From an uncultured Clostridium sp. (GTDB lineage Bacteria; Bacillota; Clostridia; Lachnospirales; Lachnospiraceae), in contig UQFC01000001.1 in the NCBI GenBank assembly GCA_900540335.1, positions 14,178 to 78,177 of the forward strand: 64,000 bases of DNA, written 5' to 3'. Positions 1 through 64,000 of this stretch are shown piece by piece. The translations under genes were made by a program, and so were the position numbers. Every line of letters starts with the position of its first letter. Within the stretch, counting starts at the first letter, position 1. The notes under the pieces were generated by a model. That model was not told the DNA's origin. It did no database searches and saw nothing but the letters and a program-made list of their open reading frames with translations.

Positions 1-160
1 CAGAGACCTGTCTGCGTCCTCCGTCCGCATGGATAAACCGGTCCGGAAATTACAGCTCGACACAAATCGCCTTTCGTGTTGTTCCTTTTTTCTGCTTTGT
101 CCAATATAATAAAGGCATCAAATGAAGGAGGCAAAAACAAACAGGAATTTCAAATGCTTT

Positions 161-592
161 TTAGTGTTCTCCTGTCAGATAATCCATCGCCAGATCATAC
201 CCGCGCAGTCCCAGTCCCACAATCTGCCCGGTGCAGACCGGCGCTGTCACAGACGTATGGCGGAACTCTTCCCGCTTATGAACATTGGAGATATGAACCT
301 CTATAATCGGCACCTGAATGGATGCCAGAGCGTCCCGCACAGCATAGCTGTAATGCGTAAAGGCTCCCGGATTAATGATAATCCCCTCCACGCCTGTGTG
401 GTATGCCTCCTGGATCTTATCAATCAGACCGCCCTCGCAGTTGCTCTGAAAAACCTCCAGCTCATGTCCCTCAGAGGCAGCCTTTTCCTCCAGATGCTTC
501 ACCAGCCATTCATAGTCCCTGGTTCCGTAAATTCCCTTTTCCCGAATCCCCAGAAAGTTCAGATTCGGTCCGTTTAAAACAAGAAGCTTCAT
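161..592 (-). CDS. aroQ: Type II 3-dehydroquinate dehydratase
   Basis: The 143-aa ORF shows the type II dehydroquinase hallmarks (LNGPNLN...GxREKxxYG, IINPGAFTHYS, HISN). It sits next to shikimate kinase. Confidence 0.9.
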   Translation of the reverse strand: MKLLVLNGPNLNFLGIREKGIYGTRDYEWLVKHLEEKAASEGHELEVFQSNCEGGLIDKIQEAYHTGVEGIIINPGAFTHYSYAVRDALASIQVPIIEVHISNVHKREEFRHTSVTAPVCTGQIVGLGLRGYDLAMDYLTGEH

Positions 593-1125
593 CTGTTTGT
601 CCCTTCTTTCTCTCTTATCAGATTCACAATTTCTTCCACAGTTTTCCCGTCCACATCTACAATCTGATGGGCTGCCTGACGGTAAATGGGATTCCTGTAA
701 GCCAGAAGCTCTTCTGCTCTCTGCCTCACATCCGGCCCCTGAAGAAGAGGTCTGGTGGTGTCTCCCTTTAACCGTTCAATCACTGTTTCTGCTTTTACCT
801 GAAGGAAAATCACCTGTCCCAGCTCTCGTAAAACGGCCCGGTTTTCCTCCCTGAGAGGCAGTCCGCCGCCTACAGAAATCACCTTGGGCTCTGTCTCCTT
901 CTGCAGCTTTTTTAATACGGCAGTCTCTGTTTCCCGGAAGAATTCCTCCCCCTTCAAACGGAAAATATCAGAGATGGTCATGCCTGCTTCCTCTTCTATC
1001 ATCTGATCCGTATCCACAAGCGGAATGCCTGCCGCCCTGGCATAAGCCCGTCCCACACTGGTCTTGCCTGCGCCCATAAATCCAATAAAAATCACATTTT
1101 CTCTGCTCATACTCCCGTCTCCCAT
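589..1125 (-). CDS. aroK: Shikimate kinase
   Basis: The 178-aa ORF has a Walker A motif (GFMGAGKTSVG) and a shikimate-kinase LID region. It overlaps the aroQ start by 4 nt. The start may be a few codons internal. Confidence 0.85.
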   Translation of the reverse strand: MGDGSMSRENVIFIGFMGAGKTSVGRAYARAAGIPLVDTDQMIEEEAGMTISDIFRLKGEEFFRETETAVLKKLQKETEPKVISVGGGLPLREENRAVLRELGQVIFLQVKAETVIERLKGDTTRPLLQGPDVRQRAEELLAYRNPIYRQAAHQIVDVDGKTVEEIVNLIREKEGTNR

Positions 1126-1242
1126 GCAAGTATTTTCTCTTTCCGCCCGTTCATTTTTTCCGGCTCCGGCCTTATAAAAAACGTCTCCGGCTCAGTTCTC
1201 CGAAAATTATCCCGTATTCAGCTCCCCGGGACATATCCTCCG

Positions 1243-1755
1243 TCATTTCCCCGGACCGGAATGAGATTTTTTGTAGCAATGTAAAATAGGAGCCTCCAGA
1301 TACCGTTTCAATACGATCTGGATCTCCTCTCTGGGATTAATAGGCTTCACTAAAATCCCGTAAATCCCGCAGCGATTGGCCCCGTAAACATCTGTAAACA
1401 GCTGATCTCCCACAAACAGGGTTGTCTCCCTGTCTGTTCCCATCAGTTCCATCGCCCGAAGATAATTTTTCTTTCCCGGCTTTCCCGCCTTATAAATATA
1501 AGGGGAATGTACGGCAGCTGCAAAGGATGCCACCCGCGGTTCCTTATTGTTGGATAAAAGACAGGTTTTTATGCCCAGTCCGCGAAGCCGTTCAAACAGC
1601 TCCACCGCCCTTTGATCTGCCGGAGCATCATGCTCCACCAGCGTATTGTCAATATCAAAAATTGCGCCCCGAATGCCCTTTTTCTGCCACTCCTCCCATG
1701 GAATCTCATAGGTGCTGTTCAGCCATTCACGGGGATAAAACTGTTCCAGTATCAA
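1243..1755 (-). CDS. YqeG-family HAD-superfamily phosphatase
   Basis: The 170-aa ORF carries HAD motif I (FDIDNTL) and a C-terminal GDQxxTD motif, as in YqeG/HAD-IIIA proteins. Confidence 0.75.
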   Translation of the reverse strand: MILEQFYPREWLNSTYEIPWEEWQKKGIRGAIFDIDNTLVEHDAPADQRAVELFERLRGLGIKTCLLSNNKEPRVASFAAAVHSPYIYKAGKPGKKNYLRAMELMGTDRETTLFVGDQLFTDVYGANRCGIYGILVKPINPREEIQIVLKRYLEAPILHCYKKSHSGPGK

Positions 1756-1770
1756 TGCTTTTTCTCCTGT

Positions 1771-2244
1771 TTATTTGTTCTGCAGAAGCTTTCCCAGCTC
1801 CTCCATAAAGGTGTTTACATCCTTAAATTCCCGGTAAACAGAGGCAAAACGCACATAGGCCACCTCATCTAACTGCTTCAGCTTTCGCATCACCAGTTCA
1901 CCGATTACCGTAGTCTCCACTTCCTTTTCCTCCATGTTGAAAATCTGATTTTCAATCTCGTCAATCATGGCATTGATCTGCTGTGTGGACACCGGCCGCT
2001 TGTGGCAGGAATGAATAATTCCCGATTCAATCTTGGAACGGTCATAGGTCTCTCTGGACCGATCCTTTTTTATCACCATCAGAGGCATTGTTTCCAGTTT
2101 TTCATAGGTAGTAAACCGCTTTCCGCACTTCTCGCACTGACGGCGGCGGCGTATGGAGCTGTTGTCATCAGCAGGTCTGGAGTCAATTACCTTTGTATCC
2201 TGTGCATTGCAGTATGGACATTTCACTTCCTTTTTCCTCCTCAT
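1771..2244 (-). CDS. nrdR: Transcriptional repressor NrdR
   Basis: The 157-aa ORF has an N-terminal zinc ribbon (CPYC...CEKCGKRF) and an ATP-cone domain, typical of NrdR. Confidence 0.9.
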   Translation of the reverse strand: MRRKKEVKCPYCNAQDTKVIDSRPADDNSSIRRRRQCEKCGKRFTTYEKLETMPLMVIKKDRSRETYDRSKIESGIIHSCHKRPVSTQQINAMIDEIENQIFNMEEKEVETTVIGELVMRKLKQLDEVAYVRFASVYREFKDVNTFMEELGKLLQNK

Positions 2245-2361
2245 TCTTTGTAAAAACCCTGGGGGTTCTGTCTGTAAATATTACATTTATTTTACATGAC
2301 ATAACCAAGATTCGCAAGCAGTTTTCACTGCAATCCCCCGACTCCGGGCTTCTCCCCTTTT

Positions 2362-2598
2362 TCACCCGCCGCTGCATGTCTTTTCCACATCCTTGAGACG
2401 CCTGATTTCCACCAGAATAATATCTGAGCCAATCTGCCGGACATCGCAAAAAGAAATCACATACTCCTTTTCCCTGCCAAAAATTCCGCACAGACAGCCG
2501 GGCCCCGGCACAATCAGATGGGTAATGCAGCCTGTCTCCGGATCAAACTCCACATCCCCCACATATCCCAGCCGTTTACAGTCACAGATATTGATCAC
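2362..2598 (-). CDS. YlmC/YmxH-family PRC-barrel sporulation protein
   Basis: The 78-aa ORF matches the YlmC/YmxH family (DLxxKEVIxxxDGxxLGxVxDxxxDxxxGxI pattern). Confidence 0.75.
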   Translation of the reverse strand: MINICDCKRLGYVGDVEFDPETGCITHLIVPGPGCLCGIFGREKEYVISFCDVRQIGSDIILVEIRRLKDVEKTCSGG

Positions 2599-2693
2599 TT
2601 CTTTTTTTTTAAATCAAAAATGCGCACAGAACCACCCCATTTCTTCCTGGTATATTCTATGCGCATCTTAATTCTATGGTTCCATCGGAATCA

Positions 2694-3149
2694 TTACCGG
2701 AACCGTTCTTTTCCCGGGAAAAGCTGTCTCAGCCCTGCAACCAGATTCTCCGGCAAATCAAATTCCGGATCCGGAATCCGGGGAATCTCCGGAGTACTGA
2801 ATTCAAAGCTTCCTCCGTATCCGGAAAATCCTGCAATAAGAAACATTCCCCATAAAAAAGCAGTCAAAATCAGGCCGCCCAGGGACAATCCCAGACCTGC
2901 TCTGGCTCTCCCGCTCATCGGACCGTTTCCTTTTGACAGAAGGGCAAATAAAACCCCAAGGCCGCCGAAAATAAGTCCTCCGTAACAGCAGCAGGTCATT
3001 ACAACTGCCAGGATTCCCATAACCAGAGAAGCAGTCGCCAGACCATTTGCCGGCTGCCCGTTCTGACGGGATGAGGCAGGGGAACCCCCTGCCTGGTAAT
3101 TCTGATATTCGGGATACAAATTGCTTTCTCTTTGATCCTGGTTTTCCAT
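2694..3149 (-). CDS. DUF4190-like membrane protein
   Basis: The 151-aa ORF has a Gln/Tyr-rich N-terminus and two Gly-rich transmembrane segments (LVMGILAVVMTCCCYGG...), typical of DUF4190 proteins. Confidence 0.6.
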   Translation of the reverse strand: MENQDQRESNLYPEYQNYQAGGSPASSRQNGQPANGLATASLVMGILAVVMTCCCYGGLIFGGLGVLFALLSKGNGPMSGRARAGLGLSLGGLILTAFLWGMFLIAGFSGYGGSFEFSTPEIPRIPDPEFDLPENLVAGLRQLFPGKERFR

Positions 3150-3233
3150 TTTACCTCCCTTGCATATGCCGCCCTCTGACCGAAATTCTACTCTGCTTCT
3201 TCCGACAGACCGGGCCGGCTGTTCTGCTGATTA

Positions 3234-4124
3234 TTAAAACAGCGGAACGACAGCACCCTCATAGGTTGTCTCCATATATTCCTTTACCGTATCACTGGTA
3301 AGAGCCTCCATCAGAGCCTTTGTGCCTTCCTCGTTTTCCTTGCCTTCCTGAACAGCTACAACGTTTCCATAGGTAACTGCCGCCTCAGAATCAGAAGACT
3401 CTACAGCCAGAGCATCTGTCACCTTCATGCCTGCTTCAATAGCGTAGTTTCCGTTAATAACGGCAATATCCACATCCGGAAGAGAACGGGGAATCTGCGC
3501 TGCCTCAACCTCAAACAGCTCCAGATTTTTCGGATTCTCGACAATATCCATCTTGGTTGCCTTCAGGCCAACACCTTCTTTTAACTTAATCAGGCCCTGT
3601 GCCTCCAGAAGCAGCAGTGCGCGCGCTTCATTGGTTGCATCATTGGGAACTGCAACCTTTGCTCCGTCTGCCAGTTCCTCCAGAGAAGCTGTCTTTCCTG
3701 CGTAAATACCAAAGGGCTCATAATGAACAGCGCCTGCGCTTACCAGCTTGGTTCCTCTTTCTGCATTAAACTGCTCCAGGTATGGGAAGTGCTGGAAATA
3801 GTTTGCATCCAGATCGCCGGTATCCAGAGCTAGGTTCGGCTGTACATAGTCCGTATACTCTACAATCTTTAAGCTGTAGCCCTTCTCCTCCAGAACAGGG
3901 CGTGCTGCCTCCAGAATCTCTGCATGAGGTGCCGGGCTTGCGCCTACCACCAGCTCCTTCAGCTCTGCAGGCTCCTTGCTCTCCGCTGCCTCAGTTTCCT
4001 TGCTCTCTTCTGCAGCTGTCTGTGCCTGTGTCGGCGCTGCAGTCTCCTCAGTTTTGCCGCCGCATGCAGTTAATGCTGCCGCTGCCAGAAATGCTGCCGT
4101 GATTACACTAATTCTTCTCTTCAT
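3234..4124 (-). CDS. metQ: Methionine ABC transporter substrate-binding lipoprotein (NlpA/MetQ family)
   Basis: It has a lipoprotein signal peptide (LTACGG) followed by a MetQ/NlpA fold. I placed the start at the ATG at 4124, which has a GAGGAGG RBS. The ORF-track start at 4142 lies upstream of the RBS. Confidence 0.85.
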   Translation of the reverse strand: MKRRISVITAAFLAAAALTACGGKTEETAAPTQAQTAAEESKETEAAESKEPAELKELVVGASPAPHAEILEAARPVLEEKGYSLKIVEYTDYVQPNLALDTGDLDANYFQHFPYLEQFNAERGTKLVSAGAVHYEPFGIYAGKTASLEELADGAKVAVPNDATNEARALLLLEAQGLIKLKEGVGLKATKMDIVENPKNLELFEVEAAQIPRSLPDVDIAVINGNYAIEAGMKVTDALAVESSDSEAAVTYGNVVAVQEGKENEEGTKALMEALTSDTVKEYMETTYEGAVVPLF

Positions 4125-4258
4125 AATTCTTCTCCTCCTCATGGATAATAATGAATAGATGCCGGGCAGTTTTCGCCCTGATTTATAAGGCCCTTTCGGC
4201 CGACAGTCTGAGTATTTTCTCCGGCTGCTAAATCCGTTTGCTTTGAAAATCCAGTCTG

Positions 4259-4924
4259 TTACCGGATTCTCTTATCACTGACTCTTGCCAGCTTCATGCC
4301 AATCTCCTGAATAATCTGGACAATAATCACCAGAATCGCCACTGTCAGAAACATCATATCTGACTCATACCGGTAATAGCCGTAGTTAATGGCAATACCG
4401 CCCAGTCCGCCGCCGCCTACCGCTCCGGCAATTGCGGAATATCCCAGAATCGTGGTAGTGGAAATCGCTGCTCCCACCAATAACGAAGGCTTTGACTCCG
4501 GAAGAAGCACCTTCCATATAATCTGAAAGGTACTGGCGCCCATGGACTTGGCCGCTTCAATCACTCCGGCATCAATCTCCTTGAAGGAAGACTCAACCAT
4601 TCTGGCAATGTAAGGAGCTGCAGATGCCACCAGAGGCGGAACCACTGCCTTCCATCCCAGACTGGTTCCTACCAGCTTTCTGGTCAGGGGAATCATCATA
4701 ATCAGCAAAATCAGAAAGGGAATGGAGCGAAGCAGGTTAATTGCAGTGCCCAGAATCTTCTGAAGCAGGGGAATCGGGTGAATTCCCTCCTTGTCTGTCA
4801 CCACAAGAATAATACCTAAGGGAATTCCGATTACATAGGACAGCACCGTGGAAATCAGCACCATACACAGGGTTTCTCCGATTCCATTTTGAATCAGCTC
4901 CATAATCTGCGGACTAAAGGTCAT
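4259..4924 (-). CDS. metI: Methionine ABC transporter permease
   Basis: The 221-aa ORF has 5 transmembrane segments and an ABC type I permease EAA-like region. It lies between metN and metQ. Confidence 0.88.
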   Translation of the reverse strand: MTFSPQIMELIQNGIGETLCMVLISTVLSYVIGIPLGIILVVTDKEGIHPIPLLQKILGTAINLLRSIPFLILLIMMIPLTRKLVGTSLGWKAVVPPLVASAAPYIARMVESSFKEIDAGVIEAAKSMGASTFQIIWKVLLPESKPSLLVGAAISTTTILGYSAIAGAVGGGGLGGIAINYGYYRYESDMMFLTVAILVIIVQIIQEIGMKLARVSDKRIR

Positions 4925-5942
4925 TTTCTCTTACCTCCTCAAACGGAATTTTAACAGATTTCAGATAGTGAAGGGCTCTTGCAGCATCCGCTTCGTCCTC
5001 CGGAAGCTGAACAATCATCTGACCCATCGCTTTTCCTCCTACATCTCTGGTTGACGCATACATAATATTCACCGGCACCTTGCTGGCAAGAATCATGTTG
5101 GCTAATACCGGCTCCATGGATTCCCGTCCGTCAAAGATAATTCTGATTTTCCGGGAATGGCTGATTTTCACATTGGTAATTGCATCTCCCAGAATCAGCT
5201 GGCGTCCGATTTTCGACTTGGGCTCTGAGAAAATCTCGGCAACCTTACCCACCTCAGCAATGTGGCTCTTGTCAATGATTGCCACCCGGTCACAAATGGC
5301 CTCAATCACCGCCATCTCATGAGTAATCACAATCACGGTAATTCCCAGCTCCCTGTTAATCTGTTTGAGCAGCTGCAGAATGGACTTGGTTGTATTGGGA
5401 TCCAGGGCGCTGGTTGCCTCATCACAGAGAAGCACCTTGGGATTTGTTGCAATGGCTCTTGCAATCGCCACTCTCTGCTTCTGACCGCCGGACAGCTGCG
5501 CCGGATAAGCTCCGGCCCGTTCCTCCAGTCCTACCAGCTTTAACAGCTCCATGGCCCTGCTTTTTGCCTCTGCCTTGGTATAGGAATGGTTCTTTGCAAT
5601 CTCCATAGGAAAACAGACATTTTTCAAAACGGTTCTCTGGGACAGCAGATTAAACTGCTGAAAAATCATTCCCATGGACTGTCTTGCCATTCTCCGGCCC
5701 GCCTCACTCATGGCTGCCAGATTCTCTCCCTCAAACAGTACCTGTCCCGATGTGGGAACCTCCAGCATATTGATGCATCTTACCAGCGTACTTTTTCCTG
5801 CGCCGGAAAGGCCGATAATTCCAAAAATCTCACCTCTGTAAATATCCAGATTAATGTCATTAAGCGCCACAACCGGGCCGTTGGCCGTCTTAAATTCCTT
5901 TCCCATTCCCTTTAACTGGATAATCGTCTCTTCGTTTGCCAT
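4914..5942 (-). CDS. metN: Methionine ABC transporter ATP-binding protein with C-terminal NIL domain
   Basis: It has Walker A (GLSGAGKST), the LSGGQKQR signature, Walker B, and a C-terminal NIL/ACT-like domain. I placed the start at the ATG at 5940-5942, which follows a GGAGGA RBS. The ORF-track N-terminal extension crosses the RBS. Confidence 0.9.
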   Translation of the reverse strand: MANEETIIQLKGMGKEFKTANGPVVALNDINLDIYRGEIFGIIGLSGAGKSTLVRCINMLEVPTSGQVLFEGENLAAMSEAGRRMARQSMGMIFQQFNLLSQRTVLKNVCFPMEIAKNHSYTKAEAKSRAMELLKLVGLEERAGAYPAQLSGGQKQRVAIARAIATNPKVLLCDEATSALDPNTTKSILQLLKQINRELGITVIVITHEMAVIEAICDRVAIIDKSHIAEVGKVAEIFSEPKSKIGRQLILGDAITNVKISHSRKIRIIFDGRESMEPVLANMILASKVPVNIMYASTRDVGGKAMGQMIVQLPEDEADAARALHYLKSVKIPFEEVRENDL

Positions 5943-6058
5943 ATTTCCTCCTTCCAATTCCCGTACCGCGGCCGCGTCAGCAGCCTCCTTCCTGTGATGC
6001 GCGGTGCACATCCCCGCAGAGCGTTTTTATTTCATAGGACGCAATTTCCTATGAAATC

Positions 6059-6087
6059 AAAAACCGCAGGTCTGTAAAGACCTGCGG
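6059..6087 (-). terminator. Intrinsic terminator/attenuator in the metNIQ leader
   Basis: On the minus strand, CCGCAGGTC-TTTACA-GACCTGCGG is a 9-bp GC-rich stem followed by TTTTT. It lies roughly 55 nt after the leader peptide stop and roughly 115 nt before the metN ATG. Confidence 0.7.
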
Positions 6088-6141
6088 CTGTCACTCCGGT
6101 TTCCCGGTACTATCCCTATTGTCTCTCAGCATCCATGCAAA

Positions 6142-6240
6142 TCATATCCTGTTTTTTGAATACGCAAACATACGGCACATGTCCATCATCATGCCGCACA
6201 TCATTTCCATATTCATCTGCATGGTTGTAATCTGAGTCAT
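6142..6240 (-). CDS. Methionine-rich leader peptide (32 codons, 11 Met): MTQITTMQMNMEMMCGMMMDMCRMFAYSKNRI
   Basis: The ORF is too small for the 60-aa ORF track. Its ATG is at 6238-6240, 9 nt after an AGAGGAAA RBS. It sits between a consensus sigma-A promoter and an intrinsic terminator, directly upstream of metN. Confidence 0.6.
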   Translation of the reverse strand: MTQITTMQMNMEMMCGMMMDMCRMFAYSKNRI

Positions 6241-6296
6241 AACAGTTTCCTCTCTTCTTCCCTGACATGGTAAAACAGAAGCTCTCTATGTGGCGT

Positions 6297-6325
6297 ATTG
6301 TACGTCACATAGCCTTATTTGTCAA
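6297..6325 (-). promoter_or_regulatory. Sigma-A type promoter for the met leader and metNIQ (TTGACA, 17 nt spacer, TACAAT)
   Basis: On the minus strand, TTGACA is at 6320-6325 and TACAAT at 6297-6302, with exactly 17 nt between them. Both hexamers are perfect consensus. Confidence 0.65.
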
Positions 6326-6344
6326 GCAATAATTCACAATTTCC

Positions 6345-6415
6345 TTGACTTTTCCTCCATTTGCTGTATAATACTCCCTTAGTTAGTTCTATTTAGAACT
6401 GTTCAAAATAGAACT
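6345..6415 (+). promoter_or_regulatory. marR promoter (TTGACT, 16 nt spacer, TATAAT) with a palindromic/direct-repeat operator
   Basis: TTGACT is at 6345-6350 and TATAAT at 6367-6372. Immediately downstream, TAGTTCTATTTAGAACTGTTCAAAATAGAACTA contains three TAGAACT/AGTTCTA half-sites. This is a classic MarR autoregulatory arrangement. Confidence 0.55.
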
Positions 6416-6460
6416 ATTTTACAGAGTGTTTTCTGTAAAACCATTTGAGGAGGTATTTCC

Positions 6461-6913
6461 ATGTCATCCTGGATAACTGAACTTCTGGAGACTACCCGCC
6501 GTACCAATAAGCTTCACGAATCCTTTCTGCGGGAGCTCTGCGAAACCTACCATCTGACCATGGCAGAGGTGTCCATTATCTGCTTCCTGAAAAACAATCC
6601 GCAGCTGGATACAGCAGCAGACATTGTGGAATATAAAATGCTGGCCAAAAGCCATGTTTCCCAGGCCGTAGAATCTCTGATTCAAAAAGCCATGCTGGAA
6701 AGAGCTGCCGATCCCCGCGACCGGCGCAGACAGCATTTATCCCTGCTGCCCGCCAGTGCCCCTGTAACAGATGCCATTGAGACCGTTCAGGAGCTGTTTT
6801 TTCATGAAATTTTTACCGGTTTTACAGAGGAGGAACAGAATCAGTTCTTTGCATTCAACCAGAGAATCATTGACAACACAAAAAATATGCTGGAAAGAAG
6901 GAAACATCTATGA
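6461..6913 (+). CDS. MarR-family transcriptional regulator
   Basis: The 150-aa ORF has a winged-helix MarR domain. It overlaps the start of the downstream MATE gene by 4 nt, indicating one operon. Confidence 0.8.
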   Translation: MSSWITELLETTRRTNKLHESFLRELCETYHLTMAEVSIICFLKNNPQLDTAADIVEYKMLAKSHVSQAVESLIQKAMLERAADPRDRRRQHLSLLPASAPVTDAIETVQELFFHEIFTGFTEEEQNQFFAFNQRIIDNTKNMLERRKHL

Positions 6914-8319
6914 AAGATAACAAAGATTTTCTTGGAAGAGAACCAATCGGCAAGCTGCTGTTGACCCTGTCTCTTCCAACCATTGCCGCTCAGATTATCA
7001 ATATGTTCTACAATATTGTAGACCGGATTTACATTGGCCATATTCCGGAGACAGGAGCCATGGCCTTAACCGGCGTCGGCGTCTGTATGCCATTAATCAT
7101 GATTGTGTCCGCCTTTGCCATGCTGGTAGGAAACGGCGGAGCGCCCCGGGCCTCTATTTTTATGGGAAAAGGCAAATATGAAGATGCTGAAAAAATTCTG
7201 AATAACTGCTTTACGCTTCAGCTGATTATTTCCGCAGTTCTCACGGGAATTCTGCTTTTATTCAACCGGACGCTGCTGATGGCCTTCGGCGCCAGTGAAA
7301 ACACCATTGAATACAGCGTCAGCTACATGAATATCTATGCCCTTGGCACCATTTTTGTACAGCTTACCCTTGGCATGAATGCATTTATTACTGCCCAGGG
7401 CTTTGCAAAAACAGGAATGCTTTCCGTACTGATCGGTGCAGTAACCAATATTATCCTGGATCCCATCTTTATCTTTGGCATGAACATGGGAGTCCGCGGA
7501 GGAGCGCTGGCCACAGTTCTTTCCCAGGCTCTCTCCTGCATCTGGGTTCTTGCCTTTTTGATGGGCAAAAAAACGCAGCTGCGTCTGCGTCTCAACCGGC
7601 TCGGCCTCCAGAAAGCCATTATCCTTCCCTGCGTTGGACTCGGCACCTCCACCTTCATTATGCAGAGCAGCGAAGGCATTATTTCTGTATGCTTTAACTC
7701 CTCTCTTCTGAAATACGGCGGAGATATTGCCGTAGGCGCCATGACGATTCTTACCAGTGTCATGATGTTTGCCATGCTGCCTCTTCAGGGTCTGGGACAG
7801 GGCGCACAGCCGATTATCAGCTATAACTACGGCGCCAGCAATCCGGTTCGGGTCAAAAAAGCCTTCTGGCTTCTTTTGAAGGTCAGCATGGCCTATGCAA
7901 CCTTGCTCTGGCTGTTTATCATGGTATTCCCGAAAGGATTTGCCGGTCTGTTCACCACCGATGCCGCTCTTCTTGACTTTACCAAACGGGCGCTCCGGAT
8001 TTACCTGGCCTGCCTCTTCCTGTTCGGAATTCAGATTTCCTGCCAGATGGCCTTCAACTCCATCGGCTATGCCAAAGAGTCCATCATGGTGGCAGTTATG
8101 AGAAAATTCGTTCTCCTGATTCCGCTGATTTACATCATTCCCCGTTTCTGGACAGGAGATCAGGTTTCTGCCGTATACATGGCAGAGCCGGTTGCCGATT
8201 TCTTTGCTGTTTCCTTTACCGTCTTTCTGTTCCGGAAACAGTTTAAAAAGGCGCTGGAGAGCATCCGCGGGAAGAAGGACGTCTTAAACGCTTCAGGTAC
8301 TCCTTCTGTTCCGGCTTAA
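6910..8319 (+). CDS. MATE-family multidrug efflux transporter
   Basis: The 469-aa ORF has 12 transmembrane segments and a MATE N-terminus (LSLPTIAAQIINMFYNIVDRIYIGH). Confidence 0.85.
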   Translation: MKDNKDFLGREPIGKLLLTLSLPTIAAQIINMFYNIVDRIYIGHIPETGAMALTGVGVCMPLIMIVSAFAMLVGNGGAPRASIFMGKGKYEDAEKILNNCFTLQLIISAVLTGILLLFNRTLLMAFGASENTIEYSVSYMNIYALGTIFVQLTLGMNAFITAQGFAKTGMLSVLIGAVTNIILDPIFIFGMNMGVRGGALATVLSQALSCIWVLAFLMGKKTQLRLRLNRLGLQKAIILPCVGLGTSTFIMQSSEGIISVCFNSSLLKYGGDIAVGAMTILTSVMMFAMLPLQGLGQGAQPIISYNYGASNPVRVKKAFWLLLKVSMAYATLLWLFIMVFPKGFAGLFTTDAALLDFTKRALRIYLACLFLFGIQISCQMAFNSIGYAKESIMVAVMRKFVLLIPLIYIIPRFWTGDQVSAVYMAEPVADFFAVSFTVFLFRKQFKKALESIRGKKDVLNASGTPSVPA

Positions 8320-8959
8320 TCCGGAAGCTTTCCACAGCCTTCTGAATGGTTTTATTGTGTGTCCACACATCCAGGCGCTGCTCCTCCAAAAAGGGCAGCG
8401 CCTTTTCATACTGTTTTGCCAGGGCTGTCGCAAAATACCAGGCAATCATCATTTTCACATAGTATTCCTCTGACTGCAGGCTGCATACAAGCTCCGGATA
8501 TTCCGGTTCAAAGGCCTCGTCCAGATAATAGCACATCAGCATTTCCACAGCAAACCGGATGGTGTAGGTATGGTCAGAAACAAGCCAGCGGCGAATCTCC
8601 GGAAGAAATTCCGGCAGATGCTTTTTTGCTGCTGCCGGGCGAATCAGATCGCAGGTGGCCCAGTTGTCCACCTGAGGAAGAAAACGGTCCAGCTCCTTTA
8701 CACAATCCGGAAAGTCCCTGATTCCGGAAATCAGAATTCCATGAAGATTGTTTTCCTCATAATAGCGGTGAACCGCCGCCTGCAAAAAATGTCCGGCTTC
8801 ATCTGTTCCCGCCAGTTCCCGCGCCAGACCTCTCAGCTGCGGAGTCCTTACTCCAATAATCCTCTCCCTGCTGATTCCCGGCATCAGGCGGGCCTGAAAA
8901 TCCCCGTATTCCTGATCCTGGAGAGCAAAAAGCCTGGTTAAAATCCTGTTTTCCTGCAT
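8243..8959 (-). CDS. DNA alkylation repair enzyme-like protein (AlkD/HEAT-repeat fold)
   Basis: The roughly 238-aa ORF matches the DNA_alkylation family, including the W..D motif (DNWATCD). The start is uncertain (GTG at 8980 or ATG at 8959). Its 3' end overlaps the convergent MATE gene by 77 bp. Confidence 0.65.
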   Translation of the reverse strand: MQENRILTRLFALQDQEYGDFQARLMPGISRERIIGVRTPQLRGLARELAGTDEAGHFLQAAVHRYYEENNLHGILISGIRDFPDCVKELDRFLPQVDNWATCDLIRPAAAKKHLPEFLPEIRRWLVSDHTYTIRFAVEMLMCYYLDEAFEPEYPELVCSLQSEEYYVKMMIAWYFATALAKQYEKALPFLEEQRLDVWTHNKTIQKAVESFRIKPEQKEYLKRLRRPSSRGCSPAPF

Positions 8960-8984
8960 CGCTCCGCTTTCGTTTATCACCTGC

Positions 8985-9563
8985 TCACGCCCCTTCTCTT
9001 TTTGTGTTCCGCCGCTTTTCCCAGACCCCTTCTGCCTTCAGAGCCAGGATACTGGCAAGCCACCCTGCCAGAAATCCGCCCAGCACATCTGTGGGATAAT
9101 GAACGCCCACATAAAGCCGTGAAAATCCAATGAGAACCGCCAGAATCACAAATCCCGCTCCCACTCCCTTCCTCTCCGGAAACATCTTAAGATAAACAAG
9201 GGCAGCTGCAAAGGATGCGCAGGTGTGGCCGGAGGGAAAGGAGAAATCTGTCTGTTTTTCCACCAGCAGTTCAATCGCCGGATACAAGTCATAAGGCCGT
9301 ATCCGGGCAACCGCATTTTTCAGAAACACATTGGTAATCAGCGCTCCCACAGCCAGGGAAAGCCCTGCTGTCAGCCCTGCTTTTCTTGTTTTGGGAATCA
9401 GCGCAAAAGCAACAGCCGTCACAATCCAGAACCAGCCTGCGTCTCCCAAAAAGGTCACTGCCTTCCAAAATCCTGTCATCCAGTCTGCCCGAAGATATTC
9501 CTGTATCAGCAGCAAAATCCACACATCTGCCTGCTGGATCCATTCTCCTATCATAACGATCAC
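8985..9563 (-). CDS. PAP2-family membrane phosphatase
   Basis: The 192-aa ORF carries the PAP2 motifs KxxxxRxRP, PSGH and SRxxxxxHxxxD (FPSGH, SRLYVGVHYPTD). Confidence 0.8.
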   Translation of the reverse strand: MIVMIGEWIQQADVWILLLIQEYLRADWMTGFWKAVTFLGDAGWFWIVTAVAFALIPKTRKAGLTAGLSLAVGALITNVFLKNAVARIRPYDLYPAIELLVEKQTDFSFPSGHTCASFAAALVYLKMFPERKGVGAGFVILAVLIGFSRLYVGVHYPTDVLGGFLAGWLASILALKAEGVWEKRRNTKREGA

Positions 9564-9757
9564 TCTTTATCCTTTCTCTCTTTTCTTGCATTTTCCCTGA
9601 TTCTGTTATATGATGGCTTTCAGTATCGGCAGCCATTCCAGCCGCCCTGAACCGGCAGCGCTGCCAGTATGGCTGTAACATTCAGAACTAAGCAGAGGCC
9701 CGGCTTCTTCGCCGTCCTGAATCGTTGCGTGATTAATCAGACACAAGGAGGAATACC

Positions 9758-10786
9758 ATGATTTACAGCTTCAATAATGATTACAGCGAAGGAGCCCACC
9801 CGCGGATTCTTCAGGCTATGATGGAAACCAACCTGGAGCAGAACAACGGCTACAGCCTGGATCTCCATACAGACCATGCAAAAGAGCTGATCCGCCGGGA
9901 AATCGGCAGAGAAGATGCTGATATTCATATTATCACCGGAGGAACCCAGACCAATCTTCTGGGCATTTCCTGCGCTCTGAAGCCCTATCAGGCTGTCATC
10001 TGTGCAGAAACCGGACACATCAATGTTCACGAAACCGGCGCCATCGAAGCCACAGGACACAAGGTTCTGGGACAGCCCTCCCCGGATGGCCTTATGACTC
10101 CCGCCCTGATCCAGAAGGCTCTGGACTGGCACACAGATGAACATATGGTGCAGCCGAAAATGGTCTATATTTCCAATGCCACCGAGGTAGGAACCCAGTA
10201 CACCAAGGCTCAGTTAGAGGAGCTTTCCGCCTTCTGCCGCCAGAAAGGACTCTACCTGTTTTTAGACGGAGCCAGACTGGGTTCTGCCCTGACCAGCTCT
10301 GCCTGCGATCTGACTCTGGCTGACATTGCCCGCCTGACCGATTTATTTTATATTGGCGGTACGAAAAACGGAGCCCTCTTCGGAGAAGCGCTTATCATTC
10401 TGAATCCCAATTTAAAGCAGGATTTCCGTTACCTTATCAAACAGAAAGGCGCCATGCTGGCAAAAGGATGGCTTCTGGGCATCCAGTTTGAAGAGCTGTT
10501 CCAGAATCATCTCTTCTATGACATGGCTTCCCATGCCAATGAAATGGCAGACAGACTCCGCCGCGGCATTGAAGCATGCGGATACTCCTTCCAGTGGGCA
10601 TCCACAACCAATCAGCTGTTTCCCATCCTTCCAAATCCGGTTATGGAGGCGCTTTCCAGAGATTTCCTTTTCTCTGTCCAGACCGTGATTGACGACACCC
10701 GCACCTGCATCCGCCTGGTAACCTCCTGGGCTACAAAGCCGGAAGCAGTTGACGCCTTTTTAAAGGCTCTTCAGGAGCTCTCCTGA
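9758..10786 (+). CDS. ltaE: Low-specificity L-threonine aldolase / beta-eliminating lyase family PLP enzyme
   Basis: The 342-aa ORF has the threonine aldolase fold (NDYSEGAHP, GGTQTN, YISNATEVG, GGTKNG with a Lys for PLP). Confidence 0.8.
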   Translation: MIYSFNNDYSEGAHPRILQAMMETNLEQNNGYSLDLHTDHAKELIRREIGREDADIHIITGGTQTNLLGISCALKPYQAVICAETGHINVHETGAIEATGHKVLGQPSPDGLMTPALIQKALDWHTDEHMVQPKMVYISNATEVGTQYTKAQLEELSAFCRQKGLYLFLDGARLGSALTSSACDLTLADIARLTDLFYIGGTKNGALFGEALIILNPNLKQDFRYLIKQKGAMLAKGWLLGIQFEELFQNHLFYDMASHANEMADRLRRGIEACGYSFQWASTTNQLFPILPNPVMEALSRDFLFSVQTVIDDTRTCIRLVTSWATKPEAVDAFLKALQELS

Positions 10787-10812
10787 TTATTCATTTCTTT
10801 GACTCTTCCGGA

Positions 10813-10850
10813 AAAGGGGCAATGCACAGGCGGCCCCTTTTCCGGAATTT
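10813..10850. terminator. Bidirectional hairpin between convergent ltaE and the DUF2812 gene
   Basis: CCGGAAAAGGGGC-loop-GCCCCTTTTCCGG forms a 12-13 bp stem between the two convergent genes. Confidence 0.6.
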
Positions 10851-12206
10851 CTATTCTGCCGGTGCTTTCTTTCTGAGAAAGACCTCTTCTGCCGTTTTTA
10901 CAGCATCCGGCTCACTGGATTCTGAAAAATTCAGCACCAGCATCCTGTTTTCATCTGTAATCACATAGGTATCAAAAGCATCCTCCGGATCCTCTCTCAC
11001 CGATGAGCCGGGAATATCCAGACTGTAATGAAACCGCTCAATCGACAGGGACGGATCCCCGCTTAAAACCTCAGTCCGGGTAATCCTCCATTTATCGCCC
11101 CGATCCTTAGGATAAGCAGAGCTTCCAAAACGAAATACAGCCGGAATCGTACTTTCAAAATATTCGATCATCAACCGGTTCCCTGTCTCACTGCTTCTCC
11201 CTATCTGACTCTGATAAACAGCTGCCGGGCTTTTCAGATTTTCCAGATGATAATTCTCAATCCTGTCAAACTCCGGAGCTATCTCTTCCGGTGGATACAG
11301 CCACTCCCATGTATTTTCCTGAAAAGCTCTGATTTCCGGGATACATTTCTCCATAAGAAATACAGCGGCTCCTGAAAAAATCACACTGACTGCGACACTG
11401 CAGAGAGCATATTTGACTCTTTTCACTCTGGTATCACCGCTTTCGTGGAGACGAATCCAGGACTGCATTCCAAGAAGGATAACAAACAGAATCATAATTG
11501 CCAAAAACACCATCGCATTTCTGCTGACAAATCCTGATATTCCAAAAAATACGGCAAGCAGCACACCTGTCAGAAATGCCGTTCCCAGCGTCTTTGCCCT
11601 CACATAGGACAAACTGTGCTGAAAAAGCACCTTCTGTTCCTTCATCTGCCTTTTCGCCTTCAAAAACCAGAGAAGGCTTTCCAGCACCTTGACTCCAAAA
11701 AACACAGACAGAACCGCCAGCAGAATCCCGTCTGCCAGCCTGTCCGGATCTGCAAAGCTCTTTGCCGGATTCTCCCATATGTCTCTCATAGCCCAGACAA
11801 AAAAACCAACCAGCAGCGCTGTCACAATCCGGGAATTCAGAAGTCTTTTTTTCTGAATCGAAAACTGAAGACTCTCCTTTAAGGGCTCAGCCAGAGGAAG
11901 CTCTCTGCTTCTGGCATAAAATATCTGAATACCCGGACCTCCGCACTGAAATTTCCATCCGGCTTTTCCGCACCTTTCTCTCATAACCCGTGCCTCATAG
12001 CTGTCTGGCCCTGTCATAAAGGATCCCCCGGGAACAAAGGCTGCTGCATAGCGCCTTTCTTCCGGCTCCTCCTCATAAAATACAATTCCCCACTCCCCGA
12101 TTTTGTCCGGAAACCATCCTTTTTCCGCCATCTGTTCCAGATACGCAGACAGGGCACCCATTTCATTGGCCTCAAAAGACCAGAATGTCCATTTTCTTTT
12201 CTCCAT
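10851..12206 (-). CDS. DUF2812-family membrane protein
   Basis: The 451-aa ORF has an N-terminal DUF2812-like region (WxFxSFEANEMGALSAYLEQMAEKGW) and multiple transmembrane segments. No PadR partner is adjacent. Confidence 0.55.
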   Translation of the reverse strand: MEKRKWTFWSFEANEMGALSAYLEQMAEKGWFPDKIGEWGIVFYEEEPEERRYAAAFVPGGSFMTGPDSYEARVMRERCGKAGWKFQCGGPGIQIFYARSRELPLAEPLKESLQFSIQKKRLLNSRIVTALLVGFFVWAMRDIWENPAKSFADPDRLADGILLAVLSVFFGVKVLESLLWFLKAKRQMKEQKVLFQHSLSYVRAKTLGTAFLTGVLLAVFFGISGFVSRNAMVFLAIMILFVILLGMQSWIRLHESGDTRVKRVKYALCSVAVSVIFSGAAVFLMEKCIPEIRAFQENTWEWLYPPEEIAPEFDRIENYHLENLKSPAAVYQSQIGRSSETGNRLMIEYFESTIPAVFRFGSSAYPKDRGDKWRITRTEVLSGDPSLSIERFHYSLDIPGSSVREDPEDAFDTYVITDENRMLVLNFSESSEPDAVKTAEEVFLRKKAPAE

Positions 12207-12314
12207 GCATTTTCCCTCTCCTCAGATTCCCGTCACATCGAAATCCCTGTTCTTTCTTTTCTGAAGTCTCTTATTCCATCACAGGCAAAATTAAAGCAAA
12301 TAACACTGTCCCCT

Positions 12315-13694
12315 TTAGCTGTCCGCCCTGTCCTCAGGCATGGAACGAAAAAACGATACCACAAAAGGCAGGGTAATCACTGCCGATATAATATCTGCCG
12401 TCACCTGGGAAATCTGAATCCCGAACAGCCCGAAAGCATGGCTGAAGATCCATAAAACAGGGATAAAAACAATGCCGCTTCGAATCATTGATAAAAAAGT
12501 TGCCATCCCGCTTTTCCCAATACTCTGAAACAGCATATTTCCGCACAGAGATACAGGAAGGAAAAACAAAGACAGGCACTGGGCCCTGAGCGCCCTGACA
12601 CCTACGCTGATTACCTCCGGGTCGTCCCGGAAAAGGGCAATGATCCATCCGGAACAGAAAAATCCTGCTACTGCGGAAACGCTTAACACAACCAGGCTGC
12701 TGCGGATGCTGAACCAGAAGCCTTCCCGCACACGGCTGTATTTTCCTGCTCCGTAGTTGAAAGCACTGACCGGCTGAAAGCCCTGTCCGATTCCCAGTGC
12801 CACGCAGAACAGAAAATTAATAACCCTGGATACAATACTCATAGCCGCTATTGCTGCATCCCCATATACGGCAGAGCACAGATTCAGCACCATAACGGAA
12901 ACGCTGTTCAGTCCCTGGCGCATCAGACTTGGAAAACCCACTGCTGTAATATTGGTAATGTCCTTCCAGCTGCGGGTAAAATACCTGATGCTGATCCGGC
13001 TCTGAATCTTTTCTCTGAGAAAGGGACTGATCAGAATCGCCGCTCCCACATACTGGGAAACTGCCGTAGAAATCCCGGCTCCCCTGACTCCCATATCCAG
13101 CCCGAAAATCAGAACCGCATCTCCAAGAATATTCAGAATTCCGCCGGAGGCCAGCCCCATCATGGCAAACACGGCCTTTCCCTCATACCGCAGAATATTG
13201 TTCATGACGCAGCTGGAGGCCATGGCAGGCGCTGCCAGAAGAATCCAGGTGCTGTACTCTTTTGCATAAGGCAGAATAGAATCCGTACTTCCCAGAAGAC
13301 GCATCAAAGGTTCCTGAAAAGCAAAGCCCAGAATGCCGATACAGCTGCCGCACAAAATCGAAAGGAAGAAACTGGTAGAGGCAAATTTTCTGGCACTCTC
13401 CACATCCTTGCCGCCCAGCTTTCTGCTGATATTGCTTCCCGCCCCGTGGCCCAGCATAAATCCGAAGGCCTGAATAATCGCCATCAGGGCAAACACTACG
13501 CCGGTAGCTCCGCTGGCGCTGGTTCCCAGACTGCTTACAAAAAAGGTATCCGCCATATTGTACACATTGGTTACCAGCATACTGATCGTCGTAGGAAGCC
13601 CCAGAGTCAGCACCAGCTGATGAACCGGAGTCTTTGTCATTTTATCATACTGTTCCTGGGCGCTCTCTCCATTTTCCACATGTTTTCCCTGCAT
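12315..13694 (-). CDS. MATE-family efflux transporter
   Basis: It has 12 transmembrane segments and a MATE fold. I placed the start at the ATG at 13694, which follows GAGGTG with a 6 nt spacer. The ORF-track N-terminal extension lies upstream of the RBS. Confidence 0.8.
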   Translation of the reverse strand: MQGKHVENGESAQEQYDKMTKTPVHQLVLTLGLPTTISMLVTNVYNMADTFFVSSLGTSASGATGVVFALMAIIQAFGFMLGHGAGSNISRKLGGKDVESARKFASTSFFLSILCGSCIGILGFAFQEPLMRLLGSTDSILPYAKEYSTWILLAAPAMASSCVMNNILRYEGKAVFAMMGLASGGILNILGDAVLIFGLDMGVRGAGISTAVSQYVGAAILISPFLREKIQSRISIRYFTRSWKDITNITAVGFPSLMRQGLNSVSVMVLNLCSAVYGDAAIAAMSIVSRVINFLFCVALGIGQGFQPVSAFNYGAGKYSRVREGFWFSIRSSLVVLSVSAVAGFFCSGWIIALFRDDPEVISVGVRALRAQCLSLFFLPVSLCGNMLFQSIGKSGMATFLSMIRSGIVFIPVLWIFSHAFGLFGIQISQVTADIISAVITLPFVVSFFRSMPEDRADS

Positions 13695-13830
13695 TTTTTC
13701 ACCTCTGTATCGCAGTTTATATTTGTAACAATTCAGGACCGGAATATCCGATCCTGACCTATTACCCATATTTTATCTTAGCACAGGAATTTTCTATCTG
13801 CAACAATCTTCCCCACACTTATCTTATATC

Positions 13831-15171
13831 TTATCTTATATCATACTGATCATTCTGGCTGTTATTGGCCTGTTCTGCTGAAATCTCCACATCCTTCCAT
13901 TTCCAGTCCTGTATTCCGGATAATCTTCCAAATTCCTTTGCCTGAATTTTCACATGCTCCAGCACCACATTCATCATCGGCTTCTCTGGAAAAGCATCAA
14001 CCTCAAAGGCCCTGGAAATCCCCTGATAATCCGGTTCATTCCATGCAGTAATGTTTCTGAAAATCATATTTTTCACCTGGGGAATTCCCTTTTCTGCCGG
14101 AATCACAGGCTCTGCCAGAATCTCCCAGTGACGCGGAATTTCCCCCTCATACGATTCCGGAATTCTGCAATAGCTGTAAGCCGGATGCCAGTTTAAACAC
14201 ATATTAAACGGATATTTTACATTAATCATTTCCAAATTTTCTACCAGAATATCCTCAATCAGACCTCCTCTCGTTTTTGCCGACTTAATACGAAAACCGC
14301 AATCTGTATTTTTATACCTGATATTCCTGATTGTAATATTTTTTATTCCTCCGGAAGTTTCACTTCCAAGTGTCACTCCGCAGCCTGTAAGAATCCGACA
14401 ATTCTGAATCACTACATTTTGACAGATTCTGTTGACACGGAGCCCATCTGCATCACGTCCCGATTTCACACAGATACTGTCATCATTGCAGGCAATTACG
14501 CAGTTCTCTACCAGAACCTTTTCACAGGAGTCAATATCAATTCCATCTGTGCTTGGTCCTTCATTATCGTAGATCGATACCCCCTCTACATGGACTTCTC
14601 TGGAATAACAGATATGAATATTCCAGAATCCGGAGCGGCGGCTTTCAAAATCTGCGAGTTCTATATTTTCACTGTTCATAACCACCAGATTTCTGGCTCT
14701 CCTGCAATCGTAATCCACGCACCATCTCAATCCCCGTGCATCATAATTCTTTCGCATTCCGCCAGTTCCGTCCTGACCCCAGTATTTATTCCACCAGTAA
14801 GGCCCCTGCCCGTCAATACAGCCATTCCCTGTTACTTTTACATGATGCTGCCCGATAATATTCAAAATTCCTACCGGCCACTCCATCTCTATTCCTGCCA
14901 CTCTGGTCGGAAGAATCGGGTAACAGGCTTCCTCTGTTGTTCCCAAAAGAACCGCCCCCTGTTCCATGCAAAACTCCAGATTACTCTTTAAAAACAGGGA
15001 GCCTGTTAAATATACTCCTTTTTCCAGAAGAACCGTCGCATGAGACTCTTCTGTCTCCGCGCCTTCCAAGCTTTCCGCTGCCTTATCAATCGCTCTCTGG
15101 ATTGCCTCTGTATCCAGAGTAACCCCATCTCCGGCAGCACCAAATTCCTTTGGATTAAAAATTTTATTCAT
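13831..15171 (-). CDS. Glycoside hydrolase family 28 (polygalacturonase/rhamnogalacturonase-type)
   Basis: It has the GH28 catalytic motifs (STDGIDID, CNDDSICVKSG, GCGVTLGSE, RIKS) and parallel beta-helix repeats. I placed the start at 15171 after an AGAGGAAAAG RBS. Confidence 0.8.
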   Translation of the reverse strand: MNKIFNPKEFGAAGDGVTLDTEAIQRAIDKAAESLEGAETEESHATVLLEKGVYLTGSLFLKSNLEFCMEQGAVLLGTTEEACYPILPTRVAGIEMEWPVGILNIIGQHHVKVTGNGCIDGQGPYWWNKYWGQDGTGGMRKNYDARGLRWCVDYDCRRARNLVVMNSENIELADFESRRSGFWNIHICYSREVHVEGVSIYDNEGPSTDGIDIDSCEKVLVENCVIACNDDSICVKSGRDADGLRVNRICQNVVIQNCRILTGCGVTLGSETSGGIKNITIRNIRYKNTDCGFRIKSAKTRGGLIEDILVENLEMINVKYPFNMCLNWHPAYSYCRIPESYEGEIPRHWEILAEPVIPAEKGIPQVKNMIFRNITAWNEPDYQGISRAFEVDAFPEKPMMNVVLEHVKIQAKEFGRLSGIQDWKWKDVEISAEQANNSQNDQYDIR

Positions 15172-15210
15172 ATTCTTTTCCTCTTTCCCGGACACGTCTT
15201 CCTTCATGGT

Positions 15211-17385
15211 TTAAAATGACTTCTTCATTTTTTCTACTTCCATTCCAGCCAGCATTACGATGCCCACTCCATGGGTATCATTTTTGTTCCATCCCAAATC
15301 ATTTGCATAATATTCTTTACTGAAGGAATAACCGGAGCCGCGGCAGACTCCGTAAATATTTCCTTTCCAGTCAATCGCCTTTCTGCAAAGGGCCTGCCAG
15401 CCTTTTTCAGCACTCTCCCCATAGATTTCCGGTTCTTTCAGCCATCCATAACGAACTCCTCTGGCAAAACCATAAATGAACATAGCTGTGCAGGAAGTTT
15501 CTTCATACGAATGCTCAAAGGTCAGCACCTGATGCCACATTCCATCCTTTCCCTGCAGCCGGAGATATCCCTGGCACAGAGTTTGAAACATGGTTATAAG
15601 CTCTTCTTTGTCCTCATCCTGCTCCGGTAAAACAGCCAGAAGCTCTGTCAGTGAAAATAAAACCCAGCCGTTTCCTCTCCCCCAAGGTACCTTTGTCTGT
15701 ACTTCATAATGTGTATCATAAATATGCGACATAATCTGAAGCTCCGGCATATACAAATACCGGAAAAAATGTTTTGCCTGTTTTTTAGCATCCTCCAGAT
15801 ACAAGCTGTCCCCTGTTTTTTCGTAATAGCGACATAAAAACGGAATGCTCATATACATGTCATCTGCCCACATCGTTTCATTCATAATCGGAAGATAGGA
15901 ATGATTCCTGTAAAATGTTCCATCTGCCAGCCTCTGCTGCTTTTTTATCATATATTCAGCCACTGCATCTGCAATTTTTTCCCCTTCCGGAATTTCGTGA
16001 TCCTTCATAACCTCTAACAACGCAGAAGCAAAAGAACCGCAATCGTCCAGACTATCGATCGTTGTCAATTGATTGTGAAAAGGAGCCGCCCCGTAAAAAG
16101 ACTGATCCCAAAGACAATACTCATAAAATTCCGTACACTTTTTCATGTGTCCTTCTACATAGTCCTGAATTTCCGCATTATCCAGCAGTCTGCCGCTCTG
16201 TATCATTCCGTAAAGAGTCACTCCCAACGGATAATTCCACTCCCCGTATAAAACCCCTTCATTAAACGGTCTGAGATACATGTCCGGAAGATCCGCCTTC
16301 CAGAAGGATATGCCTTTTTCTGTCCGGAACGGCTTTTGAAATGACAGAAGATCTTCCATGTTTACTTCCTGTCCTTCTGCAAAAGGTCCTGCAAAAAGTC
16401 CGCCAGGTTTTCTTTTTTCTGCCAGATTCACCGGACATTCCTGTTCTATCTGTTTCCCTGTTTTTTTCATGCAGACCTGCAGTACATCGTCCGTTCCTTC
16501 CCAGGCAATCAGATGGCTTCCACCCTTCAGCTCCATTTCCAGTTTCCAGGAGCCCGCCATTTCTCCTCTCCACTCTCCGTCAACCCACAGTCTTCCTGCA
16601 AAAGCCCCCTGATGTTTTTCTGGGGCTCCTGTAAATACAACGGTTCCTGGTGAAGGTAAAAAAATCCTGGAAGCTTTTATCATTTTCCATTGCTTCCTCT
16701 CTTCTTCCTGCGTATCTGTACCATAGAGACGTTCCATAAGAGGAAGGTCTGATTTCTGTGTCCAGCAGACCTCTGGCAGCCAGTGAATTTTTGTTTCTTC
16801 TTCACTCTCATACAGTTCAGGAATTCTTTCTATCGCCCGGCTGAATGAACTGCTGTAAACAAATCCACTGATTCCTCTGTGTTCCCTGTCCGGCCCGAAA
16901 AACTGAATTCGTCGTCCCTTATAGGAACTGCTTCCAATTCGAAATCCACAGCCTAAGGGGGTGGAAATGCACTGGAAAAACAGGCTGTTTTCTCCTTCCT
17001 TTAAGTCCAGACAAATATCTGAAATCTGATCAGAAAAACGCTCCTGCGTATGATTTGTACGAAAAGAAAGGATCCCGTTTACCCAGATACTGACCGGTCC
17101 CCACGCACTGAAACGGAAATGAAAAGGGCCTGCCTGGGGCATCTTCAAAGAAGCCCAGGCATAGACGTACTGCTCCGGCAAAAGCCCGGGAAGCTTTTCA
17201 TGAAGCGCAATTTCATCCATATAATCTTCTGATATATGAAAATTATTTTTACTTCTCAAAAAATAAGTAACCGGAACCGGAGGATTGTCCGACATAAAAC
17301 GATTTGCAATAATTGGAAGAACCTTTTCAGCCTCACAGCCAGCTCTTGCCGCAATTCCCTCTTCCTGAAAAAAATATTCACTCAT
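15211..17385 (-). CDS. GH105 unsaturated rhamnogalacturonyl hydrolase (YesR/YteR-like) with an N-terminal extension
   Basis: The 724-aa ORF has a C-terminal (alpha/alpha)6 GH105 domain (WADDMYM, HIYD, WGRGNGW) fused to a roughly 300-aa N-terminal beta-rich domain. Confidence 0.75.
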   Translation of the reverse strand: MSEYFFQEEGIAARAGCEAEKVLPIIANRFMSDNPPVPVTYFLRSKNNFHISEDYMDEIALHEKLPGLLPEQYVYAWASLKMPQAGPFHFRFSAWGPVSIWVNGILSFRTNHTQERFSDQISDICLDLKEGENSLFFQCISTPLGCGFRIGSSSYKGRRIQFFGPDREHRGISGFVYSSSFSRAIERIPELYESEEETKIHWLPEVCWTQKSDLPLMERLYGTDTQEEERKQWKMIKASRIFLPSPGTVVFTGAPEKHQGAFAGRLWVDGEWRGEMAGSWKLEMELKGGSHLIAWEGTDDVLQVCMKKTGKQIEQECPVNLAEKRKPGGLFAGPFAEGQEVNMEDLLSFQKPFRTEKGISFWKADLPDMYLRPFNEGVLYGEWNYPLGVTLYGMIQSGRLLDNAEIQDYVEGHMKKCTEFYEYCLWDQSFYGAAPFHNQLTTIDSLDDCGSFASALLEVMKDHEIPEGEKIADAVAEYMIKKQQRLADGTFYRNHSYLPIMNETMWADDMYMSIPFLCRYYEKTGDSLYLEDAKKQAKHFFRYLYMPELQIMSHIYDTHYEVQTKVPWGRGNGWVLFSLTELLAVLPEQDEDKEELITMFQTLCQGYLRLQGKDGMWHQVLTFEHSYEETSCTAMFIYGFARGVRYGWLKEPEIYGESAEKGWQALCRKAIDWKGNIYGVCRGSGYSFSKEYYANDLGWNKNDTHGVGIVMLAGMEVEKMKKSF

Positions 17386-20300
17386 ACGTTTTCTCCTTCC
17401 TTAGACAGCACCGGGAACAGCTGATGTTTTTCATAGTCAAAATAGGTTCCGTCCAGCATATTTGCCAGAGTATTTGTAACAGCTATCTGAATTTCGTTTT
17501 CTTCTTTCAAAAGCCCTGCCGGACATTCCCACTGGTAGGGAGTGTATGCTTTCACTCCCAAATCCTTCCCGTTTATAAAAATCTGAATACAATCATAAGA
17601 TGGGATTTTCTGATTCAGCCGTACTGAAAGGAGGCTGTTTTCATCACTGTCCTTCTCCACTCCCAGCTCTTTCTTTTTCATGATTTTTTTATATGTAATC
17701 GTGCCGCTGTAAAATGGAATTCCCTGACACCAGTATCCATCCGGTGTTCCTGTTTCCGGCTGTTTCACTAATTGAAACATTCCATTTTTCTCTTTCACTC
17801 CAAAACTTCCCCGCAGATATACAGGATCTCTCAACCCATCTTCATCTTTCTCTATCCGCATTTCAAAAATGATTTCATTTTTCCCCGGCTTTACCAAGTC
17901 GCCAATAAATATCTGACGGTTATTTGGATCATTGACACGAACAGTTTCCCATCTGCTCTCTTCTAACAATCTTCCGTTGATTTGAATTCTGCAGTCACCT
18001 GCCGCGGTCTCCCGATCCATAAAAAGGGAAAGATCCTCCGGTACCTGCTCTGCCAGAAATGAAATCCGGTAATAACAGGAAACCGGATATGCCGGCCTTA
18101 TTTTCCGCGGAGTTCCAAAATCTCCCAGAAAACAAAGGTTTTCTTTTTCCAGAAGCTTTGCCCCGCTGCACTGCTCTATGAATGTTTTTACCTCAGTTTT
18201 TTTCCACTCTTGCTTGTCCAGAGATATTTCCACATTACCAAAACGACAGATGTTTTTTCCGTCCAGTTTCATATTCCACTGGCCTTCTGCAGGAATCCGG
18301 ATGATTTTTCTTTCATTCTCCCTTCGGATATTGCCCTCCGCAAAATCAACAGCTTTTTTTATTTTTATCCACCGGCTCTCAAACCCTTCCAAAGAAAGAA
18401 CCATCTTTCCGTCCTTCTCCGATACTTCTTGAATATTGCCATTTTCCAAATCATACTGAAAAGCCTTTACGCTTCCGTCATTTTTATATATCAGATCTGC
18501 CGTAACAGGGTTCCTTCCCTGATTTGCAAGAAACGCATACACATTTCCAGCTTCATCTTTCCGGATACACCCTATCACCTGTCTGGGATCTCCCTCTTTC
18601 ATCTGCCATACCGCGCTCGCTTTCGTATTTTTCCGACACTGACTGATCAATTCATCCTCCTGAAACTCCGGTAAAAATACTGCGGAATTCCGTTCAAATA
18701 ACTGCTTCCACGCATGGGAGGTTTCCTGATCCGTTTCTCCCTGATCCACAGAATATTCTGGTATTTGCTCTATTCCAATGACACAGCCGCCCTGTTCTGC
18801 AAACGTAAGCAGACGTTTTCTGGTTTCTGCTTCCATACACGGGCATGGAGGAATTATTACTACAGAATAGGCCGCCTTCCCCAGGAATATCTTTCCATCA
18901 CGGATTTGAGCATCTTTTAGAAGTTCTCCATCCAGATGATCATAATCCATTTGATGAAACAAAATACTTTTACAAACCTCTACCCATTTGTTTCGGATCC
19001 TGTCACATAATTTCTTTTCTTCATTAGATTCTCCCTGATACGGAAATCCGTGGAAGGGATCTCCCAGGCTTGTCCACAGAGCTGCAACAGGATCCAGTAC
19101 GGCAATCTCTGTCTCCGCTTCTGTTCCTGTCACAATAACCCCCATTCTGCCTACATAGTCAGCAAGCTTTCTGTAGTGCTTCCAATAGGGGTTCTGCAAA
19201 AACTGGGATGGTGGCGCATCATGTTTTGTAATATCCTGTATTGTATAATAAAAAGCATGAAAATTATAGAGATTTATTCCGCTGCTTCCCAGGCGATCTA
19301 TCATCCACTTGGCATCCTGAAGTGTCATCGTCCATCCCACACTGTGAAAGCTTTCAATCATCGCATACTTTTTCCCAAGCTGCCTTGCCAGAGAACTGAC
19401 CGCCTTTGCATTACTCCTGTAATTGGGAATATACTCATCATAAATCCACTCCAGCGGTTTCCCCAGCTTTTCATGAGCAGTATCGCCTCCTGGAATATCG
19501 CTGAAACGCTGTGTACTGTGGCGCATAGATGGAACCTCTGTTGCATAAAGCAGATTGTTTTCCCTGCACCACTCAGACACCTGTTTATGGTAGCTGCTGC
19601 GAAAAAGCTCGTGAGCTGTTTCATACAAATCATATCTGACTTTTAAAGCATTTTCTGCCGTTCTGTCATGAAGCGCCGGAAGGCAGTCCAAAAGAGAATA
19701 TCCGTGGCGTTTTTCAAAGACTTCAGGAAGCAGTCTTGACCAGGGAATCGGACTCAGTAACCCTACCTCATCAGAAAACATCCCATGAACAGTAATTCCA
19801 AACTGTTCTCCCACTGCTTTTTTATAGCGCTCATGGGTTGTTTTCAGAAATGTTTTCACTGCATCCCGGTTACAGGGATCAAAAAATCCCCCATAATATT
19901 TAAAATCCCCTAACTTCCCCTCTGAATAAATCTCTATCCGCCAGTTTCCCTCTTCCAATTCCGGCAGTCTTCCTTTTAAAACTTTTGAAGGTCCGTAAGT
20001 AAAAAATCTTTTATTATTATATTTTGTCAAACCGGTCTGTTGGTATATTTTTTCTTTTTGAAGGCTTCCAACCCAATCTGCCAGATTTAATTCCTTATTC
20101 CAGCAGGTCTCTCCTTTTTTATTAACAGGATATGCTCTGGCAAACAGAATCCTGTTCCAGCCCAGATCTTCTTCTACCATCGAACCACCTGATACATCAA
20201 GCCTTGTGTGATGAAGAACCATATGCTCTGCCTCTGGATGCTCCAGGAGAACCTCCCCTCCACTCATTCCGCTGGGATAGGGGTATTCATCATATAACCA

Positions 20301-20543
20301 TGCCTCCAGGCCCTGATTTTCTGCTTCTTTACAGGCATATTTCACCAGTTCAAACCATTCTTCTGAAAGATAGGGTACTGTCATTCCCTGTCTGGCACAT
20401 ATAAAGATGCCTCCAAGCCCCTTTTCTGCCATTTCTTTTATCTGATAGCTGATTTCCTCTTTTGTTATATCTCCATTCCAGAACCAAAACGGCTTAATGC
20501 GATACGAAGCCGGAGGGTTCTGAAATTCATTTCCTGATACCAT
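17382..20543 (-). CDS. Large multidomain glycoside hydrolase of uncertain family, possibly an alpha-L-rhamnosidase-like enzyme
   Basis: The 1053-aa ORF has no signal peptide. Its N-terminal KPFWFWNG motif and TIM-barrel-like region are followed by beta-sandwich domains. It lies in a pectin operon, overlaps GH105 by 4 nt, and has a GGAGGA RBS. Confidence 0.55.
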   Translation of the reverse strand: MVSGNEFQNPPASYRIKPFWFWNGDITKEEISYQIKEMAEKGLGGIFICARQGMTVPYLSEEWFELVKYACKEAENQGLEAWLYDEYPYPSGMSGGEVLLEHPEAEHMVLHHTRLDVSGGSMVEEDLGWNRILFARAYPVNKKGETCWNKELNLADWVGSLQKEKIYQQTGLTKYNNKRFFTYGPSKVLKGRLPELEEGNWRIEIYSEGKLGDFKYYGGFFDPCNRDAVKTFLKTTHERYKKAVGEQFGITVHGMFSDEVGLLSPIPWSRLLPEVFEKRHGYSLLDCLPALHDRTAENALKVRYDLYETAHELFRSSYHKQVSEWCRENNLLYATEVPSMRHSTQRFSDIPGGDTAHEKLGKPLEWIYDEYIPNYRSNAKAVSSLARQLGKKYAMIESFHSVGWTMTLQDAKWMIDRLGSSGINLYNFHAFYYTIQDITKHDAPPSQFLQNPYWKHYRKLADYVGRMGVIVTGTEAETEIAVLDPVAALWTSLGDPFHGFPYQGESNEEKKLCDRIRNKWVEVCKSILFHQMDYDHLDGELLKDAQIRDGKIFLGKAAYSVVIIPPCPCMEAETRKRLLTFAEQGGCVIGIEQIPEYSVDQGETDQETSHAWKQLFERNSAVFLPEFQEDELISQCRKNTKASAVWQMKEGDPRQVIGCIRKDEAGNVYAFLANQGRNPVTADLIYKNDGSVKAFQYDLENGNIQEVSEKDGKMVLSLEGFESRWIKIKKAVDFAEGNIRRENERKIIRIPAEGQWNMKLDGKNICRFGNVEISLDKQEWKKTEVKTFIEQCSGAKLLEKENLCFLGDFGTPRKIRPAYPVSCYYRISFLAEQVPEDLSLFMDRETAAGDCRIQINGRLLEESRWETVRVNDPNNRQIFIGDLVKPGKNEIIFEMRIEKDEDGLRDPVYLRGSFGVKEKNGMFQLVKQPETGTPDGYWCQGIPFYSGTITYKKIMKKKELGVEKDSDENSLLSVRLNQKIPSYDCIQIFINGKDLGVKAYTPYQWECPAGLLKEENEIQIAVTNTLANMLDGTYFDYEKHQLFPVLSKEGENV

Positions 20544-20558
20544 ATCAATATCCTCCTA

Positions 20559-20608
20559 AAAAAATGCAGGAAATGCCTGGACCTGCGCCCTTTTCTGCAT
20601 TTCCTGCA
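20559..20608 (-). terminator. Intrinsic terminator after the SBP gene
   Basis: On the minus strand, GCAGGAAATGC-loop-GCATTTCCTGC is an 11-bp stem followed by TTTTTTT. It ends only about 3 nt before the RBS of the downstream GH gene. Confidence 0.65.
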
Positions 20609-20645
20609 CTTAAATCATTTTATTCTGCTTTCCTGAACGAAACTC

Positions 20646-22181
20646 TTATTTGGAAATCTTCTCATAAGCAGCATTCACTTCTTCAATAACCTTATCACCG
20701 CCGCTCTTGGACCATAAATCCCACTGAGCCTTTAACTGTTCCTCATCAATCTGACCTACTATAAACTGAATTCTTGCATCTTCGATAATCTTGTCCAAAG
20801 CTACTCCATTTCTGGTGTATTCATCTGAGTCACTGAGAATACCTGCTGCCAGATCCGGAACTGCATACTTCTCATTTTCTGCAATTGTTTCCTGCTGTTT
20901 ATAATAGAATTCACTTTCATTTAAGGTTACATACGGATCCATGTTCGGGGGATACTCTGTATAAGTCACCAGCTGGTTCATTGCCTGGAACTCCTGTTTT
21001 AAAGCTGCGTCTCCGGTTCTTGTCAGCTTACCATCAGATTCCAGAGTGTAGTGCTTGCCTTCCAGTCCGTAGTTAGCCAGAGTCAGCATTTCTTCATCGT
21101 TCATCTTGTCCAGGAAATCCAGACACTTGCGCACCTCTTCTTCTGTCTTTGCTGCCTTTGTAATTACAAAAAATCCCTGACATCCCAGTGTAGCCATTGT
21201 GCGCGGTTCTGAATTGTCGTCCTTCTTCACTGCACCCACAAAATCAATCTCAGGCCCTTCAATTCCCTGACTTACATAATAGTCTGCAACACGACGGCCA
21301 TCGTCAATCGTATCGACTAACATACCTGCCTTCTGTGTCTTTAAATCATCTGTTTTTGTTGCCGCATCTCTGGTCGGGAAATCCTTTTTGATAATGCCTT
21401 CCTCACAAAGCTTTCTCATCCAGCGAAGACTTTCTAAATACCCCTGGGTCTGATGATCCGGAATCAGTTTTCCATTTTCCTCGCCCCAGCCATTGGGAGC
21501 GCCAAACCAGGTCTGAATAATATCAAGAGGTGCTGTATACTTGGTCAAAGCTAATCCATATGTATCATCCTGTCCATTTCCATCGGGGTCATTATAGGTA
21601 AATGCATAAAGCATATTATAAATATCCTCGATCGTCTCCGGTTTCTCCAGACCTAATTTATCCGCCCAGTCCTTGCGGTAGGTCATTCCATTTCTTCCCA
21701 AAGGACGTCCTCTGTAAATTCCGTACAGCTTGCCTCCAATACGGATATTATCATTTACCACGGATTTTGAATTTTTCAAATGCGGAAATTCCTGAAGCAG
21801 AGACTCCACATCCCACAAAGCGCCTGCCTTAGCTGCATTAATAATGGCCGGAGATTTTGTTTCTGTAGCTAAAATCTGAGGCATCTCATTGCCTCCGCCA
21901 GCCAGAACCAGATTCAGCTTATCTTCATAATTGTCTTTTGGTGTCCACATAACATCCAGGTTTACATTTGTGTAATCCTCTACCTGCTTCTCGATTCCGG
22001 CTCCAACATCACCTTTCATGGGATTTCCAAAATAATCATACGTCATAACCCGCAGATTATATTTTCCGTCTGTCTCTGTTTCTGCTTCCTTCTTCCCGCT
22101 GCATCCGGTCATACAACCTGCAACTGCTGCCGCTGCTAATCCCAAAGCAATCGTTTTTTTCACATACTTTGTGTTTTTCAT
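20646..22181 (-). CDS. ABC transporter extracellular solute-binding lipoprotein (YesO/LplA-like, family 1)
   Basis: The 511-aa ORF has a lipobox (AGCMTGCSG) and a large SBP fold. It is adjacent to two sugar permease genes. Confidence 0.85.
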   Translation of the reverse strand: MKNTKYVKKTIALGLAAAAVAGCMTGCSGKKEAETETDGKYNLRVMTYDYFGNPMKGDVGAGIEKQVEDYTNVNLDVMWTPKDNYEDKLNLVLAGGGNEMPQILATETKSPAIINAAKAGALWDVESLLQEFPHLKNSKSVVNDNIRIGGKLYGIYRGRPLGRNGMTYRKDWADKLGLEKPETIEDIYNMLYAFTYNDPDGNGQDDTYGLALTKYTAPLDIIQTWFGAPNGWGEENGKLIPDHQTQGYLESLRWMRKLCEEGIIKKDFPTRDAATKTDDLKTQKAGMLVDTIDDGRRVADYYVSQGIEGPEIDFVGAVKKDDNSEPRTMATLGCQGFFVITKAAKTEEEVRKCLDFLDKMNDEEMLTLANYGLEGKHYTLESDGKLTRTGDAALKQEFQAMNQLVTYTEYPPNMDPYVTLNESEFYYKQQETIAENEKYAVPDLAAGILSDSDEYTRNGVALDKIIEDARIQFIVGQIDEEQLKAQWDLWSKSGGDKVIEEVNAAYEKISK

Positions 22182-22213
22182 AATGGCCCTCCATCTTATA
22201 TTTTTTAATTACA

Positions 22214-23134
22214 TTAACCCTTCACTGCACCTACCATAACTCCCTGCTCAAAATATTTCTGAACAAAAGGATATACACACAGAATCGGAATTGTAGCAAC
22301 TACAGTAGCTGCCATCTTTACAGCCTGCTCCGGCGGTGTTCCTCCCGCACCGAAATCAATAGAACTTCCATCTGCGCTGGCACCCTGAGCCAGTAATACA
22401 ATCTGGCGCAAGATAATCTGAACCGGAAATTTTTCTGTACTGTTTAAGTAAATAAGAGAGTTAAAGAAATCATTCCAGTGTGATACTGCATAAAACAATC
22501 CTACAGATGCCAAAGCCGGTTTTGACAGAGGAAGAATAATTTTCATAAAAATCCCCAGATCCGAACATCCGTCTATCTTTGCCGCTTCCTCCAGCTCATG
22601 AGGCAGTTCCTGGAAAAAATTCTTCACAATAATCAGATTAAATGCATTGATTGCACCAGGCAGCATCAATGCCCAGTAGCTGTCCAGAAGACCCAGGCCT
22701 TTCACAACCAGATAATTCGGTATCATTCCTCCGGAAAACAGCATTGTAATAATAATCATGTTTAAAACAACATTTCTGCCTTTTATATGACTTTTTGATA
22801 GTGGATATGCCAGCGTTGTTGTAAAAGCCATATTAATAAAAGTACCTGCAACCATGATCAGAAAGGAATTCATCAGGCCTCGGAAAATACTTCCATCTGC
22901 TGTGATATACTTATAGGCATTCATTGAAAAGGTATGAGGTATCACGAAAAAAGCCCTCTCTACCAGCTCCTTCTCTGTTGCAAAAGAACCTGCAACCACA
23001 TAGAGAAATGGTACAATTGTCAATACTCCGGCCAAAATACAAACGATATAGACAAAAACCATTCCTACCTTCTCTGCCGGACTTAACTGAACACCTCTGT
23101 GTTTCTTTTTACCTGCCGCGATCATCTTTTCCAC
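22214..23134 (-). CDS. Carbohydrate ABC transporter permease (YesQ/LplC-like)
   Basis: The 306-aa ORF has 6 transmembrane segments and a MalG-type permease EAA loop (EAAKIDGCSDLGIF). Confidence 0.85.
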   Translation of the reverse strand: MEKMIAAGKKKHRGVQLSPAEKVGMVFVYIVCILAGVLTIVPFLYVVAGSFATEKELVERAFFVIPHTFSMNAYKYITADGSIFRGLMNSFLIMVAGTFINMAFTTTLAYPLSKSHIKGRNVVLNMIIITMLFSGGMIPNYLVVKGLGLLDSYWALMLPGAINAFNLIIVKNFFQELPHELEEAAKIDGCSDLGIFMKIILPLSKPALASVGLFYAVSHWNDFFNSLIYLNSTEKFPVQIILRQIVLLAQGASADGSSIDFGAGGTPPEQAVKMAATVVATIPILCVYPFVQKYFEQGVMVGAVKG

Positions 23135-23142
23135 CTCCTTTT

Positions 23143-24099
23143 CTAATATAATCCAGTTTCACCACATTTTTTACAAATCCAGTTTGTTGTTACAACCATG
23201 ACCGTAGCTACAAGAGATTTAAACATACCAACTGCTGTACTGTAGGAAAATGCGCCCTGGGTAATACCCAAAGTATACACATAAGTATCAAATACCTCTG
23301 CCACGGAAGAGTTTAAGGAATTCTTCATCAGGAAAATCTGCTCAAAACCTGTATTCAGTAACGTTCCTACTTTCATAATCAGCATAATGATAATCGTGCT
23401 TTTAATCGCAGGCAGTGTGATATGCCACATCTGACGCAGTTTTCCTGCTCCATCTACCTGAGCTGCCTCATACAGCTGGGTATCTACCCCTGCCAGTGCC
23501 GCCAGGAAAATAATCATTCCCCATCCTGTTTCCTTCCAGATATTCTGGATTACAATAATCCACCGGAAATATTTCGGGTCTGCTAAAAATTCCAGCTTTT
23601 CACCAGTCAAAGTATATACAATCTGATTAATAATTCCGGACTCTGTATTCAGCAGTGTAAAGGTAATACTTGCAACAATTACCATAGATATAAAGTGCGG
23701 AATATAAATCATGGTCTGAATTGATTTCTTTACAAATCTGTTCTTAATCTCATTTAAGAGCAATGCCAGTAAAATCGGCATTGGAAAGAAGAAAACCAAA
23801 TTCAGGATGGAAATGGAAAATGTATTGACTAAAAGCATTTTAAAATCCGGGTTCATGAAGAATGTTTTAAAATTCTCCCATCCAACCCACTCACTTCCCA
23901 TGATTCCAAGATACGGGCTGTAATTCTGAAATGAAATAATCAATCCAGCCATCGGTACATACTTGAAAATGATAAAATAAATAATTCCCGGAAGCATCAG
24001 AAGATACATCCACTTGTGCCGTTTCATATAATGCAGCAACGACTCTTTTTTCGTATTATGATATTCTGCTGCATAACCGGCAGTTTTCACTTTTGCCAT
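23143..24099 (-). CDS. Carbohydrate ABC transporter permease (YesP/LplB-like)
   Basis: It is a MalF-type permease (EAAQVDGAGKLRQ). I placed the start at the ATG at 24099, which has a GGGAGG RBS. The ORF-track start at 24168 is upstream of the RBS. Confidence 0.8.
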   Translation of the reverse strand: MAKVKTAGYAAEYHNTKKESLLHYMKRHKWMYLLMLPGIIYFIIFKYVPMAGLIISFQNYSPYLGIMGSEWVGWENFKTFFMNPDFKMLLVNTFSISILNLVFFFPMPILLALLLNEIKNRFVKKSIQTMIYIPHFISMVIVASITFTLLNTESGIINQIVYTLTGEKLEFLADPKYFRWIIVIQNIWKETGWGMIIFLAALAGVDTQLYEAAQVDGAGKLRQMWHITLPAIKSTIIIMLIMKVGTLLNTGFEQIFLMKNSLNSSVAEVFDTYVYTLGITQGAFSYSTAVGMFKSLVATVMVVTTNWICKKCGETGLY

Positions 24100-24463
24100 A
24101 AGCGAACCTCCCTTTCTTTTTGCATATACCCTCTCAGGCATATCTTTCCGCGCATCTACGTTCACCAAGATTCCCCTTTCAGTGTCCGTCCCGCTTGCTT
24201 ATGGTCCCATCTTACAACATCTCATCAAATTTTCAACAATCATTATATTTACCTGTTTTCATCGTTTTATCAGGCCATTTATTGTGCATCTTCACCTGTT
24301 TTTGTGGAAATTATCCGTTTATCACTCAAAATAATCCGTTTATTGCCAGGAATATCCCTGCTTCTCCAGATATGGATTATTAAAAATTCTCTTTTTTTTG
24401 ACAAACTGCTGTATCAAAATTCTTTTTTTATTATCAGACCTGCTTTCCATAATAGCTCTTACG

Positions 24464-24526
24464 AAAAAAAAGAAGCTCGCGAGCGAGCTTCTCCACCTGC
24501 GGCATTTATAAAGGTAAGGCCGCAGG
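24464..24526 (-). terminator. Tandem hairpins with a T-run after the YesS-like gene
   Basis: On the minus strand there are two stems, CCTGCGGC...GCCGCAGG and AGAAGCTC-GCGAGC-GAGCTTCT, followed by TTTTTTTT. Confidence 0.6.
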
Positions 24527-24534
24527 AAATACTG

Positions 24535-26862
24535 CTATTTCTTATTTTGTTTTCGATACTGTCCCGGTGTTATTTCCATGTGTTTTTTAAACAGACGGAT
24601 AAAATTCTGTGCATTGCTGTAGCTTAAACGCTCTGCTATCTCCGCCACTGTCAGATTGGTTTCTGCCAGGAGCTGCTTTGCCATTTCCAGTTTCTGCTTT
24701 GCAATATAATCCGTAAATGTAATGTCCCTGGTATTCTTCATCACTCTCCAGATATAGCTTGGATGATATCCTAACCGTTCTGCACATTCACTTAATGTCA
24801 AATCCCCCTTGCTTTCCTTAACCAGCTCCATGATCTTTTCCAGAACCACCTCTGAACTGTTTTTTCTAAACTGGCTCATCCGTTCAATCACCGGTTGGAG
24901 CACTTTAGTACAGTAAAAATTCCTGATATTTCTGGAATCATATAGCTGATTAAACTGCAGGAACAGATTTTCCTCTCCCTCTGGGAACAAATCGTGGATA
25001 GGAATTCCAGCATCTGCAGGAACAGAAAGAATTGCCAGCAAAAATCTATGATAATAATAATGCTTCTCATATAAAACAATCCCGCTTTTATTCATCTCTG
25101 CCAAAAACTCATCTGTAATTGCAAATGCTTTTTCCTGGTCACAGGCATCTATCGCTTCCTTAACAGCTGTATCCAGAACTAGACTGTATTCACTGCTGCT
25201 TCCTGAATGCTGTATGAGATCGCCATAATAGGTAATAAAGCTCTCCTCCATTGAAATTCCTTCTGTATCCTCATCACGGTTGAATGACTCATTCACCTTT
25301 AAGGCCTCTAAGCTTTCATTGTATGCCCTTCGGAAGCCTGATTCTTTCTGAAAAACACGGCTGACTCCCATATCCATATAACCCCCGCAGATTTCAGATA
25401 CAAAAACAGAAAGATTATTGCGCAAAGCAAGAAGTTTTTCCTCTATCTTATCCTGGCTGCTACCATCCAGGATCATCACAATCACTCTCGTATATACAAA
25501 AGGAGGAAATACGAGAATATTCCGAATCTCATTGGGAAAGTGATTCAGCAATTCCAAATTTAAAGCATCCATGGCCGTCTGCTCCCGGTCCAGTTCATGT
25601 TTTGGACAAAAAATAACAGATGCCACGCATAAATATTGCTGAAATTCCAACTGCAATTTTTCCTTCGTCGCCTGAATTTCCTGCTCTTTGATCCTTCCCC
25701 GGATCAGCCGCATGGCAAACAGCTCGGAAAGCTGTCCTTTCTGGCGATCAATCATGGCTTTTAATTCTTCATTGTGGTATGCCAGAGAATGAAGTCCCTC
25801 CTGAATCAAATCAAACTCATCCTCCGGTTCCTGTCCGGGAACCATTTCTTTTACCTGGGTCACAAGTTTTTTTACCGGCTTATACATAACAAATGAGCCA
25901 AAACCACTGATAATGAAGATGAGAATCAGCACCACTGCGATAATTCCCATCATGGTCAAAAGAATGGAATGAAGCCTGTTTCCCCACTCTCTCGGACTGT
26001 AGCTTGCAATATAAACCCATCCGCTTTCCGCTGCTTTCCGGTTTACGATTTCATATACTCCGGAATCTGTTTCAATCGAGGTTATGCCCCCCTGCTTCAG
26101 CGCCTCAGGATGGTTCTGAAAATAAGTATCTACCGCTGAATTCTCAGTATAAACTGTTTTTCCATCCTGATCCAACACTGTCAGTTCACCATTTCCCAGA
26201 CTTTCTTTAAAAAGCGATTCCAGAGCGCTCTGCTTTAAATTCACCACAAGAACCGCATCTGTGTATGCCGTATAAACCGGAATCTTTAATGCCAGCATCA
26301 AATAATGGTCATTTATATATTCTGATTGAATCTTTTTTTCACCTATGAGCCGGTTGACATGATTAATCCAAAAACTACGTTGATAAGATTCGGACAGTTT
26401 ATCAACCCACTCATCGTTTTCCACAGAATCCATTTCTCTGATTCCCTTATTTGACAAAACCCAATGATTTTTATAATTCAGAAAACTGTATCCGTCTGCA
26501 AAATCCAGGTAGGAAGGATTTTTGCAGATACTGTCAATGAACTGACTTAATACGGGATAAGAAATATCCTGTATATTCTGCTCTACCATCTCTCTTGCAT
26601 CGCTGCTTCCCGCTATCTGAAGGAACTTCTGACGAAATGTGTCTAAAACGCCTTCTGTTTTAATCTCCACCTGCATTAAAGCTGCCTCGTTTGACTGACG
26701 CACACTATTCCTCACTGCCTCTGCGCCGCTGTGGTAAGAATATAATCCTAATATCAGTAAAGGAACAATTGCTATGGCTACAAAACATAAAAAAATTCTG
26801 TGACGAAAACCAAATGTTCTTTTTTTTCTCTCTATCCTCTTATCCTTATCCTGATTCATCAT
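24535..26862 (-). CDS. YesS-like AraC-family regulator with an N-terminal membrane-anchored sensor domain
   Basis: The roughly 775-aa ORF has one N-terminal transmembrane helix and a large extracytoplasmic/linker region. Its C-terminus is an AraC/XylS HTH (LTVAEIAERLSYSNAQNFIRLFKK). I placed the start at the MM pair at about 26862, which follows a GGAG RBS. Confidence 0.75.
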   Translation of the reverse strand: MMNQDKDKRIERKKRTFGFRHRIFLCFVAIAIVPLLILGLYSYHSGAEAVRNSVRQSNEAALMQVEIKTEGVLDTFRQKFLQIAGSSDAREMVEQNIQDISYPVLSQFIDSICKNPSYLDFADGYSFLNYKNHWVLSNKGIREMDSVENDEWVDKLSESYQRSFWINHVNRLIGEKKIQSEYINDHYLMLALKIPVYTAYTDAVLVVNLKQSALESLFKESLGNGELTVLDQDGKTVYTENSAVDTYFQNHPEALKQGGITSIETDSGVYEIVNRKAAESGWVYIASYSPREWGNRLHSILLTMMGIIAVVLILIFIISGFGSFVMYKPVKKLVTQVKEMVPGQEPEDEFDLIQEGLHSLAYHNEELKAMIDRQKGQLSELFAMRLIRGRIKEQEIQATKEKLQLEFQQYLCVASVIFCPKHELDREQTAMDALNLELLNHFPNEIRNILVFPPFVYTRVIVMILDGSSQDKIEEKLLALRNNLSVFVSEICGGYMDMGVSRVFQKESGFRRAYNESLEALKVNESFNRDEDTEGISMEESFITYYGDLIQHSGSSSEYSLVLDTAVKEAIDACDQEKAFAITDEFLAEMNKSGIVLYEKHYYYHRFLLAILSVPADAGIPIHDLFPEGEENLFLQFNQLYDSRNIRNFYCTKVLQPVIERMSQFRKNSSEVVLEKIMELVKESKGDLTLSECAERLGYHPSYIWRVMKNTRDITFTDYIAKQKLEMAKQLLAETNLTVAEIAERLSYSNAQNFIRLFKKHMEITPGQYRKQNKK

Positions 26863-26998
26863 TTTCTCCACGCTGATTTTAAAACCGGTACTTTCCCATA
26901 TTTTTATAAGGTCCATTATTTTAAAGCAATAATCTTCCCAAACAGATATATTCTAACGTATTTACCTAAATATCTCAAGAAAAAAGAAGGTTCTTTCT

Positions 26999-28516
26999 CT
27001 ATTTATGAAATACCAGCGATATATTATGAAATGTGACTCTGCAATTTCTTGCCACATAAAGCCCCAGATAAATAAATTCTCTGTCAATTCCTGTCAGCGG
27101 ATAATCAAAGCCTGCACTTACCGGCGAATTATCTCCATATTTCATCGTAAAACCGTCCTGCGTGCTTATAATTGTCATCAATATTTTATCGCCTGCTTTA
27201 TATACGATTTCTGCCTCCGGCCCAAGCTTCAGCGCTCCGTCTTTTCTCCCGAAACAGTTGACCTTTCCGTTCCATAAAGTACCTGCCGCCACATAATCGC
27301 CTGAAATATCCTCTCTGCTCACATCCACATACATATTGTCCCGGACCATCAGACCAAAAGAGCATTGAAAATCTCCGGAAAATTCTTCAATCACCGCTTC
27401 TGCTTTCCATGTAAAAGCTGCATCTGCAGGGATCTGCAAATAATACATCATAAAACCGTCTACTGCTGAATCAATCTTACCGGTATTATCTGACACCGAC
27501 AGCGTAATCCTGTCATTTTTTATTGCAGCGCTAAAATGTTCTTCGGAAATTTTCTCATCTCCTCCAAGTGCTCCAAACACACTTCCTTTCCACACATATC
27601 CCAATGTATCCTTAAATTCCGGCCATATTCTGCTGGAATGAAGCGGAGGATGATATGGATAAATCCGATACTCCTGGTTCTTCGCCTTCTCAAATTCCGT
27701 TTCATACTCCGGCATGGCACAGTGCTTTGAAAACTTTTTTAAACCGGTATCTGCCTCTGCAATCAGCCAGGCATGCACCTTTGCTCCATAGCGGTTCGTA
27801 TGCGTAAGATCCAGACCAGAAGGAACCATGACAGTCTCCTTCTCCCCCTCTTCATCTTTATATTTTGCACCCGTAAAAGCATGAAGCCACTTTGCATTTT
27901 CTCCAAGACAAAGATTCATTTTCCGTGTCAATTCTGTCATATCAATGCACTGCGTCCTGGTATCCCGGCACAATTGCCTGATAGACTCCGCGTAATCACC
28001 GCCGGGAAACGTCTCCTCGCCCTCTGTCAGAGTTTCTGTAATGTGAACTGCATTTCCTTTATAACTTTCCTCTGTATTTTCATAGGTAAGACGCACAATC
28101 GGAGTACATACAACAGGAATCACTCCAACCTGCCCTGCCCGTTTAATATATTGCTCATAAAGACTCGAAGCAAAACTCCCCTTTGTTTGATAATCTCCAT
28201 TGGGATTTGTATATCGCCCGTCTCCTGTTTTTTCATCATTATGTCCAAAACCAATCAAAAGAAACTGTTCTCTGTCCTTCAGGCTTCCCATCGCAGGAAC
28301 CTTATCATTTCCAGTCAACAAAATCCGATAGTTTTCCATTGCTGTAAAATCCCGGCTGGACGCACCTGAAACAGCCAGGTTATAAACATCTGCATTAAGG
28401 TACTGATCTAATTCCTCGCCGTACCCTTCTCTTGGAAAATAGCTTTGATCCTCAAAAGGTGAAAGAGTCGAATCTCCCACTACCCATATAACAGCTTTTT
28501 CTCGCATTTCCTTCAT
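26999..28516 (-). CDS. SGNH/GDSL hydrolase, rhamnogalacturonan acetylesterase-like (YesT/RhgT-like), with an extra C-terminal beta domain
   Basis: The 505-aa ORF has SGNH blocks (VVGDSTLS, GFGHND, and a catalytic D..H) and a roughly 200-aa C-terminal domain. Confidence 0.75.
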   Translation of the reverse strand: MKEMREKAVIWVVGDSTLSPFEDQSYFPREGYGEELDQYLNADVYNLAVSGASSRDFTAMENYRILLTGNDKVPAMGSLKDREQFLLIGFGHNDEKTGDGRYTNPNGDYQTKGSFASSLYEQYIKRAGQVGVIPVVCTPIVRLTYENTEESYKGNAVHITETLTEGEETFPGGDYAESIRQLCRDTRTQCIDMTELTRKMNLCLGENAKWLHAFTGAKYKDEEGEKETVMVPSGLDLTHTNRYGAKVHAWLIAEADTGLKKFSKHCAMPEYETEFEKAKNQEYRIYPYHPPLHSSRIWPEFKDTLGYVWKGSVFGALGGDEKISEEHFSAAIKNDRITLSVSDNTGKIDSAVDGFMMYYLQIPADAAFTWKAEAVIEEFSGDFQCSFGLMVRDNMYVDVSREDISGDYVAAGTLWNGKVNCFGRKDGALKLGPEAEIVYKAGDKILMTIISTQDGFTMKYGDNSPVSAGFDYPLTGIDREFIYLGLYVARNCRVTFHNISLVFHK

Positions 28517-28663
28517 TATTCATTTTCCTCTCTTCCCTCTTTCTGTTTTCCTCCGACAGCTTAAATAAAGCTTACTGTAACAGACAAGTGTTATTAAAAA
28601 ATAAAAAGATACTGCCCGATCATCATTCAACGTTCGGACAGTACCTTTTATAAAATTCATTTC

Positions 28664-29455
28664 TTACAGAATAATCTTGGAAGGACACTTTTCTGCGCAC
28701 TTGCCGCAGTTTGTACACTTCTCATAATCAATGACAGCTACGTTGTTATCCATGTGAATCGCGTCAAACTCACACTGCTTGGTACACAGGGTACATCCGA
28801 TACAGCCGTTATCACATTTTGCCTTTACGTCCTTGCCCTTATCGTGGGAAGCACACTGTACCAGATGTTTTGCAGAATAGGGAACCAGTTCAATCAGATG
28901 ATTGGGGCAGGCTGCCACACATTTACCGCAGGCAACACATTTTTCCTTATCTACAACAGCAACGCCGTCCACAACATGAATCGCATCAAAAGCACAGGCC
29001 TTTACGCAGGAGCCATAACCCATACATCCGTAGGAGCAGGCCTTTTCGCCGGCGCCGGGAACTACAGAAACCTTGGCACAGTCGTCAATACCAAAGTAAT
29101 TGTACTGTACACGGGTTTTGTCGCAGGTACCTTTACATTTTACAAAGGCAACCTTCTTCTCGGCAGAGCCGCCTTCAACACCCATAATTGCAGCAATCTT
29201 CTCAGCTACAGCCGGACCGCCTACCGGGCAGGCATTGACAGCTGCAGTTCCGGCAGCAATCGCGCTTGCCAGACCGTCACATCCCGGGAATCCGCAGCCG
29301 CCGCAGTTGTTGCCCGGCAGTTCTGCACGAACCAGGATTTCTTTCTCATCTACCTCTACTTTTAACTTCTCACTGGCCAGTCCCAGGAGTACACCGATAA
29401 TAATACCGATAGCACCGATGATTCCTGCTGCCATGAGCAATCCCATCATATTCAT
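28664..29455 (-). CDS. rnfB: Rnf complex subunit B (polyferredoxin)
   Basis: It has an N-terminal transmembrane segment and multiple 4Fe-4S CxxCxxCxxxCP motifs. It is the last gene of the rnfCDGEAB cluster. Confidence 0.9.
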   Translation of the reverse strand: MNMMGLLMAAGIIGAIGIIIGVLLGLASEKLKVEVDEKEILVRAELPGNNCGGCGFPGCDGLASAIAAGTAAVNACPVGGPAVAEKIAAIMGVEGGSAEKKVAFVKCKGTCDKTRVQYNYFGIDDCAKVSVVPGAGEKACSYGCMGYGSCVKACAFDAIHVVDGVAVVDKEKCVACGKCVAACPNHLIELVPYSAKHLVQCASHDKGKDVKAKCDNGCIGCTLCTKQCEFDAIHMDNNVAVIDYEKCTNCGKCAEKCPSKIIL

Positions 29456-29471
29456 CCTTCGATCCCTCCCG

Positions 29472-30047
29472 TTAAATCAGACCGGAAAAGCCCATGAAGG
29501 CAATCGCCATCAGACCGGAGGTGATCAGCACAATGGGTGATCCCTTAAAGTTAAATGGAATATCATTGTCTTCAATGCTTTCACGGATACTTGCCAGCAG
29601 TACAATTGCAATGGTAAAGCCTACTGCAGTACCGAAACCGTTGGCCACGCTGAAAATAAAGTTGTACTCCTTCTGTACGTTGGTCAGAGCGGAACCCAGA
29701 ACTGCACAGTTGGTGGTAATCAGAGGCAGGAACACGCCCAGCGCCTGATACAGAGACTGCATATTTTTCTTCAGGAACATCTCAACCAGCTGTACCAGAG
29801 CTGCAATAACCAGGATAAATGCAATGGTCTGCAGATAGGTCAGGCCTGTCGGTACCAGTACAAAGGTATAAATCAGGTTTGTTACAATAGAGGCCAGCAC
29901 AATTACGAAAATAACGGCTGCGCCCATACCCAGAGAGGTATCTACCTTCTTGGATACACCAAGGAACGGGCAGAGTCCCTGGAACTGGCTCAGGATGATG
30001 TTATTCACCAGAGCAGCGCCCACAATTACTAAAATCAATTCTTTCAT
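29472..30047 (-). CDS. rnfA: Rnf complex subunit A
   Basis: The 191-aa ORF is a 6-transmembrane membrane protein of the RnfA/NqrE family. Confidence 0.9.
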   Translation of the reverse strand: MKELILVIVGAALVNNIILSQFQGLCPFLGVSKKVDTSLGMGAAVIFVIVLASIVTNLIYTFVLVPTGLTYLQTIAFILVIAALVQLVEMFLKKNMQSLYQALGVFLPLITTNCAVLGSALTNVQKEYNFIFSVANGFGTAVGFTIAIVLLASIRESIEDNDIPFNFKGSPIVLITSGLMAIAFMGFSGLI

Positions 30048-30061
30048 CTACTCAGCCCCTC

Positions 30062-30868
30062 CTATTCTGCCGTTTTCTCTGCAGCTGCCTTTTCAGCGGC
30101 TGCTTTTTTTGCTGCAGCTGCCTTTTCAGCGGCTGCTTTCTTTGCTGCCAGAGCCTCTTCTTCTTTCTTTCTGCGAATTTCTTCCAGAGCCTCATGGTTT
30201 GCCTGACATGCAGAGCCGCTGCAGGTTAAGCAGTTGCCGCCGCAGGCCAGCTTGGAAGGAGCCACAGAGCCGTTGGTAGCAGAGGGAGCCTTAAATTTGT
30301 TCTGAAGGGCAGTCAGGCCAGCCAGTACAAAGAATGCTCCGGGTGCCAGACCGAAAATAGCAATGCGGTAATTTTCCGGGATCAGCTCAATACCGAAGAT
30401 AGAACCGGAACCAAGGATCTCACGGAAAATAGCAATACAGGTCAGACCTACGGTAAATCCAAGGCCCATACCGATACCATCGAAAGCAGATTCCAGAGGA
30501 CCGTTCTTTGCTGCATATGCCTCGGCACGGCCAAGGATAATACAGTTTACTACGATCAGCGGAATGAAAATACCCAGTGACTCATACAGGCTGGGAATAA
30601 ATGCCTGCAGAAGCAGCTGTACGATAGTAACCAGAGAAGCAACAATTACAATATATGCCGGAATACGTACCCGATCCGGAATAATCTTCCGCAGTGCGGA
30701 AATAAACAGGTTAGAGAAAACCAGAACTGCCGTCGTGGACAGTCCCATGCCGACGCCGTTGATAGCAGTTGTGGTAACTGCCAGAGTCGGACACATACCA
30801 AGCATCAGGACGAAGGTCGGGTTTTCTTTAATAATACCGTTATATAAACGTTCTACACATTTATTCAT
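30062..30868 (-). CDS. rnfE: Rnf complex subunit E with an unusual C-terminal Cys-containing, Ala/Lys-rich tail
   Basis: The RnfE/NqrD core covers roughly 1-200. It is followed by GSVAPSKLACGGNCLTCSGSACQANH and then (AAKKAAAEK)n. The tail is encoded by a roughly 36-bp DNA tandem repeat at 30062-30180. Confidence 0.85.
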   Translation of the reverse strand: MNKCVERLYNGIIKENPTFVLMLGMCPTLAVTTTAINGVGMGLSTTAVLVFSNLFISALRKIIPDRVRIPAYIVIVASLVTIVQLLLQAFIPSLYESLGIFIPLIVVNCIILGRAEAYAAKNGPLESAFDGIGMGLGFTVGLTCIAIFREILGSGSIFGIELIPENYRIAIFGLAPGAFFVLAGLTALQNKFKAPSATNGSVAPSKLACGGNCLTCSGSACQANHEALEEIRRKKEEEALAAKKAAAEKAAAAKKAAAEKAAAEKTAE

Positions 30869-30881
30869 GACTTCCTACCTC

Positions 30882-31493
30882 CTACTGTGCCAGGCAGTTC
30901 TTTACATAGTAAACTGCCCCGTTTACTGCACCGGTTACTGCATTTGAAGTAATGGTCGCACCGCTGATTGCGTTAATCTCGTTATCTGCGGAAGCGCCGT
31001 TTTTGGTGACAGTAAATAAATCTACATTTTTGCCTGCATACTGGCCTTTCCATTCCGGCTTGTCTGCATTCATACCAAGACCTGCTGTCTCAGCCAGAGT
31101 CAGAAATTCAATACCGGAAACAGTACCGTCTGCTTCAACGCCCACGGAAACGGTAATTGCACCGCCGTAGCCATCCTTGGAAGTAGAGGTAACAACATAT
31201 CCTACCTCTGCACCGGAAGCGTCCTTGCCGCTTACTGCCTCGTCCACAGTTACATTGCCGTAGCCCAGACCTGCAATCTCTGTATTTGCTGCTGCCAGAG
31301 CATCTGAAGAACCGGCCTCCTCGAAGGTTTCTGCTGCCGGAAGAACTGTCTTATATGCCTCTGCCTTGGCAGCCATCTCAGCCGCAGCGATGGGGGCTTT
31401 TGTAACCTCATAAACACCGCCCAGACATGCACCGGACACCAGTGTGATGGCAAACAGGATCATGGCATCTTTCATAAATCCGCCCTTACTCAT
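30882..31493 (-). CDS. rnfG: Rnf complex subunit G (FMN-binding)
   Basis: The 203-aa ORF has an N-terminal transmembrane segment and an FMN_bind domain with the GxSGATITS motif (ISGATITSNAVTGAVN). Confidence 0.88.
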   Translation of the reverse strand: MSKGGFMKDAMILFAITLVSGACLGGVYEVTKAPIAAAEMAAKAEAYKTVLPAAETFEEAGSSDALAAANTEIAGLGYGNVTVDEAVSGKDASGAEVGYVVTSTSKDGYGGAITVSVGVEADGTVSGIEFLTLAETAGLGMNADKPEWKGQYAGKNVDLFTVTKNGASADNEINAISGATITSNAVTGAVNGAVYYVKNCLAQ

Positions 31494-32416
31494 GATTTTT
31501 TGCCCTCCTTTCCAAATGGTGTCGGAAGAGTGAAGCGCTCAATCAGCGGAACCAGCAGGTTGCTGATGATAATTGCGTAGGAAACACCCTCCGCAGAACC
31601 GCCGAAAATACGGAACAGTCCTGTCAGAATACCTAAAAGAATACCGAACACAATCTGGCCCTTTGGTGTGATGGGGCTGGTCACATAGTCTGTTGCCATA
31701 AAGAAGGCACCGAAAATCAGACCGCCGCCGCAGATGTGAGCCAGTACATAATTCAGATCCTGCTGTCCGAAAATAAATACGAAAACAGCGGTGGTCAGAA
31801 TATAAGTAAGCGGAATTCTCAGAGTAATTACTTTTTTCACAACCAGGTAAGCTGCACCGATTAACAGGGCAATAACAGAAACCTCACCGATGGTTCCCGG
31901 AATCTTACCGATAAACATAGCTGCTACATCTACACTCTCGCCTGCCTTTAATACTGCCAGCGGAGTTGCACCGGTCCAGCCGTCCAGGGTAAATGCGGAC
32001 ATCTGACCGGTAAAGGAAATCAGCAGGAAGCATCTTGCTGCCAGTGCCGGGTTCATGAAGTTCTGTCCCAGACCGCCGTAAAGCTGCTTTACAATGATAA
32101 TCGCAAATACACCGCCCAGAGCCGGGATCCACAGGGCAATTTCCGGCGGCATATTCAGCGCCAGAATCATACCGGTAACAACAGCACTGAAATCGCTGAT
32201 GGTGCAGGGTCTTTTTGTAATCTTTTCAAATACATACTCACTCAGCACGCAGGCCGCAATGGTTACAATCAGAACCAGCAGCGCGTGAAGCCCAAACTGA
32301 AATACACCAAAGGCAGTAGCCGGAAGCATGGCGATTGCCACATCCATCATAATGCTCTGGGTTGTCTCATTGCTCCGAACGTGCGGGGATGAGGATACGT
32401 TTAATAATTTGCTCAT
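31490..32416 (-). CDS. rnfD: Rnf complex subunit D
   Basis: The 308-aa ORF is a polytopic membrane protein of the RnfD/NqrB family. It overlaps rnfG by 4 nt. Confidence 0.9.
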   Translation of the reverse strand: MSKLLNVSSSPHVRSNETTQSIMMDVAIAMLPATAFGVFQFGLHALLVLIVTIAACVLSEYVFEKITKRPCTISDFSAVVTGMILALNMPPEIALWIPALGGVFAIIIVKQLYGGLGQNFMNPALAARCFLLISFTGQMSAFTLDGWTGATPLAVLKAGESVDVAAMFIGKIPGTIGEVSVIALLIGAAYLVVKKVITLRIPLTYILTTAVFVFIFGQQDLNYVLAHICGGGLIFGAFFMATDYVTSPITPKGQIVFGILLGILTGLFRIFGGSAEGVSYAIIISNLLVPLIERFTLPTPFGKEGKKS

Positions 32417-32432
32417 GTCTTATCTTCCCCTC

Positions 32433-33758
32433 CTACGCTTTCTTTCTGCGGTTTGCTGCAACCGTTTTTCTCATTTCCTTGAATGCCTGGGTCAGAGGAC
32501 GCTTAGCCGGACAGATAAAGGTACAGCTTCCGCACTCCATACATTCCATACCGCCAACCTTTTCAAAGGCCTCACAGTCGCCCTTTAAGGCAGCCTTCAT
32601 CATTTTCACAGGCACAATATGGCTGGGACATACGCTTACGCACTTTCCGCAGCGGATACAGGGAGTTTCTGCATTGGCAGCAACCTCATCCTTGCTCATG
32701 CACAGCAGGGCGGAGTTTGTCTTTGTAATCGGAATATCCGTTCCAAACAGCGCCATACCCATCATGGGGCCGCCTGCAATCAGCTTCTCCGGCTCTGTTT
32801 TAAAGCCGCCTGCCGCCTCAATCAGCTCCTGCATATTGGTACCGATCTTCACCTGGAAGTTCTGGGGATTTGTAATTGCATCACCTGTTACAGTAACCAC
32901 GCGGCGCATCAGCGGAGTTGTCTTGCATACAGCATTGTATACGGAAATAACCGTATCAACGTTATCTACAATACAGCCTGCATCTGCAGGAAGCATGGAG
33001 GAATTTACCTTTCTTCCGGTTACTGCATAAATCAGAGAACGCTCACCGCCCTGAGGATACTTGGTCTGCAGAGGACATACTTCAATCCGTGCCTCGTCCT
33101 TTACCAGCTCCTGAAGCTTTTTAATTGCCTCCGGCTTGTTATTCTCAATACCGATTACGCCCTTGGCATTATCAAACAGCTGAAGAATCACCTTTAAGCC
33201 GCCTACCAGCTTCTCCGGCTCTTCCATCATCAGCCGGTAGTCAGATGTCAGATAGGGCTCACACTCTGCACCGTTCACCAGGATGTACTCAATTTTGCTT
33301 TCATCCTTCGGCGCCAGCTTTACATGAGTGGGGAATCCGGCTCCGCCCAGTCCCACAATTCCGGCCTCTTTTACAATGTCGCGGATCTCCTGCTTTGACA
33401 GCTTTGCCGGATCGCGGTCTGCGCCCAGCCCCTCTACAGCGGTGTACTCTCCATCATTTTCCACCACAATGGAGTTTACCATTGCGCCGTTTGCAACACG
33501 CCTCGGCTCAACTGCCTTGACCGTTCCGGAAACAGAACAGATAACATTTGCAGAAATGAAGCCGCTGGCTTCGCCGATTTTCTGGCCTGCCAGAACCTTG
33601 TCACCCTTTTTCACCAGCGGAATCGCCGGAGCGCCGATGTGCTGGGACATTGGATAAACCAGATCTCCCTTCGGCATCAGGATCTGTACCGGCTTGTTCT
33701 CGGACAATTCTTTTCCTTCATAAGGATGAACGCCGCCTTTAAATGTAGCCAATCCCAT
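32433..33758 (-). CDS. rnfC: Rnf complex subunit C (NADH-binding, 2x[4Fe-4S])
   Basis: The 441-aa ORF has a RnfC N-terminal barrel, an NADH-binding GAGGAGFP motif, and two CxxCxxCxxxCP clusters. Confidence 0.9.
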   Translation of the reverse strand: MGLATFKGGVHPYEGKELSENKPVQILMPKGDLVYPMSQHIGAPAIPLVKKGDKVLAGQKIGEASGFISANVICSVSGTVKAVEPRRVANGAMVNSIVVENDGEYTAVEGLGADRDPAKLSKQEIRDIVKEAGIVGLGGAGFPTHVKLAPKDESKIEYILVNGAECEPYLTSDYRLMMEEPEKLVGGLKVILQLFDNAKGVIGIENNKPEAIKKLQELVKDEARIEVCPLQTKYPQGGERSLIYAVTGRKVNSSMLPADAGCIVDNVDTVISVYNAVCKTTPLMRRVVTVTGDAITNPQNFQVKIGTNMQELIEAAGGFKTEPEKLIAGGPMMGMALFGTDIPITKTNSALLCMSKDEVAANAETPCIRCGKCVSVCPSHIVPVKMMKAALKGDCEAFEKVGGMECMECGSCTFICPAKRPLTQAFKEMRKTVAANRRKKA

Positions 33759-33942
33759 GAATCCTTACCCTCTTTCTCTTCTTTTTTCTTACATTTTATT
33801 GACAAAATCTCTCACTTTGTCATCCATAACAGTATAACATAATTAAACATGCCGTTCAATTCCATTTTTATCCTTGTATACTGTGTATAGAATACATTTT
33901 CCTGCCATTTTGTCTCATTTCTAAGAAATTTTTGGCCATTTT

Positions 33943-33960
33943 TTGTTAATAAAAAAACAA
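33943..33960. promoter_or_regulatory. Candidate Rex-type operator (TTGTTAA-TAAA-AAAACAA) upstream of rnfC
   Basis: The site matches the clostridial Rex box TTGTTAANNNNTTAACAA at 16 of 18 positions. It lies roughly 185 bp upstream of rnfC in a 740-bp AT-rich leader. Confidence 0.3.
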
Positions 33961-34501
33961 GTTTTTTAGTTTTTCGATTTATTATGTTTTTCTAAAAAAA
34001 CAATTTATTTTTTATGAATTCCAATGAATCGAAAAAAAGACCAAAATGAGGAAAAAAGCCGGCGAAGCCCCTGTTTCCCTGGCTCTGTCGGATTGTGAAA
34101 TTTTTGTTCATTTTTTCGCGTTTCTCAAAAAAATTGTAGATTTATTGTTTTTTCTTATATATTTATATAAGCACAGCTAATGTCATTCTATTTGAAAACT
34201 TTTTTTGATTTTTTGCAATAAAACCTTCTTCCAGTGCATTAACTAATTGAACGGATGAAAAGAGGAACGTTCTGAAACAGAAGAGGCGGCAAAAAACTAT
34301 CAAGAATATTTCACGAAATTCCTTGATGCATTACACTCTATCACACATCGCCGCAGCTCCTGCACAGGGGCGGACCCATTTTCAAAAAACCTTAAAAATT
34401 AGGGTTGCAACCAAAAGAAGCGGGTATTTCCCACAGCTCCAAAGACTGTGAGAAATCCCGCTTCTTTTTATACTCTCCTCAAAACAACCGCACAGACAGC
34501 C

Positions 34502-35722
34502 TTATGCCTTCTGCATATCTGCAGCCATTTTCCTTGCCAGAAATACCAGACCAATAGCCGCTGCCGCCAGAATCGCTGATCCAATATAACCGGCCACATA
34601 AGATTCGGTGGCATCATAAAAGCTGGCGCTGATCTTTGGTCCTACAAAGGCGCCGATTCCATATCCAATGAAAATCAGTCCATAGTTACGGTTATAAAAC
34701 CGGGACCCGAAAATAATTTTTACCATCGGTGCAAATACAACAAGAAGTCCTCCAAAGGAAAAACCTACCAGACAGATGCAAAGGATAAAATATCCCAGTG
34801 AGTGAGCTGCTGTCAGCATACACATGGAAATTCCATTAATAACAAGCACCAGCAGGAGAGAATTCCAGCCCTTTAACTTATCATAGATAAATCCAAAGCC
34901 GATTCTTCCGCACATATTTGCCAGAGTCATGATGCTGACACACATAGCTGCCATCATGGCAGACTGACCAATCTGATTCTGCGCAATCGGTGATGTGGCG
35001 CTGACCATCATGGTTCCTGCTGCATTGGCAAAAATAAACATCACTACCATTACCCAGAATACAGGAGTTTTTACCATTTCTGGAATATTATAATTATGTC
35101 CGTTCAGCTCTCTTGACTGGGCTGCGCTGGGTGTCCATCCCTCCGGAAGCCATCCTTCAGGACAGGGAACAATCATCCACGCCACAGCACCGACACCTAT
35201 AAGGAAAATTACTGCAAGAATTTTACATGCAGACTGGGCACCATAGGTATCAATCAGCCACTGTGCAATGGGAGACATCAGAAATGGTCCGCAGGACGCA
35301 CCTGCCTGAACCAGTCCGGAAATGGATCCGCTCTTATCCGGGAACCATTTCAAAGCAGTGGGAAGGCAGGCCGGATAAATAGTTCCTGCCCCTGCTCCTG
35401 CAAAAATTCCGTAAAACAGATACAGCTGGGGGATCGAGGATGCAAATCCGGTTAAAAACCATCCTGCTGCAAAAAATACCAGTCCAAGATAAATGGCAAC
35501 CCGCGGCTGCAGCTTTTCTGCCAGAAGCCCTCCCACAAATCCTACTGCACAGTATACAAACATATAAATTGTATAAGCCATACTGAATTCTGAACTGCTC
35601 CAGCCAAACTGTGTTGTCAGAGGCAGTGCAAAAAGGCTGAAAAAAGCTGTGGCAGACGTAAAGAGACTCTGGATCCAGACGCCGGCAAATACCTTCCATC
35701 TTGTAGCTTTCGTAATCTTCAT
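34502..35722 (-). CDS. MFS transporter, oxalate/formate antiporter (OFA)-like family
   Basis: The 406-aa ORF has 12 transmembrane segments and an MFS fold with OFA-family features. Confidence 0.75.
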   Translation of the reverse strand: MKITKATRWKVFAGVWIQSLFTSATAFFSLFALPLTTQFGWSSSEFSMAYTIYMFVYCAVGFVGGLLAEKLQPRVAIYLGLVFFAAGWFLTGFASSIPQLYLFYGIFAGAGAGTIYPACLPTALKWFPDKSGSISGLVQAGASCGPFLMSPIAQWLIDTYGAQSACKILAVIFLIGVGAVAWMIVPCPEGWLPEGWTPSAAQSRELNGHNYNIPEMVKTPVFWVMVVMFIFANAAGTMMVSATSPIAQNQIGQSAMMAAMCVSIMTLANMCGRIGFGFIYDKLKGWNSLLLVLVINGISMCMLTAAHSLGYFILCICLVGFSFGGLLVVFAPMVKIIFGSRFYNRNYGLIFIGYGIGAFVGPKISASFYDATESYVAGYIGSAILAAAAIGLVFLARKMAADMQKA

Positions 35723-35734
35723 AATGCCCTCCTT

Positions 35735-36514
35735 CTACTGCTGCAGAGTTCCCAGGTCAAGTCCCAGATCCCGTCCGGAAAACTTTCCTGCTGCCCGGCT
35801 GGTTCCAAGCCAGTAAACCATATCTGAAATATCCTCTGCCTCAAGGAACGGAACACTGTCATACATCTCCTGCCAGCTCTGGAAGTTCTTTCCTGTCAAA
35901 TCATTGATAAATTTCACATAGCTTTCTGTCTCGCACATCGGAGTTTTTACCTTTGTAGGACAGATGGTATTTACTACAATTCCTGTCCCCTTCAGCTCCT
36001 GGGCAAGCGTCTTTGTCAGACCACGGACGCCCCATTTTGCCATACAATAGGTAGCCAGCTGCGGTGTACCATACATTCCCGAGGTGGAGGAAATATTGAT
36101 AATACGTCCAAAGCCCTGTTTTTTCATATATAAGGCTGCATATTTGTCTGTGCGCCAGGTACCAATCAAATCAATATCAATCACCTTCTGTACCTGTTCG
36201 TCCGTCAGTTCCCAGGTATAACCAAAATTAATGACTCCTGCATTTGCAACAACAACATCAAGCCGTCCAAAGGTTTCCCATGTCTTCTCAAACAGATTTT
36301 TCATATCGCTGTCATTGGTAATATTGCAGCGGACAGCCAGGGTTCTTACTCCCAAAGCCTCAATTTCCTTCACTGTTTCTGAAAACACCTGACTTTCCGG
36401 CTCCTGCATATCCGCCAGAACGACATCAAAGCCATTTTCTGCAAATTTCAGTGCATGAGAGCGACCCTGTCCCATTGCGCCCCCGGTGATCAAAACCACT
36501 TTTCTTTCCATCAT
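35735..36514 (-). CDS. SDR-family NAD(P)-dependent oxidoreductase
   Basis: The 259-aa ORF has a Rossmann motif (TGGAMGQGRSH), NAG, and a YxxxK catalytic motif (YCMAKWG). Confidence 0.85.
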   Translation of the reverse strand: MMERKVVLITGGAMGQGRSHALKFAENGFDVVLADMQEPESQVFSETVKEIEALGVRTLAVRCNITNDSDMKNLFEKTWETFGRLDVVVANAGVINFGYTWELTDEQVQKVIDIDLIGTWRTDKYAALYMKKQGFGRIINISSTSGMYGTPQLATYCMAKWGVRGLTKTLAQELKGTGIVVNTICPTKVKTPMCETESYVKFINDLTGKNFQSWQEMYDSVPFLEAEDISDMVYWLGTSRAAGKFSGRDLGLDLGTLQQ

Positions 36515-36550
36515 TCAGCATCCTTTCCTTTTCTTCTTCCGAAGAAGTTT

Positions 36551-36568
36551 TTGTTACTTTTGTAACAA
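36551..36568. promoter_or_regulatory. Perfect palindrome TTGTTAC-TTTT-GTAACAA in the divergent SDR/lysR promoter region
   Basis: The 7-4-7 inverted repeat lies roughly 40 bp upstream of the SDR start and overlaps the -35 of the lysR promoter (TATAAT at about 36585). It could be a LysR autoregulatory box or a Rex-like site. Confidence 0.4.
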
Positions 36569-36705
36569 TCTCGATACCTGTATTATAATGGAATTTATTC
36601 ATAAATACTATTGCATTATTTTCATTAAATTAATAAATATTTTTTATGTATTTTCTGTCAGATATGATATACTTTTCTTAAATCAAAAGAAAGAGAGACC
36701 GACCT

Positions 36706-37632
36706 ATGAATCTGGATCATCTTAGATACTTTGAAACGATTGCCCGGCTGGAGCATTATGGAAAGGCTGCCCGGCTTCTGCACATTACCCAGCCCAATTT
36801 AAGTCATGCCATTTCCCAGCTGGAAACAGAGCTTGGAGTACCTCTGTTTGAAAAAACAGGAAGAAATGTCCGCCTGACACGCTATGGAAAGCTGTTTCTG
36901 GAATCTGTTTCTCATTCTCTGGGTCACCTGGATTCTGCCGTACATTCCCTTCAGGAAATCCAAAATGGCGGAGGCATGATCATTCTGGGCTGTATCAGGA
37001 ATCTGGGAGCAGGCCTGATTCCGCAGCTGATGCATGATTTCCAGCAGACTCCCCAGGGACAGCATGTAACCTTTCAGCTTCATACGGGAAGCAGCTTCAG
37101 CAGCGTTCTCCTGGAGCATGCAGAAAAAGGCATTTATGATATGGTTTTTACCTCCCTGGCCGGTGAACGTCCGCAGATGGAATACTTTTCTTTTCCACAA
37201 TCTCCCTTTGTTGCGGCAGTTCCCCTCCACCATCCTCTTGCCCGGCTGGAGCGGGTAGATCTGCGCCAGACCCTCTGCTATCCTCACATTTTCCTGTCAA
37301 AGGAAAGCGGACTTCGTCCTGTCATAGATCGCCTCTTTTATGAGGCCGGGGCTTTCCCTGAAATCAGTTATGAAACAGAAGAAGATTTTGTTGCAGCAGG
37401 TCTTGCGGAAGCCGGCTTTGGAATTGCTGTTCTTCCGGATCATCCTCTTCTCCACACCATGAATTTAAAGCTTCTTTCACTTTCCTGGCCGGATCCCGGA
37501 CGAACTGCCTGTCTGTGCATCCCCAGAAATTTCTGGCGCTCTCAGGCCGCAAAAAATTTTTATGAATTCTGCCGTGAAAAACTGGAAAACAAAGAGAGTA
37601 AAACAGAAAAACGTGATAAAATAGAAAAATAA
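36706..37632 (+). CDS. LysR-family transcriptional regulator
   Basis: The 308-aa ORF has an N-terminal LysR HTH (HYGKAARLLHITQPNLSHAISQLE) and a substrate-binding domain. It is divergent from the SDR-MFS operon. Confidence 0.88.
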   Translation: MNLDHLRYFETIARLEHYGKAARLLHITQPNLSHAISQLETELGVPLFEKTGRNVRLTRYGKLFLESVSHSLGHLDSAVHSLQEIQNGGGMIILGCIRNLGAGLIPQLMHDFQQTPQGQHVTFQLHTGSSFSSVLLEHAEKGIYDMVFTSLAGERPQMEYFSFPQSPFVAAVPLHHPLARLERVDLRQTLCYPHIFLSKESGLRPVIDRLFYEAGAFPEISYETEEDFVAAGLAEAGFGIAVLPDHPLLHTMNLKLLSLSWPDPGRTACLCIPRNFWRSQAAKNFYEFCREKLENKESKTEKRDKIEK

Positions 37633-37663
37633 AAACAAAACCATGCAGCAGGGAGGTATTTCT

Positions 37664-38284
37664 ATGACTCAACCAGAACGCCGCGACGCATCCATGCCCT
37701 ATATCAGCGATGACGCTGTCATGGAAGAGCAGCGCCGGTGCCGCAGGATCCTTCAGCGGTTTAATTTTGCCGATCGCTCTGACTTTGAAGGCCTGGCCGC
37801 CATCGTAAAAGAACTTCTCGGAAAATCCGATCACGCCTTTATCAACCCGCCCTTTTTCTGTGACTACGGAACCCATATTGAAGCGGGGAAAAATTTCTTT
37901 GCCAATTACAACTGCACCATTCTCGATGTGGCAAAGGTAACCTTTGGAGACAACTGCATGCTGGCGCCGAATGTAGCCATCTATACAGCCGGTCATCCCC
38001 TTCATCCGGTTTCCCGAAACCCCCTGTATGAGTACGGGATCCCTGTTACCATCGGGGACAATGTCTGGATTGGAGGCAATACCGTGATTCTTCCCGGCGT
38101 CACCATTGGCAGCAATGTGGTCATCGGCGCAGGAAGCGTCGTGACAAAAGATATTCCCGACTGGTCCCTGGCAGCAGGAAATCCCTGCCGGGTTCTGAGA
38201 AAAATAACAGAAGAGGATAAGCGGTACTATTTCCGGGATCGGGAATTTGATGAGGAGGCCTGGGATACCATTTCCAGATTATAG
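37664..38284 (+). CDS. Maltose/galactoside O-acetyltransferase-like hexapeptide-repeat acetyltransferase
   Basis: It is a left-handed beta-helix (LbH) transferase. I placed the start at the ATG at 37664, which follows a GGGAGG RBS. Confidence 0.8.
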   Translation: MTQPERRDASMPYISDDAVMEEQRRCRRILQRFNFADRSDFEGLAAIVKELLGKSDHAFINPPFFCDYGTHIEAGKNFFANYNCTILDVAKVTFGDNCMLAPNVAIYTAGHPLHPVSRNPLYEYGIPVTIGDNVWIGGNTVILPGVTIGSNVVIGAGSVVTKDIPDWSLAAGNPCRVLRKITEEDKRYYFRDREFDEEAWDTISRL

Positions 38285-38389
38285 CAAAACTGCCGCCAGC
38301 CCTGAGCGAAGCTACGCTCTGACTGACGGCAGAAATCATGTTCCAGTCTGATTTTCTGTTTGTCTGCTTTATTTGATTCCGCTTTCTGA

Positions 38390-39715
38390 TCAGCCGATTC
38401 CGCCCACTGCTGCACCGACAATCAGCACAAGAATACAGATTCCGCAGAATCCGTATTTTCCAAGGGGATAAAACCATCCGCCCAGGGGCTTTTTCCGGCC
38501 TTTATTTACTTCTTTCTCTACAAAGGCTTTCCCCAGAACCCAGAAGAACATAATTCCGGCGATTCCGGCCCCCAGAGGACAGATATAGATGGATACAATA
38601 TCCATCCAGTCTGATACAATGCCCTGAATGCAAAGTGAAACCACAGCTCCGGCCAGACCAACCGCCCCGCAGGCAGCTTTTCTGCTCATGTGGAATTTTT
38701 CCTGAACCGTGGCAATCGGCGCCTCATACAGGTTGATCAGCGATGTAATTCCGGCAAAAGCCACAGCCACGAAAAAGATAATGGCAATCATCCGGCCTCC
38801 GGCCATTCCCTTAAACAGATTCGGCAGGAAAATAAACATCAGCCCCGGGCCGCCCTGATCCAGCTGGGCCCCCACTGTAGCCATGGCGGGAATCAGAACC
38901 AGCGCTGCCAGCATGGCTGCCAGGGTATCGAAAAAAGCAACATTTCTGGCTGATGCGGGAATATCCTCCTGATCATCCAGATAGGAACCGTAAATCAGGG
39001 TTCCGTTTCCGGCTACGGACAGGGAGAAAAAGGCCTGTCCCATTGCGTAGATAATCACCTGAGGGTTTAAAAAAGCCTCCGGATCAATGCGGAAAATATA
39101 ATGGTATCCCGATACTGCTCCCGGCTGGAATGCAATGTAAACTCCCAGTCCCAGAAACAGGAAGAAAAACAGAGGCATCAGAATCTTATTGACCTTTTCA
39201 ATGCCGCCTCCGATACCAAACATCAGGATTCCTATGGCTGCCGCCAGAGCCGCCAGCTGCCAGCCATTGTTTCCAAAGGAGCTGGCCATACCGCCAAAGG
39301 CCGAGCTGAAGCCGTCAATATCTGCCGGTTCCAGAACGGAACCGGTAAATACACCTGCTGTATATTTAAAAATCCAGCCCATAACCACCGTGTAGCCAAT
39401 GGCAAGAGCCATAGAACCAAGAACAGGAATCAGACCTATCGCCTCTCCTGCTTTTCTCAGTCCTTTTTTCTCACAGGCTGTCCCGAAAGCATCCACCGGA
39501 CCGGATCTGGTTGCACGGCCGAAGCTCATCTCTCCAATCACACCGGTGGCGCCAATCAGAGCCACAAAAACAAAATACCAAATCAAGAAGGAGCCGCCGC
39601 CGTATTTGGATACGCGGGTGGGAAACATCCAGATATTTCCCATTCCCACAGCAGAACCGATGCAGGCCAGAATAAATCCCCACCGGGATGCGAATAAGTC
39701 TCTCTTCTTTTCCAT
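38390..39715 (-). CDS. Sodium-dependent transporter, neurotransmitter:sodium symporter (NSS/SNF) family
   Basis: The 441-aa ORF has the N-terminal NSS motif (GSAVGMGNIWMFP) and 11-12 transmembrane segments. Confidence 0.85.
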   Translation of the reverse strand: MEKKRDLFASRWGFILACIGSAVGMGNIWMFPTRVSKYGGGSFLIWYFVFVALIGATGVIGEMSFGRATRSGPVDAFGTACEKKGLRKAGEAIGLIPVLGSMALAIGYTVVMGWIFKYTAGVFTGSVLEPADIDGFSSAFGGMASSFGNNGWQLAALAAAIGILMFGIGGGIEKVNKILMPLFFFLFLGLGVYIAFQPGAVSGYHYIFRIDPEAFLNPQVIIYAMGQAFFSLSVAGNGTLIYGSYLDDQEDIPASARNVAFFDTLAAMLAALVLIPAMATVGAQLDQGGPGLMFIFLPNLFKGMAGGRMIAIIFFVAVAFAGITSLINLYEAPIATVQEKFHMSRKAACGAVGLAGAVVSLCIQGIVSDWMDIVSIYICPLGAGIAGIMFFWVLGKAFVEKEVNKGRKKPLGGWFYPLGKYGFCGICILVLIVGAAVGGIG

Positions 39716-39720
39716 TTTAT

Positions 39721-40866
39721 TTATTTAAAGAATTTTCCTTTCCGCTTTTTTTCTTCCGGCTCCGGATGTTCGCCCTTCATAACCGCATCAAACCGGCGCA
39801 GGGCTTCCTTCTGCTCGTCAGTCATCCGCTCCGGCACCTGAACAACCAGAGTTACATAGTGATCGCCGCGAACATTGCGGTTTCTCAGTGACGGAACGCC
39901 TTTTCCTCTCAGGCGGACACGGGTATCCGTCTGCGTTCCTGCTTTCACCTCGTATTCTACCTCTCCGTCTACTGTGCGGATGCGGATCGGACCGCCCAAT
40001 GCTGCTGTAGCAAAGGAAATCGGAACTGTGGAGAAAATACTGGTATCTTGGCGCTTAAATACCGGATGCTGGGATACTACTGCCTCTACCAGCAGATCGC
40101 CCCGCTCTCCGCCATTGACACCCGGCTCTCCGCCGCCTGCGCAGCGAACGCTCTGCCCGTTATCAATACCTGCAGGAATGGTAACCTTGATTTTCTTCTT
40201 CCTGGTAACGTATCCGCTTCCGTAACAGTCCGGACATTTCTCCTTGATAACTTTTCCCTTGCCTCCGCACTCCGGACAGGTCTGCACATTCTGCACCTGG
40301 CCGAAGAAGGACTGCTGGGTATACATAATCTTTCCTTTTCCGTTACACTTGGGACAGGTTTCCGGAGAGGTTCCCGGCTTTGCTCCGGTTCCGTGGCACT
40401 TGCTGCACTCTTCTTTAAAATTGATCTCAATCTCTTTTTCACAGCCGAATACAGCTTCTTCAAAAGTAAGACGGATGGCAGCTCTTACATTGGCTCCCCG
40501 CATGGGACCGTTATACTGGCTGCTGCGGCTTCTTCCGCCTCCGAAAATATCACCGAAAATGTCACCGAAAATATCGCCCATATCTGCGCCGCTGAAATCA
40601 AAGCCGCCGAAGCCTGCGCCTCCGCCTGCTCCTCCTTCAAAGGCTGCATGACCGAACTGATCGTACTGTCTTCTCTTTTCCGGATCGCTTAACACACTGT
40701 AGGCTTCCGATGCCTCTTTAAACTTCTTTTCTGCCTCTGCATCTCCCGGATTACTGTCGGGATGATATTTCTTGGCAAGGGTACGGTATGCTTTTTTCAA
40801 AGCGGCTTCGTCCGCATTCTTCGGGACTCCCAGCACCTCATAATAATCTCTCTTACTCTCTGCCAT
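39721..40866 (-). CDS. dnaJ: Molecular chaperone DnaJ
   Basis: It has a J domain (HPD), a G/F-rich region, and four CxxCxGxG zinc-finger repeats. Confidence 0.95.
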
Positions 40867-41062
40867 GATGGTTTCCTTCCTCTTTTTCTGTCAAATTGCC
40901 TTCCCGCATCATACGGTTGCCGCCCTGGCGGCCCTTTCCTTTATACGCCGAAACGGCTGTCGCCTTTCCCGGGCTGCCAGGAGCGGCCCCGGAAAAGCGC
41001 CAGCCTTTCCCGGCAGAAATCCCCTGCCCGGCTTTTGCCGGGCAGGTTCTCGTCATGCCTGA

Positions 41063-42949
<1,887 letters not shown>

Positions 42950-42977
42950 CTATACTAAATGAAATAATTGCTCAAAA

Positions 42978-43607
42978 TCAGTTTGCCACCTGTACCATGC
43001 TGTGGCGAACCACGGTACCACGATACTTGTAGCCCTTTAACAGTTCCTGGGAAATCTCATTCTCCCCGAAATTCTCATCATCTATATGCATCACTGCATT
43101 GTGGATATTCGGGTCAAACTGCTGTCCCACTGCCTCGATTGCTTCTACACCGGCATCCTCCAGCGTTTTCACAAACTGCTTATAAATCATTTCTACGCCT
43201 TCGGCGAAGGAAGAACCCTTCACATCCTCCGGCACGGCTGCCAGCCCCCGCTCGAAATTGTCAAGCACAGGCAGAATCTTTTCGATAATGTCTCTTGCTC
43301 CAATCTCATACATAGAAGCCTTTTCTTTTTCTGTCCGCTTGCGGAAGTTATCAAACTCAGCCATCTGCCGTTTCAGGCGATCCTGCAGTTCTTCTATCTG
43401 AACATCCTTGGAATCCTTTTTGCTGCCGGACTGGGATGTATGGTCACCGGCTGTCTCCTCAGCGCCCTCTCCGTTTCCGGCGTCCTGCGCTGCCTGATTC
43501 TCCATATGTTCTTCGTTCTCTGTCTCCGGTGCCTTTACCGCATCCTCTGCGGTCTCCGGCTCCTGCTGACAGGAGTTCTTTTCTTCATTCTTATTATCCT
43601 GATTCAT
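42978..43607 (-). CDS. grpE: Nucleotide exchange factor GrpE
   Basis: The 209-aa ORF has a GrpE coiled-coil and beta-sheet domain with an acidic N-terminus. Confidence 0.92.
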   Translation of the reverse strand: MNQDNKNEEKNSCQQEPETAEDAVKAPETENEEHMENQAAQDAGNGEGAEETAGDHTSQSGSKKDSKDVQIEELQDRLKRQMAEFDNFRKRTEKEKASMYEIGARDIIEKILPVLDNFERGLAAVPEDVKGSSFAEGVEMIYKQFVKTLEDAGVEAIEAVGQQFDPNIHNAVMHIDDENFGENEISQELLKGYKYRGTVVRHSMVQVAN

Positions 43608-43613
43608 GGTCTA

Positions 43614-44651
43614 TCACCTTTCCTCATTTTTAAACGTGGCATCCAGCTGCTTCATCAGATTCTTCAGAATGCCGAGAACCTTTTCGTAGTCCATCCGCTT
43701 GGGACCGATGATACCGATGGTTCCCCGGATTCCCTCGCCCAAATCATAATTTGCTGTAACTACGCTGCAGTCCTTCATCGTCTGAACCGGAGTTTCATTT
43801 CCGATATAAACCTGAATTCCTGTCTCATCGGAAGCTTCATTCACATCTGTAATCAGCTCCTGAAGCACATCCTTCTGCTCAAAAGCCTTTAAAAGCTCGC
43901 TTGCCCGATCTCCATCGCTTAACTCCGGGTACTTGAAAATGTTGGTAGCTCCGCTGGTATAAATCTGCAGGTCCTCCTCATCAGCCCGGATGGCCCGTGC
44001 AACCTCTGTCAGCACCGTATCCACCAGACCGCTGTGCGCTCCTGCCTGCTCCTTCAGCCGGCTGATCACATCCAGGTTGATTTCCTCAATGGTCAGTCCG
44101 TTTAAGGCGCTGTTCAGAAGAATGTTCAAATTCAGCAGTTCCTCCCGGCTGATGTTCCTTGGAACATCTACCATGGTGTTCTTAATCAGGTTTCCCTCTA
44201 CCACTGTAACAATCAGAAGCTTCCTGTCATCCATCATGGAAAGCTGGATAAACTTCAGTTTGTTTCTGTGATACTGAGGGCCGCTGATCAAAGCTGCGTA
44301 ATTGGTGTTTGCCGCCAAAAGCTGTGCAAGCTTCTTCAGTACCAATTCTACCCGGTCAACCCGCTGAATCATCAGCTCCTTGACCTCTGTCACTTCCTGT
44401 TCTTTCTCCTGCATAATCTGATCTACATAGAAGCGATACCCTTTATCCGAAGGAATCCGCCCTGCTGATGTATGAGGCTGCAGGATATATCCCATCTCCT
44501 CCAAATCAGACATCTCATTGCGGATGGTCGCAGAACTCAGCTTCAAATCCGTATACTTGGAAATGGTTCTCGAACCAACCGGCTCTCCCGTCTCCAGATA
44601 AGTTTTGATGATTGCTTTTAATATTATAATCTTTCTCTCATCCAGCTCCAT
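43614..44651 (-). CDS. hrcA: Heat-inducible transcription repressor HrcA
   Basis: The 345-aa ORF has an N-terminal winged HTH. It is the first gene of hrcA-grpE-dnaK-dnaJ and has a GAGGAGG RBS. Confidence 0.92.
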   Translation of the reverse strand: MELDERKIIILKAIIKTYLETGEPVGSRTISKYTDLKLSSATIRNEMSDLEEMGYILQPHTSAGRIPSDKGYRFYVDQIMQEKEQEVTEVKELMIQRVDRVELVLKKLAQLLAANTNYAALISGPQYHRNKLKFIQLSMMDDRKLLIVTVVEGNLIKNTMVDVPRNISREELLNLNILLNSALNGLTIEEINLDVISRLKEQAGAHSGLVDTVLTEVARAIRADEEDLQIYTSGATNIFKYPELSDGDRASELLKAFEQKDVLQELITDVNEASDETGIQVYIGNETPVQTMKDCSVVTANYDLGEGIRGTIGIIGPKRMDYEKVLGILKNLMKQLDATFKNEER

Positions 44652-44678
44652 TCTGACGGCCTCCTCTCTTTTGGGTTA

Positions 44679-44705
44679 TTAGCACTCGTGAGTGAGGAGT
44701 GCTAA
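44679..44705. promoter_or_regulatory. CIRCE operator (TTAGCACTC-N9-GAGTGCTAA)
   Basis: It is a perfect consensus inverted repeat located 28 nt upstream of the hrcA start codon. Confidence 0.95.
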
Positions 44706-44970
44706 CATCTGTGTTTAATATACTTTAAGCCAACACATTTGTCAAGGGTTTTTCAAAAAAACTTTCAAAAATGGAAGGTTCTTTCTTCCTTTCTCTTTCT
44801 GCCTTCCGGCAGCGGCCGGGGAGAAACATACCGGGCATCAAAACCTCCATTTACAGTGTCATATTTTTGTAATAAATTGTTGACATTTAACATTTTTGTA
44901 ATATATAATAAGACCTGTGCAGCAACTCATTGACAATCGTATTTTCAGATGTTTGAGAGGTAACTGAGCA

Positions 44971-45456
44971 ATGAAAAAAATGATATTTCAGAATCTGTTC
45001 CGGCTTTCCGCCGCTGTCGTATGCACCCTGTCCCTGAGCATTTCCGCCTGGGCTTCCACCGAAACTTCTTCTATTGTTATATGTGGTTCAGAATCTTCTG
45101 AAGAAGAGGATGAAGTTATTTTAAGCGAAACTCCGGAAGATATTCAGGATACGGTGGGCGAATTTGTGTCTCTCGGCATGTTTACCACAACCGGTTACTG
45201 CAACTGCGAACAATGTTCCGGCGGCCACAGTCTCACCTATGCCGGCACAGTGCCCCGGGCAGAACACACACTTTCTGCTGATCTGAATCTGTTTCCTATT
45301 GGCACACAGCTTATGGTAGACGGGATTATCTACACAGTTGAAGATATGGGTTCCTCTGTAAACGGCAATATAATCGATATTTTTTACGACTGCCACCAGG
45401 ATGCCGAGGCCCACGGCATGCAGATTCAGGAGGTTTTTGCAATTCCTTCCTGCTGA
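44971..45456 (+). CDS. Secreted 3D-domain protein (MltA/RlpA-like cell-wall-binding/lytic domain)
   Basis: The 161-aa ORF has a signal peptide, an acidic linker, and a 3D domain (GxTASG-like core and DxGxxxxGNxIDIFxD). Upstream are TTGACA...TATATAAT promoter-like sequences. Confidence 0.75.
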   Translation: MKKMIFQNLFRLSAAVVCTLSLSISAWASTETSSIVICGSESSEEEDEVILSETPEDIQDTVGEFVSLGMFTTTGYCNCEQCSGGHSLTYAGTVPRAEHTLSADLNLFPIGTQLMVDGIIYTVEDMGSSVNGNIIDIFYDCHQDAEAHGMQIQEVFAIPSC

Positions 45457-45799
45457 AGAAAACTCTCAATCCAATTCCATACATACAAGATATAGTGCGA
45501 GCGGATACCATATATAGGTTTTCCGCTCCTTTTTTACGCATTTTGTTGACAAATGAAAAAAAATATGTAAAATAGGGACTTGTTGCTCATATATTACAAA
45601 TTTGTTACATATATTTAGATTGTATGAAACTTTTGTTGATTTTTTGTTTTGCAGCTATCTGCCGCAAAACCTCGTAGCAAATTCCGGTAACATTTGACCC
45701 TGTAAAGCTTCAGAAGCCAGACGCTTCTCACCCGCCTCAAACAGGCAGAACGATGCAGGATATCACTGTTCCGGTCTGAGCAGGAAAGGATTGATTATT

Positions 45800-46546
45800 A
45801 TGTTGAAAAACAACACGATTTTTGCAACACTTGGACTTGCCTTCTGTCTTCTCTTCGGAGGTGCTTTTACCGCCTACGGCAGCCAGCCTGCCAACGGCTT
45901 CTTTGACGCCTTCGAGGGAAATACGATTGTGGGATGGGGCTGGGATTCTTCCACTCCCAATACTGCAGTTCCGGTACATGTGACTGTAACCAACAAGGAA
46001 TCCGGCGAAGTAGTCGGTGATTTCAAGCCCACAGCCGGTACCTTCCGTCAGGACTTAAAAGAAAACGGAATCGGCAACGGAAACCACGGCTTCCGCATTC
46101 CCATGGACTGGGACAGCCTTCCCGACGGTTCCTATGAGATTCAGGGCTGGATTGAAGGCCAGGAGTTTGAAAACACCAAGACCTATGTAAAAGGCGAGGC
46201 TGCTCCGGCTGAGGAGACTGCTCCGGCAGCAGAAAAGCCCCAGCAGAATTCCGGAATGCGTTCTCTGGGCCTGTTCCGTACCACAGCCTACTGCCCCTGC
46301 TACAAATGCTCTGAAGGCTGGGGACGCCGCACCTCCAGCGGTGCCATTGCCCGCTCCGGTCATACCATCGCCGTAGATCCCCGGGTCATTCCCATGGGCT
46401 CCAAGGTCATGATTGGCGGTGTGATTTATACAGCAGAGGACCGGGGAGGCGGTGTCAAGGGAAATCACATTGATATCTTTTACGACACTCACGGTCAGAC
46501 CCGTCAGCACGGCTCCTTTATGCAGGAAGTATTCCTGGTACAGTAA
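45800..46546 (+). CDS. Secreted 3D-domain protein with an N-terminal Ig-like/carbohydrate-binding-like domain
   Basis: It has a signal peptide and a roughly 130-aa beta domain, and its C-terminal 3D domain is a paralog of the upstream gene (TTAYCPCYKCSEGWG...GNHIDIFYDTH). I placed the start at the ATG at 45800, which follows AGGAAAGGA. The ORF-track start at 45791 is a TTG. Confidence 0.75.
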   Translation: MLKNNTIFATLGLAFCLLFGGAFTAYGSQPANGFFDAFEGNTIVGWGWDSSTPNTAVPVHVTVTNKESGEVVGDFKPTAGTFRQDLKENGIGNGNHGFRIPMDWDSLPDGSYEIQGWIEGQEFENTKTYVKGEAAPAEETAPAAEKPQQNSGMRSLGLFRTTAYCPCYKCSEGWGRRTSSGAIARSGHTIAVDPRVIPMGSKVMIGGVIYTAEDRGGGVKGNHIDIFYDTHGQTRQHGSFMQEVFLVQ

Positions 46547-46769
46547 TCTGAAAATCAATAACAAATAGAAGAGAAAGTACCGCTGAATGGTCTGTTTCAT
46601 ACAGACTTCTCAGCGGTACTGTTTTGTTTGTAGTATCTGGAATGCTTTCATATCATCGAGCTCTTGCTTTTTCCCCCTGGTACAGGTCTGCTCCCTCCTA
46701 TGGCAGATATAAAAATTCAGAAACCTGTTCCCCCTTTTAAGTTTAGTCTAAAATTTCTTTCTCTGGAAT

Positions 46770-47179
46770 TGTGCAAAACCTGACTTTTCCTCTCATAATG
46801 CAAAAACTTGACTTCGGTTTGTGCAGAATCCGGCTTTTTCCTCTGAAAATGCAAAATCTTCGCCCCAGTTTGTGCAGAATCTGACCTTTTCCTCCGAAAA
46901 TGCAAAATCTTCGCCCCGGTTTGTGCAGAATCCGGCTTTTTCCTCTGAAAATGCAAAATCTTCGCCCCGGTTTATGCAGGATTCGGCTTTTTCCTTTGAA
47001 AATGCAAAATCTTCGCCTCGGTTTGTGCAGGATCCGGCTTTTTCCTTCAAAAATGCAAAATCTTGGCTTCGGTTTTTGCAGGATCCGGCTTTTTCCTCCA
47101 AAAATGCAAAATCTTCTTCCTGTTTTTTGCAGGATCCGGCTTTTTCCTTCGAAAATGCAAAATCCCCACAGAGGTCCCT
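46770..47179. repeat. Eight copies of a degenerate 51-bp tandem direct repeat (consensus GTGCAGAATCCGGCTTTTTCCTCTGAAAATGCAAAATCTTCGCCCCGGTTT)
   Basis: The GTGCAG/TTGCAGG anchor recurs at 46821, 46872, 46923, 46974, 47025, 47077 and 47128, plus a degenerate copy at about 46770. Each unit contains two related half-units, TGCAGAATC and TGCAAAATC. All six frames are 'open' only because 51 is a multiple of 3. Confidence 0.85.
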
Positions 47180-47413
47180 ACAGAAATAGGCTGTATATAA
47201 ATAATTCAGCCATGTATCTTCTTGCCTGCTCACAGTGAACAAGACGCATCGGATGTCCGCTCTATGAAAATCCAGGCAGAAAACCTCTTATAAAAATAGT
47301 CCTTCAATCCACAAAATTCCGCCTGGAAGCTTTCACTAATGGCGAAAAAGAATATACCTTGGCACATCCTCGCAGAGCATTTTTGTGTCACAGAATGAAC
47401 GTTCTTATGATAC

Positions 47414-47455
47414 AAAAAAGCCAGACCAGGTCCATGAAAGAACCTGTGGTCTGAC
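47414..47455 (-). terminator. Intrinsic terminator about 240 nt downstream of argH
   Basis: On the minus strand, CAGACCACAGGT-loop-ACCTGGTCTGGC is followed by TTTTTTGT. Confidence 0.55.
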
Positions 47456-47549
47456 TTCTGTTTCTTATCTTTTCTTATTTTTAAGCTTTTCTCAACAGAG
47501 TACGTATTCTCTCTCCGGTATTCTGCATCCAGTAAACCGCCTCGTAGAT

Positions 47550-47668
47550 TCCGCTAAACTTTCACGGAGCTTCCGCTAAACCTCCACTGAACTTCCACTG
47601 AACTTCCACTAAGCTTTCATAGGGTTTCCTCTAATCTTCCATTAAACTTCCATAAAGCCTCCGCTTCC
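47550..47668. repeat. About ten copies of an 11-bp periodic degenerate repeat ((A)ACTTCCACTGA-like)
   Basis: The run reads CCGCTAAACTT / CCGCTAAACCT / CCACTGAACTT / CCACTGAACTT / CCACTAAGCTT / TCATAGGGTTT / CCTCTAATCTT / CCATTAAACTT / CCATAAAGCCT / CCGCTTCCC. It lies between the argH stop and its terminator. Confidence 0.75.
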
Positions 47669-47689
47669 CATTCTATGTCTGTTTTTGTT

Positions 47690-49069
47690 TTACGCCTCTT
47701 CCTCCAGACGTTTTCTGTAAATCTCAATTACCTTCTTCATGGCCTCCTGTCCGGGAGCGCCGATGGTTACACGCTTTTCCACACAGGTCTTCATGCTGAT
47801 GGCCTCGTAGATATCCTCCTCAAACACAGGGCTGATAGACTGAAACTCCTCCAGAGTCATATCATCCAGGGCAATTCCCCGGTCAATACAGAACAATACC
47901 AGCTGTCCTACAATTCCATGGGCATCCCGGAAGGGAACTCCGTGATTCACCAGATAGTCAGCAGCATCTGTGGCATTGGTAAAGCCGTTTTTCGCGCTGC
48001 TTTCCATCACTTCTTTATTAAATGTCATTGTGGAAATCATTCCGGTAAACAAAGCCAGACTTCCCTTTACCGTATCAATGGCATCAAAGGTCAGCTCCTT
48101 ATCCTCCTGCATATCCTTATCGTAAGCCAGAGGAATTCCCTTCATAACCGTAAGCATGGACATCAAAGCCCCGTACACACGGCCTGCCTTTCCGCGAACC
48201 AGCTCTGCAATGTCAGGATTCTTCTTCTGAGGCATAATGCTGCTTCCTGTGCTGTAGGCATCGTCCAGCTCCACAAACCGGTATTCATTGCTGTTCCAGA
48301 TAATAATTTCCTCGCTGAAACGGCTTAAATGCATGGCAATCACAGACAGGGCAGATAAAAGCTCAATCACATAATCCCGATCGGAAACAGAATCCATACT
48401 GTTTAATGTAGGGCCATAAAATCCAAGAAGCTCTGCCGTATATTCTCGATCCAGGGGATAGGTGGTTCCTGCCAGAGCTCCGGAGCCCAGCGGACAGTAA
48501 TTCATCCGCTCCCGGATATCATGAAGACGTCCCCGGTCTCTGGAAAACATTTCAAAATACGCACCTACATGATGGGCCAGAGTAACCGGCTGCGCCTTCT
48601 GCAGATGGGTAAAACCAGGCATAAAGGTATCCGTATTCGCCTCCATAATTGCCAGAAGCTCCTCTAAAAGCTTCCGGACCAGTCCGTCCAGCTCGTCAAT
48701 TTCATCACGGCAGTAAAGCTTCATATCAAGAGCCACCTGATCATTGCGGCTCCGGCCTGTGTGAAGCCTTTTTCCTGCATCACCAATGCGTTCAATCAGA
48801 TTGGCCTCTACAAAGGAATGAATATCCTCATGCTCCTTTGTAAATTCCAGCTTTCCGGATTCAATATCTACCAGAATTCCCTTCAGTCCGCCGATAATAG
48901 CCTCCCGATCCTCCTCTGACACAATTCCCTGCTTTGCCAGCATCGTCACATGAGCAATGCTTCCCTGAATATCCTGATGATAAAATTTCTGATCAAAGGA
49001 CAGAGATTCATTAAAATTGTGTACCAGCTGATTCTCTTTCTTCGTAAAACGTCCTCCCCACAGCTTCAT
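47690..49069 (-). CDS. argH: Argininosuccinate lyase
   Basis: It belongs to the fumarate lyase family ([12 protein letters not shown] signature). I placed the start at the ATG at 49069 (MKLWGGRF), which follows AAGGAGA. The ORF-track N-terminal 94-aa extension is spurious. Confidence 0.92.
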
Positions 49070-49095
49070 AATCCAGTCTCCTTTATTTTGCGTTT

Positions 49096-52000
49096 TTATC
49101 TTGCCGGCCGGTTCTTTTCCGCCCGCTCTTCGTATTCCAGTTCCTCCTGATACCGGCTCCAGTATCTTCCGCCTGCAGCTATCAGGCAAAGCACAACCAG
49201 GCTTCCAAGAGAAATCATCCATCCGGGCTTCAGTCCTTTTGGATTGTATTGCATGGAAATCATATGACTTCCCGGCGTCAGCCTCACACCGATAAATGCA
49301 TCCAGCATCTTTTCCGGCGGCTGCTCCACACCGTCCACAGTGATTCTCCATCCCTCATCATAGGGAATGGTTGTCATCATCAGACCGCTTTCCCCACAGG
49401 AAATACTTCCCTCCAGAGAGGTGTCTGTCCAGCTGCTCAAAACCCATGAATGGGCAGACAGCTTCTCATACACAGCCTTCAGGCCGTTTTCTGAAAACCG
49501 GTATACATCCGCCCAGAAATCGCTGCCCTCTTCTGCCTCCAGAACCACTTCCTCTCCGGCTTCACAGTATCCCAGCTCCACCAGATAGCCTCTGTCCGTA
49601 TTATCAAAGGTTTCGGTTCCCTTCCAGGTCGTGGCTTTTACTTTTTTAACCGACTTTCCTCCGGTATAGGCGTAATACTCTCCTCCGGTCTCCGGAGTAA
49701 AGGTCACCTTTTTCCCGTCAGAAACCGTATCCAGCACCATAACCAGCACCGGCTCTGTATTCAGAGCAGAGGTCAGATTATTCTGGACATCTGCCGGCTT
49801 TCCTGCATCCAGATTCCACTGTTCTTCAAAATCAGACTCCACCCAGAATCCCAGAGGAAGCGTATAGGTGTTTTCACAAAGCCATACCCCGTCATCCTCA
49901 GCCTCCACCGTTCTCAGTTCCGACGGATCCGGCTGTTCCGAATACAGACCGTATTTCACAGAAAACAGCGAATCTACCAGAGGAGTTCCCCCGGTAATGC
50001 TGTATGCGTTTGTAGAGCTTTCACATCCCAGCTTCTTAAACAGTCTGGATAAATCTGCATTTGCTGTTGAAGAAAACAGAGACACTGACGGGAAATGCAT
50101 CCAGGCTCCGTCATTTTTCGTTTTTCTGTTTACCTTTTCCATACGGAAAAAGGTTTTGTTGGGCTGTACCGAATCCACCAGCCGCTCTACAGCCTGGTTA
50201 TCTGCCGTGTAAGCCGTTCTGCTGGTAGTGGTCACGCTGGTCACAGTCATATTTACTGCCGCCTCAATCGAAACCACAATCAGCGCCAGAAGCGTTGCCA
50301 GGGTCTGATACCTGATTCCCTTCTTATATAAATAAATCACGCCCAGATAGAGCGCCAGGAAAAGAATCGCCACATAGAATACAATAAAGTGGAAATGCTC
50401 TTCTGTTGTCAGCTTCTGTGCCAGAAGCGCAAAGACCACAGCTCCTGCAAATGCCCCGGTAATCTGTTTCCAGGGAATCTGCTCCAGATGCGTATAAGCC
50501 CGATAACAGGCTGACAGCACCAGGAAAATATAAATATAAGACTGACGGCAGGGCAGACTGTTGGGATAATGAAAGCCATGCCAGATAAAATTCAGAACAT
50601 TGATGGAAAAGCTGGCCAGGAAAAACAGCAGCAGCGTACAGGTCACAACCTTTTCCTTTGCCCGGATCTTACTGCAGGCCAGATACAGTACAAAAAACAT
50701 CAGAACTGCAACACCGCAGTAGAGATTCGGCCAATGATCCAGTCCAATCTCCGTTTCCACATTTCCAATATGACGGGCAAGCATATCAAAAATGGGAAAA
50801 TACTCGCTGACGGTTTTCGGGAAGCTTACATCTCCTGATGCCGTTGACTGCAGCACATAGATTTCCGGCAGAAGCACTGCCGCCGCCAGACCTCCGGCCA
50901 GAAGAGAATACACGGCAAACCGGAAGGTTCTTCCTATGAACTTCTCCCAGTTCATATCCTCGTCCAGAACCAGAAGAGCTCCGAAATACAGAACCATGAA
51001 AATACAGGTCATGATGGAAATATAGTAGTTGGACAAAATAGAAAGTCCCAGAGCCATGCAGTACATCAGGCCCTTTCCCTCCCGAACCAGCCGTTCCAGG
51101 CCAAGAACAATCAGGGGGAATAAAATAATGCAGTCCAGCCACATAATATTCCAGCTGTAGGCTGCCATATACCCGGACAGCGCATAAAAAATTCCGAAAA
51201 AGGCAATCCCAAAATCACGGGTATGGCAATGCTTTCTTAAATACCAGGCCATAGCCAGACCGGAAAGCCCTGTCTTTATGACAATCGAATACGTCATAAA
51301 TTCAATTACAAGACTTTTCGGACATAAAACCAGCAGCCAGTTTAAGGGGCTTGCCAGATAATAGGCATACAGGGCTGAAAAATTCACTCCCATTCCCACA
51401 TCCCAGCTGTAAAGCAGGCTTCCTCCATGTGTCAGCTTATACTGAAACTCAGAGAAAAACGGGGCATACTGGTGATACATATCGGTCCTGAGAAACGATT
51501 CTTCTCCAAAGGGAAAAATTCCTCTCTGAATAAAAATAATCAGCAGAACCATAACCGGAACAAAAAACGCAGCCAAAAGTCCGTCTCCCGGACGTATCAT
51601 CCCGCGTCCGGCCGTCCGGACTCCTGTCTTTTTTCGGGCAGGCGCATTTTTTTTCACCGGCTTCGGGGAAATCAGCTCCGGCCCCTTCTCCGGAATATTT
51701 CCACAGGAAGTTGTTTCATCAGGAATATTTCCACAGAAACTGCCGCCTGTTCCCGGCTCCTCTGTCTGAATCGTCCACTCCAGAGTTTCTTCGCTGCGGA
51801 TACTTTCTGATTCCTGTTCCTGCAATCCGCTTCTGTCGGTTTCCTCAAATTCCTCCAGAAAATCACTTCCGCTTTCTTCTGGAAATCCATCCAAAAGCAT
51901 CCCGTCTGCCTCATCCGGATAATTTCCGGATAACACCCGCTCCAGATCCTCGTCAAAATACTCATCCGGTATATCTTCATCTAAATAGGAATCTCCGGAA

Positions 52001-52218
52001 GCTGCCGTTTTCCAGGCCACATGGCGTTCTCTTTCCGAATTCCGGACTCCGCCGTTTTCATCTTTCCTTCGGCCCCCGGTTCCCCGCTTCTCCACCCGGG
52101 CCACTGCCGACTCCATCTCAGCCAGCAGCTCCTCCATCGGGCTCTTCTGTTTTTTCTCATTTGCCATAAGTAAATCCTCTAATTCTTTCGTAGTTCGGGC
52201 GATTTCCCCGTCTTTCAT
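49096..52218 (-). CDS. yfhO: YfhO-family membrane glycosyltransferase with a roughly 200-aa acidic cytoplasmic N-terminal extension
   Basis: About 14 transmembrane segments plus a C-terminal extracytoplasmic domain give a YfhO topology. The N-terminus is rich in E/D ([17 protein letters not shown]...). I placed the start at the ATG at 52218, which follows AAGGAGAAA. Confidence 0.75.
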
Positions 52219-52231
52219 AACCGGTTTCTCC

Positions 52232-52666
52232 TTACTTACGATTTTCCCGCTTCTTTTCTGATTTAAAAATGAACAGCTTGCTGAACAGATAGTTAAGCAC
52301 CAGTGAAATGGCTGAAACCACAATCTTGCAGATAAAATCCTGGCGGATTCCCAGTCCGTCCACCAAAACAATCATGGCGATCATGGTAAAGACTCCGGTT
52401 GCTGCCCGGCAGATTACAAAAGGAACAAACTCGCTCCACACCTTCTTCGGATGAAGATCCAGGCTTCCAAAAACAAACAGCTTATTTGTTATAAAAGCAA
52501 ACAAAACTGCCGCGGCCCAGGACAGGGCTGTTGCAATCCGGTAATCCATGCCGCCCTGGCGCATATACCAGTAGCTGAGCCAGTCTACAAGCGTGGTCAG
52601 AACTCCAAAAAACAGATAGGAAACGGTTTCTCTGTTTACAAATTTTCTCCAAATTTTCTCTATCAT
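52232..52666 (-). CDS. gtrA: GtrA-family small membrane protein (polysaccharide-glycosylation flippase-like)
   Basis: The 144-aa ORF has 4 transmembrane segments and a GtrA-like fold. It lies 13 nt upstream of yfhO, a typical gtrA-yfhO pairing. Confidence 0.75.
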   Translation of the reverse strand: MIEKIWRKFVNRETVSYLFFGVLTTLVDWLSYWYMRQGGMDYRIATALSWAAAVLFAFITNKLFVFGSLDLHPKKVWSEFVPFVICRAATGVFTMIAMIVLVDGLGIRQDFICKIVVSAISLVLNYLFSKLFIFKSEKKRENRK

Positions 52667-52805
52667 ACCTTTTCTCCCTGCATGTAGTCTATTGTATTAT
52701 AGGGCAGGAAAAGCAAAAAGTAAAGGGAATGTACCTTGTAACTCCCTTTCTGATGTGGTAAAATATTTGTAGTAATTTTCGAAAATAAATACAAGGAGAA
52801 GTGCC

Positions 52806-53288
52806 ATGTTTGGATTTTTTAAAAAGAAAAGCGAACCAAAAGAATTAAAGGCCATGGTGAATGGCGAAGTGATTTCTGTTACTGAAGTAAAGGACGATGT
52901 TTTCTCCTCCTGTATGTTAGGCAAAGGCATTGCCATCCATCCCGCAGACGGCGTTGTAGTTGCACCTGTTGACGGAGAGATTTCCGTTACCATGGAGGGA
53001 ACCAACCATGCGGTAGGCATCCGCATTGCCGAGGGCTTTGACCTGCTGATTCACATTGGTCTTGATACGGTATCCTTAAACGGCGAAGGCTTCACCTCCC
53101 ATATTTCCATGGGACAGAAGGTAAAAGCCGGTGACAAGCTGATCACCTTTGACAAGGCTCTGGTGGAATCCAAAGGTCTGTGTGCCGATGTTATCCTGAT
53201 TGCACTGGACAATCCGGCTCTCCCGGCTCTGGACTTTAAAACCGGCATGACTGCTTCTGCCGGTGAAACTGTAGTAGCAACCTGGTAA
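52806..53288 (+). CDS. crr: PTS glucose-family EIIA component
   Basis: The 160-aa ORF has the EIIA-Glc fold with active-site His residues (GxAIxPxDGxxxAPxDG, HAVGIR, HIGLDTV). Confidence 0.88.
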   Translation: MFGFFKKKSEPKELKAMVNGEVISVTEVKDDVFSSCMLGKGIAIHPADGVVVAPVDGEISVTMEGTNHAVGIRIAEGFDLLIHIGLDTVSLNGEGFTSHISMGQKVKAGDKLITFDKALVESKGLCADVILIALDNPALPALDFKTGMTASAGETVVATW

Positions 53289-53342
53289 AGTTCGAAAAGA
53301 GGATGCCGTATGCGCATCCTCTTTTTCTCTATTCGTCTTAAT

Positions 53343-54650
53343 TTATACATATCCCAGAAGTCCCGGAAGCCACATGGACAGGGCCGGAATATAAGATACC
53401 ATCAAAAGAACAATAAAAATCGCTGCAAAATATGCCAGCAGAGGCCGGATTACCTCCTCGATCTTCGTCTTTCCCACCTTTACGCCGACAAACAGGGTCG
53501 TTCCCACAGGCGGAGTGATGGTTCCGATACACAGGTTAAAGATAATCATGATACCAAAGTGAATGGTATTCATTCCCAGCGCCTGACAAATCGGAAGGAA
53601 AATCGGTGTAAAAATCAGACAGGCCGGAGTCATGTCCATAAAGGTTCCCACAATCAGCAGAAGAATGTTAATAATGAAGAGAATCACATATCGATTGTCG
53701 CTGATTCCCAGCATAGCCTCAGACACCGCAGTCGGAATACCTGTAAATGCCATTACCCAGCTCATAATACTGGAAACGCCAATCAGGAAAATAATAATAC
53801 CTGTCATCTCTGCACTGTCCAGAAAGATTTTCGGCAGCTCAGACGGCTTGATAGATTTGTAAAAGAACACTGACAGCACCATGCTGTACACAACTGCTAC
53901 AACGCTTCCCTCTGTTGCTGTAAAAATACCGGAAATAATACCGCCGATTACTACAACAATCATAAACAGACAGGGAATTGCCTGGAGAAACACCTTCATT
54001 TTCTCGCTTAAAGTAAACTTCTTCGTACTGCGGTATCCTTTCTTTTTTGCAAAGATATAGATAACCACCATGCAGGCAAGACCCCAGAGAATACCGGGAA
54101 TGTAACCTGCCATGAAAAGAGCTGCCACAGAGGTTCCGCCGCTGACCAGAGAATAGGTAATCATAACATTACTGGGCGGAATCAGAAGTCCCGTGGGCGC
54201 TGTTGCAATATTGGCTGCTGCAGAGAAGGCTCTGTCATAGCCCTCCTCTTCCTCAATCGGTCCGATAATCGATCCCATAGCAGAGGCTGCTGCTGTACCG
54301 GAACCGGAGATTGCGCCGAAAAGCATATTGGCAACGGCATTGGTATGAGCCAGAGCGCCGGGAATGCTTCCCGTAAAGATTTTTGCAAAATTAATCAGGC
54401 GAATTGCAATTCCGCCCTTGTTCATCAGATTTCCTGCCAGAATAAAAAACGGAATGGCAAGAAGGCTGAATACGGAAATACCGGAAAAAATTCTCTGAGC
54501 GCCCGTAAGCACAGAAGCTCCCATATCCAGAACCGGAAGAATCGCTCCGATTGACGACACTGCCAGAGCCACTGCAATCGGTACACCGGCCAGCAGCATT
54601 ATTACAAGAAGCACTAAAATAATCAGCCCGCAGGCAACTGCGATTGTCAT
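53343..54650 (-). CDS. dctM: TRAP transporter large permease
   Basis: The 435-aa ORF has about 12 transmembrane segments and belongs to the DctM family. It overlaps dctQ by 4 nt. Confidence 0.9.
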   Translation of the reverse strand: MTIAVACGLIILVLLVIMLLAGVPIAVALAVSSIGAILPVLDMGASVLTGAQRIFSGISVFSLLAIPFFILAGNLMNKGGIAIRLINFAKIFTGSIPGALAHTNAVANMLFGAISGSGTAAASAMGSIIGPIEEEEGYDRAFSAAANIATAPTGLLIPPSNVMITYSLVSGGTSVAALFMAGYIPGILWGLACMVVIYIFAKKKGYRSTKKFTLSEKMKVFLQAIPCLFMIVVVIGGIISGIFTATEGSVVAVVYSMVLSVFFYKSIKPSELPKIFLDSAEMTGIIIFLIGVSSIMSWVMAFTGIPTAVSEAMLGISDNRYVILFIINILLLIVGTFMDMTPACLIFTPIFLPICQALGMNTIHFGIMIIFNLCIGTITPPVGTTLFVGVKVGKTKIEEVIRPLLAYFAAIFIVLLMVSYIPALSMWLPGLLGYV

Positions 54651-55150
54651 AATCTTACCTCCCCCTTCTCCTTAAATTCCATGTGGGCCACATCAATGGC
54701 ATTCATAATGCTGAAAATCATAATCAGCGCTCCTGTCACCGGCACAATCACATAGATATAGGCCATGGGCACCTGTAAAGAGGCGGTTTTCTGAATCATG
54801 GTCAATTTGGTAATTGCCATGCCGCCGTATACCATTACGACTGCTGCCAAAAGGAAAGAAAGAAGGTCAATTCCGATTTCCAGGTATTTTCTCGGCGCTC
54901 CTGTCAGCTGATCCGCCAGAAATCCCATTCTCATATGATCCCGTTTTCCAAAAACATAGGCTGATGCCAGCAGAGCCATCCAGGTAAAGGAATAGGTCAG
55001 AAGTTCCTCTGATACCGTACTCGGTTTATTAAAGAAATAGCGGGTTACAATCTGGTAGCTGCCAATCAGGGTCATAAACACAAACAACGCAATAATCACG
55101 ATTCCCAGACCCTTCATAATTCCTGCTTTTGCTTTATGCATCGCTTCCAT
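54647..55150 (-). CDS. dctQ: TRAP transporter small permease
   Basis: It has 4 transmembrane segments. I placed the start at the ATG at 55150, which follows AAAGGGGGGA. The ORF-track extension runs into dctP. Confidence 0.8.
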   Translation of the reverse strand: MEAMHKAKAGIMKGLGIVIIALFVFMTLIGSYQIVTRYFFNKPSTVSEELLTYSFTWMALLASAYVFGKRDHMRMGFLADQLTGAPRKYLEIGIDLLSFLLAAVVMVYGGMAITKLTMIQKTASLQVPMAYIYVIVPVTGALIMIFSIMNAIDVAHMEFKEKGEVRL

Positions 55151-55151
55151 C

Positions 55152-56174
55152 CTATTCTCCCCCCTTTGCTTTCTGATTGAATTCCTGAATGTGATCATAA
55201 AAATCACGAATCTTTTCATTTTCCTGAAGCATGGTATCGTGAAGCGGAAGAACCTTCTGTTTAAATGCATCCACATCCACATCAATAAACTCCACGCCCA
55301 TGTCCTCTGCGGCAATCTGCTTCGCCTCTTCTATGCTCTTCTCCCATTCTTCCAGTTCTACCTCTGTAGAAAGAGCAGCCGCCTCCTTAAAGATCCGATA
55401 ATCCTCGTCACTCAGGCTGTTTAAGAATTTCAGATTGGCTACCAGCATGTCCGGAACCATCTGATGCTTATTGTAGGAATAATATTTGGCAACCTCGCCG
55501 TGCTTGTTATTGGTCAGAGCCAGCTCATTGTTCTCCGCTCCGTCAATGACGCCCTGCTGGATAGCCGTATATACTTCTCCGAAGCCCATGGGCGCAGCAG
55601 CCGCATCAAAGGCCTGTACCATGGCAACACTGGCCGGGCTCTGCTGTACACGGATTTTCTTGCCCTTCAGATCCTCAGGTGTCTGAATCGGACTCTTTCC
55701 GTAAAAATTACGGGTTCCTGCATTGTACCAGGTCACCACGCGGAAACCGGCCTCATCTGTGGACGCATAGATTTTTTCCATGTAGTCGGTATCCTGCATT
55801 ACTGCCTGATACACCTCTTCAGAATCAAACAGATACGGCATACTGAAAATCTCATACACATCAGCAAAAGTTTCCAGATTGGCTGTACCTGCCACTACAA
55901 AATCAATCGCTCCTGTCTGTGTCAGCTCAATGGCCTTCTGGGCAGAGCCCAGCAGCTCATTGGGGAAAATCTGAATCTCATACTTATCCCCAAGATTTTC
56001 TTCTACATACTCCTTAAAGGCCAGAAGCCCCAGATGCTCCGGGTGTGTCTCTGCCTGAGCATGAGAAATACGGACAATCCGCTTGCCGCCTGTCAGAGAA
56101 CCGCAGCCTGTCAGAGCCACTGCTGCGGCCCCACCGAGAGCAAGCGCCGCCAGCTTTTTCATCATTTTCCTCAC
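55152..56174 (-). CDS. dctP: TRAP transporter substrate-binding protein
   Basis: The 340-aa ORF has a lipoprotein-type signal peptide (LTGCGS) and the DctP family fold. Confidence 0.9.
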   Translation of the reverse strand: MRKMMKKLAALALGGAAAVALTGCGSLTGGKRIVRISHAQAETHPEHLGLLAFKEYVEENLGDKYEIQIFPNELLGSAQKAIELTQTGAIDFVVAGTANLETFADVYEIFSMPYLFDSEEVYQAVMQDTDYMEKIYASTDEAGFRVVTWYNAGTRNFYGKSPIQTPEDLKGKKIRVQQSPASVAMVQAFDAAAAPMGFGEVYTAIQQGVIDGAENNELALTNNKHGEVAKYYSYNKHQMVPDMLVANLKFLNSLSDEDYRIFKEAAALSTEVELEEWEKSIEEAKQIAAEDMGVEFIDVDVDAFKQKVLPLHDTMLQENEKIRDFYDHIQEFNQKAKGGE

Positions 56175-56307
56175 GTCACTACTTCCTTTCTGTATTCCTG
56201 TAAATTGTTTATGAAATCAGTATAAAGAAAGGAACGCCGGATTGATACCGTAAATATTTGACATGCAGGAAGAAAATTTTGTCATATTCTCTGCGCCTTC
56301 CGGGTCG

Positions 56308-56435
56308 GAAAATCAAGGTTTCCTCCACTTACCGGGCCTGAATTTCAAGGCTTCCTCCACACACCGATCCTGAATTTCAAGGCTGTCTCCACACACTGTC
56401 CCTGTATTTCAAGGCTGTCTCCACACACTGTCCCT
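56308..56435. repeat. Four tandem 32-bp direct repeats (GAATTTCAAGGCTGTCTCCACACACTGTCCCT consensus) in the dctPQM upstream region
   Basis: R1 is 56308-56339, R2 56340-56371, R3 56372-56403 and R4 56404-56435. R3 and R4 are 31/32 identical. R4 overlaps the last codons of the AraC-type response regulator. Confidence 0.85.
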
Positions 56436-57255
56436 GTACTCGGAAGGATTCATTCCCGTAATCCGTTTAAATACCTTGGCAAAATAATTTGCATCATAAT
56501 ACCCTACCAGCATACTGACCTCCCTGACACTGACACTCTTTTCCTGAAGAAGTCTCCTTGCCTCCTGAATCCGGAAACCAGTCAGATAGGCTGTAAAATT
56601 CTGGTCAAAACACTGCTTAAACAGCTTGCAGAAATAGGCATCGGAGTAATTCATCATCCGGGCCGCATCCTGCATGGAAATATCTCTCATATAATTTTTC
56701 CGGATATACCGCCGGATCTTCTCCGCCGCCTGTCCCAGACGATCCGGCTCCTCCATATCCGCCTCATCCTTAAACTCCTCTCCCTCAATCGCCTCCTGCC
56801 GGGACTCCCCGGCGCTTGTGTCCGTCCTGTTCAGCTCCTCAAACTGCCTTCTTCTCCGGAGTCGCCGCATGGCCTCCTCCATCACAGCAGTCAGCTCCTC
56901 CTCCTCGCATGGCTTCAGCAGATAATCCAGGGCATGAATGGCAATGGCCCGCTTGGCATAGGAAAATTCATCATAAGCAGTCAGGAAAATAATCTCTCAG
57001 CCCTCGTCCAGCCTTCGAATCTGCTCTGCCGCCTCCACACCGTTCATCTCCGGCATGGAGATGTCCATAATCACAATCTGGCAGCCCTCCTGAGAACAGA
57101 GCTTAATGGCTTCTGTCCCGTCCACGGCCTGCAAAATCACCAGACTTTCCCCGAACCGCTTCAAAAGCCTTCTGGCAAGCGCCATTCGCTCAATCTGCTC
57201 ATCATCAGCCAGCAGCACCTTGTAACTCTCTTTTTTATCATTTTCCTGATTCACT
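56409..57255 (-). pseudogene. YesN-like response regulator (CheY receiver + AraC HTH) interrupted by a single in-frame TGA
   Basis: The receiver ORF (56997-57311) and the AraC-HTH ORF (56409-56885) are in the same frame. They are separated only by a TGA at 56997-56999, inside the conserved ...RRLDEG*EIIFLTAYDEFSYA... block. The start is the GTG at 57253-57255, which follows GGAGGA and overlaps the histidine kinase stop. Confidence 0.75.
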
Positions 57256-58690
57256 GTTTTTCCTCCTTGTAATGCTCCGGCGTAAATGCCAGCTGCACAG
57301 CCGTTCCGCATCCCGGCCTGCTGTAAAGAAACATTTCTCCGTCCCGGTACATGGCATGAATTCGCCGGTAAATATTTCCGACTCCGATTCCCGTTCCCTG
57401 CTCATCGCCCTCTTTCAGCGCCTTTTTGATTGCCTCAAGCTTCTCTGTATCCATCCCTTCTCCCGTATCTGCCACGGATATCCACAACCGCCGCTTCTCC
57501 TTCCAGGCCCTTACCAGAATTTTTCCGCCCCGGCTTCTGGCAGAAAGACCGTGCTTAACCGCATTTTCCACCAAAGGCTGAAGCATAAACGAGGGAACCA
57601 GGATTTCCAGCGTTTCCGGAGAACAGTCTGTAAAATACTGAATCCTCTTCCCGAACCGCATCTGCTGCAGATACATATAGTCCTGCACAACGCGAAGCTC
57701 CCTTTCCAGCGGCATGACGGAAGCCGTTGATTTCAAATTATAGCGAAAGAGGCGGCTTAAAGCATGAATCATTTTTTCCGTTGCCGCCGCATCCTCAATC
57801 TGGGCAGTTCCCGCAATCATATTTAATGTATTAAACAGAAAATGCGGATTAATCTGACTTTTCAGCATCTGCAGGCGCACGGCCTCCAGCTGCCTTTCCT
57901 TTTCATGGTTCTCCTTCAACGCCTCTATGTAGCCGCTGGTGGCCGCCTTCATTTTATTAAAGGAGCGAATCAGAAGGCCGATCTCATCCTCCCCCTCTGA
58001 CTGAAGCTCCGGACCGGAAAAATCATTTCTTCCAATCCTCTCTGCCTCCCCCGCCAGCATCACCACCGGTTCCACAATCTTGCGGCGCACGGTTCTGTTT
58101 AACTGCCAGACCATCCAGAGGGCGCCCGCTCCCCAGAGAATACTGACTGCCGGAAGAATGGAAAACAAAAACCTGTTTCTCTCGTACTCTTCATTTCCGT
58201 CTGCCACAGTTATCTGCTCCAGCTGACCTGCCCGATCCTTCATATACATCTGAACCCGGTAGATTCGGTACAGCCGTTCCACATACTCCGGTTCCTGCCG
58301 ATCAGTATTTTCAAAAACTTTCAGTTCCTTTTCATACGTATCATACATATTCCGGATCGACCAGATTCGGGCATACCGCTTCTCCCCTGCCTCCCTGTAA
58401 TCAAAGGGAAGGGCCTCCAGACTTTCCCGGGTAGCTTCCCTTGCCTCCAGAAAGCGCTTCCGATCCTCCGGCATTGAGCTGCTGACATAGTGCTCAAAGG
58501 CCACACTTTCTTCATCTATGGCAGACCAGAAGGCCAGACTGCCTGCGTTATTTTCCAGAATCGATCCAAAACCGCCCAGGCCGAACCAGGTTACCAGAAG
58601 ATTGGCTCCCATGGAAACAAAAACAACTGCCCCGGCGCAGACAGCAATCCACTTTACCTTTTTTTCCAGTGAAAATCCTGTTTTCCCCAT
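57251..58690 (-). CDS. Sensor histidine kinase, YesM-like (2 TM, HAMP, His_kinase, HATPase_c)
   Basis: It has an H-box (LKSQINPHFLFNTL) and N/G boxes. I placed the start at the ATG at 58690, which follows AGGAGG. Confidence 0.85.
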   Translation of the reverse strand: MGKTGFSLEKKVKWIAVCAGAVVFVSMGANLLVTWFGLGGFGSILENNAGSLAFWSAIDEESVAFEHYVSSSMPEDRKRFLEAREATRESLEALPFDYREAGEKRYARIWSIRNMYDTYEKELKVFENTDRQEPEYVERLYRIYRVQMYMKDRAGQLEQITVADGNEEYERNRFLFSILPAVSILWGAGALWMVWQLNRTVRRKIVEPVVMLAGEAERIGRNDFSGPELQSEGEDEIGLLIRSFNKMKAATSGYIEALKENHEKERQLEAVRLQMLKSQINPHFLFNTLNMIAGTAQIEDAAATEKMIHALSRLFRYNLKSTASVMPLERELRVVQDYMYLQQMRFGKRIQYFTDCSPETLEILVPSFMLQPLVENAVKHGLSARSRGGKILVRAWKEKRRLWISVADTGEGMDTEKLEAIKKALKEGDEQGTGIGVGNIYRRIHAMYRDGEMFLYSRPGCGTAVQLAFTPEHYKEEKQ

Positions 58691-58942
58691 ATTCTTCCTC
58701 CTGTTGGCGTTCTGTTTCCTCTTGTTTTGCATAGTATAGCAGGTCGCAGTCCCCCTGAACAGTTTCCTTCCTTCTATATTAAGTATTCTTGACGGCTTCT
58801 TAACATAAAAATGCCTTTCCTGAAAGAAGAGATTCTTCATCCCTTCTTCCAGAAAAGGCATTCCTGTCATTTTCTTTATATTTTATTTTGCGTATTCTTC
58901 CGATCCTGCTCCCTGCTTTTCCGGAGCTTTCCTTTTCTCTGT

Positions 58943-60262
58943 TTACGCTTCTGCTTTTCCTTCTTCTGCTGCATTCTTCCTGTTTTCCAGAATCTTGTCA
59001 ATGCTGACAATCTTCACGCAGAGAGAGAACAGCTCCATAGCCAGCTCCAGATCTCCTAACGGCGGATAAGAGGGCGCAATTCTGATATTGCTGTCATGGG
59101 GATCCTTTCCATAAGGATAGGTTGCACCTGCACTTGTCATCACCAGTCCGGCCTTTTTGCAGCGGGCAACAATAGACTTGGCACAGCCGTCCAGAGAATC
59201 AAAGGAGATAAAATATCCGCCCTTGGGCTGTGTCCAGGTTCCAATATTCAGTCCGCCCAGCTCCTGCTCCAGAATCCGAATCACAGCCTCGAATTTGGGG
59301 CGCATTACATTTGCATGAAGACGCATATGCTCTACCATGCCATGAATATCCTTGAAATAGCGGACATGGCGCAGCTGGTTTACCTTATCATGTCCAATGG
59401 TCTGGAACTTTAACTGCTTTTCAATATCCTCCAGGTTGTTGCGGGAAGCTGCAATAGCTGCAATTCCGGAACCCGGGAAGCTGATTTTTGATGTAGATGA
59501 GAATTTGTAAACCAAATCCGGATTTCCTGCGCGCTTACATTCAGCCAGAATCTCAATCAGATGATCCTGATCGTGATCATACAGATGATGCATTCCATAA
59601 GCATTATCCCAGTAAATACGGAAGTCCGGAGCTGCCGGCTTCAGCCGTGCCATACGGCGCACAGTCTCATCGGAATAGCTGTTTCCGGTAGGATTGGAAT
59701 ATTTGGGCACACACCAGATTCCCTTAATGCTCTCATCCTCAGCCACCATCTTTTCTACCAGATCCATGTCCGGACCGTTTCCAAGAAGGGGCACATTGAT
59801 CATCTCAATGCCAAAATACTCTGTAATTGCAAAATGGCGGTCATATCCCGGTACAGGACAGAGGAATTTTACCTTATCCAGCTTGCACCAGGGGGTGCTT
59901 CCCATCACGCCATGGGTCATGGAACGTGATACGGTATCAAACATAACATTCAGGCTGGAGTTCCCGTAAATAATAATATTCTCAGGGGATACCTCCATCA
60001 TATCTCCAATCAGCTCTTTTGCTTCCTTGATACCTGTCAGCACACCGTAGTTACGGCAGTCTGTGCCATCCTCACAGGTCAGGTCGTCATTGCTGCTCAG
60101 CACATCCATCATGCCCATAGACAGATCCAGCTGCTCAACGCTGGGCTTGCCGCGGGACATATCCAGTCTCAAATCCTTACCCTGATATTCCTTATACTGT
60201 GCAGACAGCTGCTTTCTGAGTGCCTGCAGTTCTTCATTGCTCATCTCTGCGTACGGCTGCAT
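58943..60262 (-). CDS. PLP-dependent aminotransferase (fold type I, class I/II)
   Basis: The roughly 440-aa ORF has a Lys-containing SxSK-type region (SSTSKISFPGSG). I placed the start at the ATG that follows AGGAGG, about 19 codons inside the ORF-track start. Confidence 0.7.
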   Translation of the reverse strand: MQPYAEMSNEELQALRKQLSAQYKEYQGKDLRLDMSRGKPSVEQLDLSMGMMDVLSSNDDLTCEDGTDCRNYGVLTGIKEAKELIGDMMEVSPENIIIYGNSSLNVMFDTVSRSMTHGVMGSTPWCKLDKVKFLCPVPGYDRHFAITEYFGIEMINVPLLGNGPDMDLVEKMVAEDESIKGIWCVPKYSNPTGNSYSDETVRRMARLKPAAPDFRIYWDNAYGMHHLYDHDQDHLIEILAECKRAGNPDLVYKFSSTSKISFPGSGIAAIAASRNNLEDIEKQLKFQTIGHDKVNQLRHVRYFKDIHGMVEHMRLHANVMRPKFEAVIRILEQELGGLNIGTWTQPKGGYFISFDSLDGCAKSIVARCKKAGLVMTSAGATYPYGKDPHDSNIRIAPSYPPLGDLELAMELFSLCVKIVSIDKILENRKNAAEEGKAEA

Positions 60263-60547
60263 CTTTTTCTTCCTCCTCATACGGGTTTCCACCTTCGTTC
60301 TCGTTATTCTTCTCGTCACCCTTTACATATATCAGGTTCAGTGTTTGATTTTACACGAAATTTTCCTGTTTTACAATCTATTTTTGAAAAAAAAGTGTTT
60401 TTCGTAAAAAAACATTTGTCCGTCTCTGTTTTACAAAGCGATTTTGGAATTTTTTCACAAAGGCACTCCGGACAAATTCTTTCCGCCTTCTATTGACACA
60501 TTTCTCAAAATTATAGTAGAATGTGCAGGAAAGAAAGGTGAGAAAAT

Positions 60548-61921
60548 ATGTCAAGTACAACTATGTCAAGGCAGCCGGAGCAAAACAAAATGGGAACCAT
60601 GCCCGTTAACCGGCTGCTTATTTCCATGTCTCTGCCCATGATTATTTCCATGCTGGTGCAGGCACTCTACAACATCATTGACAGCGTGTTCGTGGCGCAG
60701 ATCAGCGAGGCTGCTCTTGCAGCTGTATCCATGGCCTTCCCGGTTCAGAGCCTGATGATAGCGGTTTCCACCGGCACCTGTGTCGGCGTCAATGCTCTTC
60801 TGTCCCGCTCTCTCGGTGAAGGGAAACAGGAAGAAGCCCGTCTCGCTGCAGTAAATGGTATCTTCCTGGCAATTCTGGGGGCTTTGGCCTTCCTTCTGTT
60901 CGGACTTTTCGGAGCCCATACCTATTTTTCCAGCCAGACCTCGGATCCGCTTATTATTGAATACGGAACACAGTATCTGGAAATCTGTACGGTATTCTCC
61001 TTCGGAATCTTTGGAGAAATCATTCTGGAGCGAATCCTTCAGTCCACCGGCCGAACCATCTACAACATGTATTCCCAGGGCATCGGTGCTATTATTAACA
61101 TCGTTCTGGATCCCATTATGATATTCGGTCTGTTGGGATGTCCGGCCATGGGAATCAGCGGCGCTGCAGCTGCAACTGTCATCGGACAGATTATTGCCAT
61201 GTTCCTGGCTCTGTATTTCAATCTGAAAAAAAACCACGATGTCAGCATTAATATGCGTGGCTTCCGTCCTGACATGAGAATCATCCGGATTATTTACTCC
61301 GTCGGACTTCCGTCTATTATCATGCAGTCCATTACCTCTGTCATGACCTACGGAATGAACCTGATTCTTATCAGCTTTTCCGCTACTGCAGTAACCGTCC
61401 TTGGTATTTATTTCAAGCTTCAGAGTTTTATTTTTATGCCGATTTTCGGCCTGAACAATGGTATGATCCCGATTATCGCATACAATTACGGAGCCCGCAG
61501 CAAAAAAAGAATTATGGATACTGCCAAGCTGAGCATCGCCATTGCCATCAGCATTATGCTTCTGGGACTGGCTGTTTTCCAGGTGTTCACCCCTCAGCTC
61601 CTGATGCTTTTCAATGCGTCAGACAGCCTGCTGGAAATGGGAATTCCGGCTCTGCGCACCATCAGCCTCAGCTTCCTGTTTGCCGGCTACTGTATTATTA
61701 CAGGTTCTGTCTTCCAGGCCCTGGGAAACGGTGTGTACAGCCTGATTATCTCCGTGGCAAGACAGCTTCTCTGTATTCTTCCTCTGGCTTATGTATTCTC
61801 TCATGTCTGGGGACTGAACGCAGTATGGTTTGCCTTCCCCATGGCGGAGATTATTTCCACTCTGCTTACTTCAATTCTGTTTAAGCGGATTTATAACAAG
61901 AAAATCAGAATTTTGGAATAA
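60548..61921 (+). CDS. MATE-family efflux transporter
   Basis: The 457-aa ORF has 12 transmembrane segments and a MATE N-terminus (LPMIISMLVQALYNIIDSVFVAQ). Confidence 0.85.
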   Translation: MSSTTMSRQPEQNKMGTMPVNRLLISMSLPMIISMLVQALYNIIDSVFVAQISEAALAAVSMAFPVQSLMIAVSTGTCVGVNALLSRSLGEGKQEEARLAAVNGIFLAILGALAFLLFGLFGAHTYFSSQTSDPLIIEYGTQYLEICTVFSFGIFGEIILERILQSTGRTIYNMYSQGIGAIINIVLDPIMIFGLLGCPAMGISGAAAATVIGQIIAMFLALYFNLKKNHDVSINMRGFRPDMRIIRIIYSVGLPSIIMQSITSVMTYGMNLILISFSATAVTVLGIYFKLQSFIFMPIFGLNNGMIPIIAYNYGARSKKRIMDTAKLSIAIAISIMLLGLAVFQVFTPQLLMLFNASDSLLEMGIPALRTISLSFLFAGYCIITGSVFQALGNGVYSLIISVARQLLCILPLAYVFSHVWGLNAVWFAFPMAEIISTLLTSILFKRIYNKKIRILE

Positions 61922-61973
61922 TATGTAATAATTATATTATAAGAATAATCTGAAAATGCATGGAGGTTTTTAC

Positions 61974-62531
61974 ATGTCACTGATTGAGCTTTTCATCATT
62001 GCCGTAGGACTGTCCATGGATGCCTTTGCCGTTTCCATCTGCAAGGGACTGTCCATGCGCACCATGAGTCTGAAAAATGCCGTGATTGTCGGCCTTTATT
62101 TCGGCGGATTTCAGGGTCTGATGCCGCTGATTGGCTATTTTCTCGGCATTCGATTTCAGCAGGCCATCACTTCCTACGACCACTGGATTGCCTTCATCCT
62201 TCTGGGAATCATCGGTATCAGCATGATACGGGAAGCCCTGTCCGAGGAGGAGGAATCCTGCAATGCCTCCCTGGCCGCCGGCGATATGCTGATTCTGGCT
62301 GTTGCCACCAGCATTGACGCTCTGGCCGTTGGCGTTACCTTTGCATTTCTTCAGGTAGACATCCTTCCTGCCATCTCCTTTATCGGCTGCACCACATTTA
62401 TCCTGTCCGGCATCGGCGTAAAGGTGGGAACTGTTTTCGGATGCCGGTATAAGGCAAAGGCTGAAATTTTTGGCGGAACTGTTCTGATTCTTATGGGCTG
62501 TAAAATATTAATCGAGCATCTGTTTTTTTAA
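61974..62531 (+). CDS. mntP: Manganese efflux pump MntP
   Basis: It has a 6-transmembrane MntP/YebN fold with DAFAVS motifs. I placed the start at the ATG at 61974, which follows GGAGG. Confidence 0.85.
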
Positions 62532-62540
62532 CAGATGCTC
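62502..62540. terminator. Bidirectional intrinsic terminator between mntP and the PHP phosphatase gene
   Basis: ATCGAGCATCTG-TTTTTTTA-ACAGATGCTCGAT is flanked by T-runs on both strands. Confidence 0.75.
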
Positions 62541-62588
62541 GATTTTTTTATGTCATAGGAAAGTGCGTCCTATGACATAAAAACGCTT

Positions 62589-63404
62589 CTACAGCTCTAT
62601 CTCCCGGAATCCTCCTCCCGGCTTCAGCACGCTTACCCGGCGGAATCCGCAGTCCCAGGCAAGCTTCTGCGCCAGTTGAAAACTTCCGCAGATATGCTCG
62701 GTACTATGGCTGTCAGAATTAATAATAATCCTTCCTCCCATCCGGCAAAGCTCCCTCAGAAGAATGGAAGACGGATAGGGCGCTGTCCTGTATTTCCGCC
62801 CTATGGCCCCGGTATTGATTTCAAAAGGAACCTCTGCCTGCTGCAGATATTTCATGGCTGCCAGAGCCGGCTCCAGATAGTCATCGCAGGTTTCATCAAA
62901 ATACTTTCCGTCTTCGTTAAATTTCGTCAGCAGATCAAAATGTCCAATCCAGGTACACCTGGTTCTGTCCCATACCGTCGCTTCCAGCTCATAATAATCC
63001 CGGATAAAGGCGTACCAGTCGCCTTTCCAGAGACGATCCACTGCCTCTGTCAGCTTCTCCTCCGTATCATCTACAGAAATAAACTCTCCGTTTTTTTCTA
63101 CACAGTGAGTAGAACCTATGGAATACTCTGCCTGCTGAACCGGCCCCAGACAGTCCAGCTCAATTCCAATATAAAGATTCATTTTCCCCCGGTATTCCTC
63201 ACGAAGCAGCTCCAGCTCTCTTCTGTATTCCTCCAGCGCCCGGTCATTCATTCCGAAACCGGGTTCACAGAAAGAATAATCTCCGTGTCCGGAAATGCCG
63301 AAATCCGTCAGTCCCCTCCGAAAAGCGGCCTCTGTCATCTGGCGTGGTGTATTTTTCCCATCGCAGAATGTTGTATGCGTATGGAAATCTGCTCTCAGAT
63401 TCAT
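62589..63404 (-). CDS. hisK: Histidinol-phosphatase, PHP family (HisK/HisJ-like)
   Basis: The 271-aa ORF has the PHP metal-binding motifs (HTHTTFCDG ... SDSHS). Confidence 0.8.
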   Translation of the reverse strand: MNLRADFHTHTTFCDGKNTPRQMTEAAFRRGLTDFGISGHGDYSFCEPGFGMNDRALEEYRRELELLREEYRGKMNLYIGIELDCLGPVQQAEYSIGSTHCVEKNGEFISVDDTEEKLTEAVDRLWKGDWYAFIRDYYELEATVWDRTRCTWIGHFDLLTKFNEDGKYFDETCDDYLEPALAAMKYLQQAEVPFEINTGAIGRKYRTAPYPSSILLRELCRMGGRIIINSDSHSTEHICGSFQLAQKLAWDCGFRRVSVLKPGGGFREIEL

Positions 63405-63466
63405 AACTTTCTCCTTCAGACGCCAGCGGTTCCCGTACTGCCTCCGCTGTCCGTCTTTTTATCCTT

Positions 63467-64000
63467 TTATTCCTGAAAATGGAAAATCACATAAGGAGCC
63501 GTAACGGGATTTACCTTTATTGTGATTTCTTTGATATGAGGAACCTGGTATCCGGCAATCCTGCCGTCCTTCAAATCAGCAAGAATCTGATCCTTTGCTT
63601 CCATCCAGATCCCCAGATCTCCATGATACCATGTTTCCAGAAGAAGATCACCCTGAATCCGCAGATTTGAGTTTTCTTCTGCCGCGGTTTCCTCCGGCTC
63701 GCTCTCCTCTGCCGTGGTTTCCTCTGCTGTGGTTTCTTCTGCCGCAGTCTCCTCCGGCTCGCTCTCTTCAGTCAAACTCTCTTCCACATTCCGGGGCCTG
63801 AATATCAGCTCCGGCTCTATGGTTTCCGGCAGATAGGTGATCTCATAGCGGATCACATTTTCCGGAACGGAAGCATCAGTTTCTATCCCTGCTGTCTCCC
63901 TTCCCCCGTACCAGGAGGGATGAAGGCGAATTGCCCCAAGCTCCGGGTCAAATGTATAGTCAAAATTCTCTGTTACCAGCTTCTCTTCTCCAAGGGTTCT
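63467..64000 (-). CDS. Hypothetical protein with an acidic (EESEPEETAAEETTAEE) repeat; 5'-partial, continues beyond the window end
   Basis: The frame stays open from 63467 to 64000 with no stop. The ORF-track start is an internal GTG. The acidic repeat is encoded by DNA repeats at 63660-63770. Confidence 0.5.
   Translation of the reverse strand, partial: RTLGEEKLVTENFDYTFDPELGAIRLHPSWYGGRETAGIETDASVPENVIRYEITYLPETIEPELIFRPRNVEESLTEESEPEETAAEETTAEETTAEESEPEETAAEENSNLRIQGDLLLETWYHGDLGIWMEAKDQILADLKDGRIAGYQVPHIKEITIKVNPVTAPYVIFHFQE

Follow-up and report, generated by a model that had tools for sequence, protein, structure and literature searches.

The metNIQ locus and its leader

The minus strand of the 64-kb stretch of DNA analysed here (the window) carries metNIQ, a methionine ABC importer operon, preceded by a leader that contains a short methionine-rich open reading frame (ORF) and an intrinsic terminator (Table 1). 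The operon genes match the NCBIfam models TIGR02314 (MetN), NF008049 (MetI) and NF008285 (MetQ). The metN ATG at 5942 has a GGAGG ribosome-binding site (RBS) and lies about 116 nt 3' of the terminator T-run. The leader, counted from the predicted transcription start and including the whole terminator, measures roughly 230 nt. The leader promoter is strong, with 11 of 12 consensus matches in the window. Each of the 75 related loci examined has a perfect TTGACA-17-TAnAAT or TATCTT promoter at the equivalent position.

Methionine accounts for 11 of the 32 codons of the leader ORF, at positions 1, 7, 9, 11, 13, 14, 17, 18, 19, 21 and 24. When all frames of the 64-kb window are considered, the leader is the sole site with at least seven ATG codons in 20 stop-free codons, reaching a maximum of 10. 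A second methionine-rich site near position 21616, the next best with six ATG codons, was rejected as part of an ordinary coding gene. An antisense reading of the leader was also discarded: its histidine-rich frame, HVHHHAAHHFHIHLH, lacks an RBS, and no ATG, GTG or TTG start codon follows the stop that precedes it. Other ORFs overlapping the leader are unremarkable. The promoter, RBS, 32-codon ORF with 11 methionine codons, terminator and metN spacing that an earlier note had described from this DNA are thus all present on the minus strand.

Table 1. Positions of the metNIQ operon and its leader elements in the window
Feature	Position	Strand	Details
Sigma-A-type promoter	6297..6325	(-)	-35 TTGACA 6325-6320; 17-nt spacer; -10 TACAAT 6302-6297
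Shine-Dalgarno of leader ORF, GAGAGG	6249..6254	(-)	8 nt 5' of ATG at 6240
Leader ORF	6142..6240	(-)	32 codons + UGA; MTQITTMQMNMEMMCGMMMDMCRMFAYSKNRI
Segment 1, 5' strand of P1	6209..6227	(-)	CAaCCAUGCAGAUgaAUAU; codons 5-11, including Met codons 7, 9 and 11
P2, ORF-internal hairpin	6166..6206	(-)	Core GCGGCAUG...AUGUGCCGU; codons 12-25
Segment 2, 3' strand of P1	6129..6148	(-)	GAUAUGAUUUGCAUGGAUGC; contains UGA stop 6144-6142
Window-specific antiterminator strand	6114..6130	(-)	GCUGAGAGACAAUAGGG; pairs with 6088-6071, GCCGCAGGUCUUUACAGA
Small variable hairpin	6096..6107	(-)	CCGG-GAAA-CCGG; between segment 2 and terminator
Intrinsic terminator	6059..6089	(-)	5' arm 6089-6078; loop 6077-6074; 3' arm 6073-6062; T-run to 6059
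metNIQ operon	3234..5942	(-)	metN 4914-5942; metI 4259-4924; metQ 3234-4142

A conserved family of methionine-rich leader peptides

The leader was compared across 80 Lachnospiraceae metN loci with MetN identities of 71-98%, a set that covers only orthologs of at least 71% identity. A methionine-rich small ORF lies upstream of metNIQ in 78 of these 80 loci. One locus without it (L041) has metN directly after another gene and no leader, while in another (L077) a deletion removed the ORF and segment 2 and the terminator were retained. The ORFs range from 27 to 49 codons and encode a shared peptide motif, M-Q-M-N-M-x-M-M-x-G-M...M-C-R/C. Across 77 leaders, methionine makes up about 31% of codons. 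These methionine codons are dispersed, with about 9-12 over 18 codons, and are accompanied by cysteine codons (9% of the ORF), for which a structural role alone may be sufficient.

Within the 77 leader ORFs, ATG triplets are concentrated in the reading frame, with 756 in frame compared with 11 and 46 in the two other frames. Of the 77 leaders, 76 keep the start ATG and 75 have an RBS-like motif no more than 20 nt from the start, at a median spacing of 7 nt. The first conserved methionine is preceded by exactly five variable codons without an in-frame stop, and indels within the ORF are multiples of three in the alignment. Among the other codons, a single codon is used for each of Gln8 (CAG), Asn10 (AAU) and Asn15 (AAC), and essentially one for Gly16; non-synonymous replacements occur at these positions. 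The non-methionine codons are therefore conserved at the nucleotide level rather than the amino-acid level, as expected if the peptide itself is functionless. Cys22 is present in 77/77 leaders, and Gly16 and Asn10 in 65/77 each.

Members of the family come from Enterocloster, Hungatella, Lacrimispora, Ventrimonas and their relatives, and fall into 177 clusters at 90% identity and 59 at 50% identity. In every context examined, metN-metI-metQ follows 3' of the peptide; upstream neighbours differ. Word-indexed and exhaustive HMM searches for remote homologues of the peptide both returned this same family alone.

Structure of the leader RNA

The window leader folds far more stably than shuffled sequences do (z = -7.4), and an RNAalifold consensus recovers three helices: P1, P2 and the terminator. 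Together, the OFF structure is paired in 91.3% of alignment cells, compared with 25-50% in slid controls.

P1 joins segment 1 to segment 2 and is paired in 86% of cells by alignment pair counts. Its duplex energy averages -12.8 kcal/mol over the leaders (z = -4.1). In the window, the same short stretches give -14.8 kcal/mol (z = -6.2), and longer stretches give -16.6 kcal/mol. The register of P1 is shifted to codons 4-7 in the Hungatella clade. The stop codon falls within segment 2 in the window and 1-16 nt upstream of the segment 2 core in most relatives.

P2 (helix 4) is paired in 96.6% of cells and shows four compensatory pairs, for example GGC/CGU to AGC/UGU. Its loop varies in length and sequence and is still methionine-rich, with unpaired codons 18-20 being mostly methionine. 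Since CAUG is self-complementary, AUG-rich RNA forms helices easily, and the conservation of AUG is thus partly structural.

The terminator (helix 5) is paired in 93.6% of cells, with compensatory changes at eight pairs, and is found in 74 of 78 related leaders, 30-95 nt 3' of the stop codon. In the window, its stem (6089-6062) has 12 pairs, seven of them G-C, followed by TTTTT, and the hairpin has an energy of -21 kcal/mol. Other loci carry a hairpin of different sequence at the equivalent of 6096-6107.

Predicted antiterminator pairing and switching

In the antiterminator predicted across the family, the stretch directly 3' of the stop codon (segment 2) pairs with both the 5' arm and the loop of the terminator. 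RNAalifold applied to the nascent RNA recovers this pairing, in which 88.4% of cells are paired compared with 23-53% in slid controls. Double (compensatory) changes are almost absent from the antiterminator pairs in the fixed alignment. The terminator loop co-varies with segment 2, as in UGCAUGG/CCAUGCA, UGUAUGG/CUGUGCA and UGUGUGG/CUCAUACA. As modelled, the consensus fold is that of a classical attenuator with mutually exclusive 1:2, 2:3 and 3:4 pairings.

A different antiterminator, UGCGGC:GCCGCA (UGUGCGGC:GCCGCA), had been put forward in the earlier note. Its 6 bp do exist in the window, but the pairing is not conserved in relatives, most of which have AAC-GGC and GUCGCA, giving 4 bp with no covariation. 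It was therefore rejected as the family mechanism; a contribution in the window's clade after late stalls is speculation.

The window's own antiterminator is weak, at -11 to -13 kcal/mol compared with -21 kcal/mol for the terminator, and the case for an attenuator therefore rests on the family and not on the window copy. The best pairing found in the window by RNAduplex, CUGAGAGAC:GUCUUUACAG, has an energy of -12.8 kcal/mol. A shorter stretch of segment 2 gives -11.1 kcal/mol (z = -0.5), which is no better than shuffled sequences. The window pairing is also found in one related locus (L001), and in another (L002) both strands are altered with the pairing kept (GAUAGA:UCUAUU).

Switching was assessed in silico with constrained minimum free energy (MFE) folds, by counting leaders in which six or more nucleotides of the terminator 5' arm paired with the segment 2 zone. 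The 5' arm was captured in this way in 16% of leaders without a ribosome. A stalled ribosome raised the share to 62% at Met7 and 53% at Met9, and with a ribosome at the stop codon it was 36%. For the window itself, the captured nucleotides of the 5' arm numbered 0 (no ribosome), 6 (Met7), 6 (Met9) and 0 (stop). The MFE-based switch is seen in only about 55-60% of leaders.

A proposed attenuation mechanism

The element is real and conserved, and the comparative sequence evidence suggests that it probably functions by sensing Met-tRNA. Specifically, there is a good likelihood that it is a ribosome-mediated leader-peptide transcription attenuator that senses charged elongator Met-tRNA and controls metNIQ. 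The earlier note had proposed a methionine-codon leader-peptide attenuator as a candidate for this operon, and its proposal gains support from the conserved ORF, RBS and terminator and from the exclusive pairings. The computational checks it called for point the same way: no riboswitch model matches the window or 20 related loci, the methionine-rich small ORF is kept at orthologous loci (78/80), and mutually exclusive pairings of the classical type are present in the leaders.

Under ample methionine, the ribosome would reach the stop codon inside or beside segment 2. There it would mask segment 2 or, on release, allow segments 1 and 2 to pair. With segment 2 masked or held in P1, the terminator would form and transcription would end short of metN. 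A shortage of Met-tRNA(Met) would instead stall the ribosome on the early methionine codons, where it would cover segment 1, leaving segment 2 to pair with the nascent 5' arm of the terminator. Formation of this antiterminator would let RNA polymerase read through and metNIQ be expressed. In the absence of translation, P1, P2 and the terminator could all form, so the predicted default state is OFF. P2 itself is probably an RNA polymerase pause or synchronisation hairpin.

Over half of the methionine codons (13-24) lie outside segment 1, and the proposed mechanism does not account for their role. Speculatively, these later codons might raise sensitivity, for example via ribosome queuing. A conceptual difficulty specific to a methionine attenuator also arises: methionine starvation should lower initiator fMet-tRNA as well, which could cut translation of the leader and cause super-attenuation.

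Alternative explanations

An inverted repeat, GGCGTA-N3-TACGCC, straddles the -10 element, with 12-nt arms in the window (6286-6312). It is exact in 32 of 89 fetched loci, occurring once in each, and falls at the leader promoter in every locus checked against the promoter table. Such a conserved palindrome suggests an additional regulator. The terminator could then be mainly under the control of a trans-acting factor, such as a protein that binds the RNA or a repressor that binds DNA at the palindrome, with the ORF having little or no sensing role. This is very unlikely, as an operator leaves the methionine-codon ORF, the layout of segment 1, segment 2 and terminator, and the placement of the stop codon unexplained. 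Moreover, the Enterocloster and Hungatella clades lack the palindrome and keep the leader. The palindrome is more likely an operator that provides a second control layer than an alternative to the attenuator.

Methionine transporter operons of Firmicutes are typically controlled by riboswitches or T-boxes (PMC3766115). The strong structure of the leader (z = -7.4) and the covariation supporting P1, P2 and the terminator would also suit a new protein-independent riboswitch or RNA-only element that recognises SAM, methionine or a related metabolite, with the AUG-rich ORF being incidental to the fold. However, an incidental ORF fits poorly with the confinement of ATGs to one frame (756 compared with 11 and 46), the RBS and start at a fixed distance, the absence of in-frame stops and the indels in threes. 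The P2 loop is variable in length and sequence yet methionine-rich, and the leaders lack the conserved unpaired core that a ligand pocket typically has. Nor is there an Rfam model match in the window or in 20 related loci, and an RNA-only element is accordingly rated as quite improbable.

The Rfam searches covered several scopes. The whole window gave no match at the gathering score, and a search of 5900-6480 at E<=10 returned nothing credible, with no SAM class, T-box or leader family. At the gathering score, the 20 related loci likewise gave no riboswitch, S-box and the other SAM/SAH classes included, and neither a T-box (RF00230) nor a leader family. This agrees with the earlier note, which had recognised no S-box core in the leader. 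The best Rfam "match", Atu_C9 (E = 0.003), is merely the terminator hairpin read on the opposite strand. A likeness of AAUAGGGAUAGUACCGG (6120-6103) to a T-box core is superficial, and the region varies among relatives.

Some non-methionine residues of the peptide are highly conserved (Cys22 in 77/77, Gly16 and Asn10 in 65/77), and the end of a predicted Streptomyces metNIQ leader peptide, CMCRRMCAF, resembles the MCRMF(V/A)C of the Lachnospiraceae peptide. These observations could point to a ligand-sensing arrest peptide in the style of TnaC or SpeFL, in which free methionine or SAM in the exit tunnel stalls the ribosome, especially at the conserved ...M-C-R-M-F... end. Arrest leaders of the TnaC, SecM and ErmCL type conserve their motifs at the amino-acid level and tolerate synonymous changes. 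Indirectly, the codon pattern here points the other way: Gln8, Asn10 and Asn15 have no synonymous variants and non-synonymous ones are tolerated, indicating conservation at the nucleotide level. In addition, the set of conserved codons coincides exactly with the codons that pair in P1 and P2, which show compensatory changes, and the C-terminal part varies in length and sequence. With the stop codon and segment 2 placed as they are, an arrest caused by abundant methionine would also turn the importer ON at high methionine, the wrong logic for an importer. Taken with these points, arrest by a ligand is highly improbable.

Least probable of all is that the ORF encodes a working micropeptide rich in Met and Cys, which might bind metal, store methionine or modulate MetNIQ, and that the hairpin after it is a terminator of the ordinary or a leaky kind. 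In favour of this reading, the peptide is both conserved and common, with 177 clusters at 90% identity and 59 representatives at 50%, and MxM motifs bind Cu(I) in other proteins. Against it, selection acts on nucleotides and not amino acids, the C-terminus is variable with some copies reading through into segment 2, the terminator and mutually exclusive pairings are conserved together with the ORF, and no partner genes recur besides metNIQ.

Comparison with known systems

The proposed attenuator shares its main features with the trpL, hisL, leuL, pheL, thrL and ilvL attenuators of Proteobacteria. These include a short translated ORF enriched in codons of the amino acid linked to the operon, segments with 1:2, 2:3 and 3:4 pairings plus an intrinsic terminator, a stop codon at segment 2, and termination by default when the leader is untranslated. 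It differs from these classical attenuators in the amino acid that it would sense, methionine, in its Firmicute (Lachnospiraceae) host and in governing an importer rather than a biosynthetic pathway. Furthermore, its regulatory methionine codons are dispersed instead of forming one tight run, and a second hairpin inside the ORF (P2) contains over half of them. Neither its sequence nor covariance models link it to the Rfam leader families (Trp, His, Leu and Thr leaders).

In Firmicutes, methionine regulons are known to be controlled by S-box riboswitches, Met T-boxes and a few transcription factors. Like the S-box (SAM-I) and Met T-box leaders, the Lachnospiraceae element is positioned in the 5' leader of a methionine transporter operon, has an intrinsic terminator or an antiterminator as its output, and would induce uptake when sulfur amino acids are scarce. 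The proposed sensor differs, being a ribosome that reads methionine codons and not a SAM-bound aptamer or an uncharged tRNA. In mycobacteria, polycysteine leaderless small ORFs reportedly act as cysteine-responsive attenuators, by a mechanism said not to be a canonical intrinsic-terminator switch. They likewise combine an upstream ORF rich in a sulfur amino acid with ribosome stalling that controls the downstream operon, whereas they differ in amino acid and phylum and are translated without a leader.

A literature search found no experimentally characterised methionine attenuator, no description of the Lachnospiraceae metNIQ leader element and nothing of this kind for Firmicutes. The only related precedent found is a prediction: "metL", a methionine-dependent attenuator peptide predicted upstream of metNIQ in Streptomyces lividans TK24 (Front Microbiol 2021, PMC8079986). 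The idea of a methionine attenuator is therefore not entirely unprecedented. Both metL and the Lachnospiraceae ORF are small, contain methionine codons and lie immediately upstream of metNIQ, and the C-terminal CMCRRMCAF of metL is the end compared above with MCRMF(V/A)C. Unlike the Lachnospiraceae leader, metL is actinobacterial and leaderless, has only three internal methionine codons in 29, and is predicted from a single genome. Its authors report that a typical Rho-independent terminator is missing (PMC8079986).

The motif common to the two peptides, MCR(R)M, is short. When an exhaustive profile search was seeded with the Lachnospiraceae family, every peptide recovered carried the Lachnospiraceae-type motif and none resembled metL. 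Homology to metL is thus unsupported, though such tiny ORFs are rare in protein databases. The leader might also do more than passively count methionine codons: Cys22 and the M-C-R-M-F end, with their echo in CMCRRMCAF of metL, might represent a nascent-peptide or codon module that senses methionine and cysteine charging jointly, or a sulfur metabolite in the exit tunnel, and that arose convergently in two phyla before the same transporter. Such a module is very unlikely.

Implications for methionine regulation in the gut

Most likely, the Lachnospiraceae metNIQ element represents a variation on a textbook mechanism, with a methionine specificity that the literature search found described only once before, as the Streptomyces prediction. 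If this reading of the sequences is true, a methionine-codon ribosome-stalling attenuator would be a fourth, mechanistically different solution in Firmicutes, and one that is widespread among abundant human-gut Lachnospiraceae. The signal would be the charging of Met-tRNA and not SAM. Methionine uptake in the gut would then be predicted to respond, for example, to inhibition of MetRS or to translation demand. The element would also raise the mechanistic question of how a methionine attenuator copes with a starvation that hits the initiator tRNA too.

The element is a candidate for a new cis-regulatory family in Rfam, and a leader-peptide annotation could replace hundreds of 29-41-aa "hypothetical protein" calls. 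The exact window peptide occurs on 335 public contigs, where it is unnamed, and every one of the 59 clusters at 50% identity is unnamed or "hypothetical".

Leader anatomy and distribution

On sequence evidence, the region upstream of the methionine importer operon metNIQ is a conserved, lineage-wide cis-regulatory element, and it most likely acts as a methionine-specific ribosome-mediated attenuator. The earlier note had described a promoter, a Met-rich small ORF and a terminator here. Its description was accurate, with each element present on the minus strand (see table), and far from chance, since the leader ORF is the only site in the 64-kb window, in any frame, with at least seven ATG triplets per 20 stop-free codons, and the predicted fold of the 350-nt leader has an energy of -123 kcal/mol (z = -7.4 against shuffles). 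The next three genes downstream match the MetN, MetI and MetQ models.

Features of the metNIQ leader and its surroundings (window positions unless loci are named)
Feature	Position	Strand	Details
Promoter	6325-6320 / 6302-6297	-	TTGACA, 17 nt, TACAAT; 11/12 consensus positions
Inverted repeat	6286-6312	both	CTATGTGaCGTA-CAA-TACGcCACATAG; the leader promoter's -10 box lies at its centre
Palindrome-equivalent sites	related metN loci L007-L022, L042-L059, L068-L070, L079, L081-L084
Leader RBS	6254-6249	-	GAGAGG, 8 nt 5' of the leader ATG
Leader ORF	ATG 6240, UGA 6144-6142	-	32 codons, 11 Met; MTQITTMQMNMEMMCGMMMDMCRMFAYSKNRI
P1 (segments 1 and 2)	6209-6227, 6129-6148	-	consensus CCAUGCAGAUG (codons 6-9) : AUC-UGUAUGG directly past the stop
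P2	6166-6206	-	hairpin within the ORF; consensus AUGAUGAACGGCAUG ... AUGUGCCGUAUGUU
A-rich tract	6151-6157	-	AAAAAAC, codons ~27-30
Terminator	6089-6062	-	12-bp stem, then TTTTT
Post-terminator hairpin	6029-6057	-	AUUUCAUAGGA-AAUUGCG-UCCUAUGAAAU, directly past the T-run
metN start	5942	-	ATG preceded by GGAGG RBS, ~116 nt past the T-run
metN extension	5943-6011	-	in-frame ATG at 6011; 23 further codons, giving a 365-aa ORF
MarR/MATE promoter	6345-6372		near-consensus TTGACT-16-TATAAT
MarR-family regulator	6461-6913	+	divergent
MATE efflux transporter	6910-8319	+

A MetN scan of one genome per species gave 80 related Lachnospiraceae loci at 71-98% identity, including Lachnoclostridium sp. Marseille-P6806 (98%), Ventrimonas, Lacrimispora, Enterocloster, Hungatella and Clostridium fessum. 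The 700 nt 5' of each metN were searched for the small ORF richest in Met, and in 78 of the 80 loci it is clearly the same element (for example, MNQFRAMQMNMDMMNSMYMMCCVSAWAKN and MYNSKSMMMNMYMMNGMEMCRMFMCIKIEWF). This conservation upstream of orthologous metN is as expected of the Met-codon attenuator that the earlier note had proposed. The two exceptions are L041, which has no leader whatever, and L077 (positions 2860-2980), from a Lacrimispora MAG, in which a natural deletion has removed the Met-rich ORF and segment 1 and left segment 2 (UUGUAUGGAUUGCGAU) and the terminator. The attenuator model predicts constitutive antitermination in L077.

The window peptide recurs, identical and unnamed, in 335 public contigs. 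A profile search for its family returned 177 clusters at 90% identity and an exhaustive HMM search 59 representatives at 50% identity; all are of one type, with no Pfam domain and at best the label "hypothetical protein". In every locus whose context was read, the genes downstream are ABC_tran+NIL, BPD_transp_1 and Lipoprotein_9, that is, metNIQ. The upstream neighbour varies (MacB-type, peptidase M20 or, in the window, MarR).

The ~100-nt insert between the terminator and metN is missing, and the gap correspondingly shorter, in most loci at greater distance; the gap in L001, a related locus, is about equal. Hairpins similar to the post-terminator hairpin occur in L001, L012, L015, L021, L034 and L073, and UCAUAGG...CCUAUGA-type stems with differing loops are found in several clades. 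The 23-codon metN extension is GC-rich and has two GGAAGGAGG motifs; both the MetN model and the RBS favour the ATG at 5942 as the start.

Evidence for translation

Several features of the 77 aligned leaders point to translation. An RBS-like motif is found in 75 (median distance to the start, 7 nt), and 76 open with ATG. The conserved block follows after exactly five stop-free variable codons, and gaps within the ORF measure 3 or 6 nt. ATG triplets number 756 in frame versus 11 and 46 in the other frames, and Met and Cys account for 31% and 9% of codons. Loop codons 18-20 of P2 vary in number and are unpaired yet mostly Met, so AUG enrichment is not simply a by-product of base-pairing.

The non-Met codons appear to be constrained as nucleotides rather than as amino acids. 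For instance, Gln8 is CAG in 60/60 cases, Asn10 AAU in 65/65, Asn15 AAC in 41/41 and Gly16 GGC in 64/65, and non-synonymous variants occur at these positions nonetheless (E/M, D/H/K, C/S/D and S/D). A classical attenuator predicts this, because the peptide is irrelevant and the RNA and regulatory codons are constrained. The same pattern counts against an arrest peptide and against a functional micropeptide.

RNA structure and proposed mechanism

RNAalifold, run on the 77-sequence alignment, recovers P1, P2 and the terminator. P1 joins segment 1, which holds the early Met codons, to segment 2, around the stop codon. Folding only the nascent stretch that runs from segment 2 to the terminator loop gives an alternative in which UGUAUG-GAU-UGUG pairs with CGCA-GUCU-GUGCA, the terminator 5' arm and loop, as an antiterminator. 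Standard pairs fill 91.3% of cells in the OFF state, versus 25-50% with slid partners, and two-sided changes occur at 13 pairs (P2 4, terminator 8). For the antiterminator, 88.4% of cells are paired, versus 23-53% slid, with almost no double changes. In duplex calculations the terminator loop tracks segment 2 (UGCAUGG with CCAUGCA or CUAUGCA; UGUAUGG with CUGUGCA or CCGUGCA; UGUGUGG with CUCAUACA), which accounts for the loop being conserved at all.

Under the attenuator model, ample Met-tRNA would let the ribosome run to the stop codon, in or beside segment 2, so that the terminator forms and metNIQ is off. When Met-tRNA is scarce, the ribosome would stall at Met7-Met11 and cover segment 1, leaving segment 2 to pair with the emerging terminator arm and allowing read-through into metNIQ. 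Without translation, P1, P2 and the terminator would all form, giving termination. P2 may act as a pause hairpin. Two points sit less easily with the model. Met codons 13-24 lie in P2, outside segment 1; queuing of ribosomes or an opening of P2 might let them raise sensitivity. A shortage of methionine should, moreover, deplete initiator tRNA as well.

Mean energies across leaders are -12.8 kcal/mol for P1 (z = -4.1), -14.0 for the antiterminator (z = -2.4) and -20.4 for the terminator. Such a ranking is typical, and it would require the antiterminator to win kinetically. Constrained folding was scored by the share of leaders with at least 6 nt of the terminator 5' arm captured by the segment 2 zone: 16% without a ribosome, 62% with the A site on Met7, 53% on Met9 and 36% with the ribosome on the stop codon. 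The corresponding captures in the window are 0, 6, 6 and 0 nt. Most leaders have their stop codon 1-16 nt ahead of the segment 2 core; in the window it falls inside segment 2.

The window's own antiterminator has diverged, with a poor match between the canonical segment 2 and the loop, UUUACA. Among alternatives, CUGAGAGAC:GUCUUUACAG scores best (-12.8 kcal/mol); it is common to L001, and in L002, another related locus, both strands are altered with pairing preserved. With less of segment 2 included, the duplex in the window reaches -11.1 kcal/mol, no better than shuffles (z = -0.5). The UGCGGC:GCCGCA antiterminator suggested previously forms 6 bp in the window but is down to 4 bp in most relatives. 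P1 is in a shifted register in the Hungatella clade. The A-rich tract between P2 and segment 2, whose nucleotides are kept in most clades, may be a spacer or pause signal.

Relationship to known systems

As a rule, Firmicutes control their Met transporters by S-box or T-box elements (general knowledge; PMC3766115). Searching the whole window with cmscan (Rfam 15) gave nothing at gathering score; at E<=10, positions 5900-6480 gave nothing credible, the top match being the terminator hairpin read from the opposite strand. Rfam families had no match in 20 related loci either. Thus, as far as covariance models tell, the S-box, other SAM classes, the T-box and Rfam leader families are excluded, which agrees with the earlier note's failure to recognise an S-box.

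The leader belongs to none of these families and shares its working principle with the trp/his/leu/phe/thr leaders, showing every sequence-level feature that defines that class, with a weak antiterminator in the window's own copy. This is a textbook mechanism in a new variant, with no new principle. A full-text literature search found no description of a Met-codon attenuator in Firmicutes. One precedent for a Met leader upstream of metNIQ exists, "metL" (MSTTSDRTPATEATTTPGARCMCRRMCAF), predicted in the single genome of Streptomyces lividans; it is leaderless and, per its authors, a typical terminator is missing (PMC8079986). Its C-terminal CMCRRMCAF resembles the MCRMF(V/A)C of the Lachnospiraceae family. 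Homology is unsupported, as the exhaustive HMM search recovered only the family's own peptide type; convergence, chance and shared constraint are candidates, and the likeness may follow from AUG/UGC-rich hairpin-forming sequence. The leader bears on gene regulation in bacteria and on the physiology of gut microbes; it lends itself readily to testing and helps annotation.

Promoter and upstream neighbour

A perfect TTGACA -35 with a 17-nt spacer occurs ~30-115 nt 5' of the leader ATG in 75/75 related loci, usually within CTTGACAAA. A promoter kept this strictly is unusual in an intergenic region when, among the loci examined, the gene on its upstream side differs. The palindrome core GCGTA-N3-TACGC has an exact match in 32 of 89 fetched loci, one per locus, sited at the leader promoter in every locus compared against the promoter table; the window has it there only, with one mismatch. 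The palindrome may be a repressor's operator, adding a further level of control. The Enterocloster and Hungatella clades lack it and retain the leader.

The MarR/MATE pair is probably unrelated to the leader, because the remaining loci whose upstream genes were read (L081-L089) do not share it. It has its own promoter, back-to-back with that of the leader.

Follow-up and report, generated by a model that had tools for sequence, protein, structure and literature searches.

A noncoding, strain-variable 51-bp minisatellite with conserved TGCA boxes between a 3D-domain gene and argH in an uncultured Clostridium

Why should a bacterium carry a tandem array of 51-bp repeats in the middle of a large gap between two genes? 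The question is raised by a 64,000-nucleotide stretch of DNA from an uncultured Clostridium sp. (contig UQFC01000001.1), referred to here as the window. In it, a 3D-domain gene on the plus strand and argH on the minus strand converge on a gap of 1,143 bp (46547-47689). An earlier reading of the letters alone (the sequence-only reading) had placed the repeat in this gap, and both the coordinates of the gap and the identities it gave to the two neighbors are borne out, the former gene encoding PF06725 and the latter, an argininosuccinate lyase, PF00206 plus PF14698. It had offered three explanations, namely, an array of binding sites for a protein, a variable-number tandem repeat (VNTR), or a structured noncoding RNA. 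The gene order of the neighborhood is hrcA-grpE-dnaK, two 3D-domain genes, argH, YfhO, and GtrA. The two PF06725 genes lie in tandem (44971-45456, 161 amino acids [aa], and 45791-46546, 251 aa), and relatives keep the pair, also beside hrcA-grpE-dnaK.

How firm is the repeat itself? Tandem Repeats Finder reports it at 46785-47164 (7.5 copies, 88% matches, 0% indels, score 513), a repeat search of the window finds seven copies in register at 51-bp steps, and a search with a profile of the unit gives eight consecutive hits from 46772 to 47164. The array is confirmed as genuine, with a period of 51 bp and about 7.7 units at 46772-47164, no strand being assigned to it. It opens with a degenerate unit (46772-46821), continues with six full units (starting at 46822, 46873, 46924, 46975, 47026, and 47077), and closes with a unit truncated to 37 nucleotides (nt) (47128-47164). 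The original description, eight copies at 46770-47179, was therefore correct as to the array and its period but overstated the end and the number of units.

To briefly describe the unit, it consists of Box A, (A/T)TTKTGCAGRAT, followed by a T5CC tract, Box B, AAAATGCAMAATC, and a C-rich linker of 10 to 11 bp. The core TGCARAATC occurs 11 times in the gap and 13 times in the whole window, against an expectation of 2.46, and 0 of 100 shuffles contained 13 or more. Once the variants TGCAGGATC and TGCAAAAMC are included, the array holds about 16 cores, as first proposed, but they are not uniformly 25 bp apart: intervals of 28 and 23 bp alternate. The proposal that the unit is made of two direct half-units was likewise incomplete: a 12-bp palindrome makes up Box A, which together with Box B forms an inverted repeat. 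No sigma-70 promoters or intrinsic terminators are predicted within the array.

Regular repeat spacing and partial dyad symmetry could bring to mind a degenerate or atypical CRISPR array, which the sequence-only reading had already dismissed. That judgment stands. The whole 51-bp unit repeats, including the 10-nt linker, and the would-be spacers of 10 nt recur and are mutually related within the array, none being unique. In addition, a total period of 51 bp is too short, and no cas-type gene is found among the genes called within 6 kb on each side. A CRISPR origin can be given next to no credence.

Could the array encode a protein? Its period is exactly 17 codons, and a coding or recently decayed coding repeat would take the form of a basic minus-strand repeat of 17 aa, FCIFRGKSRILHKPGRR. 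Stops interrupt five of the six frames in some lineage, the plus frame carrying TGA, but this one minus frame is open through every array of the two lineages described below, and in a more distant array (L057) it is a TTG-started open reading frame (ORF) of 71 aa. Among 35 distinct units, 13 of the 17 columns in one codon phase are variable, compared with 6 of 17 and 7 of 17 in the others, and the variable phase is the wobble position of the minus frame. Synonymous variants show a modest excess, with p = 0.015 for that frame and p = 0.008 for one of the plus frames, though these values are uncorrected and keep no margin after correction for the six frames tested. The open frame has no ATG, GTG, or TTG start codon in lineages 1 and 2, where a conserved stop lies immediately upstream, and its translation has no homologues among 5.8 billion protein clusters. 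None of the four ORFs called in the array exceeds the threshold for a Pfam family. The 149-aa ORF has one match in the same 5.8 billion clusters, which is the same locus in lineage 2. Arguing strongly against any frame are the related arrays of groups B and C (described below), in which 50-nt units and a truncated unit would break it. One detail of the original description needs amending: the array ORFs were said to lack both an ATG and a ribosome-binding site (RBS), but the ORF at 46900-47238 does begin with ATG. It has no purine-rich RBS, however, and its frame contains TGA stops in other strains. The period-3 signal in the substitutions is unexplained and is probably due to chance, and a coding origin is very improbable. 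The array is not part of a conserved coding sequence, and its ORFs are, as was supposed, by-products of a period divisible by three, given the stops, the missing starts, and the lack of homologues and Pfam families.

Is the array an old feature of this locus? In the closest other species, the 3D protein is about 70% identical and the gene order is unchanged, but the 3D-argH gap measures only 96 to 131 bp and contains a single hairpin; the relatives found through the 3D protein are labelled Lachnospiraceae. The gap in the window is thus indeed unusually large, as had been claimed, and since the relatives have so little DNA at this position, about 1 kb must be an addition in the window's species. 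The array-bearing DNA is lineage specific and dispensable.

The added DNA has clear boundaries. On the left is the terminator hairpin of the 3D-domain gene (46576-46620, plus strand), an inverted repeat with 20-nt arms directly 3' of the gene, which has a folding energy of -30.5 kcal/mol (z = -6.98) and is followed by the U-rich UGUUUUGUUUGU. On the right is the terminator hairpin of argH (47420-47455, minus strand), which was recognized by folding against shuffles and begins 235 bp past the argH stop. On the minus strand, it reaches -26.7 kcal/mol (z = -5.12) and is followed by a U6 tail, UUUUUUGU, while the plus strand is weaker (-16.5 kcal/mol, z = -2.29). The 51-bp array sits within the 800 bp that separate these two terminators. 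To its left is a flank (46621-46771) that is about 95% identical between lineages in the alignment with contig L027 and is missing in relatives. To its right come a variable module (47165-47296), in place of which L027 carries unrelated sequence, and a conserved right flank (47297-47419); none of these three segments is assigned a strand. Three contigs, L029, L034, and L056, all of lineage 2 and all with 3-unit arrays, carry an inserted IS605-family tnpB at a distance of about 120 bp on the right side of the array. The element in L034 (2226-3329) encodes HTH_OrfB_IS605, OrfB_IS605, and Cas12f1-like TNB domains. Its insertion point corresponds to about 47296 in the window, the very breakpoint at which L027 turns to unrelated sequence.

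The gap holds other items of note. The conserved right flank includes a 40-nt intergenic motif, AAAAAGAATATACCTTGGCACATCCTCGCAGAGCATTTTTG (47345-47384), that is 92.5% identical to intergenic DNA of two uncultured human-gut phage contigs, MT835525.1 and MT837576.1. In the window and the phages alike, a hairpin with a T-run follows within about 40 to 80 nt. The motif is kept in lineage 2 and includes TGGCAC-N5-CGCA, similar to a sigma-54 -24/-12 promoter. It may represent a small transcription unit common to host and phage. Nearer argH is a separate array with an 11-bp period (47549-47656; Tandem Repeats Finder) of about 10 copies, reading TTCCACTAAAC on the plus strand and GTTTAGTGGAA on the argH strand. 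It is not of the 51-bp family. Its plus strand is C rich and G poor (C 34, G 11), L008 has one extra unit, and lineage 2 differs by a block of 9 to 10 bp. Because it lies between the argH stop and the argH terminator, it would belong to the argH 3' untranslated region, where it could act as a rut-like site against antisense transcription or as an array of sites for an RNA-binding protein. Two further repeats lie elsewhere in the window. One (56313-56436) comprises about 4 copies of the 32-bp CCTGAATTTCAAGGCTGTCTCCACACACTGTC with 88 to 91% matches and is seemingly intergenic or at the edge of a mechanically called minus-strand ORF (56409-56885). The other (30067-30148) has 2.1 copies of a 33-bp unit at 97% identity (Tandem Repeats Finder score 133), with overlapping 15- and 18-bp periodicities.

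Does the number of 51-bp units differ among strains? A comparison of array lengths, a check that the sequence-only reading had pointed to, gives a clear answer. Ten human-gut metagenome contigs with an identical 3D protein have gaps of 899 to 1,243 bp, and the units per array number 3, 5, 6, 6, 8, 8, 8, and 8, with at least 9 where runs of N interrupt the array. In a second lineage (lineage 2), with flanks about 91% identical, the counts are 2, 3, 3, 3, 3, 5, 9, 9, and at least 7. The differences in length are always whole units, over a total range of 2 to 9 or more. Across strains, the two terminal units do not change, and the internal units form differing mosaics. Gain and loss of whole units, together with mosaics between fixed ends, are the signature of replication slippage or of unequal recombination between units. 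Of course, these counts come from short-read metagenome assemblies, which can collapse 51-bp repeats, and two scaffolds have N gaps inside the array; nevertheless, to judge by the distinct orders of the units, most of the copy-number differences are probably real. In L027, which belongs to lineage 2, the array has only about 1.7 units, suggesting growth out of a short proto-repeat.

Of the three original explanations, that of a VNTR is therefore borne out by whole-unit differences among contigs with conserved flanks. The units stand head to tail, as in bacterial VNTRs and minisatellites, with a period of 51 bp, 7.5 copies, and no indels, and their number varies in short-read assemblies from 3 to at least 9 between identical flanks and from 2 to 9 where the flanks are about 91% identical. 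The 51-bp array is a noncoding, strain-variable minisatellite. This has practical consequences: the locus is a ready-made VNTR marker for strain typing in an abundant human-gut species, and it is known to be troublesome for short-read assembly. The flanking 3D protein was found in at least 199 contigs, and in 401 blocks of the collection searched.

Does the unit have relatives at other loci, a possibility also raised at the outset? A strict pattern of the unit, run against 185,579 species-representative genomes, gave 8 isolated chance hits and no arrays, so that the wider distribution of the family is poorly sampled. A pattern search of metagenome contigs, followed by the unit profile, revealed diverged arrays of 50- to 51-bp units in four other genomic contexts. 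Group B, on contig L039, has a sortase gene on one side and an amino-acid-type ABC transporter operon on the other. Group E is a second array on that contig, 4 kb away and beyond the ABC operon. Group C adjoins the 3' end of a 1,492-aa ORF, and group D (L057) lies between a 213-aa ORF and a tripartite-transporter-like operon. The two L039 arrays (9602-9893 and 14009-14425) are of different subtypes but share one orientation, and they bracket a 4-kb operon encoding SBP_bac_3, a permease, an ATPase, and a 385-aa ORF. The second of them has a super-period of 153 bp, or 3 units. Copy number varies within groups B and C as well. Units of the window type form arrays only at the single 3D/argH locus among the metagenome contigs sampled. 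By the resemblance of their units, the window array is shown to be a member of a small family of 50- to 51-bp arrays in related gut Clostridia. Limited literature searches found no description of such a family, which is apparently undescribed.

How might the family have reached five contexts? The flanks share no similarity beyond 21 nt common to groups C and D; therefore, no larger element moves with the arrays. No gene is common to the five contexts, whether transposase, recombinase, or any other. Viral contigs yielded no array by the strict pattern, by a generalized two-box pattern, or by the profile screen, and the array locus has no similarity to plasmids. A phage or plasmid origin was rejected on these grounds, the only phage match being the unrelated 40-nt motif in the flank. 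A dispersed mobile element was rejected as well, given only the isolated chance hits among the species representatives.

With coding set aside, could the array work as RNA, as the third of the original explanations had it? Rfam at gathering scores has no match in the whole 64 kb, and its E-value mode adds nothing but irrelevant families, far under their thresholds. When folded, the array is no more stable than dinucleotide shuffles, whether on the plus strand (z = +0.30) or on the minus strand (z = +1.81). The only plausible stem, between Box B and the next Box A, is mismatched at pair 5 in 25 of 44 junctions, and the sole informative stem position is unpaired as A×G in 17, C×T in 6, and A×A in 3, compared with paired C-G in 17 and A-T in 2. 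Across 44 to 45 distinct junctions, its covariation score (0.008) falls below the mean for shuffled data (0.021) and is equalled or exceeded in 491 of the 500 shuffles. A structured noncoding RNA is not supported: Rfam, folding, and covariation all speak against it.

A related idea deserves separate treatment, that of a REP-like hairpin array that would work at the RNA level, as back-up terminators, 3'-end stabilizers, or an insulator downstream of a gene. The reverse complement of the unit does read as a stem (Box A' and Box B') with a loop, which is the variable portion of the unit, and a U-tract. Moreover, each of the five contexts has a co-oriented gene whose 3' end precedes the reverse-complemented array. 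Single units also fold well in some members, reaching -15.9 kcal/mol (z = -4.7) in L057, where the reverse strand reaches -12.9 kcal/mol and is followed by UUUUC, and -8.9 kcal/mol (z = -3.3) in group B. In the window, however, the unit hairpin is weak (-5.6 kcal/mol, z = -1.05, on the plus strand and -2.7 kcal/mol, z = +1.35, on the minus strand). The hairpin potential is decayed in this lineage. As mentioned, the entire array folds no better than shuffles, and its stem lacks covariation, with mismatches outnumbering pairs at the informative position; in addition, the array sits behind an argH terminator that is already strong. Behind the orientation rule stand five contexts, two of which share a contig, so that its significance is only about p = 0.06. 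Taken on both sides, a hairpin function of this kind appears distinctly unlikely.

What, then, do these arrays have in common? When one representative unit per group is aligned, 22 columns are invariant, and most of them fall in two boxes: Box A (TTG plus TGCAG.A, i.e., TTGTGCAG.A) and Box B (AAA.TGCA.AATC). The T-tract is nearly invariant, whereas almost nothing of the linker (columns 38 to 48, the 10 to 11 bp after Box B) is still shared between groups. The TGCA-to-TGCA distances of 28 and 23 bp are identical in all of them. The boxes can be reduced to a half-site, TGCAMAAW, present as a palindrome in Box A (ATTnTGCAnAAT) and as one inverted half-site in Box B. Identical boxes beside diverged linkers, across unrelated loci and species, point to a sequence-specific constraint. 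The arms of the dyad match the degenerate consensus independently, without compensating for each other, which is the behavior of protein half-sites and not of stems. Judged by this pattern of conservation, the boxes are most likely recognized by a sequence-specific DNA-binding protein.

The main competing explanation is that the array is a purely neutral or selfish minisatellite that has no cellular partner or function, that persists because intergenic DNA of this kind tolerates insertions, and whose boxes are conserved through recent spread or through a need in amplification. Several of the findings above suit it. The array DNA is lineage specific and dispensable, the gap is rich in indels and has accepted an IS605 tnpB in some strains, the copy number, 2 to 9 or more, shows no conserved optimum, the hairpin potential has decayed in the window's lineage, and no adjacent gene is available for regulation. 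Box conservation could also stem from a mechanistic need, such as that of a mobilizing enzyme, or from a relatively recent spread, and not from a cellular function. Yet linkers that have diverged almost completely beside boxes that are identical would not be expected under pure neutrality since a common ancestor, and the contexts share no transposase or recombinase and have no link to viral contigs or plasmids. Pure neutrality is a tentative account, possible but on the improbable side. The reading preferred here, held with about even confidence, is that of a noncoding minisatellite (VNTR) belonging to a family with conserved boxes, in which the boxes are putative sites for a DNA-binding protein.

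How would such an array work? On this preferred reading of the boxes as protein sites, a trans-acting, sequence-specific DNA-binding protein, probably a dimer, would recognize the TGCAMAAW boxes. This would turn every array into a multi-site platform, with a valency that follows its copy number. As to the array in the window, the neighboring genes converge and are already terminated, so no target in cis is seen and a local cis-regulatory role is unlikely. A local function of this array is doubtful; it would be neutral or would act only by titrating its binding partner. Against this reading, no binding protein was identified for the boxes, and no gene recurs across the five contexts. Solitary Box A sites in the 64-kb window amount to one hit outside the array, which is within chance and gives no sign of a regulon.

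Two known kinds of site were compared with the unit by eye and rejected. A sigma-54 promoter in each reverse-complement unit would fit the GG-N10-GC of groups A, B, and D; group E and some of group C, however, depart from this spacing by one or more. A likeness to the CodY box or the ARG box fails because the central positions vary between units; argH, moreover, is convergent, and the array is not upstream of it.

A bolder version of the preferred reading can be spelled out, though it is unlikely to be correct. Gut Lachnospiraceae-like Clostridia may carry undescribed chromosomal multi-site platforms, in which a dedicated protein would read TGCAMAAW and the number of units would set the dose. 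In the members with an intact palindrome, recognition might instead be by the transcription or RNA-decay machinery. If true, such platforms would be a bacterial counterpart of functional satellite or decoy arrays, or else a tandem terminator or insulator module placed after genes. More generally, if the TGCA boxes are binding sites, they would define a new DNA-binding specificity in gut Clostridia and illustrate how site arrays on a bacterial chromosome can be tuned by copy number. If they are not, the array would be ordinary filler DNA driven by slippage.

How does the array compare with systems that are already known? The MIRU-type VNTR loci of Mycobacterium tuberculosis are intergenic minisatellites with units of about 40 to 100 bp. 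They number dozens of loci per genome, lie between co-directional operon genes, and often contain short ORFs that overlap the neighboring stop and start codons. The array resembles them in its unit of about 51 bp, its intergenic position, its whole-unit differences between strains, and the presence of related units at several loci. Unlike MIRUs, the window unit is found at a single locus per genome as sampled, is flanked by convergent terminators, and offers no usable ORF.

A second comparison is with the REP and BIME elements of enterobacteria. REPs are short, imperfect, extragenic palindromes that occur in clusters, as a rule downstream of genes, and that host proteins bind; BIMEs combine palindromes of alternating orientation with specific linkers at hundreds of loci. 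The present family resembles them in its extragenic location and, as far as L057 and group B go, where the unit hairpins are stable, in a palindromic character. It differs in that its units are strictly direct, with a constant 51-bp period, at few loci as sampled, and in that the palindrome has decayed in the window.

Iteron and centromere-like arrays of plasmids and phages (Rep iterons and parC/tubC-type sites) consist of direct protein-recognition boxes at fixed spacing, the usual period being 11 to 22 bp. Direct boxes at fixed spacing also make up the 51-bp array, and 51 bp is close to five helical turns. In contrast to those arrays, it has no adjacent rep or par gene, no plasmid similarity, no presence in viral contigs, and a much longer period.

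Finally, there is the concept of decoy sites that titrate a transcription factor, as discussed in PMC8599769. Many copies without an adjacent target could buffer the free regulator, and copy number would tune the effect. The likeness to decoy sites is purely conceptual, with no candidate factor and no solitary operator-like sites seen in the window. The array qualifies as a bacterial VNTR, and it is a new member of the known bacterial intergenic repeat families.
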